A model generated the notes under the pieces. It was given only the letters and a program-made list of their open reading frames with translations, was not told where the DNA came from and did not search any database. Positions 1 to 64,000 of a stretch of 64,000 nucleotides of DNA are shown in pieces (the stretch's first letter is position 1; every line of letters begins with the position of its first letter). Position numbers and translations under genes: made by a program. The DNA is taken from NCBI RefSeq assembly GCF_037042905.1, contig NC_087246.1, positions 28,272,001-28,336,000 on the forward strand, read 5' to 3'. Origin of the DNA: Lytechinus pictus (Eukaryota).

Positions 1-662
1 ACGCTAATCGAAAAAAATGTTGTAATTAGCCTTTAGAATTTATGCATCCGGTAATACTAAAAAGCTATACATTTTGCACATTCGAAATGACCAAGCCAGC
101 TACTGTATCATGATCATGAAACCAACTCATCATATCCCGAAAATGATTTAAAAAGCAAGAATGTTTCTTAGTGAATGATAACAATTGTGAACAACCCCCT
201 TGACACATTATACACGCGCAGTTGACACCTCACACAATCTCTACGAGTGGGACTGGGGGTGATAAACAGGTGTTACCTATACACACCGATCATCTCATGG
301 GATGAGGCGTCGCCATGGTAACATGTCAGAACACCATCCCTCATTCCAGTATTTCATATACAACTTCAAAGACATATTTATTTCTGTTACCCAGATGACG
401 ATGATGATGAATGGAGAATGTAAATAAATCTCCCGATATGCGGGCCTGTAATGATTATTCAGTGACTGACTGATTGAGATTGGGTCTCCCTCACCCCCTC
501 TCACTTTTTTTCCCATCTATATTTCCTTCCGATTCTCCCTATCTATATGCAGCTTCCTCTTACCTGACACTATATTTATGGGCCCTCCATGCCGCTCTTT
601 GTTCTCTGTTATTCCATGTGCCTCTATTTTCATATTTGTCGTTCGTTCTCTCCTCTAATCTA

Positions 663-1005
663 CACTGTTAGCACATTTCTACTTTAAAAAAACACACACA
701 CAAAAATAAAAAACCTGCAGAAGAGTCTCGAGAACACCTGTAATCTTACTGCAATGTGTAATCTTACATGCATTTGTGCAAAATTAGAGAAAATTGGTAT
801 TTGGTGTATGTAACCCTACAAATTTATTGTAATAAAATTGTTTTCCCTTTTTAAAAAACATACCTGTTCGATAAATTTGTAGAAAAAAATGTAGAAAATT
901 TTCCCTGTTATAACACTTTTCCGAATGATTTGGTTATTTCTTTCTTTAAAGCCCTTTTTAAAAATAAAGTTTTCTTCTGTAAAATCTTCTGTTTTTCTAA
1001 CAGTG
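663..1005. mobile_element. MITE with CACTG...CAGTG termini (EnSpm/CACTA-like, 2-bp TA TSD)
   Basis: TA|CACTGTTAG at 661-671 and CTAACAGTG|TA at 997-1007 are inverted repeats; A/T-run-rich interior. Confidence 0.7.
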
Positions 1006-1057
1006 TATTGGCAGTGTGCCATTTTTACTCTGTGACCCACGACGGATTCAAGAACGG

Positions 1058-1280
1058 AGTAATTGTCAAATGCCCTTCATGACAATGAACAATCACGAAG
1101 TCTTTGTCGAAAATTGGTGAATCAAGACTAGAGTTTCGACCTGGACTCTGCATGGACAAATGATAATTTGCAATTTTTCGTCATCTCCGAAACTAAGGAC
1201 GAAACTGATTTTCCGCTTAACCAATTTTCGACAAAGACTATCCAGCTGTTCATTGTCATTTAATGGATATTTTCAATACC
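1058..1280 (+). mobile_element. Old palindromic MITE, copy 1 (related copy at 32672-32840)
   Basis: ATGACAATGAACA..AGTCTTTGTCGAAAATTGGT mirrored by ACCAATTTTCGACAAAGACT..TGTTCATTGTCAT; core ATTTGCAATTTTTCGTCA shared with the reverse complement of the 32.7 kb copy. Confidence 0.65.
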
Positions 1281-1954
1281 TGTACCGTCGTGGAGGCTTA
1301 ACCTCCCTAATGATCCCTCAATGCAAGAAGACCAAGTAATGTGAAAATAATGCTCAGATTTGTACAAAGACGAACTATTACACCCATTGTATCCATTGCC
1401 CATAATGTCTTCTGCAGGTTCCAAGATAAGAAAAATGATATATTTCTTGATGATTATCAGTTACAGTGCCGGTACATTATTATTGTGGCCAATACTCTCT
1501 TTCTCCAGAAATATTGATTAGTTCATGAGCAAAGTTAGTTTGGGTCCCACAATCTTTCTTGTTTCCAGATGTGATCCCTGACACCCCCCTCGCCTCGCGC
1601 CCCAGTTTATTCCATGAAAAAGGTGCGTACGTTTGCTACGTGACTCGTCTTCCATGCCTTTTCACGTAGACGAAATAAAAACACTGTTCACTCATCAAGT
1701 TAAGACCAAGAGTTGATATACAATGACAATACCAGTGGCGTAGACAGGTTCGTACACCTGGGGGGGATGACTTGGCTGCCAACGCTAGTGAGGGCGCGAA
1801 GCGCCCGAGCGAGGGAGCGAAGCGACCGAGCGGGGGGAGGGTGTGGGAGGGGGGGTGTCCCCCCTCGCACGGTAGGGAGCTTTTGCAATTTTGAACTTGA
1901 AATCGTGCAATCTGATGCATACTTAATGAGGTAAAATAACACACACAAGCGCGC

Positions 1955-1996
1955 ACGCACACACACACATACTCACACACACACACACACACACAC
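1955..1996 (+). repeat. (CA)n microsatellite
   Basis: Direct reading. Confidence 0.9.
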
Positions 1997-2190
1997 GGGT
2001 GCGCGCATCACACACATACTACGCCTTGAATGGACAGACATACATCGACAAGATCTACACACCGTGGCATACGAATACAGAATGGACTGACACATAGTAT
2101 TGCATATTTTTAGCGCGTCCCTTCTCTCCCCGCACGTAATGCGCACATAACACGGCGTACGCTCGTAATCCGCATCCCTGATTTTCAATA

Positions 2191-2478
2191 GCTTCTTTCA
2201 CACGTTAAAAGCCAATCTTGTGGTTATCTTGTGGTTATCTTGTGGTTTGCAATCTTAGAGGTATCTTGTGGTTATCTTGTGGTTTGCCCCATTTGAACGC
2301 GCAAAACTCGTGGTTATCTTTTGGTTTCGACACCACGAGATTGCGCGCACTGCAAGATATGCGCGATTAATCTTGTGGTTAATATCTTGTGGTTTCCAAA
2401 CCACAATATAACCACAAAATACTTGTAAGATTTTCTTTTTTTTACCGTCTGAATTGGCTTTCACCGTGTGAATGCGGC
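2191..2478. mobile_element. Harbinger-like MITE with internal 11-bp ATCTTGTGGTT repeats, nested in the hAT element
   Basis: Imperfect TIR GCTTCTTTCACACG / CGTGTGAATGCGGC; flanks ATA and TAA; repeated TGTGGTT units. Confidence 0.65.
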
Positions 2479-2600
2479 TAATAACAATAAACACAATTAC
2501 AATAATGATGAGGATTATTATTATCATCATCATAATTATTATTATTATTAATATTATAATTGTTATCATTATTATTATTACTATTATTATCATCATTATG
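2479..2600 (+). repeat. Degenerate (AAT/TAT/CAT)n microsatellite
   Basis: Direct reading; source of the Ile/Met-rich ORF 2255..2596. Confidence 0.85.
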
Positions 2601-2609
2601 ACTTATTAA

Positions 2610-4637
2610 GGACGTTCCACATTTATGTTTTTGCGCATCATGATCTGCGCATATTGAACACTCCGCGCGCTGACGTCACAATGGATGAACTGGTGATTAA
2701 TCAGCTGTAGGTATGTGAGCTAATTTTTCTCCTTATCTGCACTAACTGCAGATCCGATGTAATATTTTATGAAGCTAAGAAACTGGAATTATTCCATGGA
2801 CCATTCTTTTTATTCCTCTACAATTTCAAAATACTTTTCTCTGTAGTGCTGCAAAGTATGATGAATATGACCCGAGTTTGAATAAAATAAAATGTAGAAT
2901 GGTTCGGAACTTTTCCTCACGTGTTTTGGGGTGTTTTAAGAAGCACATTTGCTCTAATAAGAGTGCTGATAGTTTGAAAAAAAGCAAATGAACCCATGTT
3001 TTTTTATGTTTACACCTCTTATGTATACCTTCCTCTACAACTTGGCAAAATTTGGTGAAATCGACATGGGTTTTGAATAAAGTGCAGCATTTATTTTACT
3101 TCTCAAGTTTGTTATTGAAATTTGAAATTTTTGAGGTTGAGTATTTGTTATTTCCCGCAATTTCTAAGAACTGAGAGTGCTGTTAGACCGTGAGCAAACA
3201 ATTGAAAGCAATATAAATAGATTATCCATATTAATGATACAATTATTAATCATATTGCAAAATTTGATGAAGTTTTCATGGATTTTGACTGAGTAATAGA
3301 GCTTTAAACTCATTGTTGTGATCTCGTGAGGTCTAAAATGCCAAATTCTTTGAATGCGCAATTCTTAAGAATATCTATTTGGGTTAACTTTGAAGCTATA
3401 TAGCAAAAAATCAAGCACATGGACCTCTGTTAATTTGTGCATATTTGGAATATTCAGGTGCTAAAGTGTCTATGTGCAAAGTATGATGAAGATGACATGG
3501 ATTTTCAATGTTTGGGAGCAAGACTACGGAACCATTCGCATTTTACACGGTATTAACAGACTTTTGCTTGTTTTCGGCGCATTGTGGGCTGTTTCAAGCC
3601 AACTCCCAACACCTTGGACACGGATAATTTGAAAACGAGCACATGGACCCCATAGTTTAAACGGCTTCAGAATGTATTCCTCTACAAATCTAGAGAGTGT
3701 GATAAAAATGACATGGATTTTGAATGTTTGGGGGGCAAAACTACGGAACCATTTGCCTTTTAGACAGTATTAGTAGACTATTGCACGTTTTCGGCGCACT
3801 TAAGGAGGATTTCAATATTTTCAAGCCGTCTCGCAACACTTTGGACCCTGATAGTTTAAAAACGAGCACATGGACCCCATATTTTTAATATGTTAACGGC
3901 TTCAGAATATATTCCTCTACAAATTTAGAGAGTATGATGAAAATGACATGGGTTTTGAATGTCTATAGGAGCAAAACTACGGAACCATACTCATTTAGAC
4001 TGTGTTATTAGACATTTGCACGTTTTCGGCGCATTTTAGCCGATTTTTAAGCCAACTCGCAACACTTTGGACACTTATAGTTAAAAGACGAACACATGGA
4101 CCCTATATTTTTACCTTCCCTACATCTTTCATATCCATTTCTCTACAGTTTAGCCGAATTTGATGAAAATGACATGGATTTTGAATAAAGTGCAGCTTAA
4201 ACTATACTTTTTTAAATTTTTGAGTAGATTCACGTCTTTGAAGATGTCTTTTTCCGAATTTTTGCACCATTCTTGCCAAATGAGGGCGCTGCTGACTCCA
4301 AATAGATATAGTTTTATCAATTAAAAGACTTTCTCCTTCTTTGGTATCTACTAAGTTACACATTCTGAAAGTTTGATGAACTTTGATGCAATATCGAGAG
4401 AGTAAAGATGATTTAAACTCATTTGGTGAATTCGTGAGGTCTAAGAGAGGCATAATTCTCATGATTGCGCAACATTTCTTATCATTTAAATACGGCGACT
4501 TTGAAGTCCCGTAGAAAAAAAATGAGCACATGAACCTATATTATTTTTTGCATTTTCATAATGCATAGATACCAAAGTAACTCTCTGCAAAATTTGGTGA
4601 AAATGACATGGACTTCGTTTTAACTGTGGAACGATCA
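2610..4637. mobile_element. Kolobok-like non-autonomous element with ~225-bp internal repeats
   Basis: Left TTAA|GGACGTTCCACA, right TGTGGAACGATC (right TTAA missing); motifs GCACATGGACC (about 3415, 3639, 3866, 4093, 4527) and GATGAAAATGACATGG(A/G)TTTTGA recur. Confidence 0.6.
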
Positions 4638-5594
4638 TTCCCCAAAACCTGGGGGGGATGATTGTACATGCCATCCCCCCCACCTTGTGAGGTGGGGGGG
4701 ATGCATCCCCCTCACCCCCCCCCCCCCCCGTTGTCTACGCCCCTGGACAATACCCAGAAAAACCAACGAACAACGAATCCGAAAAAAGACTATCCGCACC
4801 CATGCAAGCTAAGACAATGCATACCCTAGCAAGCATAGTTCGGTCTTATACATTGGTCCCCAAAACTATATATTTTTAAATTCACGTATATCATAAAAAT
4901 CTACAAAATGAATATTCATTTCATTAATATCACAATATCCAAGCACTTATATAGATTGCCTTGTGTAGCATAAACAAGTTATCGAATAGATATGTAAACA
5001 TAATTATGTAGGCATACATAATAATGCATGATACCCCGAATGACGAAGCATTATTTTCTCTGGAATCGGAGTTGATTTGGTTTGGGGGCGTGACGTCTAT
5101 CCGAAGATTCAAAGAATTTCAAATCCCAGTCTAATAATTGAGATCAGTTTGCATATACGAACCCTGATAAGATTAATTGCTGAAATGTTATTGAACTCTA
5201 ATAGCTCACTGTGGTCTGTCAACAAATTTATTTCTTAATTTTTAAATCGAGATTTTGCCAAAGGCTATAAGGGAGCAGAGCTGTAGGCCAGTATCGAAGT
5301 TTTGATGGGACAATTTTAATTTCAAGTCTGTAACTACAGCCTAAATGAACGTGTCTTTCGGTAATGCAGTTGATGTGGAAAATAAACTGTTTGGTAGGGT
5401 CAGAGGTAAAAAGATCAGAGGGAGATGAGTTGAGGTCAGGAATGATGCGATGATGAGCATGACATTGTCTTTAGTCAAGGTCAATGTTTAAACTCAATCG
5501 AGCAATGATGCACGCAGTCGGAAAAAACTTTAATGTAGCCGAGGGTGGTTCTCGGGGGTTTTAATTCATATTTAATACATATGAAATAAAATAT

Positions 5595-5885
5595 GATAAT
5601 AATAGCTGGATTTATATAGCGCTTTTTGCCTGAGGATACAAAGCGCTTGTTATTATTACCCCCGCGATTACCCCGGCTTTAGCTCGAGCTACCATCACCG
5701 GCGGTCAGTGCATGTAGCCCATGTAAGGAATTAATCCTGCAGGGTACCTATTCACCTGACCTGGGTCGAGCGCAGTACAGTGTGGATACATTTTTTGCTG
5801 AAGGAAAACACACCAGGCTAAGATTCGAACCAACGACTCTCTGTTTGATAGGCGAGAGTCAGAGCCACAAGACCACGACGCGCCC
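5595..5885 (-). mobile_element. tRNA-derived SINE with Deu/Nin-like core and L2-type tail
   Basis: Minus strand: A box TGGTCTTGTGG, B box GGTTCGAATC, core CTCGACCCAGGT..GAATAGGTACC, tail AAGCGCT..AGCGCTATATAAATCCAGC followed by TAT repeats. Confidence 0.85.
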
Positions 5886-6295
5886 ACGCTAATTAATGAA
5901 CAATATGAATTTAAGTTAAGTAAATTATAGTGGTTCAAATACGACGCAAGGGTAGGGCAAGGTGTCCAACAGGTGAACTATTATTTTTTTCACATGGAAA
6001 ATATTGTTCTCTTTTTTCCCTTTATTTTCCCCTTTGACTGTTTGTTGGAGTACCACCGACTTTCTTTAATAAAGCCATTCAATCATTTTCACAATCAGAA
6101 TTTCACACATTCTTCTTATAAAAATAATACATTTCATCTTAATTCAATTGTTTGGTAAGGTGATAGCTTCACATAATTGCAAAACAACATTTAAGCGTAT
6201 ATATAATCAGAGCAACTTGTACTTTTGGTGAAAATATCTTAATTTACTCAACTATCTTAATTTTCTCAACTATATTCAGTCATATCCCTCTCTTA

Positions 6296-6445
6296 TTTAT
6301 CTCTCTCTCTCTCTCTCACTCTATCAAAGTAAAAAAAAAAAAAAAAGCACACAAAAAAGAAAGAAACAAAGAAACTAACTAACTAACTAACTAACCAGTC
6401 AACATACTAACCAACTAACTAACTAACCAGTCAACTAACTAAATA
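6296..6445 (+). repeat. Compound microsatellite (CT)n, poly-A, (AACT)n
   Basis: Direct reading. Confidence 0.85.
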
Positions 6446-6807
6446 GCGTACTAACTGATTAGCTAAGTACATGATTATGTTTTTCTGTGAACTTGGGCTC
6501 AAGGTTCACCGAAAAGGGATATCTCATAAACCACGGATTCAAACTGTCTACAATTATCTTTGATTACATAATAACAAGCATCACAATCGGAAAACACTTC
6601 GCGGTGTTTGATGATAGCTAATTAGATACTGTTTTACAAGGATGTACATATTGGAATGCAATTCGATGACCTGCTTTTGATTTCAAAGAAAAACCAAAAT
6701 ATGTGACCCAGTAACTTGGATTTTCGACATTTATTCAAAATAGTGGGAAAGGGGCAGGGAGGAATATAGATGAGAAAGTTTGAAAGAGCATGAAGAGAGT
6801 GAAGTGG

Positions 6808-6872
6808 GAAAAGAAAGAAAGAAAGAAAGAAAGAAAGAGAGAAAGAACGAAGGAAAGAAAGAAAGAAAGAAA
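6808..6872 (+). repeat. (GAAA)n microsatellite
   Basis: Direct reading; source of ORFs 6731..6955 and 6780..6965. Confidence 0.85.
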
Positions 6873-7203
6873 GAGGAGGTGAAAATGAGAGATAGTGGTC
6901 GAGAGGGAGAGGAGGAAATGGGGGTGGGGGAGAGGGGCGGTAACAAGATATACATTATAGCATAATATCGTAGCTTGGAAGCATTAATTTGTTCAGTTTA
7001 CAACTTCAGAGCGGGCTCTCTTGCCAAAGTGCGTTTTGTGTCAAATTGCATGATATTGAAACTCAATCGCAACGAAGCTTTCATCGATGTTTTTTTTCCA
7101 TCGGCCTCAATTTTCCTCCGTCACCCCCCCCCCCCCATCCGTCCCGTTATCGAACCCCCAACACCTGAGGGTATCCCCTCAAGCCTGACGTTGTACGTAA
7201 AAC

Positions 7204-7222
7204 CATGGACCTATAGTCCATG
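7204..7222. mobile_element. 19-bp P-element-like remnant (termini only)
   Basis: CATGGAC-CTATA-GTCCATG between exact 7-bp direct repeats GTAAAAC (7197-7203, 7223-7229). Confidence 0.65.
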
Positions 7223-7659
7223 GTAAAACTCACGGAACGCGTGAGTGAGAAGTGGGTCTGTTTACCCGATAGCTATTTGGGAAGATAATGGTTTGTAAAG
7301 CACTTAAATAAATACATGTGCAATGTAGTCGCATCCATCTGTAAACTCACACGCCCATCAAAACTCTGAAAGAACCGCAGCATTCTAGCGTATCGTTGCC
7401 ATTTCATACCCGTCTGGGTTTGTAAATGATTTGACCACAGGCAGACAGCAGCGAGAATTCTGATTCAAAGGGGATTCAACTTGCTGATGAAATCGCTGGT
7501 CCCGAAGCTGAGGTTTATATTCTCTGGAAGGTTTTGGAAGCATGCCGAAACATACAAATGACGCCATACCTCAAAGGGTTTCAAGGTTAGTACCATTCAT
7601 TTCTCTGTGTATATTTGTCTTTATCTCTTCCATCCTTGTAAAACAAACTTGAATTATTC

Positions 7660-8145
7660 GGGTTCCATTGCAGCACATGAGGCCTCGACTTCCATTATAG
7701 AACACGAGATGATGTTTGTTTACATAATGTAAATGTCAATTTCCATTGCGTAATCAGATCTGGAAACATGAGTTCACATTGCGTCATGCGTTGTGTCAAT
7801 TCCAACTGCGTCTACTCTTAGGAGATGTAAATTCTCGAGGATCCACATGCAGTTGCATCATAAAGTCATTGTTTTATTCCCATGTAATAAGAGACATTAA
7901 TCTTAATTGAGTAATAGAGGTGTCAATTTGAATTGCATCTCAGAATAAACTAATTCTCGACTCCACCATACGACCTTTTAATTCCATGCGTCGCAGTAGA
8001 TTCTCCAATGCGTCAGATTGGGTCAGATGAGACGTACATTCGCGTTACTCATATTAGAAGCAGCGGCAACTCCCCTTACGCCATGGCGTGTTAAAGATAA
8101 GTAAACTCTCATTGTGTATCGGTTCAGATTGCATCATATGAGGTG
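7660..8145 (+). repeat. Highly degenerate tandem repeat, roughly 60-bp period
   Basis: Recurrent TCCATTGCGTCA-like and GATGT(A/C)AAT-like motifs; period estimated by eye. Confidence 0.45.
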
Positions 8146-8149
8146 TCTG

Positions 8150-8690
8150 CGCCGATGTAACAGAAGGGCAATTCCATAGGTTGGTGGACATGAGCTCAAT
8201 GTGTCTTTGTACATATAGCCCATCTAAACCGTAACGTGAGTAACCACTTTATCTGCACCACTTGTAAAAACCATGTGTTCTTTATTTTTTTAATTATATA
8301 CAAATTTGTATCCCTAATATACTTCTTTGAAATGGATATAATCAACGTTCATAAAAGCCTTGCATGAGGACACTTTTCACTTAAGTCCACTTTTCATTTT
8401 ATGCATGTCCAAATCATGTAACGTGAGTAACCGACACATTTCAAAGATTTGCCAGGAGCATAATGAAATTTCCCAAGTTTTGTTTTTATACAAAGGATAG
8501 TCAGACTGCGTACTTTGTTGTGATAAAGAGATGTTTAGTTCCTATCAATAATAATGGAGTTACAGCTCCAAGTATGAGTCAAGGTGTCTCCAAATGTAAC
8601 GTGAGTAACCGTGGAATAGCCCAGAAGAATATAGTTCATAAATACAGTTTCGCCGATGTAACAGAAGAATATAGTTCATAAATACAATTT
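8150..8690 (+). repeat. 40-bp tandem duplication, first copy split by the MITE
   Basis: CGCCGATGTAACAGAA|GAATATAGTTCATAAATACAGTTT is split (8150-8165 + 8627-8650); an intact copy lies at 8651-8690. Confidence 0.85.
8166..8622. mobile_element. Sola-like MITE (GGG termini, 4-bp TSD)
   Basis: TIR GGGCAATTCCA / TGGAATAGCCC; TSD AGAA (8162-8165, 8623-8626); internal GTAACGTGAGTAACC at 8231, 8418 and 8596. Confidence 0.8.
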
Positions 8691-10796
8691 TGCCAATAGA
8701 ACACTACAATCATGTAAACTATGCGGTACATAATTAAATTTAATGTGTATAAGGTAGTCAAATCATCGATTAATATTTATAGGCCTTCCTGTTTATGGAG
8801 ACACATCATAAGCGTATGGAGAAAAAAAAGAGTAAATTATGCTTTAAACAGTCTGAACATGCCTAGTTTTTTTTTATTGTTCTGTGGCCGAGATCTCGAC
8901 CATAGATTGCCATAGTACCTCGAAAATTTGCTCAATGGAATTATGAAAAGTAATATACAAGGCTTGCTATGTTTTTATAATAAGATCTCATTTACAAATA
9001 ATTAATGTGTGTGTAAATCATACCTGTTGCCCCAGTTAACTAGATCAAGCCCTAGAATGCTGATATCAGCGCTTAAGGTGGGATTTTCGGGGGTGGGGTG
9101 GGGGGAATGAAACCCCTTTATAGAAACAATTATCAAAATAGGCGTATCACCTTATTTTCGAAATTGGTCAAAATCGTTAAGTCACCCCCTACATCTATGT
9201 GAACTGTTCTGGTGATGGCAACAATGAGTGCTGTAGGTTACCATCAAATGGCGTCAATTATACATGTTTCGAAGTTTCATTAAGCCCAATTAGTGACATG
9301 ATAATAAAGGAACTGTTAGCGCTAAGTGCTCGACTGTGCGTTGCGACCTTCGTTAGTTTGTGCTTTTCAAGAGCCGATATATGTTCGACCAAAGCAAACC
9401 AGATTGATGAAATGATTCATGTGTCAACATCCATACTACGAACAAGTGCGTAAGTACATGTATGTCGGTCACAACAGGCCTTAACGAAACATTCAATTAT
9501 AAAAAAAGAAACACACACAAACACAGTCGCTGTAATAAAAATTCACCATGTAACACCAAAGGTGTAGATATAACAAACAGAATAAAACTAATGGGTGTTG
9601 GACTACCACCATCAATTAAAAACTGCTGTAAAATGCTCGCCGTGGTTATCTCACAAACCATACTAGTGTAGTTTTAACTTAATTGCGCTTGTCTTGTCAT
9701 CCAATTATTAAAGCTAAGTACTACACATTGTTATAGAGGAAAGATGAATATCAATCATTCTAAAGAAATGAGGACTTATATTCTTGTTTAGTTGAAGTTT
9801 AAACCTCAGGTTGAATCATCAAATTAATACAAATTACACCCATTGTGTTGTAAGGCTGTCGTTGGGGGGGGGGGTATATAGTGGATGGATTTGTCGTCGA
9901 TCATATTGTCCAAGTACGTTTGATGATAAATTGTTGCCGGATTGGGCTGAGAACGACTTTGCACCAGATGTGGCGCCCTTGACACAATAATTTCTGCACT
10001 TATATATATATATATATATTTCAAACTCCCCATATGAGGACGGAAGCTGGCTTTCAATTTAGCAGAATGTGATACACCTCTTGCGGCATTCTGGTGATAA
10101 GTGATTACGCCTGAAAGTATTATATTGTATTTCATCTCTTTACGTTTACCAAAGGATCCCCAAATATCCTTATTGTTTGTGCATTAGGATGCTTGTACAT
10201 GGCTCCGGGGTTTTAATGGGAAACCAGCTGGTGATCTTGTCTTGGAGTCAATCGATGAAAATCCTTGTCTTTGTCGGCCAATGTAAGTGCGTGCTTAAAG
10301 TTAGGACGAGACTTCCCAACAAATCTATAAAAGTCTATGATACGCCTCTTTGGGGGGAGGGATTTATTTCCGGGATTTATAGTTCTAGAATGTGAAAATT
10401 TGTGTTTTTTTTGGTGGTAATGGTAGATAGACAATCACAATAAAAGAGACATAAGAGGGGTTATGATGATGAAGAGCTATAATAGGGATAGTGGCATATC
10501 TAGACGAAACAACCGTCGAGACGGTGGAAAGTTTGAAATTCGCGACCCTCCACCATTAATGATGCAGAAGAGTTTCGCCGACATCCCCCGGTGACATCTC
10601 ACCCCTTTTCTATTTTCTACTCTGGTTGCTTCTTTGGTAGCTCATGATATGAAATTTCAAAGTGCCCTTTTTATTATTATTCTGCTCTCCTTATTTTGCA
10701 CCAACGGATGACATGTCACCTTGTTCCTTGAAAACGACCCTGCCTGGATGTTCCATAATTAGGTATGGAAATTTTACATTTCTATTGTTCACTGCA

Positions 10797-11179
10797 TGGA
10801 CATGATATTTTCACAATATTGTTGTTGTATAGAGAACGGATTCCCCAAGATCCGGGCCCAAGATACTCCTTTAGCAAGTTTACCTCGACACAATCGTTCA
10901 CTGTATGGAAATGATATTTTCACAATATTGTTGTTGTATAGAGAACGGATTTCCCAAGATACTCCTTTAGCAAGTTTACCTCGACACAATCGTTCACTGT
11001 ATGGAAATGATATTTTCACAATATTGTTGTTGTATAGAGAACGGATTCCCCAAGATACTCCTTTCTCAAGTTTACCTCGACACAATTGTTTACTGTATGG
11101 AAATGATATTTTCACAATATTGTTGTTGTATAGAGAACGGATTCCCCAAGATACTCCTTTCTCAAGTTTACCTCGACAC
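10797..11179 (+). repeat. 96-bp minisatellite, about 4 copies
   Basis: ATGATATTTTCACAATATTG at 10802, 10911, 11007 and 11103; the first unit has a 13-bp insertion. Confidence 0.95.
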
Positions 11180-12664
11180 GCTACAGTTATCTCCCGATGT
11201 TCCTGTAAATGAATTCAATAACCTTTTCAACAAATCGTTCCCTGTGGGACTCCACCGGCCCGCGAGTCTCGTAGAATCCCACCGGGTCTGCGATGGGAAT
11301 TGTAATGTAATGGCCCCAATAAGCACAACCACATTTTGATCTGCATAAATACATCTAAATGACTGACCTTCAAACTATTTTGTTGTCGACTCGCTTCTTC
11401 CATAAAGCAACTCTGATTGATTGCCAGTCGTTTCCTGCCAAATGATACAATCCCCAGCAATTTCTTATTGAATATCGAGTTTGGCGTGCTTGACACACAT
11501 ACCCCAAGAAGAATAAGGTCGAGGATAAATTTAGACTATGTTCATCTCACCAAAACATACTCCCCCTCGATGTATACACGCGTTCTGATACTTCAATTTC
11601 GCAATAGAAATTGCTGAATATGCGTATAGAACGTACAGAAGATGTGAGCTACTCGTTCAGTGGCGCTTTTGTTATTAGGGGCCATAAGGCGCCATAGATT
11701 GTTGGTGATAAGATCAACCAGGCGTCTGTTTCATGAAGCTATTCGTAAAGTTCTACATGATTCTTTGGACGACTGGAGAATTAATTGCAAAAAGTGAGGC
11801 TAAGGTATTAAGCAATGGATGACCAAATTTTGAATATTATTACCCAAGTTGGGGCAAAAATGCACTCTGCATATGCTGATAATGGAGATGTTTATCAACA
11901 AAGCATAATAAACTTGAGGTAATGATATTAAAATCATTAGAAAATGTCATTGGCTCGCTCGATATTTATTGAGCGTTTGTAAATCAATTAGAACAATTTC
12001 CAGAAAAGTAGTACATGGAGAAGAGGGAGTGTCACGTGGGAGTGACTTTTTTAAATTATTTACCTACTGCTGCTTGACACCAAATAAAGAATACGTAAAC
12101 TGATAAATAAAGTTATTAAAAAGATTTAATCAAATCTCTTTTGTCATTCTGTGGTTTCCTCGTTATCTCGTCACCGACGTAGTCCCTCAGTTTTAACTTC
12201 GACTGCCTATACTATCATCTGTGGTCTATTCTAGCTTAGGTGGTTCTCTCTGAATTACTGAAATTTATCTCCTTATATACTCTACCGTTACTAGGACCAA
12301 CTGTAAAATTTCTTTAAAGTTATTCAAATAATTTCAATAGCAGATGAGTGCATAAAGCATCACATTCTTATTAATAAAAGACACTTCCTGTGTATCTGTA
12401 CATCTACATCCATCAATGCTAGAGTACTATATTGGCTATTTATGACACCTGTATGAAAATGCTTCACCTAATAAAAAAAAATATTTCTAACACCTGTACA
12501 AAATATGACATCAACCTGGTACACTATTCTAACGCTTGCTTTAAAAATATTCAAAACGTATGTACATGCTTGTCTATAAGCCTACCCTAACCTGGACAAG
12601 TAAATATGTTGAACACATGTTTAAACTGAAACTATAATTATTCTATAATTAAATTTCTTTCCTG

Positions 12665-12842
12665 ACAGGGAGGAAGGGAGAGAAAGAGATGGAGAGGGAG
12701 AGAGAGAGAGAGAGAGGGGGGGGGGGGGACGTGATACGTTTGAGTATGATCAGACAACACAAGTTTCCTCGAAGAAAAGGACACCTCAAACGTCATTGGT
12801 TGACTGACTGACTTTGTGCTTACCCGATATTTACTCGAATAA
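12665..12842 (+). repeat. GA-run plus ~100-bp conserved block, copy 1 (copy 2 at 60545-60752)
   Basis: GTTTGAGTATGAT(G)CAGACAACACAAGTTTCCT(C/T)GAAGAAAAGGACACC(T/C)CAAACGTCA is shared, followed by ACTGACTTTG..TTACC.GA.AT.TACTCGAAT. Confidence 0.85.
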
Positions 12843-12939
12843 GCTCCCTCAAAATATCAAACAGTGCAAAACTCTACAAAGCTTTATATTAAAAGACATT
12901 TAAAAATCCATTCAATGCAGATAGTCTAATACTAATAGT

Positions 12940-13177
12940 AATACTGATATAGATTCAATTGTATATGTATCAGGTTTGTTTGTTCTGTATTTCCCAAATA
13001 CATTTGTTTATATTGTGTTGTTTTCAGGATCATTAATTTATAAGTTCTTTGTAACTTTTCTTTGATCCTTCCAATATTCTTGAATATTCTCACTAATGTT
13101 ATAATGTATTTTATTTGAAATAATTTATTTGGTAAATAAAGTTTCAATTTCAATTTCAATTTCGATTTTAATTTCAA
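12940..13177 (+). mobile_element. Probable LINE 3' end remnant
   Basis: AT-rich tract ending AATAAA plus (TTTCAA)n tail, typical of CR1-group 3' ends; no RT sequence seen. Confidence 0.35.
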
Positions 13178-13237
13178 TGTACAACATGTTTTTGCCCTTG
13201 AGAAGAGGTAGAGAAAATGAGAGGGAGAATATGACGA

Positions 13238-13647
13238 GCCCAGGGGGGGGGGGGGAGAGGGGCAGTCAAATATATTGCTGTAGGCCTACACATGCGTGAC
13301 CCCCCCAAAAAAGGGTATAAAAACAACAACGATTTGAAAAAAAGGGTGGTTTTGAAAAACTGGTCAATGGTCAATCGCCGGGTCAAACGTATTTAGGGTA
13401 TTATTTTTTTCCAAAGCTTTTTTTTAAAGACTACCCAAAGGTGTTTAGGGTATGTTTCTTCCCCAAGCTTTTTCTCCGGGGTCATATTCTGGCGACTATT
13501 TGTTTAGGGACCAAAATTTGTAAATAAAGCCCACGAAAAACTTGTTTAGGGATTATTTTGCACACAGTGAAAAACTCGTTTAGGGGGTGTTTGGAAATAA
13601 TTTGGTCACGCATGTGTACAGCAATAAATTTGACTGCCCACCCGGAG
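13238..13647. mobile_element. MITE with CCC(A/G)GGGG-type termini
   Basis: GGGCAGTCAAATATATTGCTGTA..CACATGCGTGACC mirrored by GGTCACGCATGTGTACAGCAATAAATTTGACTGCCC; GACGAG on both flanks (possible TSD). Confidence 0.8.
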
Positions 13648-15199
13648 GACGAGAGTAAAACCCCCGTCCCTTCTTCCACATCCCCTCCCTCCCTCCCTCC
13701 CTCCCTCACTGAACAGTGACCTGAACCTCACGTGCTCTCCTAATATAGAACGAACAAAGTGGATGGGATAGAGAGGGGGAAAATAGGATAAGGCAATTTG
13801 GGGGGATATCACCAGAGTAGAAAATATCGTCGTGATCCAATAAAGAAAGTCATAGATACCTGAAGAAGACGTCATTTCTTGGGGTTCCCTTGTACTTCCT
13901 CATTCTGTTCATTCATCTTTTCTGGGATAAAGGAATAAGATGTGGCTGCGCATGAATATCATAGTTCTACTCATCAATATAATTCTTGTCTTTTGTTTAA
14001 AATAGGTTCATCTGTTGCTAATTGGGGCTAATTGCCTATCGATTTTTGTTTGTTTAACTTCAGAGGCCCCTACAGATGATTGTCAAACGTATTAGTACTA
14101 TTACATATGTCAAAGTAGAAGGCCACCATCCAAAGCAAATCTCGTTTTTGTCACTTGCATAAGATTAGACGTCATCCACCCCAGGCAAAAATAAGGAAAA
14201 GGAATCTCGGCATAAACAGTACTTCCCTAAAAAATGATGATTATGACAAGGTAGACTCATTTGTCAGCGCATTATTGGTTTTGTGACTGAACAGGAACAA
14301 TGGGTCAGATACATATAAAAAGTAGGAATTGTTTTTGCTGTAAGCTTTTGCTTGATTCCGTATGCATAACAATGAGCGACCAAATGCTTTTGCTGGTAAG
14401 CTCAAGCAATTGCTAACTGCCAGGTAGCATTACATTATTATTACATTTACATCCATCCAGTTTGTAACCTTCCTGACAGCCATTTTATATTAATTGATCA
14501 CTAAAAAAATCATTTATTGAATATATCTAATCATTAGGCCTACATGTACAACAAAGGTTCCATGTTACTATCCGGTAGGGCAAAATATGTCTTCTTTTAT
14601 TGAGCCCCTTGATAATATTATATAACATTGTATAACGTATAAGAGTCTTGCCTGCTAGCCCTATTTCTAGGAATAATAATTCATAAAGTGACCAGAAAAA
14701 AATGTTCAGAAATCTGTTAATGTTATTCGACTTGAAAATGGAATGAATGCGATGAGGAAGTAATGTTTAGTTGTTGTTTCGAGGGGGGACATGGATGGAA
14801 TTCTGAAAAGTCTCGTAAGTTTTGTTTTAAACTTTCCTCTCGAGTCCCCCATTATTCAATAGACCTCCAAATGTGTATTCTTAAAACTCAATTAAGTCGA
14901 TTTGGACTGCTCCCCAATCCCCTATTGAACCGACTTGGCTAACCAAATGTGCTCTTACATTGTAGAATAGCTTACTTATATTCTCAATAAACTAGCAGTT
15001 GTTCTACTGCAATTCAAATCTTCGCACACGCTTTTTTAGTCCGGGGGCTGGGAGAGTTTATTCAGCTGATCGGGTACAAAAGGTTTGATGGTCCCATCAT
15101 GTTGGCATGAAGGCAGTGATTAAGGAAAAGTGTTGCTGCCTGGCCATATCCTGTACGGAAGGCCCTGATGGCCCAAAATAGGGGCCCCAAAAATTGGTT

Positions 15200-16215
15200 T
15201 ATTCAGCTGAAAAGGTACATGGCTAATTCTTTTTGCAATGGACCGAGTATACATTGGGATTTTCAAAAATACCCATGCCAGCAATTTTATCCTGTACGGG
15301 GGCCCAGACAGTAGGCCCAAAAGGGCCCCCCGAAAATGGGTTTATTCAGCTGAAAAGGTACATGGCTAATTCTTTTTGCAATGGACCGAGAATACATTGG
15401 GATTTCCCAAAATACCCATGCCAGCAACTTTATCCTGTACGGGGGCCCAGACAGTAGCCCCAAAGTGCCCATATATCCCGTATATGTCCCACAACTAATT
15501 CATTAAGCTAAAAATGTAAATGGATAATTCCTTTTGCAATGGAGGCAGTATACATTGGGATTTTCAAAAATACCCATGCCAGCAATTTCATCCTGTACGG
15601 GGGCCCAGACAGTAGGCCCGAAAGGGCCCCCCGAAAATGGGTTTATTCAGCTGAAAAGGTACATGGCTAATTATTTTTGCAATGGACCGAGAATACATTG
15701 GGATTTCCCAAAATACCCATGCCAGCAACTTTATCCTGTACGGGGGCCCAGACAGTAGCCCCAAAGTGCCCATATCTCCTGTATAATATGTCCTACTACT
15801 AATTTATTAAGCTAAAAATGTACAAGGGGAATTCATTTTGCAATGGAGGCAGTACACATTGGGATTTTCTAAAATACCCATGCCATGCCAGCAATTTAAT
15901 CCCGTGTAGGGGCCCAGACAGTAGGCCCGAAGGGCCCCCGAAAATGTGGTTATTCAGCTAAAAAGGTACATGGCTAATTCTTTTTTAAAATGGAATCTGC
16001 ATACTTTAAGGCTCACAAAACTACCCATGCCAGCAATTTTACCCTGTACGGGGGCCCAGACTGTAGTCCCAATGTGCCCATATGCCCCACAACTAATTTA
16101 TTCAGCTAGAATGTACATGGATAATTCCTTTTGAAATAGAGGAAGTATACAATGCGATTTTAAAAGAAAAAAAAACCTTGCCAGCAACTTCATCCTGTAT
16201 AGTGCTTCCAGACTA
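15200..16215 (+). repeat. Left-arm satellite, alternating 143/158-bp monomers (301-bp dimer)
   Basis: ATT(C/A)AGCT anchors at 15201, 15344, 15502 and 15645; duplicated ORFs 15233/15534 and 15287/15588 are 301 bp apart. Confidence 0.9.
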
Positions 16216-16764
16216 CTGTACATCATGGCTTCCACAACTCAGGTGAGAAATGTTAATTGTACTCTTAATGTTAATTGTACTTTTATTCAAACCGATTTGA
16301 CTGATTAAACTATTTGTTGAACATAATAATGATCAAGCATCATACATTAGTTATCAACAATAAAAGTTTGTGCATATTTCATTAATGTCTATATACTTCA
16401 TAATTAATCAATCATTACTTGTTGCTCAAAACAACAAATTAAATGATACAGTAGATTAAACCAGTTGATGCAATAAAAAGATTACAGCAACCGTAAAGTA
16501 GCACTTAGGAATGACCTTGAAGGTGGCAGCAGGGCCAAATGCAAAAAAAATGAAATGTTCTTTTACTCCAATTTTCTCCAAACATGTATTGCATTAATTG
16601 TAGTATATAGTCAACATTCCTCTTTGCATGCACATTTTATGATCACAACTGCATGCCCTCACTTGCCAGATACAATGTCCCGCCATGCGTGGATCAAGTG
16701 GGCATCAAATCCCCCTCCTCCCCTCAAAAGAGGGGGGGATAGAAAAAACAATAGGGAATGGGAA

Positions 16765-18846
16765 GGGGACTGAGGGAGAAGAGAAAAGGAGAGCGGAAAG
16801 GATAAGAGGTGGAAAAGAGAGAAAATGGTGAAGGGTTGAGAATGAAAAGGAGGAAATAGAAAACGAGAAGGGAACGGGGGAGGGGAGAGAGAAAGAAGGG
16901 GAGGTAAGAGAGAAAAATGAGAAGGGGAAGAGAGATAGGGAGGGAAAGGGAAGGGGAAAGAGAAAAGGAAGCAGGGAGACTAAGGAAGGGGAGAGTGAAC
17001 GATAATAGACAAGGAGAGGGTGAGAGAGGGAAGGGGAAGGGAAGAGAAAGAGGAAATGTAAAAACCAATAGAGATTGAGAAAAAAAGAATAAAAGATAGA
17101 GAAGGGGAGAAAAATGATAACTGGATAAAGGAAAGTGATTGAGGAAACAGAAGGATATAAAGGCGATCATATAATAGGGGGAAGGAAAGGATAATAAAAA
17201 TGTATTTTTGTTTGACAAAAGCCCTTGCCGTCTCGTATAAAATAAAAAAATAAAAATAAAGAATGGGTTTTGGAAGCTGAAGCAGCATCGTCCCTTAAAT
17301 GGCGACGCACAGGATTATGAGGGATAAAAGAGGAATATAACAAGAAAGTGGGAAGAAGTTTTTAAAATATATAAACGTGGAAATAGAAAGAAAAGAAACC
17401 GAAATGAGAGAAAGAGGAGAATTGGCAAATACCACACATTTCAGGTTAATAAATCAAAATAAGATTTTATTCCGGCCTTTAACTATCATCACCAAAAGGA
17501 ATAAATATTAGTATTAGGCACACGGCAATATACTCCTGTAGCCCTTGTTGTGATGATTACAAACCACTTGAAAGATAATTACAAACCACCTCGCTTCACT
17601 TGCCCACATATTGATATTATACCAACTTCAGTAACTAAGAAAACTGTTATAATATAGGTATTTAAAAATTGTCATAGGCTTAACAAGAAAGATGGTAATG
17701 TTAGCCAGGTACACGCTTATATTTTCCCATGTTTTGGGTGTCCCCCAAATTTTGAATTTAATCTCAATATTTCTATGATCACCCACTGCTAGGACCGGAT
17801 CTACGTCACTGGGGAATGAGAAGGAAAAGAAGAGGGGGGGGGGGGGGGGGTAGGGAAAGGGTGAGGGGCTATGGGAAAAGGGAGCCAGAGAGGAAAGAAG
17901 TGAAGGGAAAAGAGGGGGGAAAAGAGCGGGAGAAGGGAAATAAGGGGGAAGGGAAAGGGACTGAGGGAGAGGAGAAAGGGAGAGCGGAAAGGACAGGAAG
18001 TGGAAAAGAAAGAAGAAAGTAAAGGGGGGAGAAATGGAGGAAATAGAAAATGAAAAGAGATTAGAGGAGTGGAGAGAAAAGTCAGGAGAGTAAAGAGAGA
18101 AAATGAGAAGGGGCATATAGATGGGAGAGAGTGCGAAGGGGACAAAGAGAAAGAATGAGAAGGAAAGAGTGAAGAGGGGAGAGAAAAGGAATGGGGAAGA
18201 TAAAAAAAGAGAGAAAAGGAAGGGAGAGAGAGAAGGAAACTGGGAGAGACTAAAGAAAAGGGAGAGTGAACAAAATAGAGGAAAGAGGGAAGGGGAAGGG
18301 AAGAGAAAGAGGAAATATAAAAACTAGGAAATACAGGAAGAACAGAATAAAAGATAGAGAAAATGAGAAAAAGGATAATTGGATTAAGGAAATTGATTGA
18401 GGAAACATGCAGGATATATAGACGATCATAATGTTAATAGGGAAAAGAGAAATGAATAACAGTAAATGGAAGAAATGATTTTTTTTTAACAAAAGCCCTT
18501 GCCGTCTCGTAAAAAAAATGAAAAGGGAAAATATATGGGAAGATGAAGTTGGATCTTGGAAGCTGAAGCAGCCTCGTACCTTTGATGCCGACACAAAGGA
18601 TTATGAGGGATAAAAGAGGAAAATAACAAGAAAGGAGGAAGAAGTTTTTAAAAATATAATAGAAGTGGAAATGGAAAGAAAAGTAACCAAAAATATCACA
18701 ACTTTCAGGTTAATAGATTAAAATACTATTCTACTATATTCGGGCCTTTAACTGTAATCACCAAAAGTGATGGTAGTATTAGGCACACGGCAAAGTACTC
18801 CCATATCCATAGCACTTGTTGTGATAATTACAAACCACTTGAAAGA
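16765..18846 (+). repeat. Diverged direct duplication (16765-17575 vs 17955-18846), purine-rich
   Basis: Anchors in the same order: GGGACTGAGGGAGA, AAAAGCCCTTGCCGTCTCGTA, GGATTATGAGGGATAAAAGAGGA, GTATTAGGCACACGGCAA, TTACAAACCACTTGAAAGA. Confidence 0.85.
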
Positions 18847-19179
18847 GGTATTTGGGGATACGCCATTCTGCGCGCTACCTTCGCTCGCTACTAGCTGCTA
18901 CTGTCATTATTTCAGTTAAAGAAATATTATGCATGTTTCAATCTATTTTGTAAACCCTCACTTACAATGTAGTCATGTAAATAATTATCCCTCTATGTTT
19001 TTAGCCCAGTAAATCAAGTGTGGTATTTCCGCCAGTTCCAAGCATATATTCGATATCCCCAAATGAAACTACATGTATAGGCCTATATATTGCACACTGG
19101 GCCCCTTTCAGGTATATATTACTGGAAATAAGGACCAAGGTATACTGATTACACTACAAAATTAATTATCCATGTACTA

Positions 19180-20945
19180 GTATATCCTATTACCCTAGGG
19201 GCTTTTGGGGTTGACTGCGTGTCTGGGCCTTATACAGAATAAACTTGATGGCATTGGCATGATGGTATCTTTTAAAAACCTTAGCTGAGTGCATACAAAT
19301 TCCATCCAAAAAAGTTATATCCATGTATCACTTCTGCCGAAAAAATAATTATTGTTAGACATCTGTTTCCTTTTTGGCTGCTATCTGGGCCCCCATACAG
19401 AGTAAATTTGCTGGAATTGACAATTATCCATGCATGTATGTCTTCAGCCTAAAATACACTTTTGGGGGAGGGGCACTATGGGGCTAATGTCTGGGCCCCC
19501 GTACAGGATAAAATTGCTGGCATGTGTATTTGTGTGAACCTTACAGTATGCAGATTCCATCTTAAAAAATAATTGACCATGTACCTTTTCAGCTGAATAA
19601 CCCCATTTTTGGCGGCCCTTTGGTCCTACTGTCTGGGCCCCCGTACAGGATGAAGTTGCTGGCATGCGTATTTTTGAAAATCCCATTGCATACTGCCTCA
19701 ATTACAAAATGAATTATCCATGTACATTCTAGCTGAATAGCTGAATAAATTAGTTGTGGGGCATATTGGCACTTTGGGGCTACTGTCTGGGCCCCCTTAC
19801 AGGGTAAAATGGCTGGCATGGGTAGTTTTGTGAGCCTTAAAGTATGCAGATTCCATTTTAAAAAGAATTAGCCATGTACCTTTTCAGCTGAACAACCCCA
19901 CTTTCGGGGGCCCTTCGGGCCTACTCTCTGGGCCCCGTACAGGATGAAGTTGCTGGCATGAGTTTTTCTTTTCAAATCGCATTGTATACTGCCTCCATTT
20001 CAAAAGAAATTATCCGTGTACATTTTCAGCTGAATAAATTAGTTGTGAGACATATATGGGCACTTTGGGGCTACTGTCTGGGCCCCCGTAAAGGATAAAG
20101 TTGCTGGCATGGGTATTTTAGGAAATCCCAATATATACTCGGTCCATTGCAAAAATAATTAGCCATGTACCTTTTTAGCTTAATAAATTAGTTGTGGGAC
20201 ATATACGGGATATATGGGCACTTTGGGGCTACTGTCTGGGCCCCCGTACGGGATAAAATTGCTGGCATGGGTATTTTTGAAAATCCCAATGTATACTGCC
20301 TCCATTGCAAAAGGAATCATCCATGTACATTTTTAGCTTAATAAATTAGTTGTGGGACATATACGGGATATATGGGCACTTTGGGGCTACTGTCTGGGCC
20401 CCCGTACAGGATAAAGTTGCTGGCATGGGTATTTTGGGAAATCCCAATGTATTCTCGGTCCATTGCAAAAAGAATTAGCCATGTACCTTTTCAGCTGAAT
20501 AAACCCATTTTCGGGGGGCCCTTTTGGGCCTACTGTCTGGGCCCCCGTACAGGATAAAATTGCTGGCATGGGTATTTTTGAAAATCCCAATGTATACTGC
20601 CTCCATTGCAAAAGGAATTATCCATGTACATTTTTAGCTTAATAAATTAGTTGTGGGACATATACGGGATATATGGGCACTTTGGGGCTACTGTCTGGGC
20701 CCCCGTACAGGATAAAGTTGCTGGCATGGGTGTTTTGGGAAATCCCAATGTATACACGGTCCATTGCAAAAAGAATTAGCCATGTACCTTTTCAGCTGAA
20801 TAAACCCATTTTCGGGGGGCCCTTAGGGCCTACTGTCTGGGCCCCCGTACAGGATAAAGTTGCTGGCATGGGTATTTTTAAAAATCTCAATGTATACTCG
20901 GTCCATTGCAAAAAGAATTAGCCATGTACCTTTTCAGCTGAATAA
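19180..20945 (-). repeat. Right-arm satellite, inverted, longer than the left arm and degenerating inward
   Basis: Reverse complement of the left-arm monomer (CTACTGTCTGGGCCCCCGTACAGGATAAA.TTGCTGGCATGGGTA); ORFs 20372/20673 are 301 bp apart. Confidence 0.9.
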
Positions 20946-21532
20946 ACCAATTTTTGGGGCCCCTATTTGGGGCTATCAGGGCCTTCCGTACAGGATATGG
21001 CCCGGCAGCAACACTTTTCCTTAATCACTGCCTTCATGCCAACATGATGGGACCATCAAACCTTTTGTACCCGATCAGCTGAATAAACTCTCCCAGCCCC
21101 CGGACTATTTGCTTTCGTTTCTTTCTTTCTGTTCGTATATTTTCCTTTTTTTCTTATGGGACTGGAGTATCTACTGACGTTGAACTAAGTAAATTTAACA
21201 GCTCAATCTACGCTATTACATTTGACATTTGCCTCAACATTCCCTTATAAATTAAAGTGGTACCAATTTACAAGAAGAATTACAGATGTAATCTTCCAAT
21301 TCGTAGATACGTTGGTATCTACCCACGTTATTCTTGAGTAACATTTGTTTTGAAATACAATCTTGAAAAATATCATAATGGCATTGACCGAAAAAAAATA
21401 CGGGAGCCTACAATTCCGACGTCGATTTATGTGAATTAAAGTCCTTCCTAATGCTTGCATAATATAAGATTTATTCGGATATCGTTCACTCTAAATTATT
21501 CAGGGTAATATTGACAAAGGAACCAGATCTGT

Positions 21533-21913
21533 GGTTACACTTCGTATTTCCGAAGGTTCGTTATTCCGAAACATGTAAATTGCCTATACCTCGATGTTCG
21601 TTAATCCGAAAACAAAATAAGGTTCGTAAGTCCGAAAACGAGATAAGGTTCGTTATTCCGAAGGTTCGTTTGTCCGAAAACGAAATAAGGATCGTTATTC
21701 CGAAGGTTCGTTAATCCGAAAAGGAATAAGGTTCGCAATTCGGATTAACGAACCTTATTTCGTTTTTGGACTAACGAACCTTCTTTTTTGTTTTCGGACT
21801 AACGAATCTTCGGAATAACGAACCTTATTGCGTTTTCGGACTAACTAGCCTTTGGAGTAACGAACCTTATTTCGTTTTCGGATTAACGAACCTTCGGAAT
21901 TACGAATGTAACC
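21533..21913. mobile_element. Small foldback MITE built from TCCGAA/GGTTCGTTA units
   Basis: Ends GGTTACA(C)TTCGTA / TACGAATGTAACC; units switch orientation near 21740; flanks ATCTGT and TGCTGT (imperfect). Confidence 0.85.
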
Positions 21914-22772
21914 TGCTGTGAGTGCCACAACCCATTCCGGATAATAAAAAGACCCGGAGTATCGTCCGAAATGACATTTTTGGGTCAGATCTGACCCTTT
22001 CTGCCCCATCAAGCTAATCTTAACCTTCAATCTTCGTCTGCTATATAGGTCTAACTTCTCTGTTCCCTCATCCATTTTTTGCTTCCAACCCCTCCTCCGT
22101 TTCTCCAAATCACATTCTTTAATTTGACTGTTTTGGCATTATGACATTTCTATCTATCTCTTTCATGCCAGATCTTTCGGGTATTCCTGACAAATAAGAA
22201 TCTCTCATGAAATCATACCCAATTTCCATCTTAGGTCATGCATGCATGATGTCTTTTCAAGGGATTCATGCACCGACTCGGTACAAACGTCTCACATTAT
22301 TTTGACAGCAACCATCCCCATGTTTATTGAGTCAATAGTTGGACGATGGTGGCGGTGACGAGAAAATCATAAAGAAAAATAGGCATCTCTCTCTCTCTGG
22401 TGATGAGCTTTACTGTCAATTTGAAGGCGGGTCTTCTCCAGACTACCTGTGTCGCTGTTTCTTCACGCTCGGCTGTCTGGTTAATTTCGTTAAGTTGTGG
22501 CACGATGTTTCCATATTTCAGCCTTCCTCCAAAATATATATGCTCACATGATTCGACATTTATTGCTCTTATAATTTACACAGAATGTAGAAATAAGAAG
22601 ACAACTAAAAAGGATTATACAAGTGAGACTAGGAAAGGGATGAAAGGAAAAAAGAGTTAAACTGGACTCTTCGGTTTAGATTTGTGTAAATTTTGGCTAT
22701 GCATAGTTGAACCGCAACTTTAGACCAGAGTCTGAATTAAGCCTGAATAGATGCGAGAGTAAATTAATGAGA

Positions 22773-22830
22773 GAGATAGACAGATAGATAGAGATAGAGA
22801 GAGAGAGAGAGAGAGGGGGGGGGGGGGGGA
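22773..22830 (+). repeat. (GATA)/(GA)n plus poly-G
   Basis: Direct reading. Confidence 0.85.
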
Positions 22831-22970
22831 GAAATTAGAGAAAATATATGTATGTTAGAAAATGTTGATAATTTTGACTTCAATGAGATTATGTCTCAAA
22901 AGATTTTGAATCCGTCAACATCCATCCCTTAAACTGTTGTTGAACGGAGCAGAAAGCAGGAGGGCACCAG

Positions 22971-23138
22971 GGGACCGTTTCATGAAAGTTGTCAGCACTG
23001 ACAAGTTGTCTTTCTCCGACAGTTACCATAGTAACAGTCAGAGGCCAGTGCCTTTCAGCCAATCAAAACTAAGGATTTCACTGAAATTGTCAGTACTGAC
23101 AATTTAGTCAGTGCTGACAACTTTCATGAAACACCCAC
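22971..23138. mobile_element. Harbinger-like MITE (CWG target), X-box + CCAAT family
   Basis: CAG|GGGACCGTTTCATGAAAGTTGTCAGCACTGAC mirrored by GTCAGTGCTGACAACTTTCATGAAACACCCAC|CAG. Confidence 0.85.
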
Positions 23139-24713
23139 CAGGTCCCACCAGGATGTAGCTAAGAATTTCAGTGGGTGATGCAAAACTGTACTTAGGTAAC
23201 TTAACATGCTTAAGATCTCTTTTTTTACTTCATTTACATTTAGATTTGTAGTTGCATGTAATAAGAACGGTTGTTGTGCTAGCGCCATGAGCGTCTCTGG
23301 ACGATGTGTACGCTCAATAAGACATCACTGTTATTATTATTGAAATTAAGGAAAACAATAATCATATAGGGTTTCTTTAAAACCACTTAGGTCTCCTCGG
23401 CCAAGGACCATCAATGACGTATTACAAAATTAATCATGTAAAAATATGTAAATAGACCTATATGGCAAATGGATGTTAGTTATATTAGTACACATTAAAC
23501 GGTGAGTCCACTCCATGTAAAAATTAAGGTGATTTGACTAAATAGAGAGATTAACACCAGGAAAGTACATAAAAAGAGAATGCAATTACGATGCATTTTA
23601 GATTTCCATTTATGTTTAAAAAACATTTATATGCAGGCCTACATCACAGGTGATATGCAAATGGCTGAACTGATGTCATGCACTCATCATTATTTCGATG
23701 AAATATACATATTTTATCGTTTATTATGTAATTCAGGGTGTGACCCCACCGTACATAATGTAATTTCCATTGTAATTTAACTTTAGTCAATTAAATCTGA
23801 GCTTCTTCGTCATACAATCTACAAGAGCGAAACAAAATTATTGCTTGATAATAAAACACGAAAAAAATGTAAGGGTGTGACATAATCAACTCTCTAATTG
23901 CATATTACCGGTGTTATCATTGTTATGTGAAATGAAGCGAAAAAAAATCAATCAAACTGTCATGAATTTATTATCTTATATCCTATTCTGACGAAATTTT
24001 AAATTGTATATACTTGTTCCATCTTTTTATTTTTAGCATAATCAACTTCATGCTAGGGTGGATTCATCCTTGCAGGTAAAGTGATATGGGTAACCCAATT
24101 AAATGAGTGCTTCTCGAATAATATGCTATGCTATAGCAAATCCATGTAACGGCCATAATCGATTCATGACTATTATGAATAAATTTGTGTCTGACATAAA
24201 AATACAGGTATGCAATCCAGGCAGCCCTTAGCAAACTTGAGGTTAACTTCAATTATTGGTATATCAGACAAGTTAGAAAGTAGGCTTATGCCTTCAGTAA
24301 TATCCCACTCATGGTTACATCTCCAATTTAATCTGCTCGTTCGCTTAAATCGCCCCCATATGAAGATCCCCTTCAGAATGATGTAGATAAAATGAATGAT
24401 TTATTTTCCTCTGGCAATAAACGGTTAGTCTGCAGCAGACACAGACCCTAATTGAAATTTTCATCAACAAGTGGGTCTTCACATAAAGACTAGCACCTAT
24501 CAAACCTGCTGTTTCAATACAGTGAGAGGGCCGTCAGTACACAAGTCATAGTAGGCTCCAAATCCAGACCCCTTAACTCTTGTGAAGGGTTCGGACTGCA
24601 GACTAATAATAAACCGCAGTGTATGTACCTCGTAGATGCAGTATCACGAAATCGTGAAATGCGACCCATATATAAGGGGGAATATTCACACCTCTTTGCG
24701 AGACGACGCACTG

Positions 24714-24870
24714 GGGAACGTTTCATGAAAGGACTTGTCAGACGTTTTATCCGATAAGTCCTGTTTCATCCGACAGTTACCATAGTAGCAGTGCCTACTG
24801 GACAATCAGAATCAAGGAAAGTTGTCAGATCTGACAACTTGTCGGACAAAAATGTTGATGAAACGCTCCC
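24714..24870. mobile_element. Harbinger-like MITE (CTG TSD), X-box + CCAAT family
   Basis: CTG|GGGAACGTTTCATGAA ... TTGATGAAACGCTCCC|CTG. Confidence 0.85.
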
Positions 24871-24882
24871 CTGAAGTCCATA

Positions 24883-25163
24883 CACTGCAAAAACTCCGGT
24901 GTTGATTTAACACCAGCCCAGAATCTATATATGTCCACACCAGAGAAGTATTGAAACAACACCAGTTTGGAATCAAACCGATGTTATTTTAATACTGATT
25001 GGTGTTGTATAAACACCTATCTGGTGTTAGACTAATACCGAAACCGGTGTTGTTTAACACTTCTCTGGTGTGGACATATATAGATTCCGGGCTGGTGTTA
25101 AATCAACACCGAATCAAACCGATGCTATTTTAATACTGATTGGTGTTGTATAAACACCTATCT
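24883..25163. mobile_element. CACTG-type palindromic MITE with a rearranged right end
   Basis: TA|CACTGCAAAAACTCCGGTGTTGATTTAACACCAGCCC; the mirror arm stops at AAATCAACACCG (25111) and is followed by a direct copy of 24971-25022. Confidence 0.8.
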
Positions 25164-25258
25164 ATTTCTTGTTTTAAATATTTTTGTTAAAATCAATAAA
25201 CATGAAATGGAATAAACACAACTACATAGCACTGCATGGCAGTCAAATGTGGAACCTA

Positions 25259-25422
25259 CACTGTAAAAATAAAGTGCTAATTTAGCACTTAAAGTGCTTG
25301 TATAGTGACTGCACTACGAGTGCTGATTTTCTAGTTTAAATTTGAACTAACAAATCAGCACTCGTAGTGCAGTCACTATGCAAGCACTGTAAGTGCTAAA
25401 TTAGCACTTCATTTTTGCAGTG
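25259..25422. mobile_element. CACTG-type MITE, almost fully palindromic (164 bp), TA TSD
   Basis: TA|CACTGTAAAAATAAAGTGCTAATTTAGCACTT ... AAGTGCTAAATTAGCACTTCATTTTTGCAGTG|TA. Confidence 0.9.
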
Positions 25423-25533
25423 TATAACATCGCTTAGTATGTTTCACAGTGATGATATTAAGTGGCGTAATGGAGTATCAGTTTTGAGGGGGTTGAGTCT
25501 TGAATACGGTGTACTATTTTTTTTCAATTGGCA

Positions 25534-26412
25534 TTAACCCTAATCAGGCCGGGCTTGTTTAGGTGTTATATGACCGAGGGGGGGGGGGGGGGGTTGAATC
25601 AACCCCCCTTGAGATCTCTGACGCCGATCACGCGAATGCCTTGAAAATTGGCATGATAATAGTGTGGGATGTGTTCTATAACCATACAAGGCTGTATGGT
25701 TCATTTTTCCGAAATAATAACATTATAATTTGAATTAATTGTGCTAATTTATGCGTAAATTATACATTTTGCTCTGATTAAAAAGCCCCTCCTAGAATGC
25801 TATTTTTGGTATTAACATTCTTTATACCATTGCTAACAATTTCAAATGAAAAGAAAAATTCTTATGTATTTCTTTATTTTTCGACTTTTTTCGCCAAATT
25901 CATAGCAGAACCTTTTTTGAAGCATAATTATGCTAACATCAATTCATTTCAGTTGACGATATTAAAAATAATCACATTTTTATGAATATGAGATTGATGA
26001 GAAAAACTCAATTTGCATTGACTTTGTACACAAAATTTTAAGTTTCGGATTTGTGACGTCATAAACGAGCAGCTGCCCCTATATGTTATGTAATATAAAT
26101 TGCATAAATTTCAAGTTTTAATGGTTCCTGATGACTTACGTTTGTTTTCTTTTTAGGAACGGGTGTAAAATGATTTGTCTACTGATATAGACTGAATGTA
26201 CAGTATAAACTATTGTCAATTTTCTGAGAAAATGAAATTTCACTGACTTATTATACGATATGTAGGAAAGCTGCCCGCATATGACGTCACAAATCAAATC
26301 ATTAAAATTCTAATAAGATTTTTATTCTTTGATGGATTTTCTCAAACCTTCGGCAATATTTTTTTCTGCTATTTTTACAACAAACTTTTTGTCAGGGTGA
26401 ACTTCCCCTATA
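25534..26412. mobile_element. Fragments of TTAA-targeting elements (piggyBac-like left end, Kolobok-like right end)
   Basis: TTAA|CCCTAATCAGGCCGGG at 25534; GGGTGAACTTCCCC near 26395-26408; two TGACGTCA inside. Partner ends not found. Confidence 0.4.
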
Positions 26413-27191
26413 ATTTATCGGACCGATTTTCTGCAGATCGATCCCTTCAATACAGTACACGTTCATGTAGGTTTAACATCGGTATGCCTATAAACAATAA
26501 AAGTTTTGCAGCTCTTGATAATTTGCACCATCTAATTGTCCTTTGCGAAACATTTCTGAAGTGTTTATGGGCGATTTCTGAAGTGCAATGATACTGTTTT
26601 GATGACACTTCAAAAACATAGCGAAGGATTGCAACTCCGTTGTAATTTCAAGCCATTTCCTTCCTTTGATAATTATGTAAAGACATTTCGGCCGTCACAT
26701 AATGACACCCCGTTCACTTATCTGAATGTCTCCTGTAGGATACAAAGTGATTGGCTGCGGATCTTAATAACTTTATAGATTGGATGGGAAGCGGGGTGGG
26801 GTGCAACTAATGGGGGTGTCAGAAAGTTCCATTCTCAGATAAAGATGTTTACACAACCTCATGAATGATTGAATAAAAATATTAAATGAAGGATTGGAAA
26901 TATGAATATGTTAACAGTAGTGAAAGAAGTGAAAAGAGAGAAGTGAAATAGCAAAATGAGAACATTAATAATAACATCCAAGGAAAATATATTTGTACAC
27001 CCTAAATCAGGTTAGTCGAATGTAAAAGATGACTAGAGAGAATGTGAACGATTGGCTTGACTCGCCAGCCTGAATCCGGCACTTTTAGTTAACATTATAT
27101 TTGTATAATTTGTTTTTCTTTCAGAAAAAAAAAAAGATTACAAAAAAAAGTTAAATAGTTTGATTAAGGCTCTATTCAATTGAAAGATATT

Positions 27192-27357
27192 NNNNNNNNN
27201 NNNNNNNNNNNNNNNNNNNNNNNNNNNNNNNNNNNNNNNNNNNNNNNNNNNNNNNNNNNNNNNNNNNNNNNNNNNNNNNNNNNNNNNNNNNNNNNNNNNN
27301 NNNNNNNNNNNNNNNNNNNNNNNNNNNNNNNNNNNNNNNNNNNNNNNNNNNNNNNNN
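27192..27357. other. Assembly gap (N run)
   Basis: 166 N. Confidence 1.
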
Positions 27358-28145
27358 TTTGTGAAGTGACTATGCCAATGTCCCCTTTAAAAGGGAATCC
27401 TTGAGACATTTAAGACAATAAGATGGCCTCTCTCATGCTGTGTTTGAATGCATGTGGTTGCTCCAGGAATGGGAATCAACAGAGATCCCTGCTGCTTGTT
27501 TGTTATCGTGTAACAAGACCACTCCGAGAGAGTAACCAGGATTAATCAAATTTACCCTCAGCCAAGTAGTTTCCCTTACTCTCCAACTAACCCTCAACTT
27601 CTTTTTCAATGAAATTGTCCAATATTCATGCTAAGACGCTTCGTACATCCAGGGAACAGACCACGACATAAACATTCGAGAGGCTATTCTAATTTTGAGA
27701 TGGTATCTTAAATTTATTTTCTTGGATGTTGTTTGTGTGCCTGTAGGGGTTATTTTCTATGTTTTGATGAAAAAATGGAGATAAACAAATCTATGAGTGG
27801 AAATGGTTTAATGAATCCAAGGGGCTCAACCACTGTATTCTTAAAATAGAACACTGAAATTGTTAGGTTGAGATAAGATTGGGATTTACCGTGTTTACAC
27901 TTGATCGGCTTTTGGTTCTGAACCAAAAGCCGATGCAGAATCGGCTTTTGGTTTGCGTTTACACGTTGTTACAGCTCGCGGTTCAGAACCGCGAGCCAAT
28001 GCAAAAACCTGAAATGATACGCACACCAACGATATACGTCATAATAAAGACAACGCTGGATCAGTGCGCTTACAATTACGTCACAATGGTAAAGTAAATG
28101 AAATGCGCACAAATTGCCGATGCAGAATCGGCTTTCTGTTTACAC

Positions 28146-29630
28146 CACTGGCGTAAATCCCGGGGGGGGGGGATGGGGGGGATATATCCCCCCACTTTTC
28201 GAGGAGGGGGGGATGGCCTGTACAAACATCCCCCCCAGTTTTTACGAAAGAAATGAAAAAAAAATCACAAGAGATAATTGTTTTATTGGTGAAAATTCTT
28301 CCTAAAATACCGCTTAACAAATAAAACAATATTATTGAATCATAAAATGACAATAAAGAGCCAGTTCACCATTTCCAAACGAAATACTTATGTCCTTATT
28401 ATAACATTGAAGAGAAACCCCCGTTTCTTCCAATTCATCAATGTTGGGGTCTTTGGGAAGGGATTAAGATGGAATGTCAAAACATTTTGAATGTAATCTC
28501 TAATAAAACCATTAACCATCATGGGGTAAAAAAGATAATAATATTGGAGGGTATTTGCCATATGGACATACAGTGGCGTAACTATGGGGGGCACATCCCC
28601 CCCCCATCGGCTGACCAAATAAAAAACGGGGAAAGTGGGAAAAGGAGACAAGAGGGAGAAAGGAAGAGAAGCGAAGTGGGAAAGAAGAAGATATTATTCA
28701 TTATAATGTTATATTATATTATAATTATGTTATGTTACATTATACATAAGAAACATTTTTATCATAACTTTATGAAACATAATTTGCCCAGGGCCTACGT
28801 CTTCATTGTTCCTGGTGCTCGCATTGTCTGTTTAACGAGATATATAATCCTGTTGTACTAAAACATCTCGTTTTCAAGTCAATATAAACCAAATTTTTCC
28901 TAGCACTTGAGTTATCGTTGTTTTACGTAGTTACATATGCTTCTTTTTTATGACTCAAAAAGTGATTGCCTAATGTTAAGGTCTTCGTATATATGAAACA
29001 TTTCCTGTCCGTGATTACGTTCGCATTAGTGGATTGGTGAGATATGTCTGCTCTTCATGAATTCCTAAAATCAGTCCATAAAATGTCCCTTCTTCTGATC
29101 TGAATATCAAAAATTTTCAGCTCGCGCTTCGCGCTCGCATCATTTGGTTAATGAAATACGTATGGTCCTAGTTAATTCCTACAAAGAAACCTTAGAATGC
29201 CCCACTTCAGGTCTGAATTATCTAAGTTTTCAGCTCGCGCTTCGCGCTCGCATTGTTTAGCGAGACAGGTACCTATCATGATTACACAAATTTGATTATA
29301 ATGTCCCTTTTTAGGTGTGAATATAACAAAATTTCAGCTCGCGCTTCGCGCTCGCATTATTTGATTAGTGAGATACATATCCGTTTAATGACATTGTCCT
29401 TAAAATGTCTCTATTAGGTCAGTATAACTGGCAACTGCGCGCGCTTAGCGCGCTCACTCAGTGATTCAAAAATGCTGCTGGTGCCCCCCCTCCCCCAATG
29501 CCGTGACCCACGGTACGCCACTGTGGACATATCAATGACAATTCCTTGCATATCTAAAAACATGATTGCAAAAAAATGCCAAAATATTTCAGTCATCCCC
29601 CCCACCCATCAACACGGATTTACGCCAGTG
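28146..29630. mobile_element. Middle hAT-type MITE
   Basis: Perfect 15-bp TIR CACTGGCGTAAATCC; exact 8-bp TSD GTTTACAC (28138-28145, 29631-29638). Confidence 0.93.
28571..29523. mobile_element. Inner hAT-type MITE with ~110-bp internal repeats
   Basis: TIR CAGTGGCGTA / TACGCCACTG; exact 8-bp TSD TGGACATA (28563-28570, 29524-29531); CAGCTCGCGCTTCGCGCTCGCA at about 29118, 29231 and 29335. Confidence 0.93.
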
Positions 29631-31467
29631 GTTTACACGTAGTAAAAAAGCCGATTCTGCATCGGCTCGCGGTTCAGAACCTACTACTTTGGTGGTGCAA
29701 ATTGCCGGTTCTGAACCGCGAGCCGATGCAAGTTATCGCGCTTACACGCTATGAAAAAGCCGATGCTGCATCGGCTCGCGGTTCAGAACCGCGAGCCGAT
29801 TCAAAAGCCGATTAAGTGTAAACACGGTATACTTTGTTCAGAGAGTCAAGTTTGAAAGAAAGATTTTATATACTTTTTATATACCTGTTTATATAGGCCT
29901 ACATGTTATCTTGCTTTCTTTTACGGTTATTTCTAACAAATGTGATTAAAACTCATATTGTTTCTTAAAAATACACTTTGATAGAATTCGACCGTCGGTT
30001 ATATTTATGTTACGTTGTTTTCAACATTACGTTGTTCGTTAATGCCAAATAACAAAGAATTATCATATCATTATACTATTATTTCAATAATCTTTAATGT
30101 GGTTGTTAAGGCCTACTTATTAAGTAGTACTTATGCTACCGTATTTTTGTTCTATATTTTCACTCTCGTATTGAAGTGTTATTTCTACAAAAGGATGTCA
30201 AATGATTTTAAAATATTCTGAAGGTAGAAGTTAATTTCAGTTTAATTTTTCAGAAGTTTCAATGGAAAATCCATTCCAGAAAGTTAATGTGAATTAATAC
30301 GTTTTCATTCATTTTAATAAATACCCTGAAATAATACGTTTAACTTACAAGCCACGGAGAAAACATGCATTGTATGTTGCTTTGTTGCTTGATATGTGCC
30401 TAGTAAGTAATGGAAACCGAAATGGAAAGAAAGAAAAAGAAAAAAAAAATCCTGGAAATAATAGAGATAGGCATGTGTTTTAGTAAAGAATACGATGTAT
30501 ACCTATACCGTTATTCAAAGTTTGTGGATTTGTCGAATCTATTTTGAGCGATGTTGAGGCTTTAAAGCCCCCTCGGGATTTATGGGGTGTACTTTAACAG
30601 ATGGAATAAAAAATTGCCACGCTCCTTGTATTACTTCAGCTTTATGTCGCTTAGAATTATTTCCCAGCAGACAAGTTCAGGATCAAGCTAAAATCATAAA
30701 TATGTTTCGAAACAGTTGATTTACCATATTTTGTAAGAAAATACAACGTAGAAGGAAATAAGGAGGAGGAATATGGATGACTCTAGTCTGTTCCAAGATG
30801 TAGTTTGTGCAAATATAGTGATCCCTTATTTCAAGGTTTTAAATATAACACAATAGAGTATATCATAAATTCATACTGCGTAAGCGATGTGCTTTAAACC
30901 CCGATCTATAATATATTAGAATTCGAGGGGTTTGCATTTTTTAAATTAAATACCATTTAACAAATGTTATATATTTATATTTTAATGACACATAGTTTTG
31001 TATAATTCATATTGAAAAATTATATACTGTGAGAAATGGAAGAAGATGAATGGATATATGTTTATTTGAGTTGACAATTGAATGGTACATACATACATAC
31101 ATATATATTTGTGTGTGAGGGTGCGTGTGTGTGAGTGAAGGTGGGAGAGTGTCTCTGTGTGTGTAGAAAGAGAGAGACTAAAAAGCTAAAAACTGCTTTC
31201 GTTTTAGAATTAGATTTTGCAGATAACAAAAAACATGTTTAGATCAGAGGTCACTGAACTCCATTCCGCGCAACATATCTTCACCTATATTAGGCCTAAT
31301 ATCCATACTAACTATCCATCGAATAAATTCAATTTGATTTTGGTTTACCATAAAACAAGTTCAACAACTGAATTAGTTATTATGTACATACATTTTTGGC
31401 TTATACTAGTAAATAGCATCGCATTTTCGTCTTTCAATCGGAAAATCCAGTCAGAAAAAAATATATA

Positions 31468-31701
31468 GGAACCAGTGGGATTCGAATATCAGGGGCCCGT
31501 TTCATAAAGGACTTGCATCTGTTGTAACTTTGCCATTATGGCAACTACCATGGAAACCTTGATTCTGATTGGCTGCTGAGCCCTGTTACCATGGTAGTTA
31601 CCATTATGGCAAAGTTACAACAGTTGCAAGTCCTTTATGAAACGGGTCCCTGATCTACTGAATGCCGTTCAACGACTCTGCCACCAGGCCATCACTGGTC
31701 C
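31468..31701 (-). pseudogene. Degenerate tRNA-like sequence (SINE head or pseudo-tRNA) split by a MITE
   Basis: With the MITE removed, the minus strand reads GGACCAGTGATGGCCTGGTGG...ATTCGAATCCCACTGGTTCC (A box, B box, pairing ends). Confidence 0.55.
31493..31649. mobile_element. Harbinger-like palindromic MITE (CWG target), X-box + CCAAT family
   Basis: CAG|GGGCCCGTTTCATAAAGGACTTGCA..TGTTGTAACTTTGCCAT mirrored by ATGGCAAAGTTACAACAGTTGCAAGTCCTTTATGAAACGGGTCC|CTG. Confidence 0.9.
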
Positions 31702-32090
31702 ATAGGACAGTCTTAGTAAATAAAAAAAACCAAAAAACCCAAATACCTCAGTACCTCTGATATTTAATCTGACTTGCATTCATATAGTTCAGTGTAGTCC
31801 GCCATGGTCCATGGAAAATGGAATGGTATGTGAAATATTTGCTGGTAAAGTTTATTCGTAATCATAAAAAAAATGAAAAATCTAGAGGACTGGAGGAACT
31901 GCAACGAGGTGCTAAAATGTAAAGTGAACCCTTGCCGTAAAATGGACAATATTAGTCAATGAAAAAAAGTCATGTCAGTGCACTTATAATATCCTCCGAA
32001 AGTTGATCTTGATACAAGTTTTTTTTCTTACTTTTCATTAAAGTTTGGACTACACGCAAAGGCCACTTTAAGGAGCCTTATCTTTGAGTC

Positions 32091-32243
32091 CTGGAGCCTA
32101 TTTCATCAAACTTCTTGTAATAACATATTTGCAATAACACTTTGAAGCTACTGAAATCATTCAATTTGATAGGCTGATAGTAAACTTGTTATACAAATTG
32201 TCCATTTGTTATTATAACAGGTGTTTATGAAACTAGTCCCTGT
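32091..32243 (-). mobile_element. Diverged Harbinger-like MITE (reverse copy of 37994-38146)
   Basis: CTGGAGCCTATTTCATCAAAC ... GTTTATGAAACTAGTCCCTG; interior matches the reverse complement of the 38 kb copy. Confidence 0.7.
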
Positions 32244-32317
32244 TCGATCCATTGAATGGTGGTCATTTTTTTACCTGATTGCTGAGGAAGTGTGAATGCT
32301 TGTAAACAAGCAACCAG

Positions 32318-32465
32318 AGGATCGACGACTTAAGGTCGTCTCCGGGGAACCTGGTAATGAGGATTTAAATGCCTCACCACAGGGCACTAGCGCGCCAAGT
32401 GGGAATCGAACCCAGGTCACCAGAATCTGAAACCCCCTCTTTACCGACTGAGCTATAGCGTCTCC
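32318..32465 (-). mobile_element. tRNA-derived SINE, 5' part (second family)
   Basis: Minus strand: A box TAGCTCAGTCGG, B box GGTTCGATTCC, then GTGCCC..GG..AGGCATTT and GACCTTAAGTCGTCGATCC. Confidence 0.8.
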
Positions 32466-32671
32466 TCCATTTGTTTTTTGGTCTGACTATAGCATAAACC
32501 ATGGACCTACGAAGACCTACTTAAGGTTTTAATACATCACATACGTAGCAGGAATCGACAGATGCATATGACTGAAATAATAGCGAGTTTGCGCACTGCG
32601 ATGCAGAATCAATTCTAGCGCGGAGCAAATAAACATTGAAAATACAAGTCAAGTCAAATCCTAAAGAAAAC

Positions 32672-32840
32672 ATAAGATGTCTTTGTCGAATATGGGTGAA
32701 TCGAAACAGCACTTTCGTTCGAAATTTCAGAGCTGACGAAAAATTGCAAATATTCCGTTTGTCCAGAGTCACGGAAAAAGCCCTGTTGTTTCGATTCACC
32801 GACCCTCGACTAAGACTTCATTGTCATGGAGGGGATTTAA
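32672..32840 (-). mobile_element. Old palindromic MITE, copy 2
   Basis: Reverse complement aligns with 1075-1240; own inverted arms GGTGAATCGAAACA / TGTTTCGATTCACC. Confidence 0.65.
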
Positions 32841-33408
32841 CAATATATTTTCTACGTTCAGAAAAGCGTTTGCGTAGCTATGGCAAAGACTCCCTCATCA
32901 GTGTTTCTTCTTCATCGAAGTTCAACATTGCTCCTTTGCCTTGTAATAAATAGCACTTGTGTCTGGTTAGACCAACCAATCCCGACGTTATCTGGGTTGG
33001 CATGATGAAGATTAACCGTTCGCATGTAAATCAAGGTAGCTTGAGATTAACATAATACTCACCAATTCTTTTATTTTTTTATTTACCTTGGAGAACGTCG
33101 GTATTCATATATTCCTTTTCCAAACCGCATCATCATCAGTTTCTTAACATTCACTTCTTTCGTCTTTCTCCAACATCTCTCAAAATACTCTATTTCATGG
33201 GCGTGTATGACCTATTTCCTTCATAAGATTGACAACTTCAGCAAAATTCCACAATGTGAATTACCCTTGGAAAGTCTGTTGGAAAACTTTCCTGGTGCAC
33301 AATGGAAAAATCATCTCCCCCGTTTTACGTTGCTCTCACCCCCTCTCTCCCCGCCCTCCCCCCTCTCCCTCTCCCCATCTCCATCTCTCTTTCTTCATCT
33401 CCTTTCTC

Positions 33409-33630
33409 ATGAAACTGCGTTTCCTGCGGGCGTCTGGTGAGCATCCGGGAGAAAATGAAGCGAGCATCCAGGCCGGGTTGGATGGGGCACTAGCCGACCT
33501 CGCAACGCCCCTCGCATCAAAACACCTGAGACATAACGATAAAATTAAAAATACCACCTTCATTGTTATCAAAATGAAAAGTGATATCATCCCAATGCAC
33601 GATGATAAACATGACTTTTGCTCGTGCTTC
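33409..33630 (+). CDS. Candidate first coding exon A (74 codons, phase 0), unknown product
   Basis: ATG at 33409 is open to TTC|GTAAGT; locally GC/CpG-rich; no recognisable homology. Confidence 0.15.
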
Positions 33631-34655
33631 GTAAGTGCACTAAATTCTTCTTGACTCCATCATTGTTCTAACGTTTCGTCCCCGTTGGATTTTACTTTGC
33701 GAAGACGGACGAGGAATTTTCATATCTTACTACTCATGGGAATTTCTTGTGAAGTTGTGAAATTGAACTGGGTGGAAATTCGAGTGTATTTAGTAAATTG
33801 CGACGCCAAATATGAAACCTAACTCGAAAACGTAAGAATAGTGGGAAAAGAAATGGGAACTGAATGACGTAATAAAAAGAAAAAACACTGGTTGGGGGTA
33901 CTTAAACACAAGATGAAACCGGATAATTATAATAAGTTTTAAAATGAATGAATCACATACCCAAACGGCTGTTGATGCCACAAAAAATCGAAGAAGAATC
34001 GTGGGATAGTATTAAAAAAAAAAAGAAAATAAAAATAAAAAATAAAATGGATTTAGTAATTTTGCATAAATTTGATGAAATTAAATTTAAAAGGTGGAAA
34101 TTATGGAAATAATAAGATAAAACAAACTAAGAATTGCGGTAAAGCCACGTTTCGCCTCATCATAATGAAGTTATGATATGTATGTGCAAACTGAGTAAAA
34201 ATGCATCAATGTTAAAAGGACTGGGAGGGGGGGGGGGCGCCTCAACGCTTTATTTCATTTTTTTCGGAACGCCCAAAGATATCGCCGCAACATTTCATGA
34301 GTTTTATCTTTGAAGTATGATGCACTTTTGAGACCCAATTCGTTTCATACGGGTATTGCATCGCAAAACCGCATGATCTTTTACGAGATGCCGAAAATGG
34401 TGTGCTTAATTCATTCATAAGAAATTCTAGAAACAAAGAAATATGCATAAGGAAAAAAATGAATTTCGTAATTTTTCTTTATATGAAAACCTGTGAATAA
34501 GATTACAAAGAAAACATTTGGAAAAAATGAAAAATGTTGAAATTGAATGTTTATTTGCAATAAAAAAAAAAAAAAAAAGCATATTGTGTTCATTGCGTTA
34601 ACACTAGCGCGTACATCAAATACACTACCTGATTACGCAACTTGTAAGCAGCGAG

Positions 34656-34730
34656 TGACGTCACCTTTAATAGTGAATATAACGCCACAATTGACAATAC
34701 AACGCAGTTATATTCACTGAGGTGACGTCA
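34656..34730. promoter_or_regulatory. Inverted repeat bounded by two full CRE sites
   Basis: TGACGTCACCT..AGTGAATATAAC / GTTATATTCACT.AGGTGACGTCA. Confidence 0.45.
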
Positions 34731-34824
34731 AAACCTACAATATAACAAATGCGATCCTCGCAGCTATGATCACATGGTGGCGTATTGACCTATCACTGAT
34801 TCGAATCTACATAAGCTATGTAAT

Positions 34825-34831
34825 ATATATA

Positions 34832-34886
<55 letters not shown>
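34825..34886 (+). repeat. (CA)n(TA)n microsatellite
   Basis: Direct reading. Confidence 0.9.
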
Positions 34887-34889
<3 letters not shown>

Positions 34890-35347
34890 GGGCGGATCCA
34901 GCTTTTTATAAAGGGGGGGTTGGGGTGGTATGCGAGGGAGCGTAGCGACCGAGTCCAAGCGAGCGGAGCGAGCGAGGGGGGAGGGTGTGGGAGGGGGGTG
35001 TCCCCCCTCCCACAGTAGGGACAATTTTTGAAAATCTGTGTGTGAAAATGGCGTTTTCTTGCATCTAAAACACCACTCTTTTTGGTATAGAGGGGGGGGG
35101 GGGGGGGCAAGGGACTCTGTGACATTTGTTCGCCCAACCCCCCCCCCCTCCCCCAAAAAGAAATAATAATAATAATAATAATAATGATAATAATAATAAT
35201 AATAATAATAAATGAAATAAATACATAGAAATAGAATAAAATAAAATTACAAGTTTAAAAAAAAAGATAAGATTTAAAAAAATGGTCCCCGGATTTTTTT
35301 TTTGGGGGGTTGCAACCCCCCCAACCCCCCCTCTAGATCCGCTTCTG
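34887..35347. mobile_element. hAT-type MITE inserted in a TA run
   Basis: TIR CAGGGGCGGATCCAG / CTAGATCCGCTTCTG; subterminal block shared with 1800-1890; internal (AAT)n. Confidence 0.8.
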
Positions 35348-35884
35348 TATATAAGGATATATATAGTTTTACACATCTCATGAGGAACTGAGGTCTCGTT
35401 TTCTAAACAGTTTGAACAGTTGCTATTCCATAATACTTCTAATACCAAATAAGATAACACATCAAACAATGTGGACTATGCCGTCATCAGTCTAATCAAG
35501 TGCACACAAAAGGAAGGTTGTATAAGGCAAGAGAAAGAAGAAGAAAAAGAAGAAAAAAAATCTTGTTGTATCTTATTACCAAATTCGTTGGCATTTTTAG
35601 TTTTGCTAAAACGCAACTTTCCACTGCGATGGAAGATTATATTATTGAAGCGGTTTTATTTGTTTAATGGAAGTAAAATCTTATGGGGGAAGACGACTCA
35701 CATTTAATCACCTGGAGCTGAAAAGAAGAGAGGAGATTATAGAGGATTGTTGCTCTTTTGAACGTCTCTTTTTAAATGAAGAATTCTCTCATGACCATCC
35801 CACCCCTATGAAGAGAGCACTCGCCTCAAAATTACATGAGTTACACCTTGCAAATAACAAGTGTTACCCCCATTGCCTTTTCAA

Positions 35885-36010
35885 GTTCGCACCGGCACGC
35901 GCGTAAATCACGGAGTTCACGGTTACACACTCACTTCTCTATCCACCCAACCAACGCCATCTCTCCGCCGGAGTGCTTGCTAATAAAAGGCGTCATTCTG
36001 CAGCTTGACT
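35885..36010 (+). promoter_or_regulatory. Possible core promoter
   Basis: CpG-rich patch and TATA-like TAATAAAAG at 35981, followed by ~1 kb of repeat-free sequence ending at a consensus splice donor. Confidence 0.25.
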
Positions 36011-37007
36011 GCCGTGGAGTGCACACACACGTCGGAACTAATCTAGAAACCCAATCCTATTTGTATCGCAGACTTAGTCGAAAAGCCACCAGCTTCTGCC
36101 TCTCCAATTGATTTAATTTCATCCTCGACACACCGTCACTGGCACTGGCCAGCAGTAACGGCAGCTTGCATTTCTTATAACTTTTACAACGCAAAAGCTT
36201 CACCGTTTTTCATTAGTTCAGAATCAAGTTTTGATTGCATATCACTTCATTCACTCTCCCAGAGACTAAGAGGTCATTTTGTCTTCCGAATTGGAGGTCT
36301 GGGTTTTAGATTGAAAGGAGAAAAGTCATGTTTTGAGCCATAAGGATGCCCAACGGTGGGCGTTATACTTGATACTTGTACTTGGACCAGCAACAAACAA
36401 CGAGGACAGAGTATGCCACACCATCCTCCCTTCCTCATGTTGTAAAATCGTTCGATTGAGGTAAACAAACACCAATCAATCACCGTCTGAGGTGTCTACA
36501 GGGACTATCTGAACGAAAGTGAAAGTGTTGTCAATCCATTCATAAGGTGTCAAGTACCAATGTCTTAATTGCATTTTGCGGCCCAATTATCTGTTCCCTG
36601 GATCATCGATATCATCGTTGTTTTATGTGTTCAGAAACACGACGACACGGTTGAATACGTCACTAGATAAATACATTTCAGATGGATTATTCATAGCTGC
36701 CATCAGATCTATCAAGCATTCTGGAATCAGATGTAATCATTTGTGGAAGCTCTTCTATGCTTCCTTGGCCAGAGAAAGGTCAGTTTATTTCCAAATAGTG
36801 GAAGCGATTTAGAGGTGTCACTTTGGAGAAGCATCACTTGTTTGTTTATCAGGGTATTGCATCTGAAACCGTAAACAATTTGAAGCATCAACCAACCCTT
36901 TGGACTCCACAAGAATGTTTTAAGCTAGTCGCTCGGACATATGGGCACCATCCTTCCGTTCATACCTTTCTTGATCTTGTGAACTTTCCTTGGATTTTTA
37001 TACTCGG

Positions 37008-37049
37008 ATGACTCGTATTTCACCCCAGTTGGAAGGCGGAAATACGCAG
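37008..37049 (+). CDS. Candidate first coding exon B (MTRISPQLEGGNTQ, phase 0)
   Basis: Perfect donor CAG|GTAAGT at 37049/37050; the only nearby ATG frame that reaches it. Confidence 0.35.
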
Positions 37050-37993
37050 GTAAGTTTTTTTTTTCTGTCACGTCACTTGATATTATGTGTACGTTGAAAT
37101 TGTTGAATGTAAAACTAAAAGGATGTACGAACTTGTAGTTATGATTTTTTTTGTTGCCTATTTTGAATAACCATAAAGCAAAAGCGATCGATAGAAAGTG
37201 TACCCAGACCTAATCTTATATACCCAATACATGTTAGGCAAACATATGAATTATCAATGCTCAGAGAAAGTGTTGAGGTGATACGACCTCTTATTTAGTC
37301 AATCCTCTGAACTGAGAATTAATTGTTCTGGCTCTATGAACTTGGCAAGACTTATTTATCTACATTTTGCAACTGTTCACCCAGGTGAAATTGATATTGG
37401 TCTAGGGGCCACATCACCCTGCTCGTGGTGAAACTTGATCTTAGTAATTACTTCAGAAATGAACCAAGTTGGTCCATAAAGCCGTGATCACTGCAAGGAA
37501 TTAATCTTTAGTATCAGGTCCACTTTTCACTTCATTTTAAACCAAATAACCTTTACACAATTTGCTCCTTTATAATTGAACATCTTGAATACGAAACGCA
37601 GTTTCCTACTGTGCTCCCGGCTATATCTTTGGTTAAACGTTACAATTCTAGTTCGTAAAAATCCACTGGATGTCTGGAGGTCATGAATACATACGCCCTA
37701 ATTAACAATCCAGTAAGGCTATTGGTCAACTTTGGTGAGAGAAGTTCGAGGACTAAACCGTAAAAAAAAAATTGTGAATAACTTATGGGCCAGCATTTAA
37801 GCGGCGGATTGATCCAGATCATATCGTATCATGGAGATATAGGAAAGCTTATACAGAAAGAGTTGTGGTTTTAGAGGTCATGTGTCTGAGCTGTTGCTCA
37901 CAATCTACAGATGAAAATTGTCCTCAAAATTGTCGTTTAGCAAGAAATCAACCCGGGACAATTATGGATCCGTGTCTGCTAAAAACCTGTAGA

Positions 37994-38146
37994 TCTAGGT
38001 CTCGTTTCATAAAGACTTGTTACAATAACAGATGCACAATTTCTATAACAAATTTACTATCAGCCAATCAAATTGAATGCTTTCAGTAGCTTTAAACTGC
38101 TATTGCAAATTTGTTATTACAGGAAGTTTTACGAAACGAGCCACTG
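37994..38146 (+). mobile_element. Diverged Harbinger-like MITE with CCAAT core
   Basis: CTAGGTCTCGTTTCATAAAGAC ... GTTTTACGAAACGAGCCACTG; CAGCCAATCA inside. Confidence 0.7.
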
Positions 38147-38369
38147 ATGGCTTGGATGAGCATACAAGATCAACTCATCTGCACTGACACCGCGCATGGG
38201 TATATAAAGCGCCACAGATTATCAGGGCTGTTGGTGGGTTTTATGCTAATTTTAGGATGGGAAGCTGTGTCAAGTTCTGTGTATAATCCTTGGTTGTAGA
38301 GGAGAATTCGTAAAAAGTTCCAAGCAACATGGCAACTCTCAGAATTGGGGCTTCTGACATGGGAATAAA

Positions 38370-38468
38370 ATGAGACGACATAGAGCACTTCTGTGGCTCC
38401 TTACACGCGTTCTAGAAGCAATATCAAACGCAAGTAATGTATACTGTATACGTCTGATTTGGCCTCAG
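38370..38468 (+). CDS. Candidate first coding exon C (MRRHRALLWLLTRVLEAISNASNVYCIRLIWPQ, phase 0)
   Basis: TATATAAAG at 38201 upstream; 33 codons open to CAG|GTAAAT. Confidence 0.3.
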
Positions 38469-39311
38469 GTAAATGCAGGCTCTGTTCCCTTAAAGTCACC
38501 TTCAGTACAGTGGTCCATAGACAAGAAAGTAAGCACTTGACAAGAGAAAACCGACAGTATCGTGTTTGAGGATACCCGCGAAGATGTTCTGCATAACCAC
38601 ATGCGGTTGAATTAGAAGGAAGGGTATTACCTGACTGATTGGACAGACACCACGATTAGAATACAGGTGGACTGGGAATATCAGGATATATTCCTACGAA
38701 ATCTCCCCGTGCTCTCCCTCTCATTTTCGTTTCTCCGTCTTTTCTCCACCCTGTCTTTTTATATCCATCCTATCCCTTATTACTTTGAATGCGCTCGACA
38801 GGTTATTAGCAAAGCTATACTTTATTTGCCACCCGATCTCGAAAAAGGAACCATGATTGAAAATACAAAGGAAACCTCACTGAGCTTATCCATTACAATA
38901 AAAACAAGTAACATAAGTCACGAGGATAAAGGGAATTCACTTCTTACAAGAAGAAAACAAAAAACGCATTTAAAACCTTAATATTTGTCGCACCTCAGCC
39001 ATTTCTCTGATTTTGATGATTATCCTATAATAAATGACCTAAAATGATATCTGACTTAAATTGCATGCGGGAGTCCTGGTTAAATGAGCTTCTATGGTTC
39101 TTTTTGAAATCGAAACACAACCACACACTGGACAGGTGATTATACTTCTCCTCAAAGATAAAGTGTCCTTAGAGTGTCTTCAGAATAATAATTAGTTTCT
39201 ACCATTTGAAAGCGAACTGTTTAGCAAACATATTAGCTGGCTACCTAACGGGGAAACATCAGAGTCCATTAGAGTAGCTGATTAACAAGTAAATACCCCT
39301 GTCGGCAAACG

Positions 39312-39460
39312 TGGGAAGCGTTTTATGAAGGGACTTTTTTAGATGTTTTATCCGACGAAGTCTGCTATATCCGACAGTTACCACAGCAACAGAAAGACAC
39401 GTGTGCTACCGAGCCAATCAAGATAAAGGAAAGTTGTCAGACGAAAACATATTGACAGGA
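39312..39460 (+). mobile_element. Degraded copy of the 24714 MITE family
   Basis: GGGAAGCGTTTTATGAAGGGACTT..TTTTATCCGAC..ATCCGACAGTTACCACAGCAAC..AGCCAATCA..AAGGAAAGTTGTCAGA. Confidence 0.7.
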
Positions 39461-40859
39461 ATGACGGCGTAATTATATAAAAGTTTACCCACAGAATAGC
39501 AGAAAAATCCAATAAACATTACATCCCTTACATGGCCTGTGGTCATCCAGAGAGAACACACGTTAGCCGTATGTCGGGCTTAGCTATCACAGCAATTAAC
39601 TGAATCTGTAACGAAATTATAAATCATTCACACTTTTTAATATCCATCGAAAGTTGCCTCACCGTAATCCTGAATGTTCATCGGAAGAGAGTAGTAGGTC
39701 CATGATCAGACGTCTGAACATCAATCAATAGCGTCAACAGAATGAATACTACCTCATCAATCTATCCAATTCCGTATTGGCCATGATGATCTTTTTATTA
39801 AAAATATTAGTCGGGCCTGAGTCGGGAATGGTACATGACATGTCAGTCAACTAAGATTATATATAGATTGTCGACTGTCTCAATTCAATCCAGCTTATAT
39901 CACAGAGCATTTGTCTCCCATTGCCTCTGGTGCAGTAGACGATGGAGACAAGGGGATGACCACTTCAGAATCAATTATTTTTTTACGAGTTGCTCCTGTG
40001 TCTGAGATTCATTTTACCTTAATTCAGTGTCACATTGTCCATTGAAAATAATCCCTTTTCCCGATTTTTTCATCAACCCATTGATTTGCAAATAAATAAC
40101 CATTTTGTCTTATTTTCATAATAAAATGTAGTTTTCAAAGCACTTGAAATGATTTAAGGTTTGATTCCGTTGTATTGCTCTACGCTGCGACAGTAGCATA
40201 GAAGATTGTTTCATCGATACGGTGACATCACAATCTATTATGTAACATCCGTCGGTGTTTTTTTTTTTTTTTTTGGGGGGGGGGGGGTAGTTGAATATCA
40301 GTTGTATTTTGAGCACTTTCTTCTAATTTTATACCTCTACTCTCGAATACTTTTTTCATGCTACACTCACCCCGGCGAAACCGACTCCAGACCAATCAAA
40401 GCTATATATTACCTGACTTATCATTAGTAAACAAAAAATCCGTACTTTTATACTGGTGGTCCACATTATTACCAATTTGAGGAAGTAAGGGTTTCGTTCT
40501 CTGTAGCTTTAGTTGGGCCTTAATCGTATATATATTTTGTTTTAGTTACATGGGATGTGATCAAAAATAGAATTCCTGCATATGATTATAGATACCCATG
40601 ATAAACAGGTTAGTTGCAGCACTGGATAGGAAGGAGTAGCGTATTAAATGGAAACCGCATCTAAACCGGAAGACATGTCAACCCTGATAAACACCACCCT
40701 TGATCAATTGTCATTGGTCTCGGGTCAAAGAGGGAAGGAGGGAAGATTTTATTGGATGCCAGCTAAAACCTTGGAATACAAATTATGGTTAAAAGCGTTG
40801 GAAAATTCACCAGAGGTTCTCATCTAATAACCATACACAGAACTATTATGGAATAAGAG

Positions 40860-40945
40860 AAGTCTAGTGGTTTTATTCGACAGGTGATAGACCCCGCGGA
40901 TAAGGTTCGAATCCCACTGAGGTACTTCACGGTCCTCTGGTAAAA
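40860..40945 (+). mobile_element. Degraded tRNA-SINE head
   Basis: A-box-like AGTCTAGTGG and B box GGTTCGAATCC. Confidence 0.4.
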
Positions 40946-41378
40946 AAAAGACATGCGTTTGCTGATCTTAACGCATTTTTTCCAGGGCCTGTTGCTAGGT
41001 CCCTATTAGAAATCTTGACGCTAATGACTGCGCTATTAGAATGTGCTACCCTTTTATTCTCCACAATGCGTCACATTGCGTCACGTTGCGTTTCATGTTT
41101 TGTGAATTTGTGCATCATTTCGTCTAAGAAACAACTTGTCTCGTGGCCTTTTGCATTGACTGCGTTACGTTTATACGCTACAAAAAAATAAACACTTCCC
41201 CCTAAAATGCCTGTACATGGGTGCTCAAATATTCATTTCAAATGCGAATTCGTGTATGTAGAACGCAATCATAGCGCAATGCCTGGATTTTGTTCTCATG
41301 GTGTTGTTGATGATGATTTTATGTTTATAATGAAAGAATGGGAGGTGTGAAAACCACTTGACTGAAATATCTGGCTTC

Positions 41379-44300
41379 TGTTTACATGTATCCGAGTATG
41401 ACTTGACGACGCATAATGTCGCAATTGCGACATTATGCTTTGATTGTGACATTATGCGTTGGATGAGTTTGGCATAATGTCACAGTCAACGTATAATGTC
41501 GTAGCTTAAATTACTAACGCATAACGTCGCAAGTGTTAACGCATAATGTCGTAGCTTAAATTACTAACGCATAACGTCGCAAGTCTTAACGCATAATGTC
41601 GCAGCGGTATTTTATTCAGGAATCGATTTGCAGATTAATATAAGATATGTTTTCACTTAGTAATTTATTCAAGCTCTGTCATCTGAACGTTTTTGAAAGT
41701 GTGTTTGGTTTGACAAGCGCGAATGCATGGGGGCAGTATTGAATTCATTATGATGAAGAGTGGTCACTTTTTAAAATTTGATATTTTATGTTGTTCATGA
41801 CATTTTAAGAAAGAAATAGTATTTCGTATTGTAACTTGGAACGTACCATATGAAAAATAATTTTAAAGCGATAGGTCCTATGCAAATCTCCCGTGGGGGA
41901 GAGGAGAGCACATTATAAATTAATAACATGTTGGTACGTAGCGGGAGGGGGCAGAATTAATGCCCCCCGGAACAAAAAGTGAAAACCTTCCTTTCTAACA
42001 GAAGAGTTTCACAAACTTCACTGAAATGTGGACAAAATCATTAATATCACTTTAGATTCGTTTTCACATGATTACATCCCCTCCTCACAGAAAATAAATC
42101 TATGTGTGTATTTCTTTAAAAAATAAATAAATAACCGGGCATTACAATGTTTTACACGTGCATTGACAACCTGTTTTCGTTTCTCTTCTAAATAACGAGA
42201 GCCCCCCGAGCAGTGGCGGCAACAGGATTTTAAAACTGGTGGGTGGCAAAGGAAAAGTGATAGAGGGGGACTAAAATTTATTTTGCATGTTTCACAAAAT
42301 GGAGTGTGAAGTGCGACTAGGCCACTGGATCCAACTTTTGGGTCCCCCCTGGAGTCCAGGGTCAGAGCACGCATGTACTTGTTTCTAATACAGTATATAA
42401 AGCGGAATTTCGCCAAAAGGGGGTGGTGCGCAGAATGTTTTCATTCATGTTTCCCCCGATGGGCCGCTAGAAGCCAATTTTTGCTGTTGATGTATAGAGG
42501 GAGCAGTCCCAACTAAAGACATAAGTTTCAAGTGCATTAAATTAGCTTTATTCTTACAAACGAAATAGGCTATCTCACATTGCCTAAATAGATGAGAGCG
42601 CGAAGCGCGAGCTCAACTTTTTTATATTTGATGCATTTAGACCATAGCAATGAACATTTTGATCAGTTTTTGGCAGTATAAGATATGCGAGCGCGAATCG
42701 CGCGCTAAATCTTTTAATATATTGATGGCACATTCCGAGTAACAATACGAAATATGATTTCTTTCTTAAAATGTCATGAACAACAATGAAATATAATAAA
42801 ATTTGTATTTTATTTTCAGCTAGATGACTTCACTCTCCTGCAAAATAAGTTGAATTGCATGTATAGCGATATGCACAGATGAATGGTGATATGCGTATAC
42901 TTCCGTTTCACTAGTCCACACATTACAACTTTTCAAAGTCCACCCCCTTCTCCTGACAACGAATTATATACTGACCCCCTCCCCTGACCCACCAAATACA
43001 CTCTTAAAAACGTTCAGATGACAGAGCTTGCACAAATTAATCGGTGAAAACATATTTTATGTCTTATATTTAACTCGAGTCCTGAAGCGAATACCGCTGC
43101 GACATTAAGCCCCTTTCACAATTGACGTACGACCTGTTTACGACCACCTGCAACAGTTTTTTCTTGTTGTTGCACGATCGATCCCTTGGTGTCTTGCGAG
43201 CACTCGCAGTCGTTGTAGACGATCGCACAAACTCGAGGTGGGCGGAGGTGATCGTGACTGGTCGCATCTGAACTTTGAACATGTTCAAAATCCAAACGCG
43301 ATCAAATACGATTGATTCACTCGCAACAGGTCGTACCATCGGTCGGGCGATCATCGTGTGAGTGTTGTTCAACGTTGTACGACTTGGTGCGAGAGGTGGC
43401 ACAACTAAGTATAGTCGCATTTAGTCGACTGGAGGTCGTACAACACTTGCACATGTGCTGGAGACCTACAGAGACCAGTCTTGCGACTGGGTGCGATAAT
43501 ATGAGACTGTTGCAAGACCGATCGAAATTACGGCTTACTACATTCCACTACCGTTGCATTCGCATGTATGCGACCGTTCAGCCCCTTTCACAATTGACGT
43601 CCGACCAGTTTACGACCGCCTGCAACAGTTTTTTTCTTGTTGTTGCACGATCGATCTCTTGGTGTCTTGCGAGCACTCGCAGTCGTTGTAGACGGTCGCA
43701 CGAACTCGAGGTGGTCGTGACTGGTCACATCTGAACTTTGAACATGTTCAAAATCCGAACGCGATCAAACACGATCGATTCACTCGCATCAGGCCGTACC
43801 CGGGTTCGTACCATCGGTCGGGCGATCATCGTGCGAGTGTTGTTCAACGTTGTACGACTTGGTGCGAGAGGTGGCACAACTAAGTAGTCGCATTTACTTG
43901 ACTGGAGGTCGTGCAACACTTGCACATATGCAAGCGACCTACATGTACAGAGACCTGTCTTGCGACTGGTTGCGATAATAATATGGGCCATAAGACTGTT
44001 GCAAGACCGATCGCAACGGCTTACAACATTGCACTACCGTTTCATTCGCATGTATGCGACCGTTCCACTCGCAATCCCTCGTGCAACACTCGCATGTGAT
44101 CGTACGAGCACAATAAGAGCATATGCGACTTACTCGTGCAACGGGGTTTACTGGTTGTTTTTGTTGTACGACAGCTGTTGCAACTGTGAAAGCCTCTGTG
44201 CGATCTTATGAGATGACTAGCGATTGATGCCTGTTGCAGCCTGTCGCACGACCAAAAGGTCGCAAATGGTCGTACGTCAATTGTGAAAGGGGCTTTATGC

Positions 44301-44474
44301 ATTAAGACTTGCGACGTTATGCGTTGATAGAAAAGCTACGACATTATGCGTTGACTGTGACATAATGCGTTGGACACTCTTGGCATAATGTCGCAATCTG
44401 CGACATTATGCGTTGGTGTGACATTATGCGTTGGTGTGACATTATGCGTTGCTGCGACATTATCGGTTGTAACA
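41379..44474. mobile_element. Foldback element with long imperfect arms, TGT...ACA ends (Ginger-like) and ~18-bp subterminal repeats
   Basis: Right end GCGACATTATCGGTTGTAACA; left end degenerate; TG(C/T)GACATTATGCGTT repeats at both ends; 41590-41710 mirrors 42990-43107 and 41785-41848 mirrors 42725-42790. Confidence 0.75.
43108..44294. mobile_element. PIF/Harbinger non-autonomous element with a duplicated left part
   Basis: Perfect 27-bp TIR AGCCCCTTTCACAATTGACGTACGACC; exact TTA TSD (43105-43107, 44295-44297); 43108-43579 is repeated from 43580. Confidence 0.92.
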
Positions 44475-46228
44475 ATCCCTACCTATGCTAACATATTCTT
44501 AAATGCTCTTCCCAGATTAACAATCTTAAATGAAAGAAGGGCCTTTAAAACGTGGGTGTAGAGTGAACATTCCCATGTACCTCCGAGCTCTAATCCACCA
44601 TGAATATTCTAAATTGTTTAAAATGATAACATGTAATTCATGCTAGAATGAACACTTTGTCGGTTGTCGCTCTGTGAGCTGAATGTGGGACGAAGACACA
44701 GTACTGCCAATATGTGAACTTTGTACTTTGTCGCATTCCGTCTGAATAACAGTGATGAATGTGAGTACATATACATGTGTATAGGTGAAGAATGTATCAG
44801 TATATTTGTGATAAAAGTAATTAAATATTTTGACAGGATTATAATTATATAGAGCACACACTGACACACTGTCAAGATGTCCCGAACCGTTTGATTATGA
44901 AAATAGTGATAAAGGCGTTCATGAATAAATCTCGAGTCATGGTTATAAGTCTCGAGACAAGGTGTGATTCTTGCTCCCTAAAAAATATCGTTTTGGAGGA
45001 TATAGGACAATTCATTTATATTCTGCAATGTTTAAGGCTAATACTCATTTTCTGAATTTATGGACCGTCGATGGAAAAGAACAAATATAACATGAAAATA
45101 CAATAAAATATGAATATGAAATAATTTTGTAGGATAAATTCCTGCTAATACGAAATATTTGACAAGTGTTGAACTTTTATCGTATCTTTATACATAACCA
45201 CACGCTCACCCTCACACACATCCACATACACACACACACGCACACACACACGTTTTTATGAGTCAATGTAATTACCAAAGAATTTAAGTGGTACGAAATT
45301 AGGTCTAAGGTTTTGTTTAATTCAAGGAAGATCGTATATATTTATGATGCCTTAGAACTAGGATTCGTGTTTTCTCTTTCAAAACAATATCTAAAAATGT
45401 CACTTAGTTGGTAATCAACTAGCAGTTATTGCTCGCATAAAAAGTAAAAACCATGGGTTTTCTGGAGGCCAAATGTACATGCACAAATTACGTACCGTTT
45501 GCTCAATTGCGGGGAAAGCGTCGAGGAATTCATGGGATTATATTAATTTGGCCGTGAACTAGAATCAAACCTACTGTGAAATTGGACCTTAGGATATTTG
45601 AGGGAACAACATGTTTATACTGTGAAGGTTTGTACTTTTGACTGTTGGTGACACCGTCGCATTGGTGGCTACAATATTGATCTGAAGTTCAGTTTAATTG
45701 CCACCAGTTTCGAATAAACCTATTGTTCAAAATTTTGAGCAAGGAATCGGGGGATAATAGGCGTACACAAAACAATTCGAGCAGTTGTCTGATTTTAATG
45801 AATACGATGTTCTGTCATATGTGCGACTTATTGGTTCCTCTTTGCAATAGTCCAATTTTGACATGGCATTTCAAGGGGGTGGGGGACAATTTGCTAGAAT
45901 AAAGATAGTAAAGGTTGCGGTGTCGGTCTTATTGTATTCAAAGTGTTGTTGCTTTTAGACCGGAGGTAATATTTTTGTGTTCTATTCTGAAGAGATATGC
46001 CTTCATTTAGATAGATTTTGAGTAAAAATTCGTATGTGTAATTACAACTGCTCACGAATATTTTCACAAATTTTATAATAATTTCAGGGATCGGAGATTT
46101 GTAGCAACCATTGAAACATGTTTAAAATCTACTCCACAATCCATCCTTACGTCTTTTCTTCTCATTTAATTTCCCTCTTTTTATAAAAGTTAATATTTTT
46201 TATAATGAAATATATAATGCGAGACAAT

Positions 46229-46404
46229 GCTGCAGTCACATTTCCCCTACGGCGGCCGTGCGGCGAGTCGAAAACAGCCGTTTTATTCATTTTTATTCTA
46301 AACCACCTTAATCATGTATATTATGTAGCTGGTACAAAGGAAATGTTAAAATGGTTTCATTTCGACTCACCATACGGCCGCTGTAGGGGAAATGTGACTG
46401 CGCC
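46229..46404. mobile_element. MITE with ~45-bp imperfect TIRs (Harbinger/ISL2EU-like)
   Basis: GCAGTCACATTTCCCCTACGGCGGCCGT / ACGGCCGCTGTAGGGGAAATGTGACTGC; AT on both flanks. Confidence 0.85.
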
Positions 46405-47134
46405 ATGAAGAATCATGTTAATAATTAATAATGCGAGCAGCACTGTACTTGCAAATACCCATAATTCAAACGTATTTGTTAAAGTTCATCATTCCACAAT
46501 ATAATGTAATACATACAACTTTGCTGATGAATTGAATCATTTGAGAGTGATGCACGCATCAAGCGACACAATATCAATCGAAACGAGATGAAGTGAATGA
46601 AAGTGACAAATGTTTAACTCCCCATTAAACAGACGAATATTGTTATGACCTTTTATGAAACTCACACCCTACAACATGTCGGAAGCCTGGACATCTGGCT
46701 TGTCTTTCAATTGTTGGTGTTAAAACCATGTAAAATACAAAGAGAAAGCAGGCGATTCATGCCCGTGCCCTCGCACTTGGATCGATAGAAATACCATGTA
46801 TATTAATATTTTAGATTATGAATATTTTATAACTCGGCTGAAAACCACCGAACTGCGAATTTTCCATGAAAGGTGGTTACACAAAATCACACGCACAGGG
46901 ATTACCAATTTATCAATATGTGCACAAGTTGGTACCAATAATGCTTATATCCTAACTTTAGTTTTGATGAATCTCAAAGTAAATGTCACTATTCTAATGC
47001 ATTAGTATATGTGAAGGATATTAAATAATTATGTATTTTATTGGATCGGTTGCAATTTTGAAGAATGCTCTTTATGGATAAGGTGCCCGGAAACGTGCGT
47101 TTCCTTTTTTTTTAAATAGAAGACAAAAAAATAA

Positions 47135-47365
47135 CACGCAAACGCACACACATACACACCCGCTCACCTAAACTCACACCCACTCACACATTCTCCAATG
47201 CACCTAACAGTCCAATCCATTACCATTCTCGAAAATACATACACACGGACACCCATACCCATACCAACGCACCCCACACACACTCTCTCATACACCCTAC
47301 ACGGACACACCCTACAAACGCACATGTAGCCCATCAACACACACAACCACCCACACACACACACA
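47135..47365 (+). repeat. Degenerate CA-rich low-complexity tract
   Basis: Direct reading. Confidence 0.8.
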
Positions 47366-49636
47366 AGTTCGCTCAAAAATACTGAAGAAGAACTTGCGAT
47401 ATTTCATCAGTGTCAGGATAGTGTTGAGTGTTTGTATCCTAAGAAATATATTTGATATTCTTTTTCTTGCATCAGATGAGTTGTAATTCGATCATCTTTT
47501 AAGTTTTAGGATCTGAGTTTTAAACAACTTCTGTAAAGTAGTCGCTGGCAGCCTTGTATAGGTTTGGCATTTGGTCAATTTGTTTACTAACCGCCAAATA
47601 CTTCTGCTTTCAACCTGTCAAACCATATTTGAACAAACCGATTTTAATTCATGGTGATCCAACCATTTAACGATTAGCTTGAAAGCAACGGTGTATTTTT
47701 TTGTTATTTCAATTCACCTGGTGTGTTAAGATCGGGTGAGAAAAGTGACACCATGGCTATACCGGACTTGATTAATTTTGCTCTCAGCAATGCTGCAGCA
47801 CTCTCTTCATTCACATTTTTCTCAAACATTCCCAGGATGCATTAATTCCTTTCTAATACGATTTATAATATAATTGTTTAGAGCATTCCCTCAAAAATGT
47901 ATTCTGTCGTCATCCATTTCATGAAAAACCTTCCGATTTATTGATCTGTTTAGATGTAACCAACTTTAGAAATGAAAGATGTAAATATAGCATTGACACT
48001 TTCTTAGGTTTTGATGATTTTTTTATATTTTTATCTATCCATTTAAGCATATACTTTTTTTCGTACGGGAAATATGCTACATTAAGGTCTTAATTTAAAA
48101 TGCAGTTATTTTTTCAATGATTGCTGTGCGTTCAGCGACTCATTCTATGAGTTCATTATCATCATATGATAATAAAAAATTGACTTCTTTATACCTCCAT
48201 TTCCGATACACAGAATATCGTCTATTTCAATCACCCATACATAACAGCCTAAATCGACAAATTACCGCTTAAAGACACCCAAGATTTTTAGTTAGAAGTT
48301 CCCACCTTTTACTCGTCAAACACCTTCAAAAAGCCCATTTACCACGCTCGCAGGCGTTAATGCACGTTTAATTACCGATCAATTCATTGAGGAGAGCAAT
48401 TCGATACTTACAAATCGATCAATGACCGAATAAATCTCGTCTGCCCATGTAAAGCGGCAGACAGCGTCACAATTTCGTGACGGTGATGTGATGATGTGTC
48501 TTGTGGTGAAAAAACAAATTAAGGGGAAAATAAGAATGTTTGATTCGAATTTCGAACAAATATCCCCATCGACCAGCACGTTTGGCATGTTTAGAATTTT
48601 AAATCAATTATATTTAATGCTTATCTTTATTTGTCCATTATGAAGTGCATTGAAATTCGTTTTGCTCACCCATTATAAAAGTTCATTATACAATATATAT
48701 GCCAACATAATTATAGGAAAAATAAAATATCATTGAAAATATGAAAATAATATAAACACTTCCTATAATAACAATAAAAAGACACATGTTTAAATGAAGA
48801 TAATTTATGAATTTGACTTATTAAGTAAAAATAATCTATTCATTTGTATAGTTGCATTGATAAAAATTGAGAAAAATCCACTTAAAACATGAAATAATCT
48901 AGATGAGTATTCCTTTGATGATATCTTGTATATTGCATCTTTGATATACAAGAAGTTAAGATTTTGATTAGATAAGATTTTCATTAGATAATATCTATTT
49001 TGCCTTCTTCAGGTTTATACGTTGTTCTGCCAAACCTTGATTGCTTCCTATCTTACTTGCCATCTTTACGATATATTGTATTTTATTTCAGTCATCCTTT
49101 CTAGATGCCCCAAATAAAATTGCACAGTTGAAGAGATTTTTCTTCAATAGATTCATTGAAAAGAATTGCTAACAGACTATTCCAGTGTTAAATTCTTAAT
49201 CTAAACATTCAGACGCAAAATCAAATAAAATGTTTCGTTTGGCACCTGTTTCTTGATTGTTTTTGTGTTAGGGGTTGTTGATGATTCTAAGCCTCCTTTT
49301 CGAGAGAATATGTGATTAAGGGAAGCAAAGCTTCGTTACAGAAAAATCGATTATATCACAGGTAATGCCTCCCGTACACTTTTCAATCTTTATTCATCAT
49401 TATTTTTCCATTTTTGAAGAGGATATAACGACACATGTTCTTCTTCAGAGAATTACCTCTTCCATCATATTCAGTTCATCGCTTAGTAATAAGGGCTTAC
49501 GAAGATGAGAAACATTCTCTATCTTACCTTATACAGGAGCGAATGCAAATCGGCATGATTGATCCTGCAGATTTCCCCTTTTTTATATGCTGGTGTGACC
49601 TTAATTCGCGCGTTATATTGAGCTATTCGACAGTGC

Positions 49637-49702
49637 GCAAAATAAGGTATACCCATAGAGTTATATATACGTATTTAACACTATGGGTATACCTTATTTT
49701 GC
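49637..49702. other. 66-nt near-perfect hairpin
   Basis: GCAAAATAAGGTATACCCATAG pairs perfectly over 22 bp with CTATGGGTATACCTTATTTTGC; the stem extends to ~31 bp with 2 mismatches and a 4-nt loop. Confidence 0.85.
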
Positions 49703-50511
49703 GGCATTTTGCGATATTATGTGGCAGTGTGTGAATTTTTTTGGTCATTGAATTGCACTGTATATCCCTGCTGGATAGTACACAGTTTTCCACAGTGTGT
49801 CACACAAGATACCTACAGTGTGAAATGCAGTATGAAATCATACTTGTAATAAGAATTTGAATCTCATACTCATAGAGTGCACTATAAGGCAACAGTACAA
49901 ACACTAACACCTTTAATAAAGGTGTATCTTTACACTGTGAAATTTAAACATTGTACTATGTGAATCACATCTCAATACAGTCAACGTCTTGAACACACAA
50001 CGAACACACTGTTTGACACTGTGATCAAACCGTGGAGTGTGTATCTTATGAAGATGATGACGTATTATTTATTACATCAAATAAATAATACAGGATATAC
50101 CTACTTCCTCTTCTTCTGGATGTAATCTGGCAATCAGCCTAATTATGCGAATCCACGCTTTGGTGAAACCCTGCATCGACCCCTTATCCTTATTAAACCA
50201 TCCGAATCGGAGCAAGAAATTTTAATGTCTGACCACAGGATTCCAAAGAGGCGTAACCCATCCGTTTGATGGAAAGCCCCCCTCCCCCTCTGCAACCAGA
50301 TATGGTAGAAGAGTTTGCCGCCGAACGCTCCTCGGTGCTATGCCATCGATTCGCTCTGCTAGCTGAAAATTTACAAGGTCAAGGGTAATAAAACTCCAGA
50401 TTTTTTGGGTAAAAGAAAGTGTTTGCGACCTGTGGGAGGCGGTGTCGGGTGTTTTTAGTTCGAAATGGTACACGGACATCATCGATTAGTGAACTTTGTA
50501 TAGTTGGACGC

Positions 50512-50559
50512 ATGACTGTTGGTTTATCAAAAAAGCTCAATAATGTATTGTCTAGTATG
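50512..50559 (+). CDS. Candidate first coding exon D (MTVGLSKKLNNVLSSM, phase 0)
   Basis: ATG|GTAAGT donor at 50559/50560; CpG-richer unique sequence at 50150-50500 upstream. Confidence 0.25.
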
Positions 50560-51829
50560 GTAAGTGACACTAGAATACGATATTTAATTTTTGTTATCCA
50601 AATTGAATCATTTCATATTCCGAAGATCTCGTTATTTTTGCTAGTATGACTATTCGCTTCTTTGCATTCTAGAGATAGTTTATAGTGAAGAACACATTTT
50701 TGTCGGAAATACATGTATGTGAGTGAGAAAATAAGTTTGAATCTCGTCGCATAATTACCTTTTCAATATGTCTAATAAAAGTTTCAACCACCGAAATATA
50801 TACGAATCTTTATATTTGATTAATCTGGATTTGTAGAAATATACATGATGTTCCATTCTTTAAGCTCGAACTCGAGCTATCTTGGACAGGATGTTGATCT
50901 GTTAGACAAGGTAATATATAACAGATCTTGAAGGATGATAGGGATATCTTTAGTTGGCAAATTCTAGATGGGTTTTGCCATGGGGATTCACCTACCCTGG
51001 ATGTATAAATTATCAACCAAAACCACTATTTTTTGATAAAATAATGACAAGGAAAATACTTCCAAAGGGTTTTTCAATTAGTGCGGAATGTTTGCATTTA
51101 GAAGTTAAAATCCCTCATGCAATGTCATCAAAACTGAAAGTAAAATATGAAATCAAATAATTCCGTTGGATTTTGTCTAATTAGCTTTATGGATCTCTAT
51201 CACTTAATGTAATTTCTTGGTAGCTCAGTTCATTGAAGGACAACATAGAAAAAAATGGCTGGCTGTCTATAGCTTCCACTCCACTTACACGGCCGTTCAA
51301 TTTTTTTCCTCATAGTTGCCCATATAATTTTACCCGAAACTTACGTGCCACTTTCACAGCCTTTTTATAACAAGCGTTCTATTTTGTGTTCAATAACATA
51401 CTCTTTCGTCTTCTTTGCAAGAACAAAAATGGGATAAGGTTTGGCGCGAAACACCCACAACTGTGTCATTAAGTGAAGTGATGGTTTAACGGTAAGAAGA
51501 ATGATTAAAAGGTATCATTCAAGTGTCGAATGTGATGGCACTCTTGTGATAAATGTTCATTGTACAAACAGGCGAAAGTTCCATCTGTAAAGCCACTAAA
51601 GAATCAACAACCTTTGAACGCAAGATTCCCTCCATTATTCAAGCTAGTATCATGAGACTATGAAAAAAAAAGAGCTGCACCGGCTTTAAATGAATAATAA
51701 ATTCGATACAGATGCATCTTTTAATCTTGGAGATTCAGAGGCCAAGTTACAAACTATCAAATGTGAGAGGAAGTAATTCAGGGAAGCTCCATTGATCGAG
51801 ATTAATAATAGCTAAAGGGTATTACTCTG

Positions 51830-52073
51830 CTGCCGTACTTTGGCAAAAGGAAGCAAGTTACAAAAGTATCATTTGTTGTAAATTAGCAATGTGTGTTCGT
51901 CATTTACATAGGTATCAATGCAATTTAACTGCATTATTTTCTTCAACATATTTCCATTTTCATTTCTTCCCCCAAATTTTGCCTGAACGAGCAACATACA
52001 AAAGGGTGTTTCAGAAACAATAACTCAAATTTGACTGGTGTGTCACTTGCTTCCTTTTGCCAAAGTTGGGCAG
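51830..52073. mobile_element. MITE with 33-bp TIRs, unclassified
   Basis: CTGCCGTACTTTGGCAAAAGGAAGCAAGTTACA / TGTCACTTGCTTCCTTTTGCCAAAGTTGGGCAG; flanks TCTG and TCTA. Confidence 0.85.
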
Positions 52074-55000
52074 TCTACCATCTGACAGGTGATATTGCAT
52101 GGTGATCTTAATTCTATGTGATGAGATGACACGCTGACTTGACCCTTAAAGAATGATAAATAATATGGATGCTGTATTGGTTTGACCTATTTAATGAAGA
52201 TTTCATTTGAATGCCAAAAGGGAGCGAATGAATTTATTTGAAATTCTAAAACTTAGTTGTGGTTTGTTTGGGGATTGGCTGTGGTTGAAAAGGACAGTTT
52301 TTTTATTTTTTTTATTCATATATTATGGTGTGAATGAATTGTGAATGACACAAACTATAAATGGAAATGTGAATGAATTACGTCAAAATATCAGAGAAGA
52401 CTTTGTAACTGGATTTGAATGAAAATTTGAATAAATTAGCTCTCTGTGAGTAGGGGCGTTGCTAGTTTGGACCATGAAGTTGTGCATATGCTCATTAGAT
52501 GTCATAAAGTGATCGACGTAACCATCGGTCTGGAATAGCCCACGTCCTTTCTTAAGCATGTCTTCAGCTTTGGTAAATTCCCCTAATCCAATTCAGGAAT
52601 AGATTATTAAAATGTGCATGCCCTAAAACAGTTGACATGATGAAATGAAAATTCATTACCAAAGCTATAAACGGGCTTTAAGAATGGTCTGCCTAAGATA
52701 CAAGATGAGATGTGATCAAGAAGACGCTGACCAGTTCGGTGGTATTTTCAAACTGTCTACCAACTTCCTTTTGCCACTCGCCCATACACGTAGAAGATTG
52801 ATTCTAAGACGTTTGCCTGGTTGATTCATTAGAAGGCGTTGTCCGGTCATGGGTGTCCCTTCTCATTAACCCCCTAACCAGTGGGACACACCGGGACAGG
52901 TGGGTGAGGTGACATCCCTAGAGCTATTCCGACACACTCGATACAGTATCCACATAACTTACCCTTCCCAATTTTAAATGAATTCTTGTACCCTCCTTAC
53001 CAGATAATGCCTCAAGATGTTCAGAGTTTCAGGTTCCATTGTTTGAGGCCATTTATCGAGATTTGAGCAATGAATACGAAAATGCAATTCCAACTTAATT
53101 GTGGTTTGAACCATGGACTTACTGTTTGAACTATTTAATTACTGATATCTTTACTACATGGAGGCGAAATTGAGATGTCATCGTCATATTTAGATATGAT
53201 TTATAATAAATGGAATACTTCAAACTTCCAGAATGGGCAAAATGGACATATTTCAAGTCGAGTGCGCTTACGGTGAAAAGTTTCTCTTTCTCATTCGTAC
53301 TAGGATGACAAGATGAGAAGCATAATAGCCTAATTGTTGAGTAGATCTTTTGGCATCAAAATTTCGTGTAAAAATCATTAGGCCTGTCTCCCTTTATGGC
53401 TGGTTCAGTCAATTTGATAATCTGAAGATATTCATTTTCCTTTTAGTCATTTTAAATGAATTTCTGGAGGGTATGTTTCCCTTAAGTGTAACCGCATTGA
53501 CCGGATATACCCTACTTTTACCAAGCGTATAAACTACTTGCCTTTGGCACTATACCGCTCCATGCTATACGGAACACCCTTGTTCAACTAGTCATGGACC
53601 TACTATACTCGGAGTATTCGGCATCCCTTCCTCGTTTTTTAAACAGGAATGTCCGGTGAGCGAGGAAGGTAACTTGGGGATGTCACGGTCAGTTCGGCTG
53701 CATGCTGTACCGCTACGAGCATACTTAGTCATCGCCTTGTAATGTCAGGTACAGTTTAGTTTTTTGACGTCTGTCGATTTGTATTTGCAATTTGGAAACT
53801 GGCTTCCTCGTTTAGATCAAACGGAACGTTACTTTGGCTTCAGTGTAATACGTATCGTGAGTAATGATTAATCAAATAATTCATTTCAAAGTGCATGTTA
53901 AGGTACTGGCAATTGTTTTTTTTTTGGTTCTTCTGCTTGCACGTAATAACCATGTTAAAATGGAGCAAGGAATCATTAGTGTTTCCTGATTACAGGGATG
54001 TAAAGCTCATTGATCAAACATCATTTAAAGATGTTTGTATTACTTGAGCAACGCTCTTAGGTAATCATGATAATGGTTACATAATCAAAGTGCCCCTCAA
54101 CTAATGTACATATGTGTGGCGTGCGGTTTTGATATACAGCAATTTTTTTTATTTGGCCTTTTAAGAATAAGATATTCAGATCTCATGATAACTTAATATC
54201 GAGGTTGTCAAATCTAGAAAGTTGAATTGGGCACCAATCGATGTTGCATTGAGAGGAATAGAACACAAGTAATGTTGATGCCCTAGTAAGATAGCTGGGA
54301 TCAACTAGATTGAATTACAAACCCACAACGACATTTAGTGTAATAAAGTTAAGTTACATGAAGAATATTTACTTCCTGGAGTATGGTAGTAGTAATGGTT
54401 TATTGAAAATTCATTCGCAGCCAAAGGCTGAATTGCAGAATATTTTACAAAACAGGTACAAGAATATATGATAATCAATTGCATAGTGACACAATGCTTA
54501 AGAAATTAAAATATTTAGAACAAACTTGCCTAAATAGATGGATACAGGATTTTTTTTAATACATGCATAATCAAAATTAATATAAACCGTTGGCGTTATC
54601 ATATATCAAATGAGAATATTCATCCCGCAAAGAAATATATAGTATACCGGCCCCGCCAATAGTGACATATACTAGGTAAATTTGCCTATGAATAGAAAGC
54701 TATTTTTGAAAAGGCACTCATATTGTTTGTAGACTTAAGTTATGAGATATCAGGAAGTCAATATTGACCCATACCTCAGATGCATAATATTAACTTCAAC
54801 CAAAACTGTGTTTGCTTTCTACATTGTGTCTATAGAACTTTATAAGTCGTAGCTTGGTCATGTTGGTTAACCAAGAGGAAGGCTTTTACCCTTCAGCTAT
54901 CATCTCGATCAATGGGACTTCAGTTATACTTTCTCTCTAAACTCCATACAGTGTACTCCATATCGGTATCAATCGGTAACGTAATTGGACTTAAATTTTG

Positions 55001-55497
55001 AATGGATTTTGTTTTAGTTTGGGATACAGAAGAAAAGTACTTCCTCTGATTTGCAATGGAACCAATGATAATTTCGGAACATAAGTATCAAGAAAGTGAA
55101 TAATAGAACGTTGATTAAGTAGATTAAAAGTCATTCGAACGTGAATATTATCTAAACTTACTTGGAAAGCAAGAAAGCAAAGGATGCATTATGATAGAAT
55201 GCTATCTTAAGTTTCATCACTAAAAACTACCAGGGATTATTTAAATGTCATGCGCTTTATAAATGTTCGATCTGACTTCTTTCGTGGCGCAGCATAGTTC
55301 CTCTGCAAATCCGTCATTGGACAATGTTGGAAGTCATAACACAATCTCTAGTAATATTGACTGGCTTAGAAACTTGAAACTGAGAATACAAGGAGGTTTA
55401 TTCCTGGGCATGAAGAGGATCACATTCCATGTTAATAATACTGATGCATAGTATGTGATATAAGAGGAGAGAAACAAGTTTACGGGTTATTTCGAAT

Positions 55498-55719
55498 NNN
55501 NNNNNNNNNNNNNNNNNNNNNNNNNNNNNNNNNNNNNNNNNNNNNNNNNNNNNNNNNNNNNNNNNNNNNNNNNNNNNNNNNNNNNNNNNNNNNNNNNNNN
55601 NNNNNNNNNNNNNNNNNNNNNNNNNNNNNNNNNNNNNNNNNNNNNNNNNNNNNNNNNNNNNNNNNNNNNNNNNNNNNNNNNNNNNNNNNNNNNNNNNNNN
55701 NNNNNNNNNNNNNNNNNNN
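55498..55719. other. Assembly gap (N run)
   Basis: 222 N. Confidence 1.
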
Positions 55720-57130
55720 TGTCTATCTTTCCATCTGTCTATCTATTATCTCCCCTTCTCCACTGTCTCTCACATGGGTGGTATCACTATTTCCTTCAGG
55801 TACGAAAGCGGTTAAGTCATTAATTCTTTGAGCATCAATCATTTCTCTTTTAATTTCCTAATAATCACTCAACGATGTAGTACATTAGTAACTTTGGCTA
55901 AATTTAAACGACATCAAAAGGTACAAACACTAGTATGCGGGACTTTATGTTCGTCGTTTGGGGCTCGAAGATCTCCATTCTTTTTGCTTTCTTCTTTTTT
56001 TTTCTTCCTTACGTTGTTACTTCTTTCGGACTCTACTTCTCCATTTTTCTACATGCAGCTAAATAAGTTTCTGATTTGATTATATGTTATGTATACTCGT
56101 TCGTAGTATGTATCGTTGTTCTGATATAGAAGGGGCGGTGGATATACTCCGTGGCCCCCATACTTGCGCCAGTGTATTGCATATTCATGATATTGGCGTC
56201 AACTACATGAATGACTCCACTATATTAATGTCTATAAACAATGTTTAGCTCATTATTCACGTTGTCTAATTCTCCCGCTCTTGCGCCATCATGGCCATGG
56301 AGCGCACATGGTTCCTTAAACATTAAAGGTAGACAATTTCAACATTAATCTTGCTTGCTTCACTCTCCTCATTTTACATCTACTTTCGCACTAGTACAAA
56401 CACTTAAATGGGTCGGAAAATCACTTACGCAATAAAATATGCATGCAGTTACTTATAAGAAATGTGATATACATGTATAGGAGGGCTTTATTACGAATAA
56501 TCATGCTTAAAATGCAAGCATTTTTCGCAGTATGTCACATCAATCAACTGTCATGTTTATATTCAGGTTTATTTCATTTTCCGTCGGGGGCATTTGCAAA
56601 TAACAGGATTCAACATGGATCTACTAAAACGTCAGGAACCTAATTCATATATATGATATGTAAGAAATGAGAAGAGCTCTTAATTAGGTTTTGTAGTTAG
56701 GTACGCGGAATCGATGTTAAAGTAGGCGCCCGATGGGAGAATTACGGATTGAGATCGAATTGCAAGGTGATTTTATTGTCTAAAATATCAATATTTTGTT
56801 TGCAGATGAAGTTCCTCCTGTTGACCCTAGTATCAAATGTTGAATTCACACTGATCTCTCCTGTCATCTTATCATTATTATTTTTTTTTAATTATTATTA
56901 TTATCATTATTTTTGTTCTTATTATCATTATTACACAGCATTTTCTGGTCTAAAGTTTTTTTAATTATGGATAGTCAATTGTGACACTCATGTCAAACGG
57001 TAGAACAAATTTGGGGCTCATGTAAACGAATTTTGCCATATTTGACTTCCCATAGATTTAACACAGTATATAACCTAGAGTGAACTATATACTTCATAAT
57101 ATGCTCGAATTAGGCGAATCCGATATTAGC

Positions 57131-57265
57131 AATATTAATAATAATAATATTAATAATGAAAATAATAATAATAAAAATAATAATAATTATTAATAATAAT
57201 ATTAATAATAATAATGATGATAATAATAATTTGTAAAGCGCAATAAATATTCTGTTGCGCTGCAA
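57131..57265 (-). repeat. (AAT)n tract, probably the tail of a minus-strand L2-type retroelement
   Basis: Long AAT run abutting TTGTAAAGCGC..GCGCTGCAAG, resembling an L2/SINE 3' end. Confidence 0.55.
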
Positions 57266-57889
57266 GTTCTCATTTTTGCTGTGATATTTTAAACAAACAA
57301 TTGTATATATTTCCCATTTGATTTGAAAATCTCTCCTGATGATGTTTTCCTGATTGTTTTAGTAATCAATACACGGTCTAGGCGTTGCACACAATCCTGA
57401 ATGATCGGTCACTAAGAGTTACTTTATATTCATATGAGGGTATTTGTAGCATAAACTTGTCTTGTGTTCTGCAACTGTGACCTTGAGATGTCAGATATCA
57501 GATTAAACAATTTCATCACAAATTTGGGGCTTGACCATTCGGTGCTTTGAAGACTACATGTCTCATTAGTGTATTATACTTGATTCTTTGTACAGCTGTC
57601 AACCAGATTCCCTTAATACGAAATGCGTAAGCATGCAGAGTAAACGGCGCCTCTCAAGTTTACAGTGTTGGAATAAACTTCACTTTGATAGTAAGACGTA
57701 CGATGTTATGGTGGGAAAAATATTTTCTTGAATGTTTGGGACACAAAAAATAAAATCCTCAACCTTGAAATGAGAGTTTCGTCAGTAGTTGCAACAACAT
57801 TACGTAATATCTATGGCGCCGATTGCAGGGTGTTCGACGAGAAAAGCGTTATTGAATCAGTGGGTTAGGTGAATCACTGGGGGTAAGTG

Positions 57890-58260
57890 AATCAGTGGAG
57901 TGCATGTGCGTTGGTTACGTGTGCGCGGGGGTACGATCTCGATAGGGTTTGCCCAATCAATAAAAATCGTCCAGGACGTGGACCAATACAAAAGATGTTC
58001 TCTAAATTCTGTATTCCTTTTGTTTGCTAGATCTGAATTTACTTATTTTCTAATTGATATTTAGCCATTAATTAATTTCCAACCAAATGGATCAACGAAA
58101 TGTTCAAATGACGAACTGAGTGTATAAAACAACAACGTGTTTTTCAACTTTAAATAAACCAATATCACGAATTTCGCGCAGTAATGCGTGTCTCGTGTTG
58201 CTCCTTTGGGACTAGACTCCATTAGCGTCGAGTAGTCCTCTCGTCTCGAATTACACCTTA
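57890..58260. promoter_or_regulatory. Promoter-like patch
   Basis: CpG-rich; CCAAT at about 57953, 57983 and 58159; E2F-like TTTCGCGC at 58172. No linked exon identified. Confidence 0.25.
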
Positions 58261-60544
58261 CGTTATCTGATCTAATACGTTTCTTTACGTTATTTGAACA
58301 TTGACTTGTACAAGCCTAAACATTTTATAGTAATACAGCATCCAAACTGGCCTTTGTCACCATCCATTTCAAGGACGAAACGATGCAGGATATACTGTAT
58401 ATATCCTTACATGCACCATGTCAAGAACCATGTTATATTAAGTTTATAAACAGAGTATACCTACTGGACATTTGCATATCGCAGAAGTGCTTTTTTGGCA
58501 TGTCTCATATTGCATTGGTCACGAGTATTGCCTCTAATAAGACTCTTATTGCTTTTCTTCCTTGACCTTGTCTTCTCTTTGCCAAGCTTCCTGTTTCCTC
58601 TTGTTTTATAAACCCCTTTTCTTTTTTTCTTTTTCATCTTCCTTCTCCTTCTCATTTGTATACCACTCTTCCTCCACTTTCTTATTCTTCTTCATCTACT
58701 CTTAGTTCTACCCGATTTAAAGTATATAATGCGAAAATATGCTAATAAAAAAAGGGGAAACAGGATCACTTTTCGCTACGCGCCAGAACGGGCATATTAT
58801 CTTTTGGACTTTGAATGGGTATTTTTTTTCTTCCAAAAGCAGTGGCCCAGAGTCACGGCCGTCAGCCCGTTGGATCGACTCTATATCTGCGCCATTGGGG
58901 GTAGGTCCAAGCCACAATGAGGCGTTATTCCAGTAGTGTAAGATATGAAATCTTAATGATGGGATGCTGTGGCATGCTGCTATGAATAATGAATGAAAAT
59001 TCCTTTCGTCAAGTCCACGGGGATGTTACTCTGGCGAAGATGTCGTAAACAGCTACCCCTCAAAGAAATATTTTACTCAAATTATTCCATCCGTTATCAT
59101 TTCTGAGTCCCCTCGTGTCGTGCATGTGAGTGCGGAGAAACGCCAGTAAAGGCGTTATGCTATCCGAAATGGTAATGCACTCTGAATAATATTACGCTCG
59201 TACTCTCACGTACCGTGACAATATTTTTTATGTTGCTTTTCACACTTCATGATTACGTGATGACAGGAGAATGACCGTCCTGATCTCATGTAAGAAGAAA
59301 ATGATAATAAAAACTATGTGACCGTTGTGAGAGAATAAAGTGCAGAAATACACCAAATATCGTGGACTGGACGCAGTCGTACAAAGTGATTACGTGGCGT
59401 AAAGACACTGATTTTAGGTAATCAAAGATATAAGCACGCCGTGCAGCCGTGCAATGTGACAGCGCTGTGGAAGTGTGTAGTGAAAAAGTGCATGATGCAT
59501 TTATAAACCAGTAGGCCACACGAAATGTCATCGTCACACATATGGACACGATAACCATGGCCACAGTAAATACTGTACCACTTGAACTCGTCTGGCATAC
59601 CACAGTCAAACACAATGTGGCTTCGAAGCAAAAAATAAATAAATCACATAGTGTTTAATGTTTTCCACATGAACCCCCTGAACGGTGTATGTGCTCATCA
59701 AGAAGACTTCACTTTAATGTCTATTATGCAATCATAAGTGTGCCACAGTATGAATATATACCAAGGGACACCACTATGACCACTAGACATGACTAAAGGC
59801 TACATTATGTGTTATTCGTCCGCGCAATGTGTGTCAAATAATAATGCTATAAATTAGTCGTGTGTTCATATTCTTTCATAATTTTGTTCCTCATGAACAC
59901 TAGGACTATGTCTTTTTGTATTTTCTTGTTATTGATCCTACCTTCAATGCATTCACGGTTTTCTGAAAAAAAATGGTTTTAGACCAGAATATCATTTTTT
60001 GAGCAGAGAAAGTCACGAATTAAGGTACCTTCTGGTGTTGTACTGTGAATGATGATGATCACTGGATAAACATAAAATCTATAAAGAGGTTATTTTACTA
60101 TGATTTTGTTCTATGAGCTGCGATATAACACGTGAGTGAATGGGAACTTGAATTACCCGTGTGCGCCCTATACGCTTGCAGCAAATCGAACTGTCTTCTG
60201 TAAGTCACATTACTGCAAAATTACACAGTAAACTATTGACGACGAAAATTCGATCGGAATGTAGCACGTAAAGGGTCGATTTTTCAGTTACTCTATACAA
60301 TGTTGAATGAGGCTGGCGGGAGGAAGAAATGAAAGGAATTGAAATTCGGTACCTCCGTTTCGATCTTGTCCCAAGGGCTTTTTGATTTTCCTCGGCTGAA
60401 GTGCAGGAGGTTGTCGATTGGGTAAATCAGAGGTGTACCACGAACAACGCGAGACGACGAAGATAACAGGAGGCGCATTCTGTTTGCTGCTTGAATTAAG
60501 TCTAAACGATATAGAGTATTTGGAGAAAAGTGAGGATGCGACAG

Positions 60545-60752
60545 AAAGGGAGACGGGATACAGAGAGAGAGAGAGAGAGAGGGACATGGAGGGGGAGGGA
60601 AGAGAAAGAGAGAAATGTGCCCGAAATGGTAATGTTTGAGTATGATGCAGACAACACAAGTTTCCTTGAAGAAAAGGACACCCCAAACGTCAAGAGGATA
60701 CGTGATCGGTTACTCACTGACTTTGAATTTACCTGACATGTACTCGAATGAA
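60545..60752 (+). repeat. GA-run plus conserved block, copy 2
   Basis: See 12665-12842. Confidence 0.85.
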
Positions 60753-62553
60753 CAACACCTTTTTTACCCTTGAAAAATCACTACAAAACTCGTATCCAAG
60801 TTATGAATGGCAGCGATTCTAGTTCTTAAGATATACACCCCGAAGGGCCCCCTAAAGTACCCCCTCTGATGTCCTTTACCGTGAAATATCATTCCTGTGA
60901 TGGATGGGGAATATTGAAGGGCTTCGTATGAAAATAAATTGCAATTTTATGAAGGGGTTCTTCTTCCGAACACGGAGAGAGGTCGGAAGAAGAAATGAGA
61001 GCAGTCCTCTATTCTTACCGATAAATCCCGACTGTCTTCAGAGGTCTTAGGGTTATTGATAGCGGATAAGACTTGAGATTTGATAGTAATTGCCCCAAGT
61101 AAGCCCAACATTTCATCTCCGCTGAGTCCGCTCTCTTCAAGTTCAAAGACAACCCCACAATTTCTCATGTTCAACCTGTCCGCATGGGTGAAAACCAAAC
61201 TATTGATCCTTGCCGTGTTGATTGTCTCATTTCGCTTACCAAGGGGGTAGACCAGATGTCTATTAATGTAACCACATTTACCGTTCCACTTTCTCTCTAT
61301 GTTATTATCATTGATTTGGTAAAGAATACCAACCGTTCTCTAGCAGAAAGCGTATTTATTTCTACATAACAACACAAAATAAGATAACAGCGGTCGTCTC
61401 TTCAGAGTACACTCGTTTATTTTTGTAAGAAATTGACAAAGTTCTCGTTGTAGAATATACAAAAGTTAAGACTTTTAAGATTGTCTAAAATGATAACTTA
61501 ACACAGGCTTTGCTCATTAAACGAAGGGTATGATCTATCTTTCGACAAACCTTTACCTTCTCCCTGGTGTATTACTAAATCTGTTTTAATATAACATTAT
61601 TCAGAGATATACTGATAATGCAAGGTTAATGAAATCAAATTAAAAATAGATAAATAATGCATATGACCGTGTTTGGCATTCATGATTTAACTTTTGTTGC
61701 GTCTTTATGCGAGAGGTTTCAATGTCTCCATCTCTTCAGAAGCTTACACAATGCATGTCATACGTCACTCTCTCATTGTCTACGTCAAAGACAAGCATGA
61801 ACAGGATCTGCCCTTCAAATAAACAACCAGCCAGAACTCCCCCAGACAAATATATATATCTACATTCAGAAAAGGAAAAGAAAAATGATGGAGAGAGTAG
61901 AGATTCTTAAAGGCATGCTGACAAAACGGCTTGGTTGAGTTTTCATCAAAAGTTCTTTGCGCTAATGCATTTGGAAATGTCAGCCAGCTCTGATCTTAGC
62001 GTTTTATCGGAGAAGTGTTTGCTGTCTTTTGCAGCATCATCCAGATTGATCTGTTTCTTTTGCTTCGAAGATTATAATCGTTGTTCGTTGATCTATGACC
62101 GACCGCTGATTGGAGTCAAAACGGCTCTTTGGTGATTGAATATTCTCTGAGCGGGCTTCTCTCTCTCTCTTGATTCCCCCCTCTCACCATCCAATTTGCC
62201 TCTTAAGGTCATGGTCGTGCGCGATTCAAGGCGTCATCAGCTCGCAGGAATCACTGATTCAAATAAATAACAAAAATAACTCTAATTGAGTGATGGTTAT
62301 CTCAAAGCCGATTTGTCCTGGCTGTCAAAGCCAGCCAGGATTATAACTTAAGTTCCTATACTGTTCATCTCCTTCCAGCCGAAATTCCAATTTATTCCAT
62401 GTTTGTCAATTTTCGAAACATGGTTGCCATAGTAATGAAGATGTACCCCTTGGGAGATGAGGCTAAGTACATTAATTAAAGGAGGCTCACATGAAAGGAA
62501 TTAGGTTGGAAAAAAGTGTCCTGACTGCTCTCGGTTTGATCATAGCTGACATA

Positions 62554-62783
62554 CAGTGGTGCTCAAAAGTTGGTGAACCCTTACAGAAAGTGAACACATT
62601 TAAAGTGTTCGAGTTCCGCTATGTTTTAGATTCTTAATTATGAAGTCAGGGGATAAAATATTACATTCACTAAAGTTTGTTACTCTGGGCTCGCCGAACA
62701 TTGTAGTGTTGTTGTCTAATATCAACACCAAGCATGAAGGAGTGCATTTCGTTGTGGGATTCACTGACTTTTGAGCACAACTG
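62554..62783. mobile_element. Tc1/mariner MITE
   Basis: TA|CAGTGGTGCTCAAAAGTTGGTGAACCC ... GGGATTCACTGACTTTTGAGCACAACTG|TA. Confidence 0.9.
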
Positions 62784-64000
62784 TATATCACTGGACAGTC
62801 AGCTTGCTTTGTTTATTTTTGTTTTATTTGTTGCGTTTGGCAAACGAATTTCCTGAAGCTCTCCAATAGTAAGTCGATGCCACCATTATAGTCTGTATTC
62901 ACCCCATCACCTAGCTCTAGTCCTAGTTAAGATTGCTAAGAGTGGTTTGTCTATGGGCAGCGAAATACGACATGATTAGTGGACATTCCATTTATTAATA
63001 TTGTTGATACTCAAATTCTTTGGAAATGGTACACAAGGATAGTTTCTTGACCAATTAATACAAAGAGCACAGTATACATGTACGCTGATTGAAAACTGAT
63101 TGATGAGTTATTTATTTTTAAGATTATATAAATTATTTGACTTTTTTATACGAGTTATAATAATACAAATCGTTATAGATTTGTAATTAGAGTCTTGTCA
63201 TTAGAGTGCTTGTATGCCTCCTTCCTTTGTCCACTTGGGCATGTTTCGAACTTACCCCCCCCCCCGGTTGAAATAATACATGATCCCACGTAGGCCTAAC
63301 TCAGCCTAGGATTTTACGTGGGTAAAATAATAGTGTGTGTGAATGTTGAGTAATTATGGATTTCATCCTTTTGCTCTCTTATCTTGGTTAGATGTTAACA
63401 TGTTTTCATAGCTTAGTGGAATATTCGTGCATTTTTAGCTCTTACATTTCACTTCCTGTGGCATTTTTGTTGTGATGGATAAATAACTAACGAACAATAT
63501 CACGGTTCTGAAAGGATACATTTCATTTTTATTGTATATATATATATATATATAAATATATGAATTTTAGCTTGATAGAAACTGTATGCCTTGTATATAC
63601 ACCTGTATTCTTCGAGGGAAATACCATTTGGATAGCCTGATATATAGCATGGCCCTGAGAAGTGGAGTGCTGGGGAAGAAGACACACCCTCTTTATTTCC
63701 TCGTCTTACAAGATTACTGCCAGGCCCCTGATATTTATATAATTGAGGAACATCTTAAAGTGTTTGCAATGGATTATCCATGGTTTCGTCTATACCCAAT
63801 GATAAAACTTCGGTATTACAAACAACAATAGTAGATGTTTAAGAGGACCACACCCTTTAGTATTTAAATAAATTATATTCGAGGTCCACTAAGGTCTAAG
63901 AACAACAAAAACCAAACCAACATCAAACGAAACTTTCAAAAGTCCACCACTAGACTTGAGAAGAGATAAGTGAAATAAAAATCTGTTGAATGAAGTACCT

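What the first reader, a model, noticed from the sequence alone, without database searches (positions are those of the whole stretch)
15037..21107. 6-kb foldback transposon whose arms are an inverted higher-order satellite
Seen: the terminal 104 bp are a perfect inverted repeat. Each arm then continues as tandem monomers alternating 143 and 158 bp (a 301-bp dimer), about 1.2 kb on the left and 1.9 kb on the right, around ~3 kb of non-coding cargo. The termini are TAG...CTA with TTT on both sides. Known: as I recall, Academ elements have YR..YR termini, 3-4 bp TSDs and long TIRs, and foldback elements have repeat-built arms. Inference: a young non-autonomous Academ-like family that carries and amplifies a satellite with higher-order structure. 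The alternative reading is a TA TSD with GTCC ends. This is the best candidate for an undescribed system in the window.
Basis: partly seen in the sequence, partly recalled or inferred. Interest (0 to 1): 0.8.

Follow-up and report, generated by a model that had tools for sequence, protein, structure and literature searches.

The report
Sea-urchin foldback transposon with satellite arms
This 6.1-kb stretch is a real, non-coding "foldback" jumping gene whose two inverted arms are built from a two-part tandem repeat; it belongs to a family with hundreds of ends in the genome, the architecture is long known, and the proposed Academ affiliation could not be confirmed.

Summary
Window 15037-21107 has a perfect 104-bp terminal inverted repeat. 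Its arms are 1.2 kb and 1.9 kb of alternating 143- and 158-bp monomers, forming a 301-bp dimer. The 2.9-kb middle has no credible ORF or Rfam match. Termini are TAG...CTA with TTT on both sides.

Contigs from three individuals show it is a mobile family. Summed word depth jumps from about 10-45 in the flank to 8,300-10,900 in the first 200 bp. In each run, 8-12 contigs stop exactly at base 15037 and continue into unrelated sequences. Depth falls steadily inward, so copies share ends but differ inside.

I read it as a non-autonomous cut-and-paste transposon of foldback architecture, like FB, Tetris, Galileo and the sea-urchin TU elements. The superfamily is unresolved. A TTT (3-bp) and a TA target duplication fit this single copy about equally well, and no second two-ended copy, empty site or transposase-bearing relative could be reached. 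"Academ-like" therefore remains untested. I found no sign of satellite arrays outside the elements.

The scan has unchecked first-reader notes of similar satellite-armed foldbacks on other pieces of this genome. I could not test whether they are the same family.

The parts
15034..15036 (.). Left flank TTT: candidate 3-bp target-site duplication. The alternative is TA at 15037-15038 as the TSD.
   Evidence: Sequence read directly; chance of a 3-mer flank match is 0.019.
15037..15140 (+). Left perfect terminal inverted repeat (104 bp), starting TAGTCCGGGGG.
   Evidence: In each of runs X1, X5 and X7, 8-12 contigs end exactly at 15037 and run into unrelated flanks.
15037..15197 (+). Left terminal domain: a 20-bp unique head followed by a diverged monomer, about 76-81% alike to arm monomers over aligned columns.
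   Evidence: summed word depth 8,300-10,900 against 12-43 in the adjacent flank bin.
15198..15883 (+). Left arm, young part: alternating 143- and 158-bp monomers (301-bp dimer).
15884..16240 (+). Left arm, inner part: older diverged monomers, including a third subtype.
   Evidence: In other copies the sequence before 16201 is different (loose end at 16201).
16241..16635 (.). Left spacer of the middle domain, AT-rich and non-coding.
16636..17772 (+). Middle-domain unit 1 (about 1.1 kb, with a GA-rich core), near single copy in other individuals.
   Evidence: 16726-17575 is 71% alike to 17920-18846; depth is 4-100 over 16437-17636.
17773..18850 (+). Middle-domain unit 2, a direct repeat of unit 1. 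Its 3' half is moderately repeated in the genome.
   Evidence: depth is 300-1,250 over 18237-19436.
18851..19179 (.). Right spacer of the middle domain.
   Evidence: contigs 3-5% diverged at depth 320-630 (table 8).
19180..19960 (-). Right arm, inner part: degenerate monomers. About 460 bp of it has no counterpart in the left arm.
19961..20264 (-). One extra 304-bp dimer in the right arm relative to the left. The alignment chose this position; any of the repeated dimers could be the extra one.
   Evidence: Gapped arm alignment.
20265..20946 (-). Right arm, young part: alternating 143- and 158-bp monomers.
20947..21107 (-). Right terminal domain; its outer 104 bp (21004-21107) is the perfect inverted repeat.
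   Evidence: It carries the family-consensus bases where the left arm has private changes at 15141 and 15175.
21108..21110 (.). Right flank TTT: candidate 3-bp target-site duplication.

Best explanation
This is one copy of a non-autonomous cut-and-paste DNA transposon with foldback architecture, in what earlier agents of this scan identified as a sea-urchin genome. Each end has a 20-bp unique head followed by a chain of about 150-bp monomers. The monomers derive from the terminal region itself and are organised as a 301-bp dimer.

Inferred mechanism: a transposase encoded elsewhere recognises the outermost 100 bp or so, and probably also the motifs repeated in every monomer (TTTATTCAGCTG and the ATCCTGTACGGGGGCCCAGAC core). 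It cuts at TAG...CTA and reinserts the whole unit. The target duplication is most likely 3 bp (TTT here, about 50%), otherwise TA (about 35-40%).

The arms grow and shrink by unequal exchange or slippage in dimer steps. The ends are the most copied part of the family, while interiors are reshuffled, as expected from gap repair after excision.

Shown: the anatomy, multi-copy status, the sharp shared end, the inward fall in copy number, and the dimer-sized length difference between arms. Inferred: transposase binding to the monomers, the TSD length and the repair mechanism.
For: A 104-bp perfect TIR and arms collinear over 1,140 bp. Dimeric higher-order repeat. The terminal domain is a diverged monomer, with TTTATTCAGCTG and ATCCTGTACGG retained. 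No ORF, no Rfam family and no protein relative. Summed word depth rises from 12-43 in the flank to 8,300-10,900 in the first 200 bp, then falls to 3,500-5,400, 1,000-1,800 and 150-240 going inward. In each run, 8-12 contigs end exactly at 15037 and continue into flanks that agree only about 0.45 with one another, which means many different insertion sites. The right arm carries one extra 304-bp dimer. Close precedents exist: Tetris has a flanking domain, tandem repeats derived from it and a non-coding middle, and the tandem repeats in Galileo's TIRs hold extra transposase-binding sites (PMC4079207).
Against: No second two-ended copy, empty site or autonomous partner was seen, so mobility rests on contig ends and depth rather than on paired TSDs. 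The tool warns that summed contig depth is not a copy number. The left arm/middle junction near 16200 is not the majority arrangement (loose end at 16201), so this copy may be a rearranged derivative that can no longer move. No DNA run was listed for the junction stretch 14967-15066, so presence or absence in other individuals is unknown.
Confidence: 0.8

Rival explanations
1. It is specifically a non-autonomous member of the Academ superfamily (AcademX lineage, 3-4 bp TSD). This is a sub-case of the best explanation.
For: TTT lies on both sides, and a 3-mer flank match is only 0.019 likely by chance across the window. AcademX makes 3-4 bp TSDs (PMC10045372). A TAG...CTA end looks less like the usual Tc1/mariner start than GTCC would require (my recollection, not tested).
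Against: The TSD comes from one copy in a T-rich target, and TA fits equally well. Other superfamilies also make 3-bp TSDs (CMC, Zator, PIF/Harbinger; from memory). Repbase assigns non-autonomous elements by TSD length plus agreement of terminal positions 1-11 with a classified family (PMC4455052), and that could not be tested. No Academ transposase sequence or terminus was available.
Confidence: 0.3
2. It is a TA-targeting element (Tc1/mariner/pogo-like or another 2-bp-TSD group) whose true ends are GTCC...GGAC. The flanking TTT match is then a coincidence of a T-rich target.
For: TA precedes GTCC at both ends. Both flanks are T-rich, which raises the chance of a TTT match.
Against: TA is its own reverse complement, so it may simply be part of the inverted repeat. 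The chance that a repeat starts with TA (0.078) is higher than the chance of a 3-mer flank match (0.019). A GTCC start is unusual for Tc1/mariner ends (from memory).
Confidence: 0.35
3. The foldback form is secondary. It arose as a head-to-head fusion of a long family member (right arm plus middle) with a truncated inverted copy (left arm), and may or may not still move as a unit. This concerns origin only and is compatible with the best explanation.
For: The right arm is longer. The middle next to it is shared by more copies (depth 300-1,250) than the middle next to the left arm (4-100). In other individuals, 16201 onward is preceded by a different sequence, with agreement 0.95. The two middle units are direct repeats, not inverted ones.
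Against: Both arms carry the same ordered series of monomer subtypes over 1,140 bp, as expected of a symmetric parent. No contig shows the unfused parent.
Confidence: 0.3
4. It is an immobile local inverted duplication of a satellite block, or an assembly artefact such as a palindromic long read.
For: Inverted duplications are a known artefact of long-read assemblies. No run was listed that holds the junction stretch.
Against: The arms differ by about 60 substitutions and indels, one dimer and about 460 bp, and they enclose an asymmetric 2.9-kb middle. A missed-adapter palindrome would be perfect and have no spacer. The same end abuts many different flanks in three individuals. Contigs of run X13 match the middle and the inner right arm with no differences.
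Confidence: 0.04

Closest known systems
Tetris (Drosophila virilis foldback element; Dias et al. 2014, PMC4079207)
   Same: Apparently non-autonomous. It has long TIRs made of an outer flanking domain, a variable number of tandem repeats of about 220 bp that share a stretch with the flanking domain, and an inner domain. The middle domain is non-coding and variable, and many rearranged forms exist. Repeat number differs between arms and between alleles.
   Different: Tetris makes 8-10 bp TSDs; this element has no matching 7-10 bp flanks. Tetris repeats also form kb-size free arrays, and I saw no sign of that here. The arm repeat here is a two-monomer higher-order unit. There is no sequence relationship.
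Drosophila FB elements and Galileo (P superfamily)
   Same: Arms are built of tandem repeats. [quoted passage not shown] 2013, as cited in PMC4079207), which is the role I infer for the monomers here.
   Different: These elements make 7-9 bp TSDs (from memory for FB and Galileo). Some copies encode a transposase; none was found here.
TU elements of Strongylocentrotus purpuratus (Liebermann et al. 1983, cited in PMC4079207)
   Same: Foldback transposons with modular long inverted repeats and heterogeneous middles, in a sea urchin.
   Different: From memory, TU outer domains are roughly 15-bp tandem repeats with 8-bp TSDs. Here the monomers are 143 and 158 bp and there is no 8-bp TSD. A small element of the TU style lies 430 bp downstream, at 21533-21913, and is unrelated in sequence.
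AcademX DNA transposons
   Same: A possible 3-bp TSD and TA-initial ends; AcademX makes 3-4 bp TSDs (PMC10045372).
   Different: No transposase or nuclease gene was found, no terminal comparison was possible, and the TSD is ambiguous.
Tandem-repeat-containing MITEs (DTC84, pearl; PMC3879986)
   Same: Non-autonomous elements that carry satellite-like repeats of about 150-160 bp and link mobile elements to satellites.
   Different: In those elements a single central array in one orientation lies between short 10-20 bp inverted repeats, with AA 'TSDs' and a microsatellite tail, and they are possibly Helitron-like. Here two inverted arrays form the arms themselves.

Membership tests
Foldback-type elements (structural class) | Long terminal inverted repeats built largely of tandem repeats around a non-coding middle domain | tested here: met
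   no ORF.
Foldback-type elements (structural class) | Dispersed multi-copy family with a defined end abutting different flanks | tested here: met
   8-12 contigs per run end at 15037 with unrelated continuations, and terminal depth is hundreds of times the flank depth.
FB / Tetris / TU lineages | TSD of 8-10 bp | tested here: not met
   The flanks ...ACGCTTTTT and TTTGCTTTC... share no direct repeat of 4-10 bp at the boundary.
Academ (AcademX) | TSD of 3-4 bp | tested here: inconclusive
   TTT on both sides of one copy; TA is an equally valid reading; chance values are 0.019 and 0.078.
Academ (AcademX) | Terminal positions 1-11 agree with a classified Academ family (Repbase rule, PMC4455052) | not testable with these tools
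   No Repbase or Dfam sequences and no source-genome search were available. The Academ papers are not held.
Academ (AcademX) | Encodes, or is mobilised by, an Academ DDE transposase | not testable with these tools
   This copy is non-coding, and no partner could be reached.
Tc1/mariner/pogo | TA target-site duplication | tested here: inconclusive
   TA is present at both ends but is also part of the palindromic terminus.
hAT | 8-bp TSD | tested here: not met
   CGCTTTTT against TTTGCTTT.
Higher-order-repeat satellite | Monomer types alternate, and same-type monomers are much more alike than neighbouring ones | tested here: met
   Same-type monomers are 94-100% alike and different types about 77%. 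Period 301 is found by TRF. The length difference between arms is one dimer.
Higher-order-repeat satellite | Long free-standing arrays outside the element | tested here: inconclusive
   Monomer depth is about half the terminal depth, which argues against large arrays, but summed contig depth is a poor measure.

The most novel reading that the evidence does not exclude
The family is the first foldback-architecture lineage of a 3-bp-TSD superfamily such as Academ. Its monomers would be arrays of working transposase-binding or pseudo-terminal sites: each 158-bp monomer ends in TATGTCC, 16 nt before the TTTATT head, echoing the TAGTCC terminus 20 nt before the first TTTATT. Use of alternative ends and gap repair would then continually rebuild the dimeric array, making this a live intermediate between a transposon end and a higher-order satellite.
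Probability: 0.2. Interest if true: 0.5.

Novelty: new member of a known kind. Interest (0 to 1): 0.3.

Why it matters
Foldback elements are hot spots for inversions, deletions and satellite birth. A family with hundreds of ends and kilobase inverted arms is therefore a likely source of structural variation and assembly trouble in this sea-urchin genome. The copy shows a transposon end that duplicated into a dimeric higher-order repeat, with length changes in whole-dimer steps. That is a small, tractable model for how higher-order structure starts. The general phenomenon is well documented, however (FB, Tetris, Galileo, TU). The family may already be in Repbase or Dfam, which I could not consult.

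Tried and rejected
1. A scan of metagenome contigs for the 18-nt terminus gave 41 loci. BLAST against the element showed nothing beyond the seed, so all were chance hits.
2. Scans of prokaryotic genome contigs and viral contigs for the terminus and the monomer core gave 0 hits.
3. I tried to reach other copies through ORFs called on public contigs. The 66-aa arm ORF has no relative in the protein collection, and two exact-sequence look-ups found nothing on record.
4. No paralogous empty site exists in the window: neither flank, nor the two hypothetical joined flanks, matches anything else there.
5. A run search on the left junction stretch (100 bp, only 5 sampled words) listed no DNA run, so insertion polymorphism could not be judged.
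6. A search of papers for the monomer core sequence gave 0 papers.
7. The Academ reference papers (Kojima 2020; Yuan and Wessler 2011) are not held.
8. Look-ups of earlier findings by sequence and by the terminal motif returned nothing.
9. I considered and rejected hAT, MuDR/FB, P, Transib and piggyBac/Kolobok-type TSDs: no matching 4-10 bp flanks and no TTAA. I also rejected PIF/Harbinger TWA, because TTA on the left would pair with TAT on the right. A Helentron-like origin is unlikely given kilobase inverted arms.
10. The statistical contrast between the perfect outer 104 bp and the next stretch is modest once gaps are allowed: about 3.8% divergence, giving P of about 0.02 for zero differences in 104 bp. 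I therefore do not lean on it.
Full report
**Observation.** The structure is exactly as described.
- The two ends are perfect reverse complements for 104 bp. Ungapped extension gives 306 nt at 95% and a further 465 nt at 98% in the same register.
- Tandem Repeats Finder reports a 301-bp period on both sides: 15198-16165 with 3.2 copies and 19471-20946 with 4.9 copies, with 143- and 158-bp sub-periods.
- Spacing of a conserved anchor is 143,158,143,166,142,151 on the left and 142,158,143,158,158,151,140,154,142 on the right.
- The terminus and the 36-nt monomer core occur only inside 15037-21107; none is expected in shuffled sequence.
- The flanks read ...GCTTTTT|TAGTCC...GGACTA|TTTGC.

**Anatomy of the arms.**
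- All-against-all monomer identities show two alternating types. Same-type monomers are 94-100% alike and different types about 77%, so this is a genuine dimeric higher-order repeat.
- A multiple alignment shows that the types differ in a body segment and in one of two alternative tails, which produces the 143 and 158 bp lengths. A third, older subtype occupies the inner positions.
- The most conserved columns are TTTATTCAGCTG, AAAAGGTACATGG, CATGCCAGCAA and ATCCTGTACGGGGGCCCAGAC.
- The terminal domain is itself a diverged monomer, about 76-81% alike over aligned columns, preceded by a 20-bp unique head. The arms therefore look like serial duplications of the end region.
- A gapped alignment shows the arms are collinear over the whole 1,140 bp of the left arm. 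Differences are 0 in bases 1-104, about 3.8% in 105-846 and about 10% in 847-1140.
- The right arm carries one extra 304-bp dimer and about 460 bp more of degenerate monomers. Array length therefore changes in whole-dimer steps.

**Middle domain.** The 2.9-kb middle (16241-19179) consists of an AT-rich spacer, two direct units of about 1.1 kb that are 71% alike with a GA-rich core (48% A, 40% G), and a second spacer. The only long ORFs are low-complexity frames across the GA-rich tracts. Nothing matched Rfam at E up to 0.1, and an arm ORF has no relative in the protein collection.

**Is it mobile and multi-copy?** I laid Logan contigs of three DNA runs of the same organism (three samples), plus one run labelled as a second organism, on 14437-20436.
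- Summed word depth is 12-43 in the last flank bin and 8,324, 10,282 and 10,927 in the first 200 bp of the element.
- Going inward it falls to 3,500-5,400, then 1,000-1,800, then 150-240.
- Part of the middle (16437-17636) sits near single-copy level, while 18237-19436 sits at 300-1,250.
- In each of these three runs, 8-12 contigs match up to exactly 15037 and then continue into sequences that agree only about 0.45 with each other. These are many different flanks. In X7 a further 10 contigs end at 15036.
- Both ends of every copy pile onto the one terminus in the laid stretch. Single-copy-like contigs have depths of about 17-55, so the family has on the order of a hundred or more elements. The tool warns that such depth is not a copy number.
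- At 15141 and 15175 essentially all contigs carry the base found in this copy's right arm. The left arm therefore has private changes.
- The inward fall in depth, a second sequence continuing after 15165, and a different sequence preceding 16201 in other individuals all indicate a modular family that shares ends and differs inside.

**What it is.** The best reading is a non-autonomous cut-and-paste transposon of foldback architecture.
- The closest described case is Tetris of Drosophila virilis. It has an outer flanking domain, tandem repeats that share a stretch with that domain, an inner domain, a non-coding variable middle, rearranged forms, and repeat-number differences between arms and alleles (PMC4079207).
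- The same paper cites evidence that the tandem repeats in Galileo's TIRs hold additional transposase-binding sites. It also cites earlier foldback elements in the sea urchin.
- By analogy, I infer that the motifs conserved in every monomer are secondary binding sites. I also infer that the ends are the most copied part because double-strand gap repair after excision proceeds from the ends inward. Neither inference was tested.

**Superfamily.** No 4-10 bp direct repeat flanks the element. This excludes the TSD classes of FB, Tetris, TU, hAT, MuDR, P and Transib for this copy. Two readings remain: TTT as a 3-bp TSD with TAG...CTA ends, or TA as the TSD with GTCC...GGAC ends.
- Across the window, a 3-mer flank match at this spacing has probability 0.019 and TA has frequency 0.078. 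Taken at face value this favours the 3-bp reading about fourfold.
- Both flanks are T-rich, which erodes that advantage.
- The boundary at 15037 in other copies fits both readings, because TA would be invariant under the second.
- The plurality bases outside it are A or T in every run.
- AcademX does make 3-4 bp TSDs (PMC10045372). However, Repbase assigns non-autonomous elements by TSD length plus agreement of terminal positions 1-11 (PMC4455052), and I had no Academ termini, no transposase and no access to the rest of the genome.
- I put about 50% on a 3-bp TSD (about 30% on Academ specifically), 35-40% on TA, and the rest on something else.

**Attempts to reach other copies.**
- The metagenome scan gave only chance hits.
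- Prokaryotic and viral collections gave nothing.
- Exact-protein look-ups gave nothing.
- The window holds no paralogous empty site.
- The run index listed no DNA run for the junction stretch.

**Rivals.** An immobile inverted duplication or an assembly palindrome is very unlikely, for three reasons:
- The arms differ by about 60 events, one dimer and 460 bp, and they enclose an asymmetric middle.
- The same end abuts many flanks in three individuals.
- Contigs of run X13 match the middle and the inner right arm without a single difference.

A head-to-head fusion origin of this particular copy is possible. The right arm is longer, the middle next to it is shared by more copies, and the junction near 16200 is not the majority arrangement. 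That origin is compatible with the main reading.

**Novelty and score.** Architecture, behaviour and even the hierarchical arm repeats have precedents, so I class this as a new member of a known kind. The family may already be catalogued. Points of modest interest are the clean dimeric higher-order unit derived from the transposon end and the possibility of a foldback lineage in a 3-bp-TSD superfamily. Interest: 0.3.

**Earlier scan notes.** First readers noted satellite-armed foldback elements on other pieces of this genome (s1-317775, s1-320213, s1-317612, s1-311649, s1-323349). None had a follow-up at the time, and I could not test whether they are the same family. The organism label 'sea urchin' comes from other agents' reports, not from a test of mine.

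Noticed in passing
window 21533-21913: A roughly 380-bp miniature foldback lies 430 bp downstream of the element. Its two inverted arms are built of 16-, 26- and 42-bp tandem units (GGTTCGTTAnTCCGAAAAC and variants), and the inverted repeat extends out to GGTTACA...TGTAACC. It resembles the short-unit TU style of sea-urchin foldbacks and is unrelated in sequence to the 6-kb element.
   Followed up: partly
window 16357-19889 (run X13): A low-depth run labelled as a different organism (B) holds contigs with zero differences to the middle domain and inner right arm. The three organism-A DNA runs hold only copies that are 4-8% diverged there. One X13 contig joins about 19863-19940 to 18636-19003 and then to a 90%-alike copy of 16054-16174. 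This is either a rearranged variant or a low-depth misjoin.
   Followed up: no
window 15110 and 15165 (loose ends): In run X5, five contigs at 15110 and three at 15165 share the outer 74-129 bp of the terminus and then continue with a different, mutually consistent sequence (agreement 0.85-0.99). This points to a second family with the same ends, possibly a MITE or the autonomous partner.
   Followed up: no
window 10857-11179: A 96-bp tandem repeat, 3.4 copies at 97% identity.
   Followed up: no
window 3480-4186: A 226-235-bp tandem repeat of about 3 copies, 75-78% matches.
   Followed up: no
window 14697-14839: A stretch of the left flank is itself a dispersed repeat. Contigs of 657 and 893 nt from two individuals match only this part, with 13 differences (tables 3 and 8).
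   Followed up: no
window 15037-16200: Several runs flagged as probable RNA from the same organism hold 9-14% of the sampled words of the left arm, so arm sequences may be transcribed. With inverted arms, any such transcript could fold into a long hairpin. This could not be examined.
   Followed up: no
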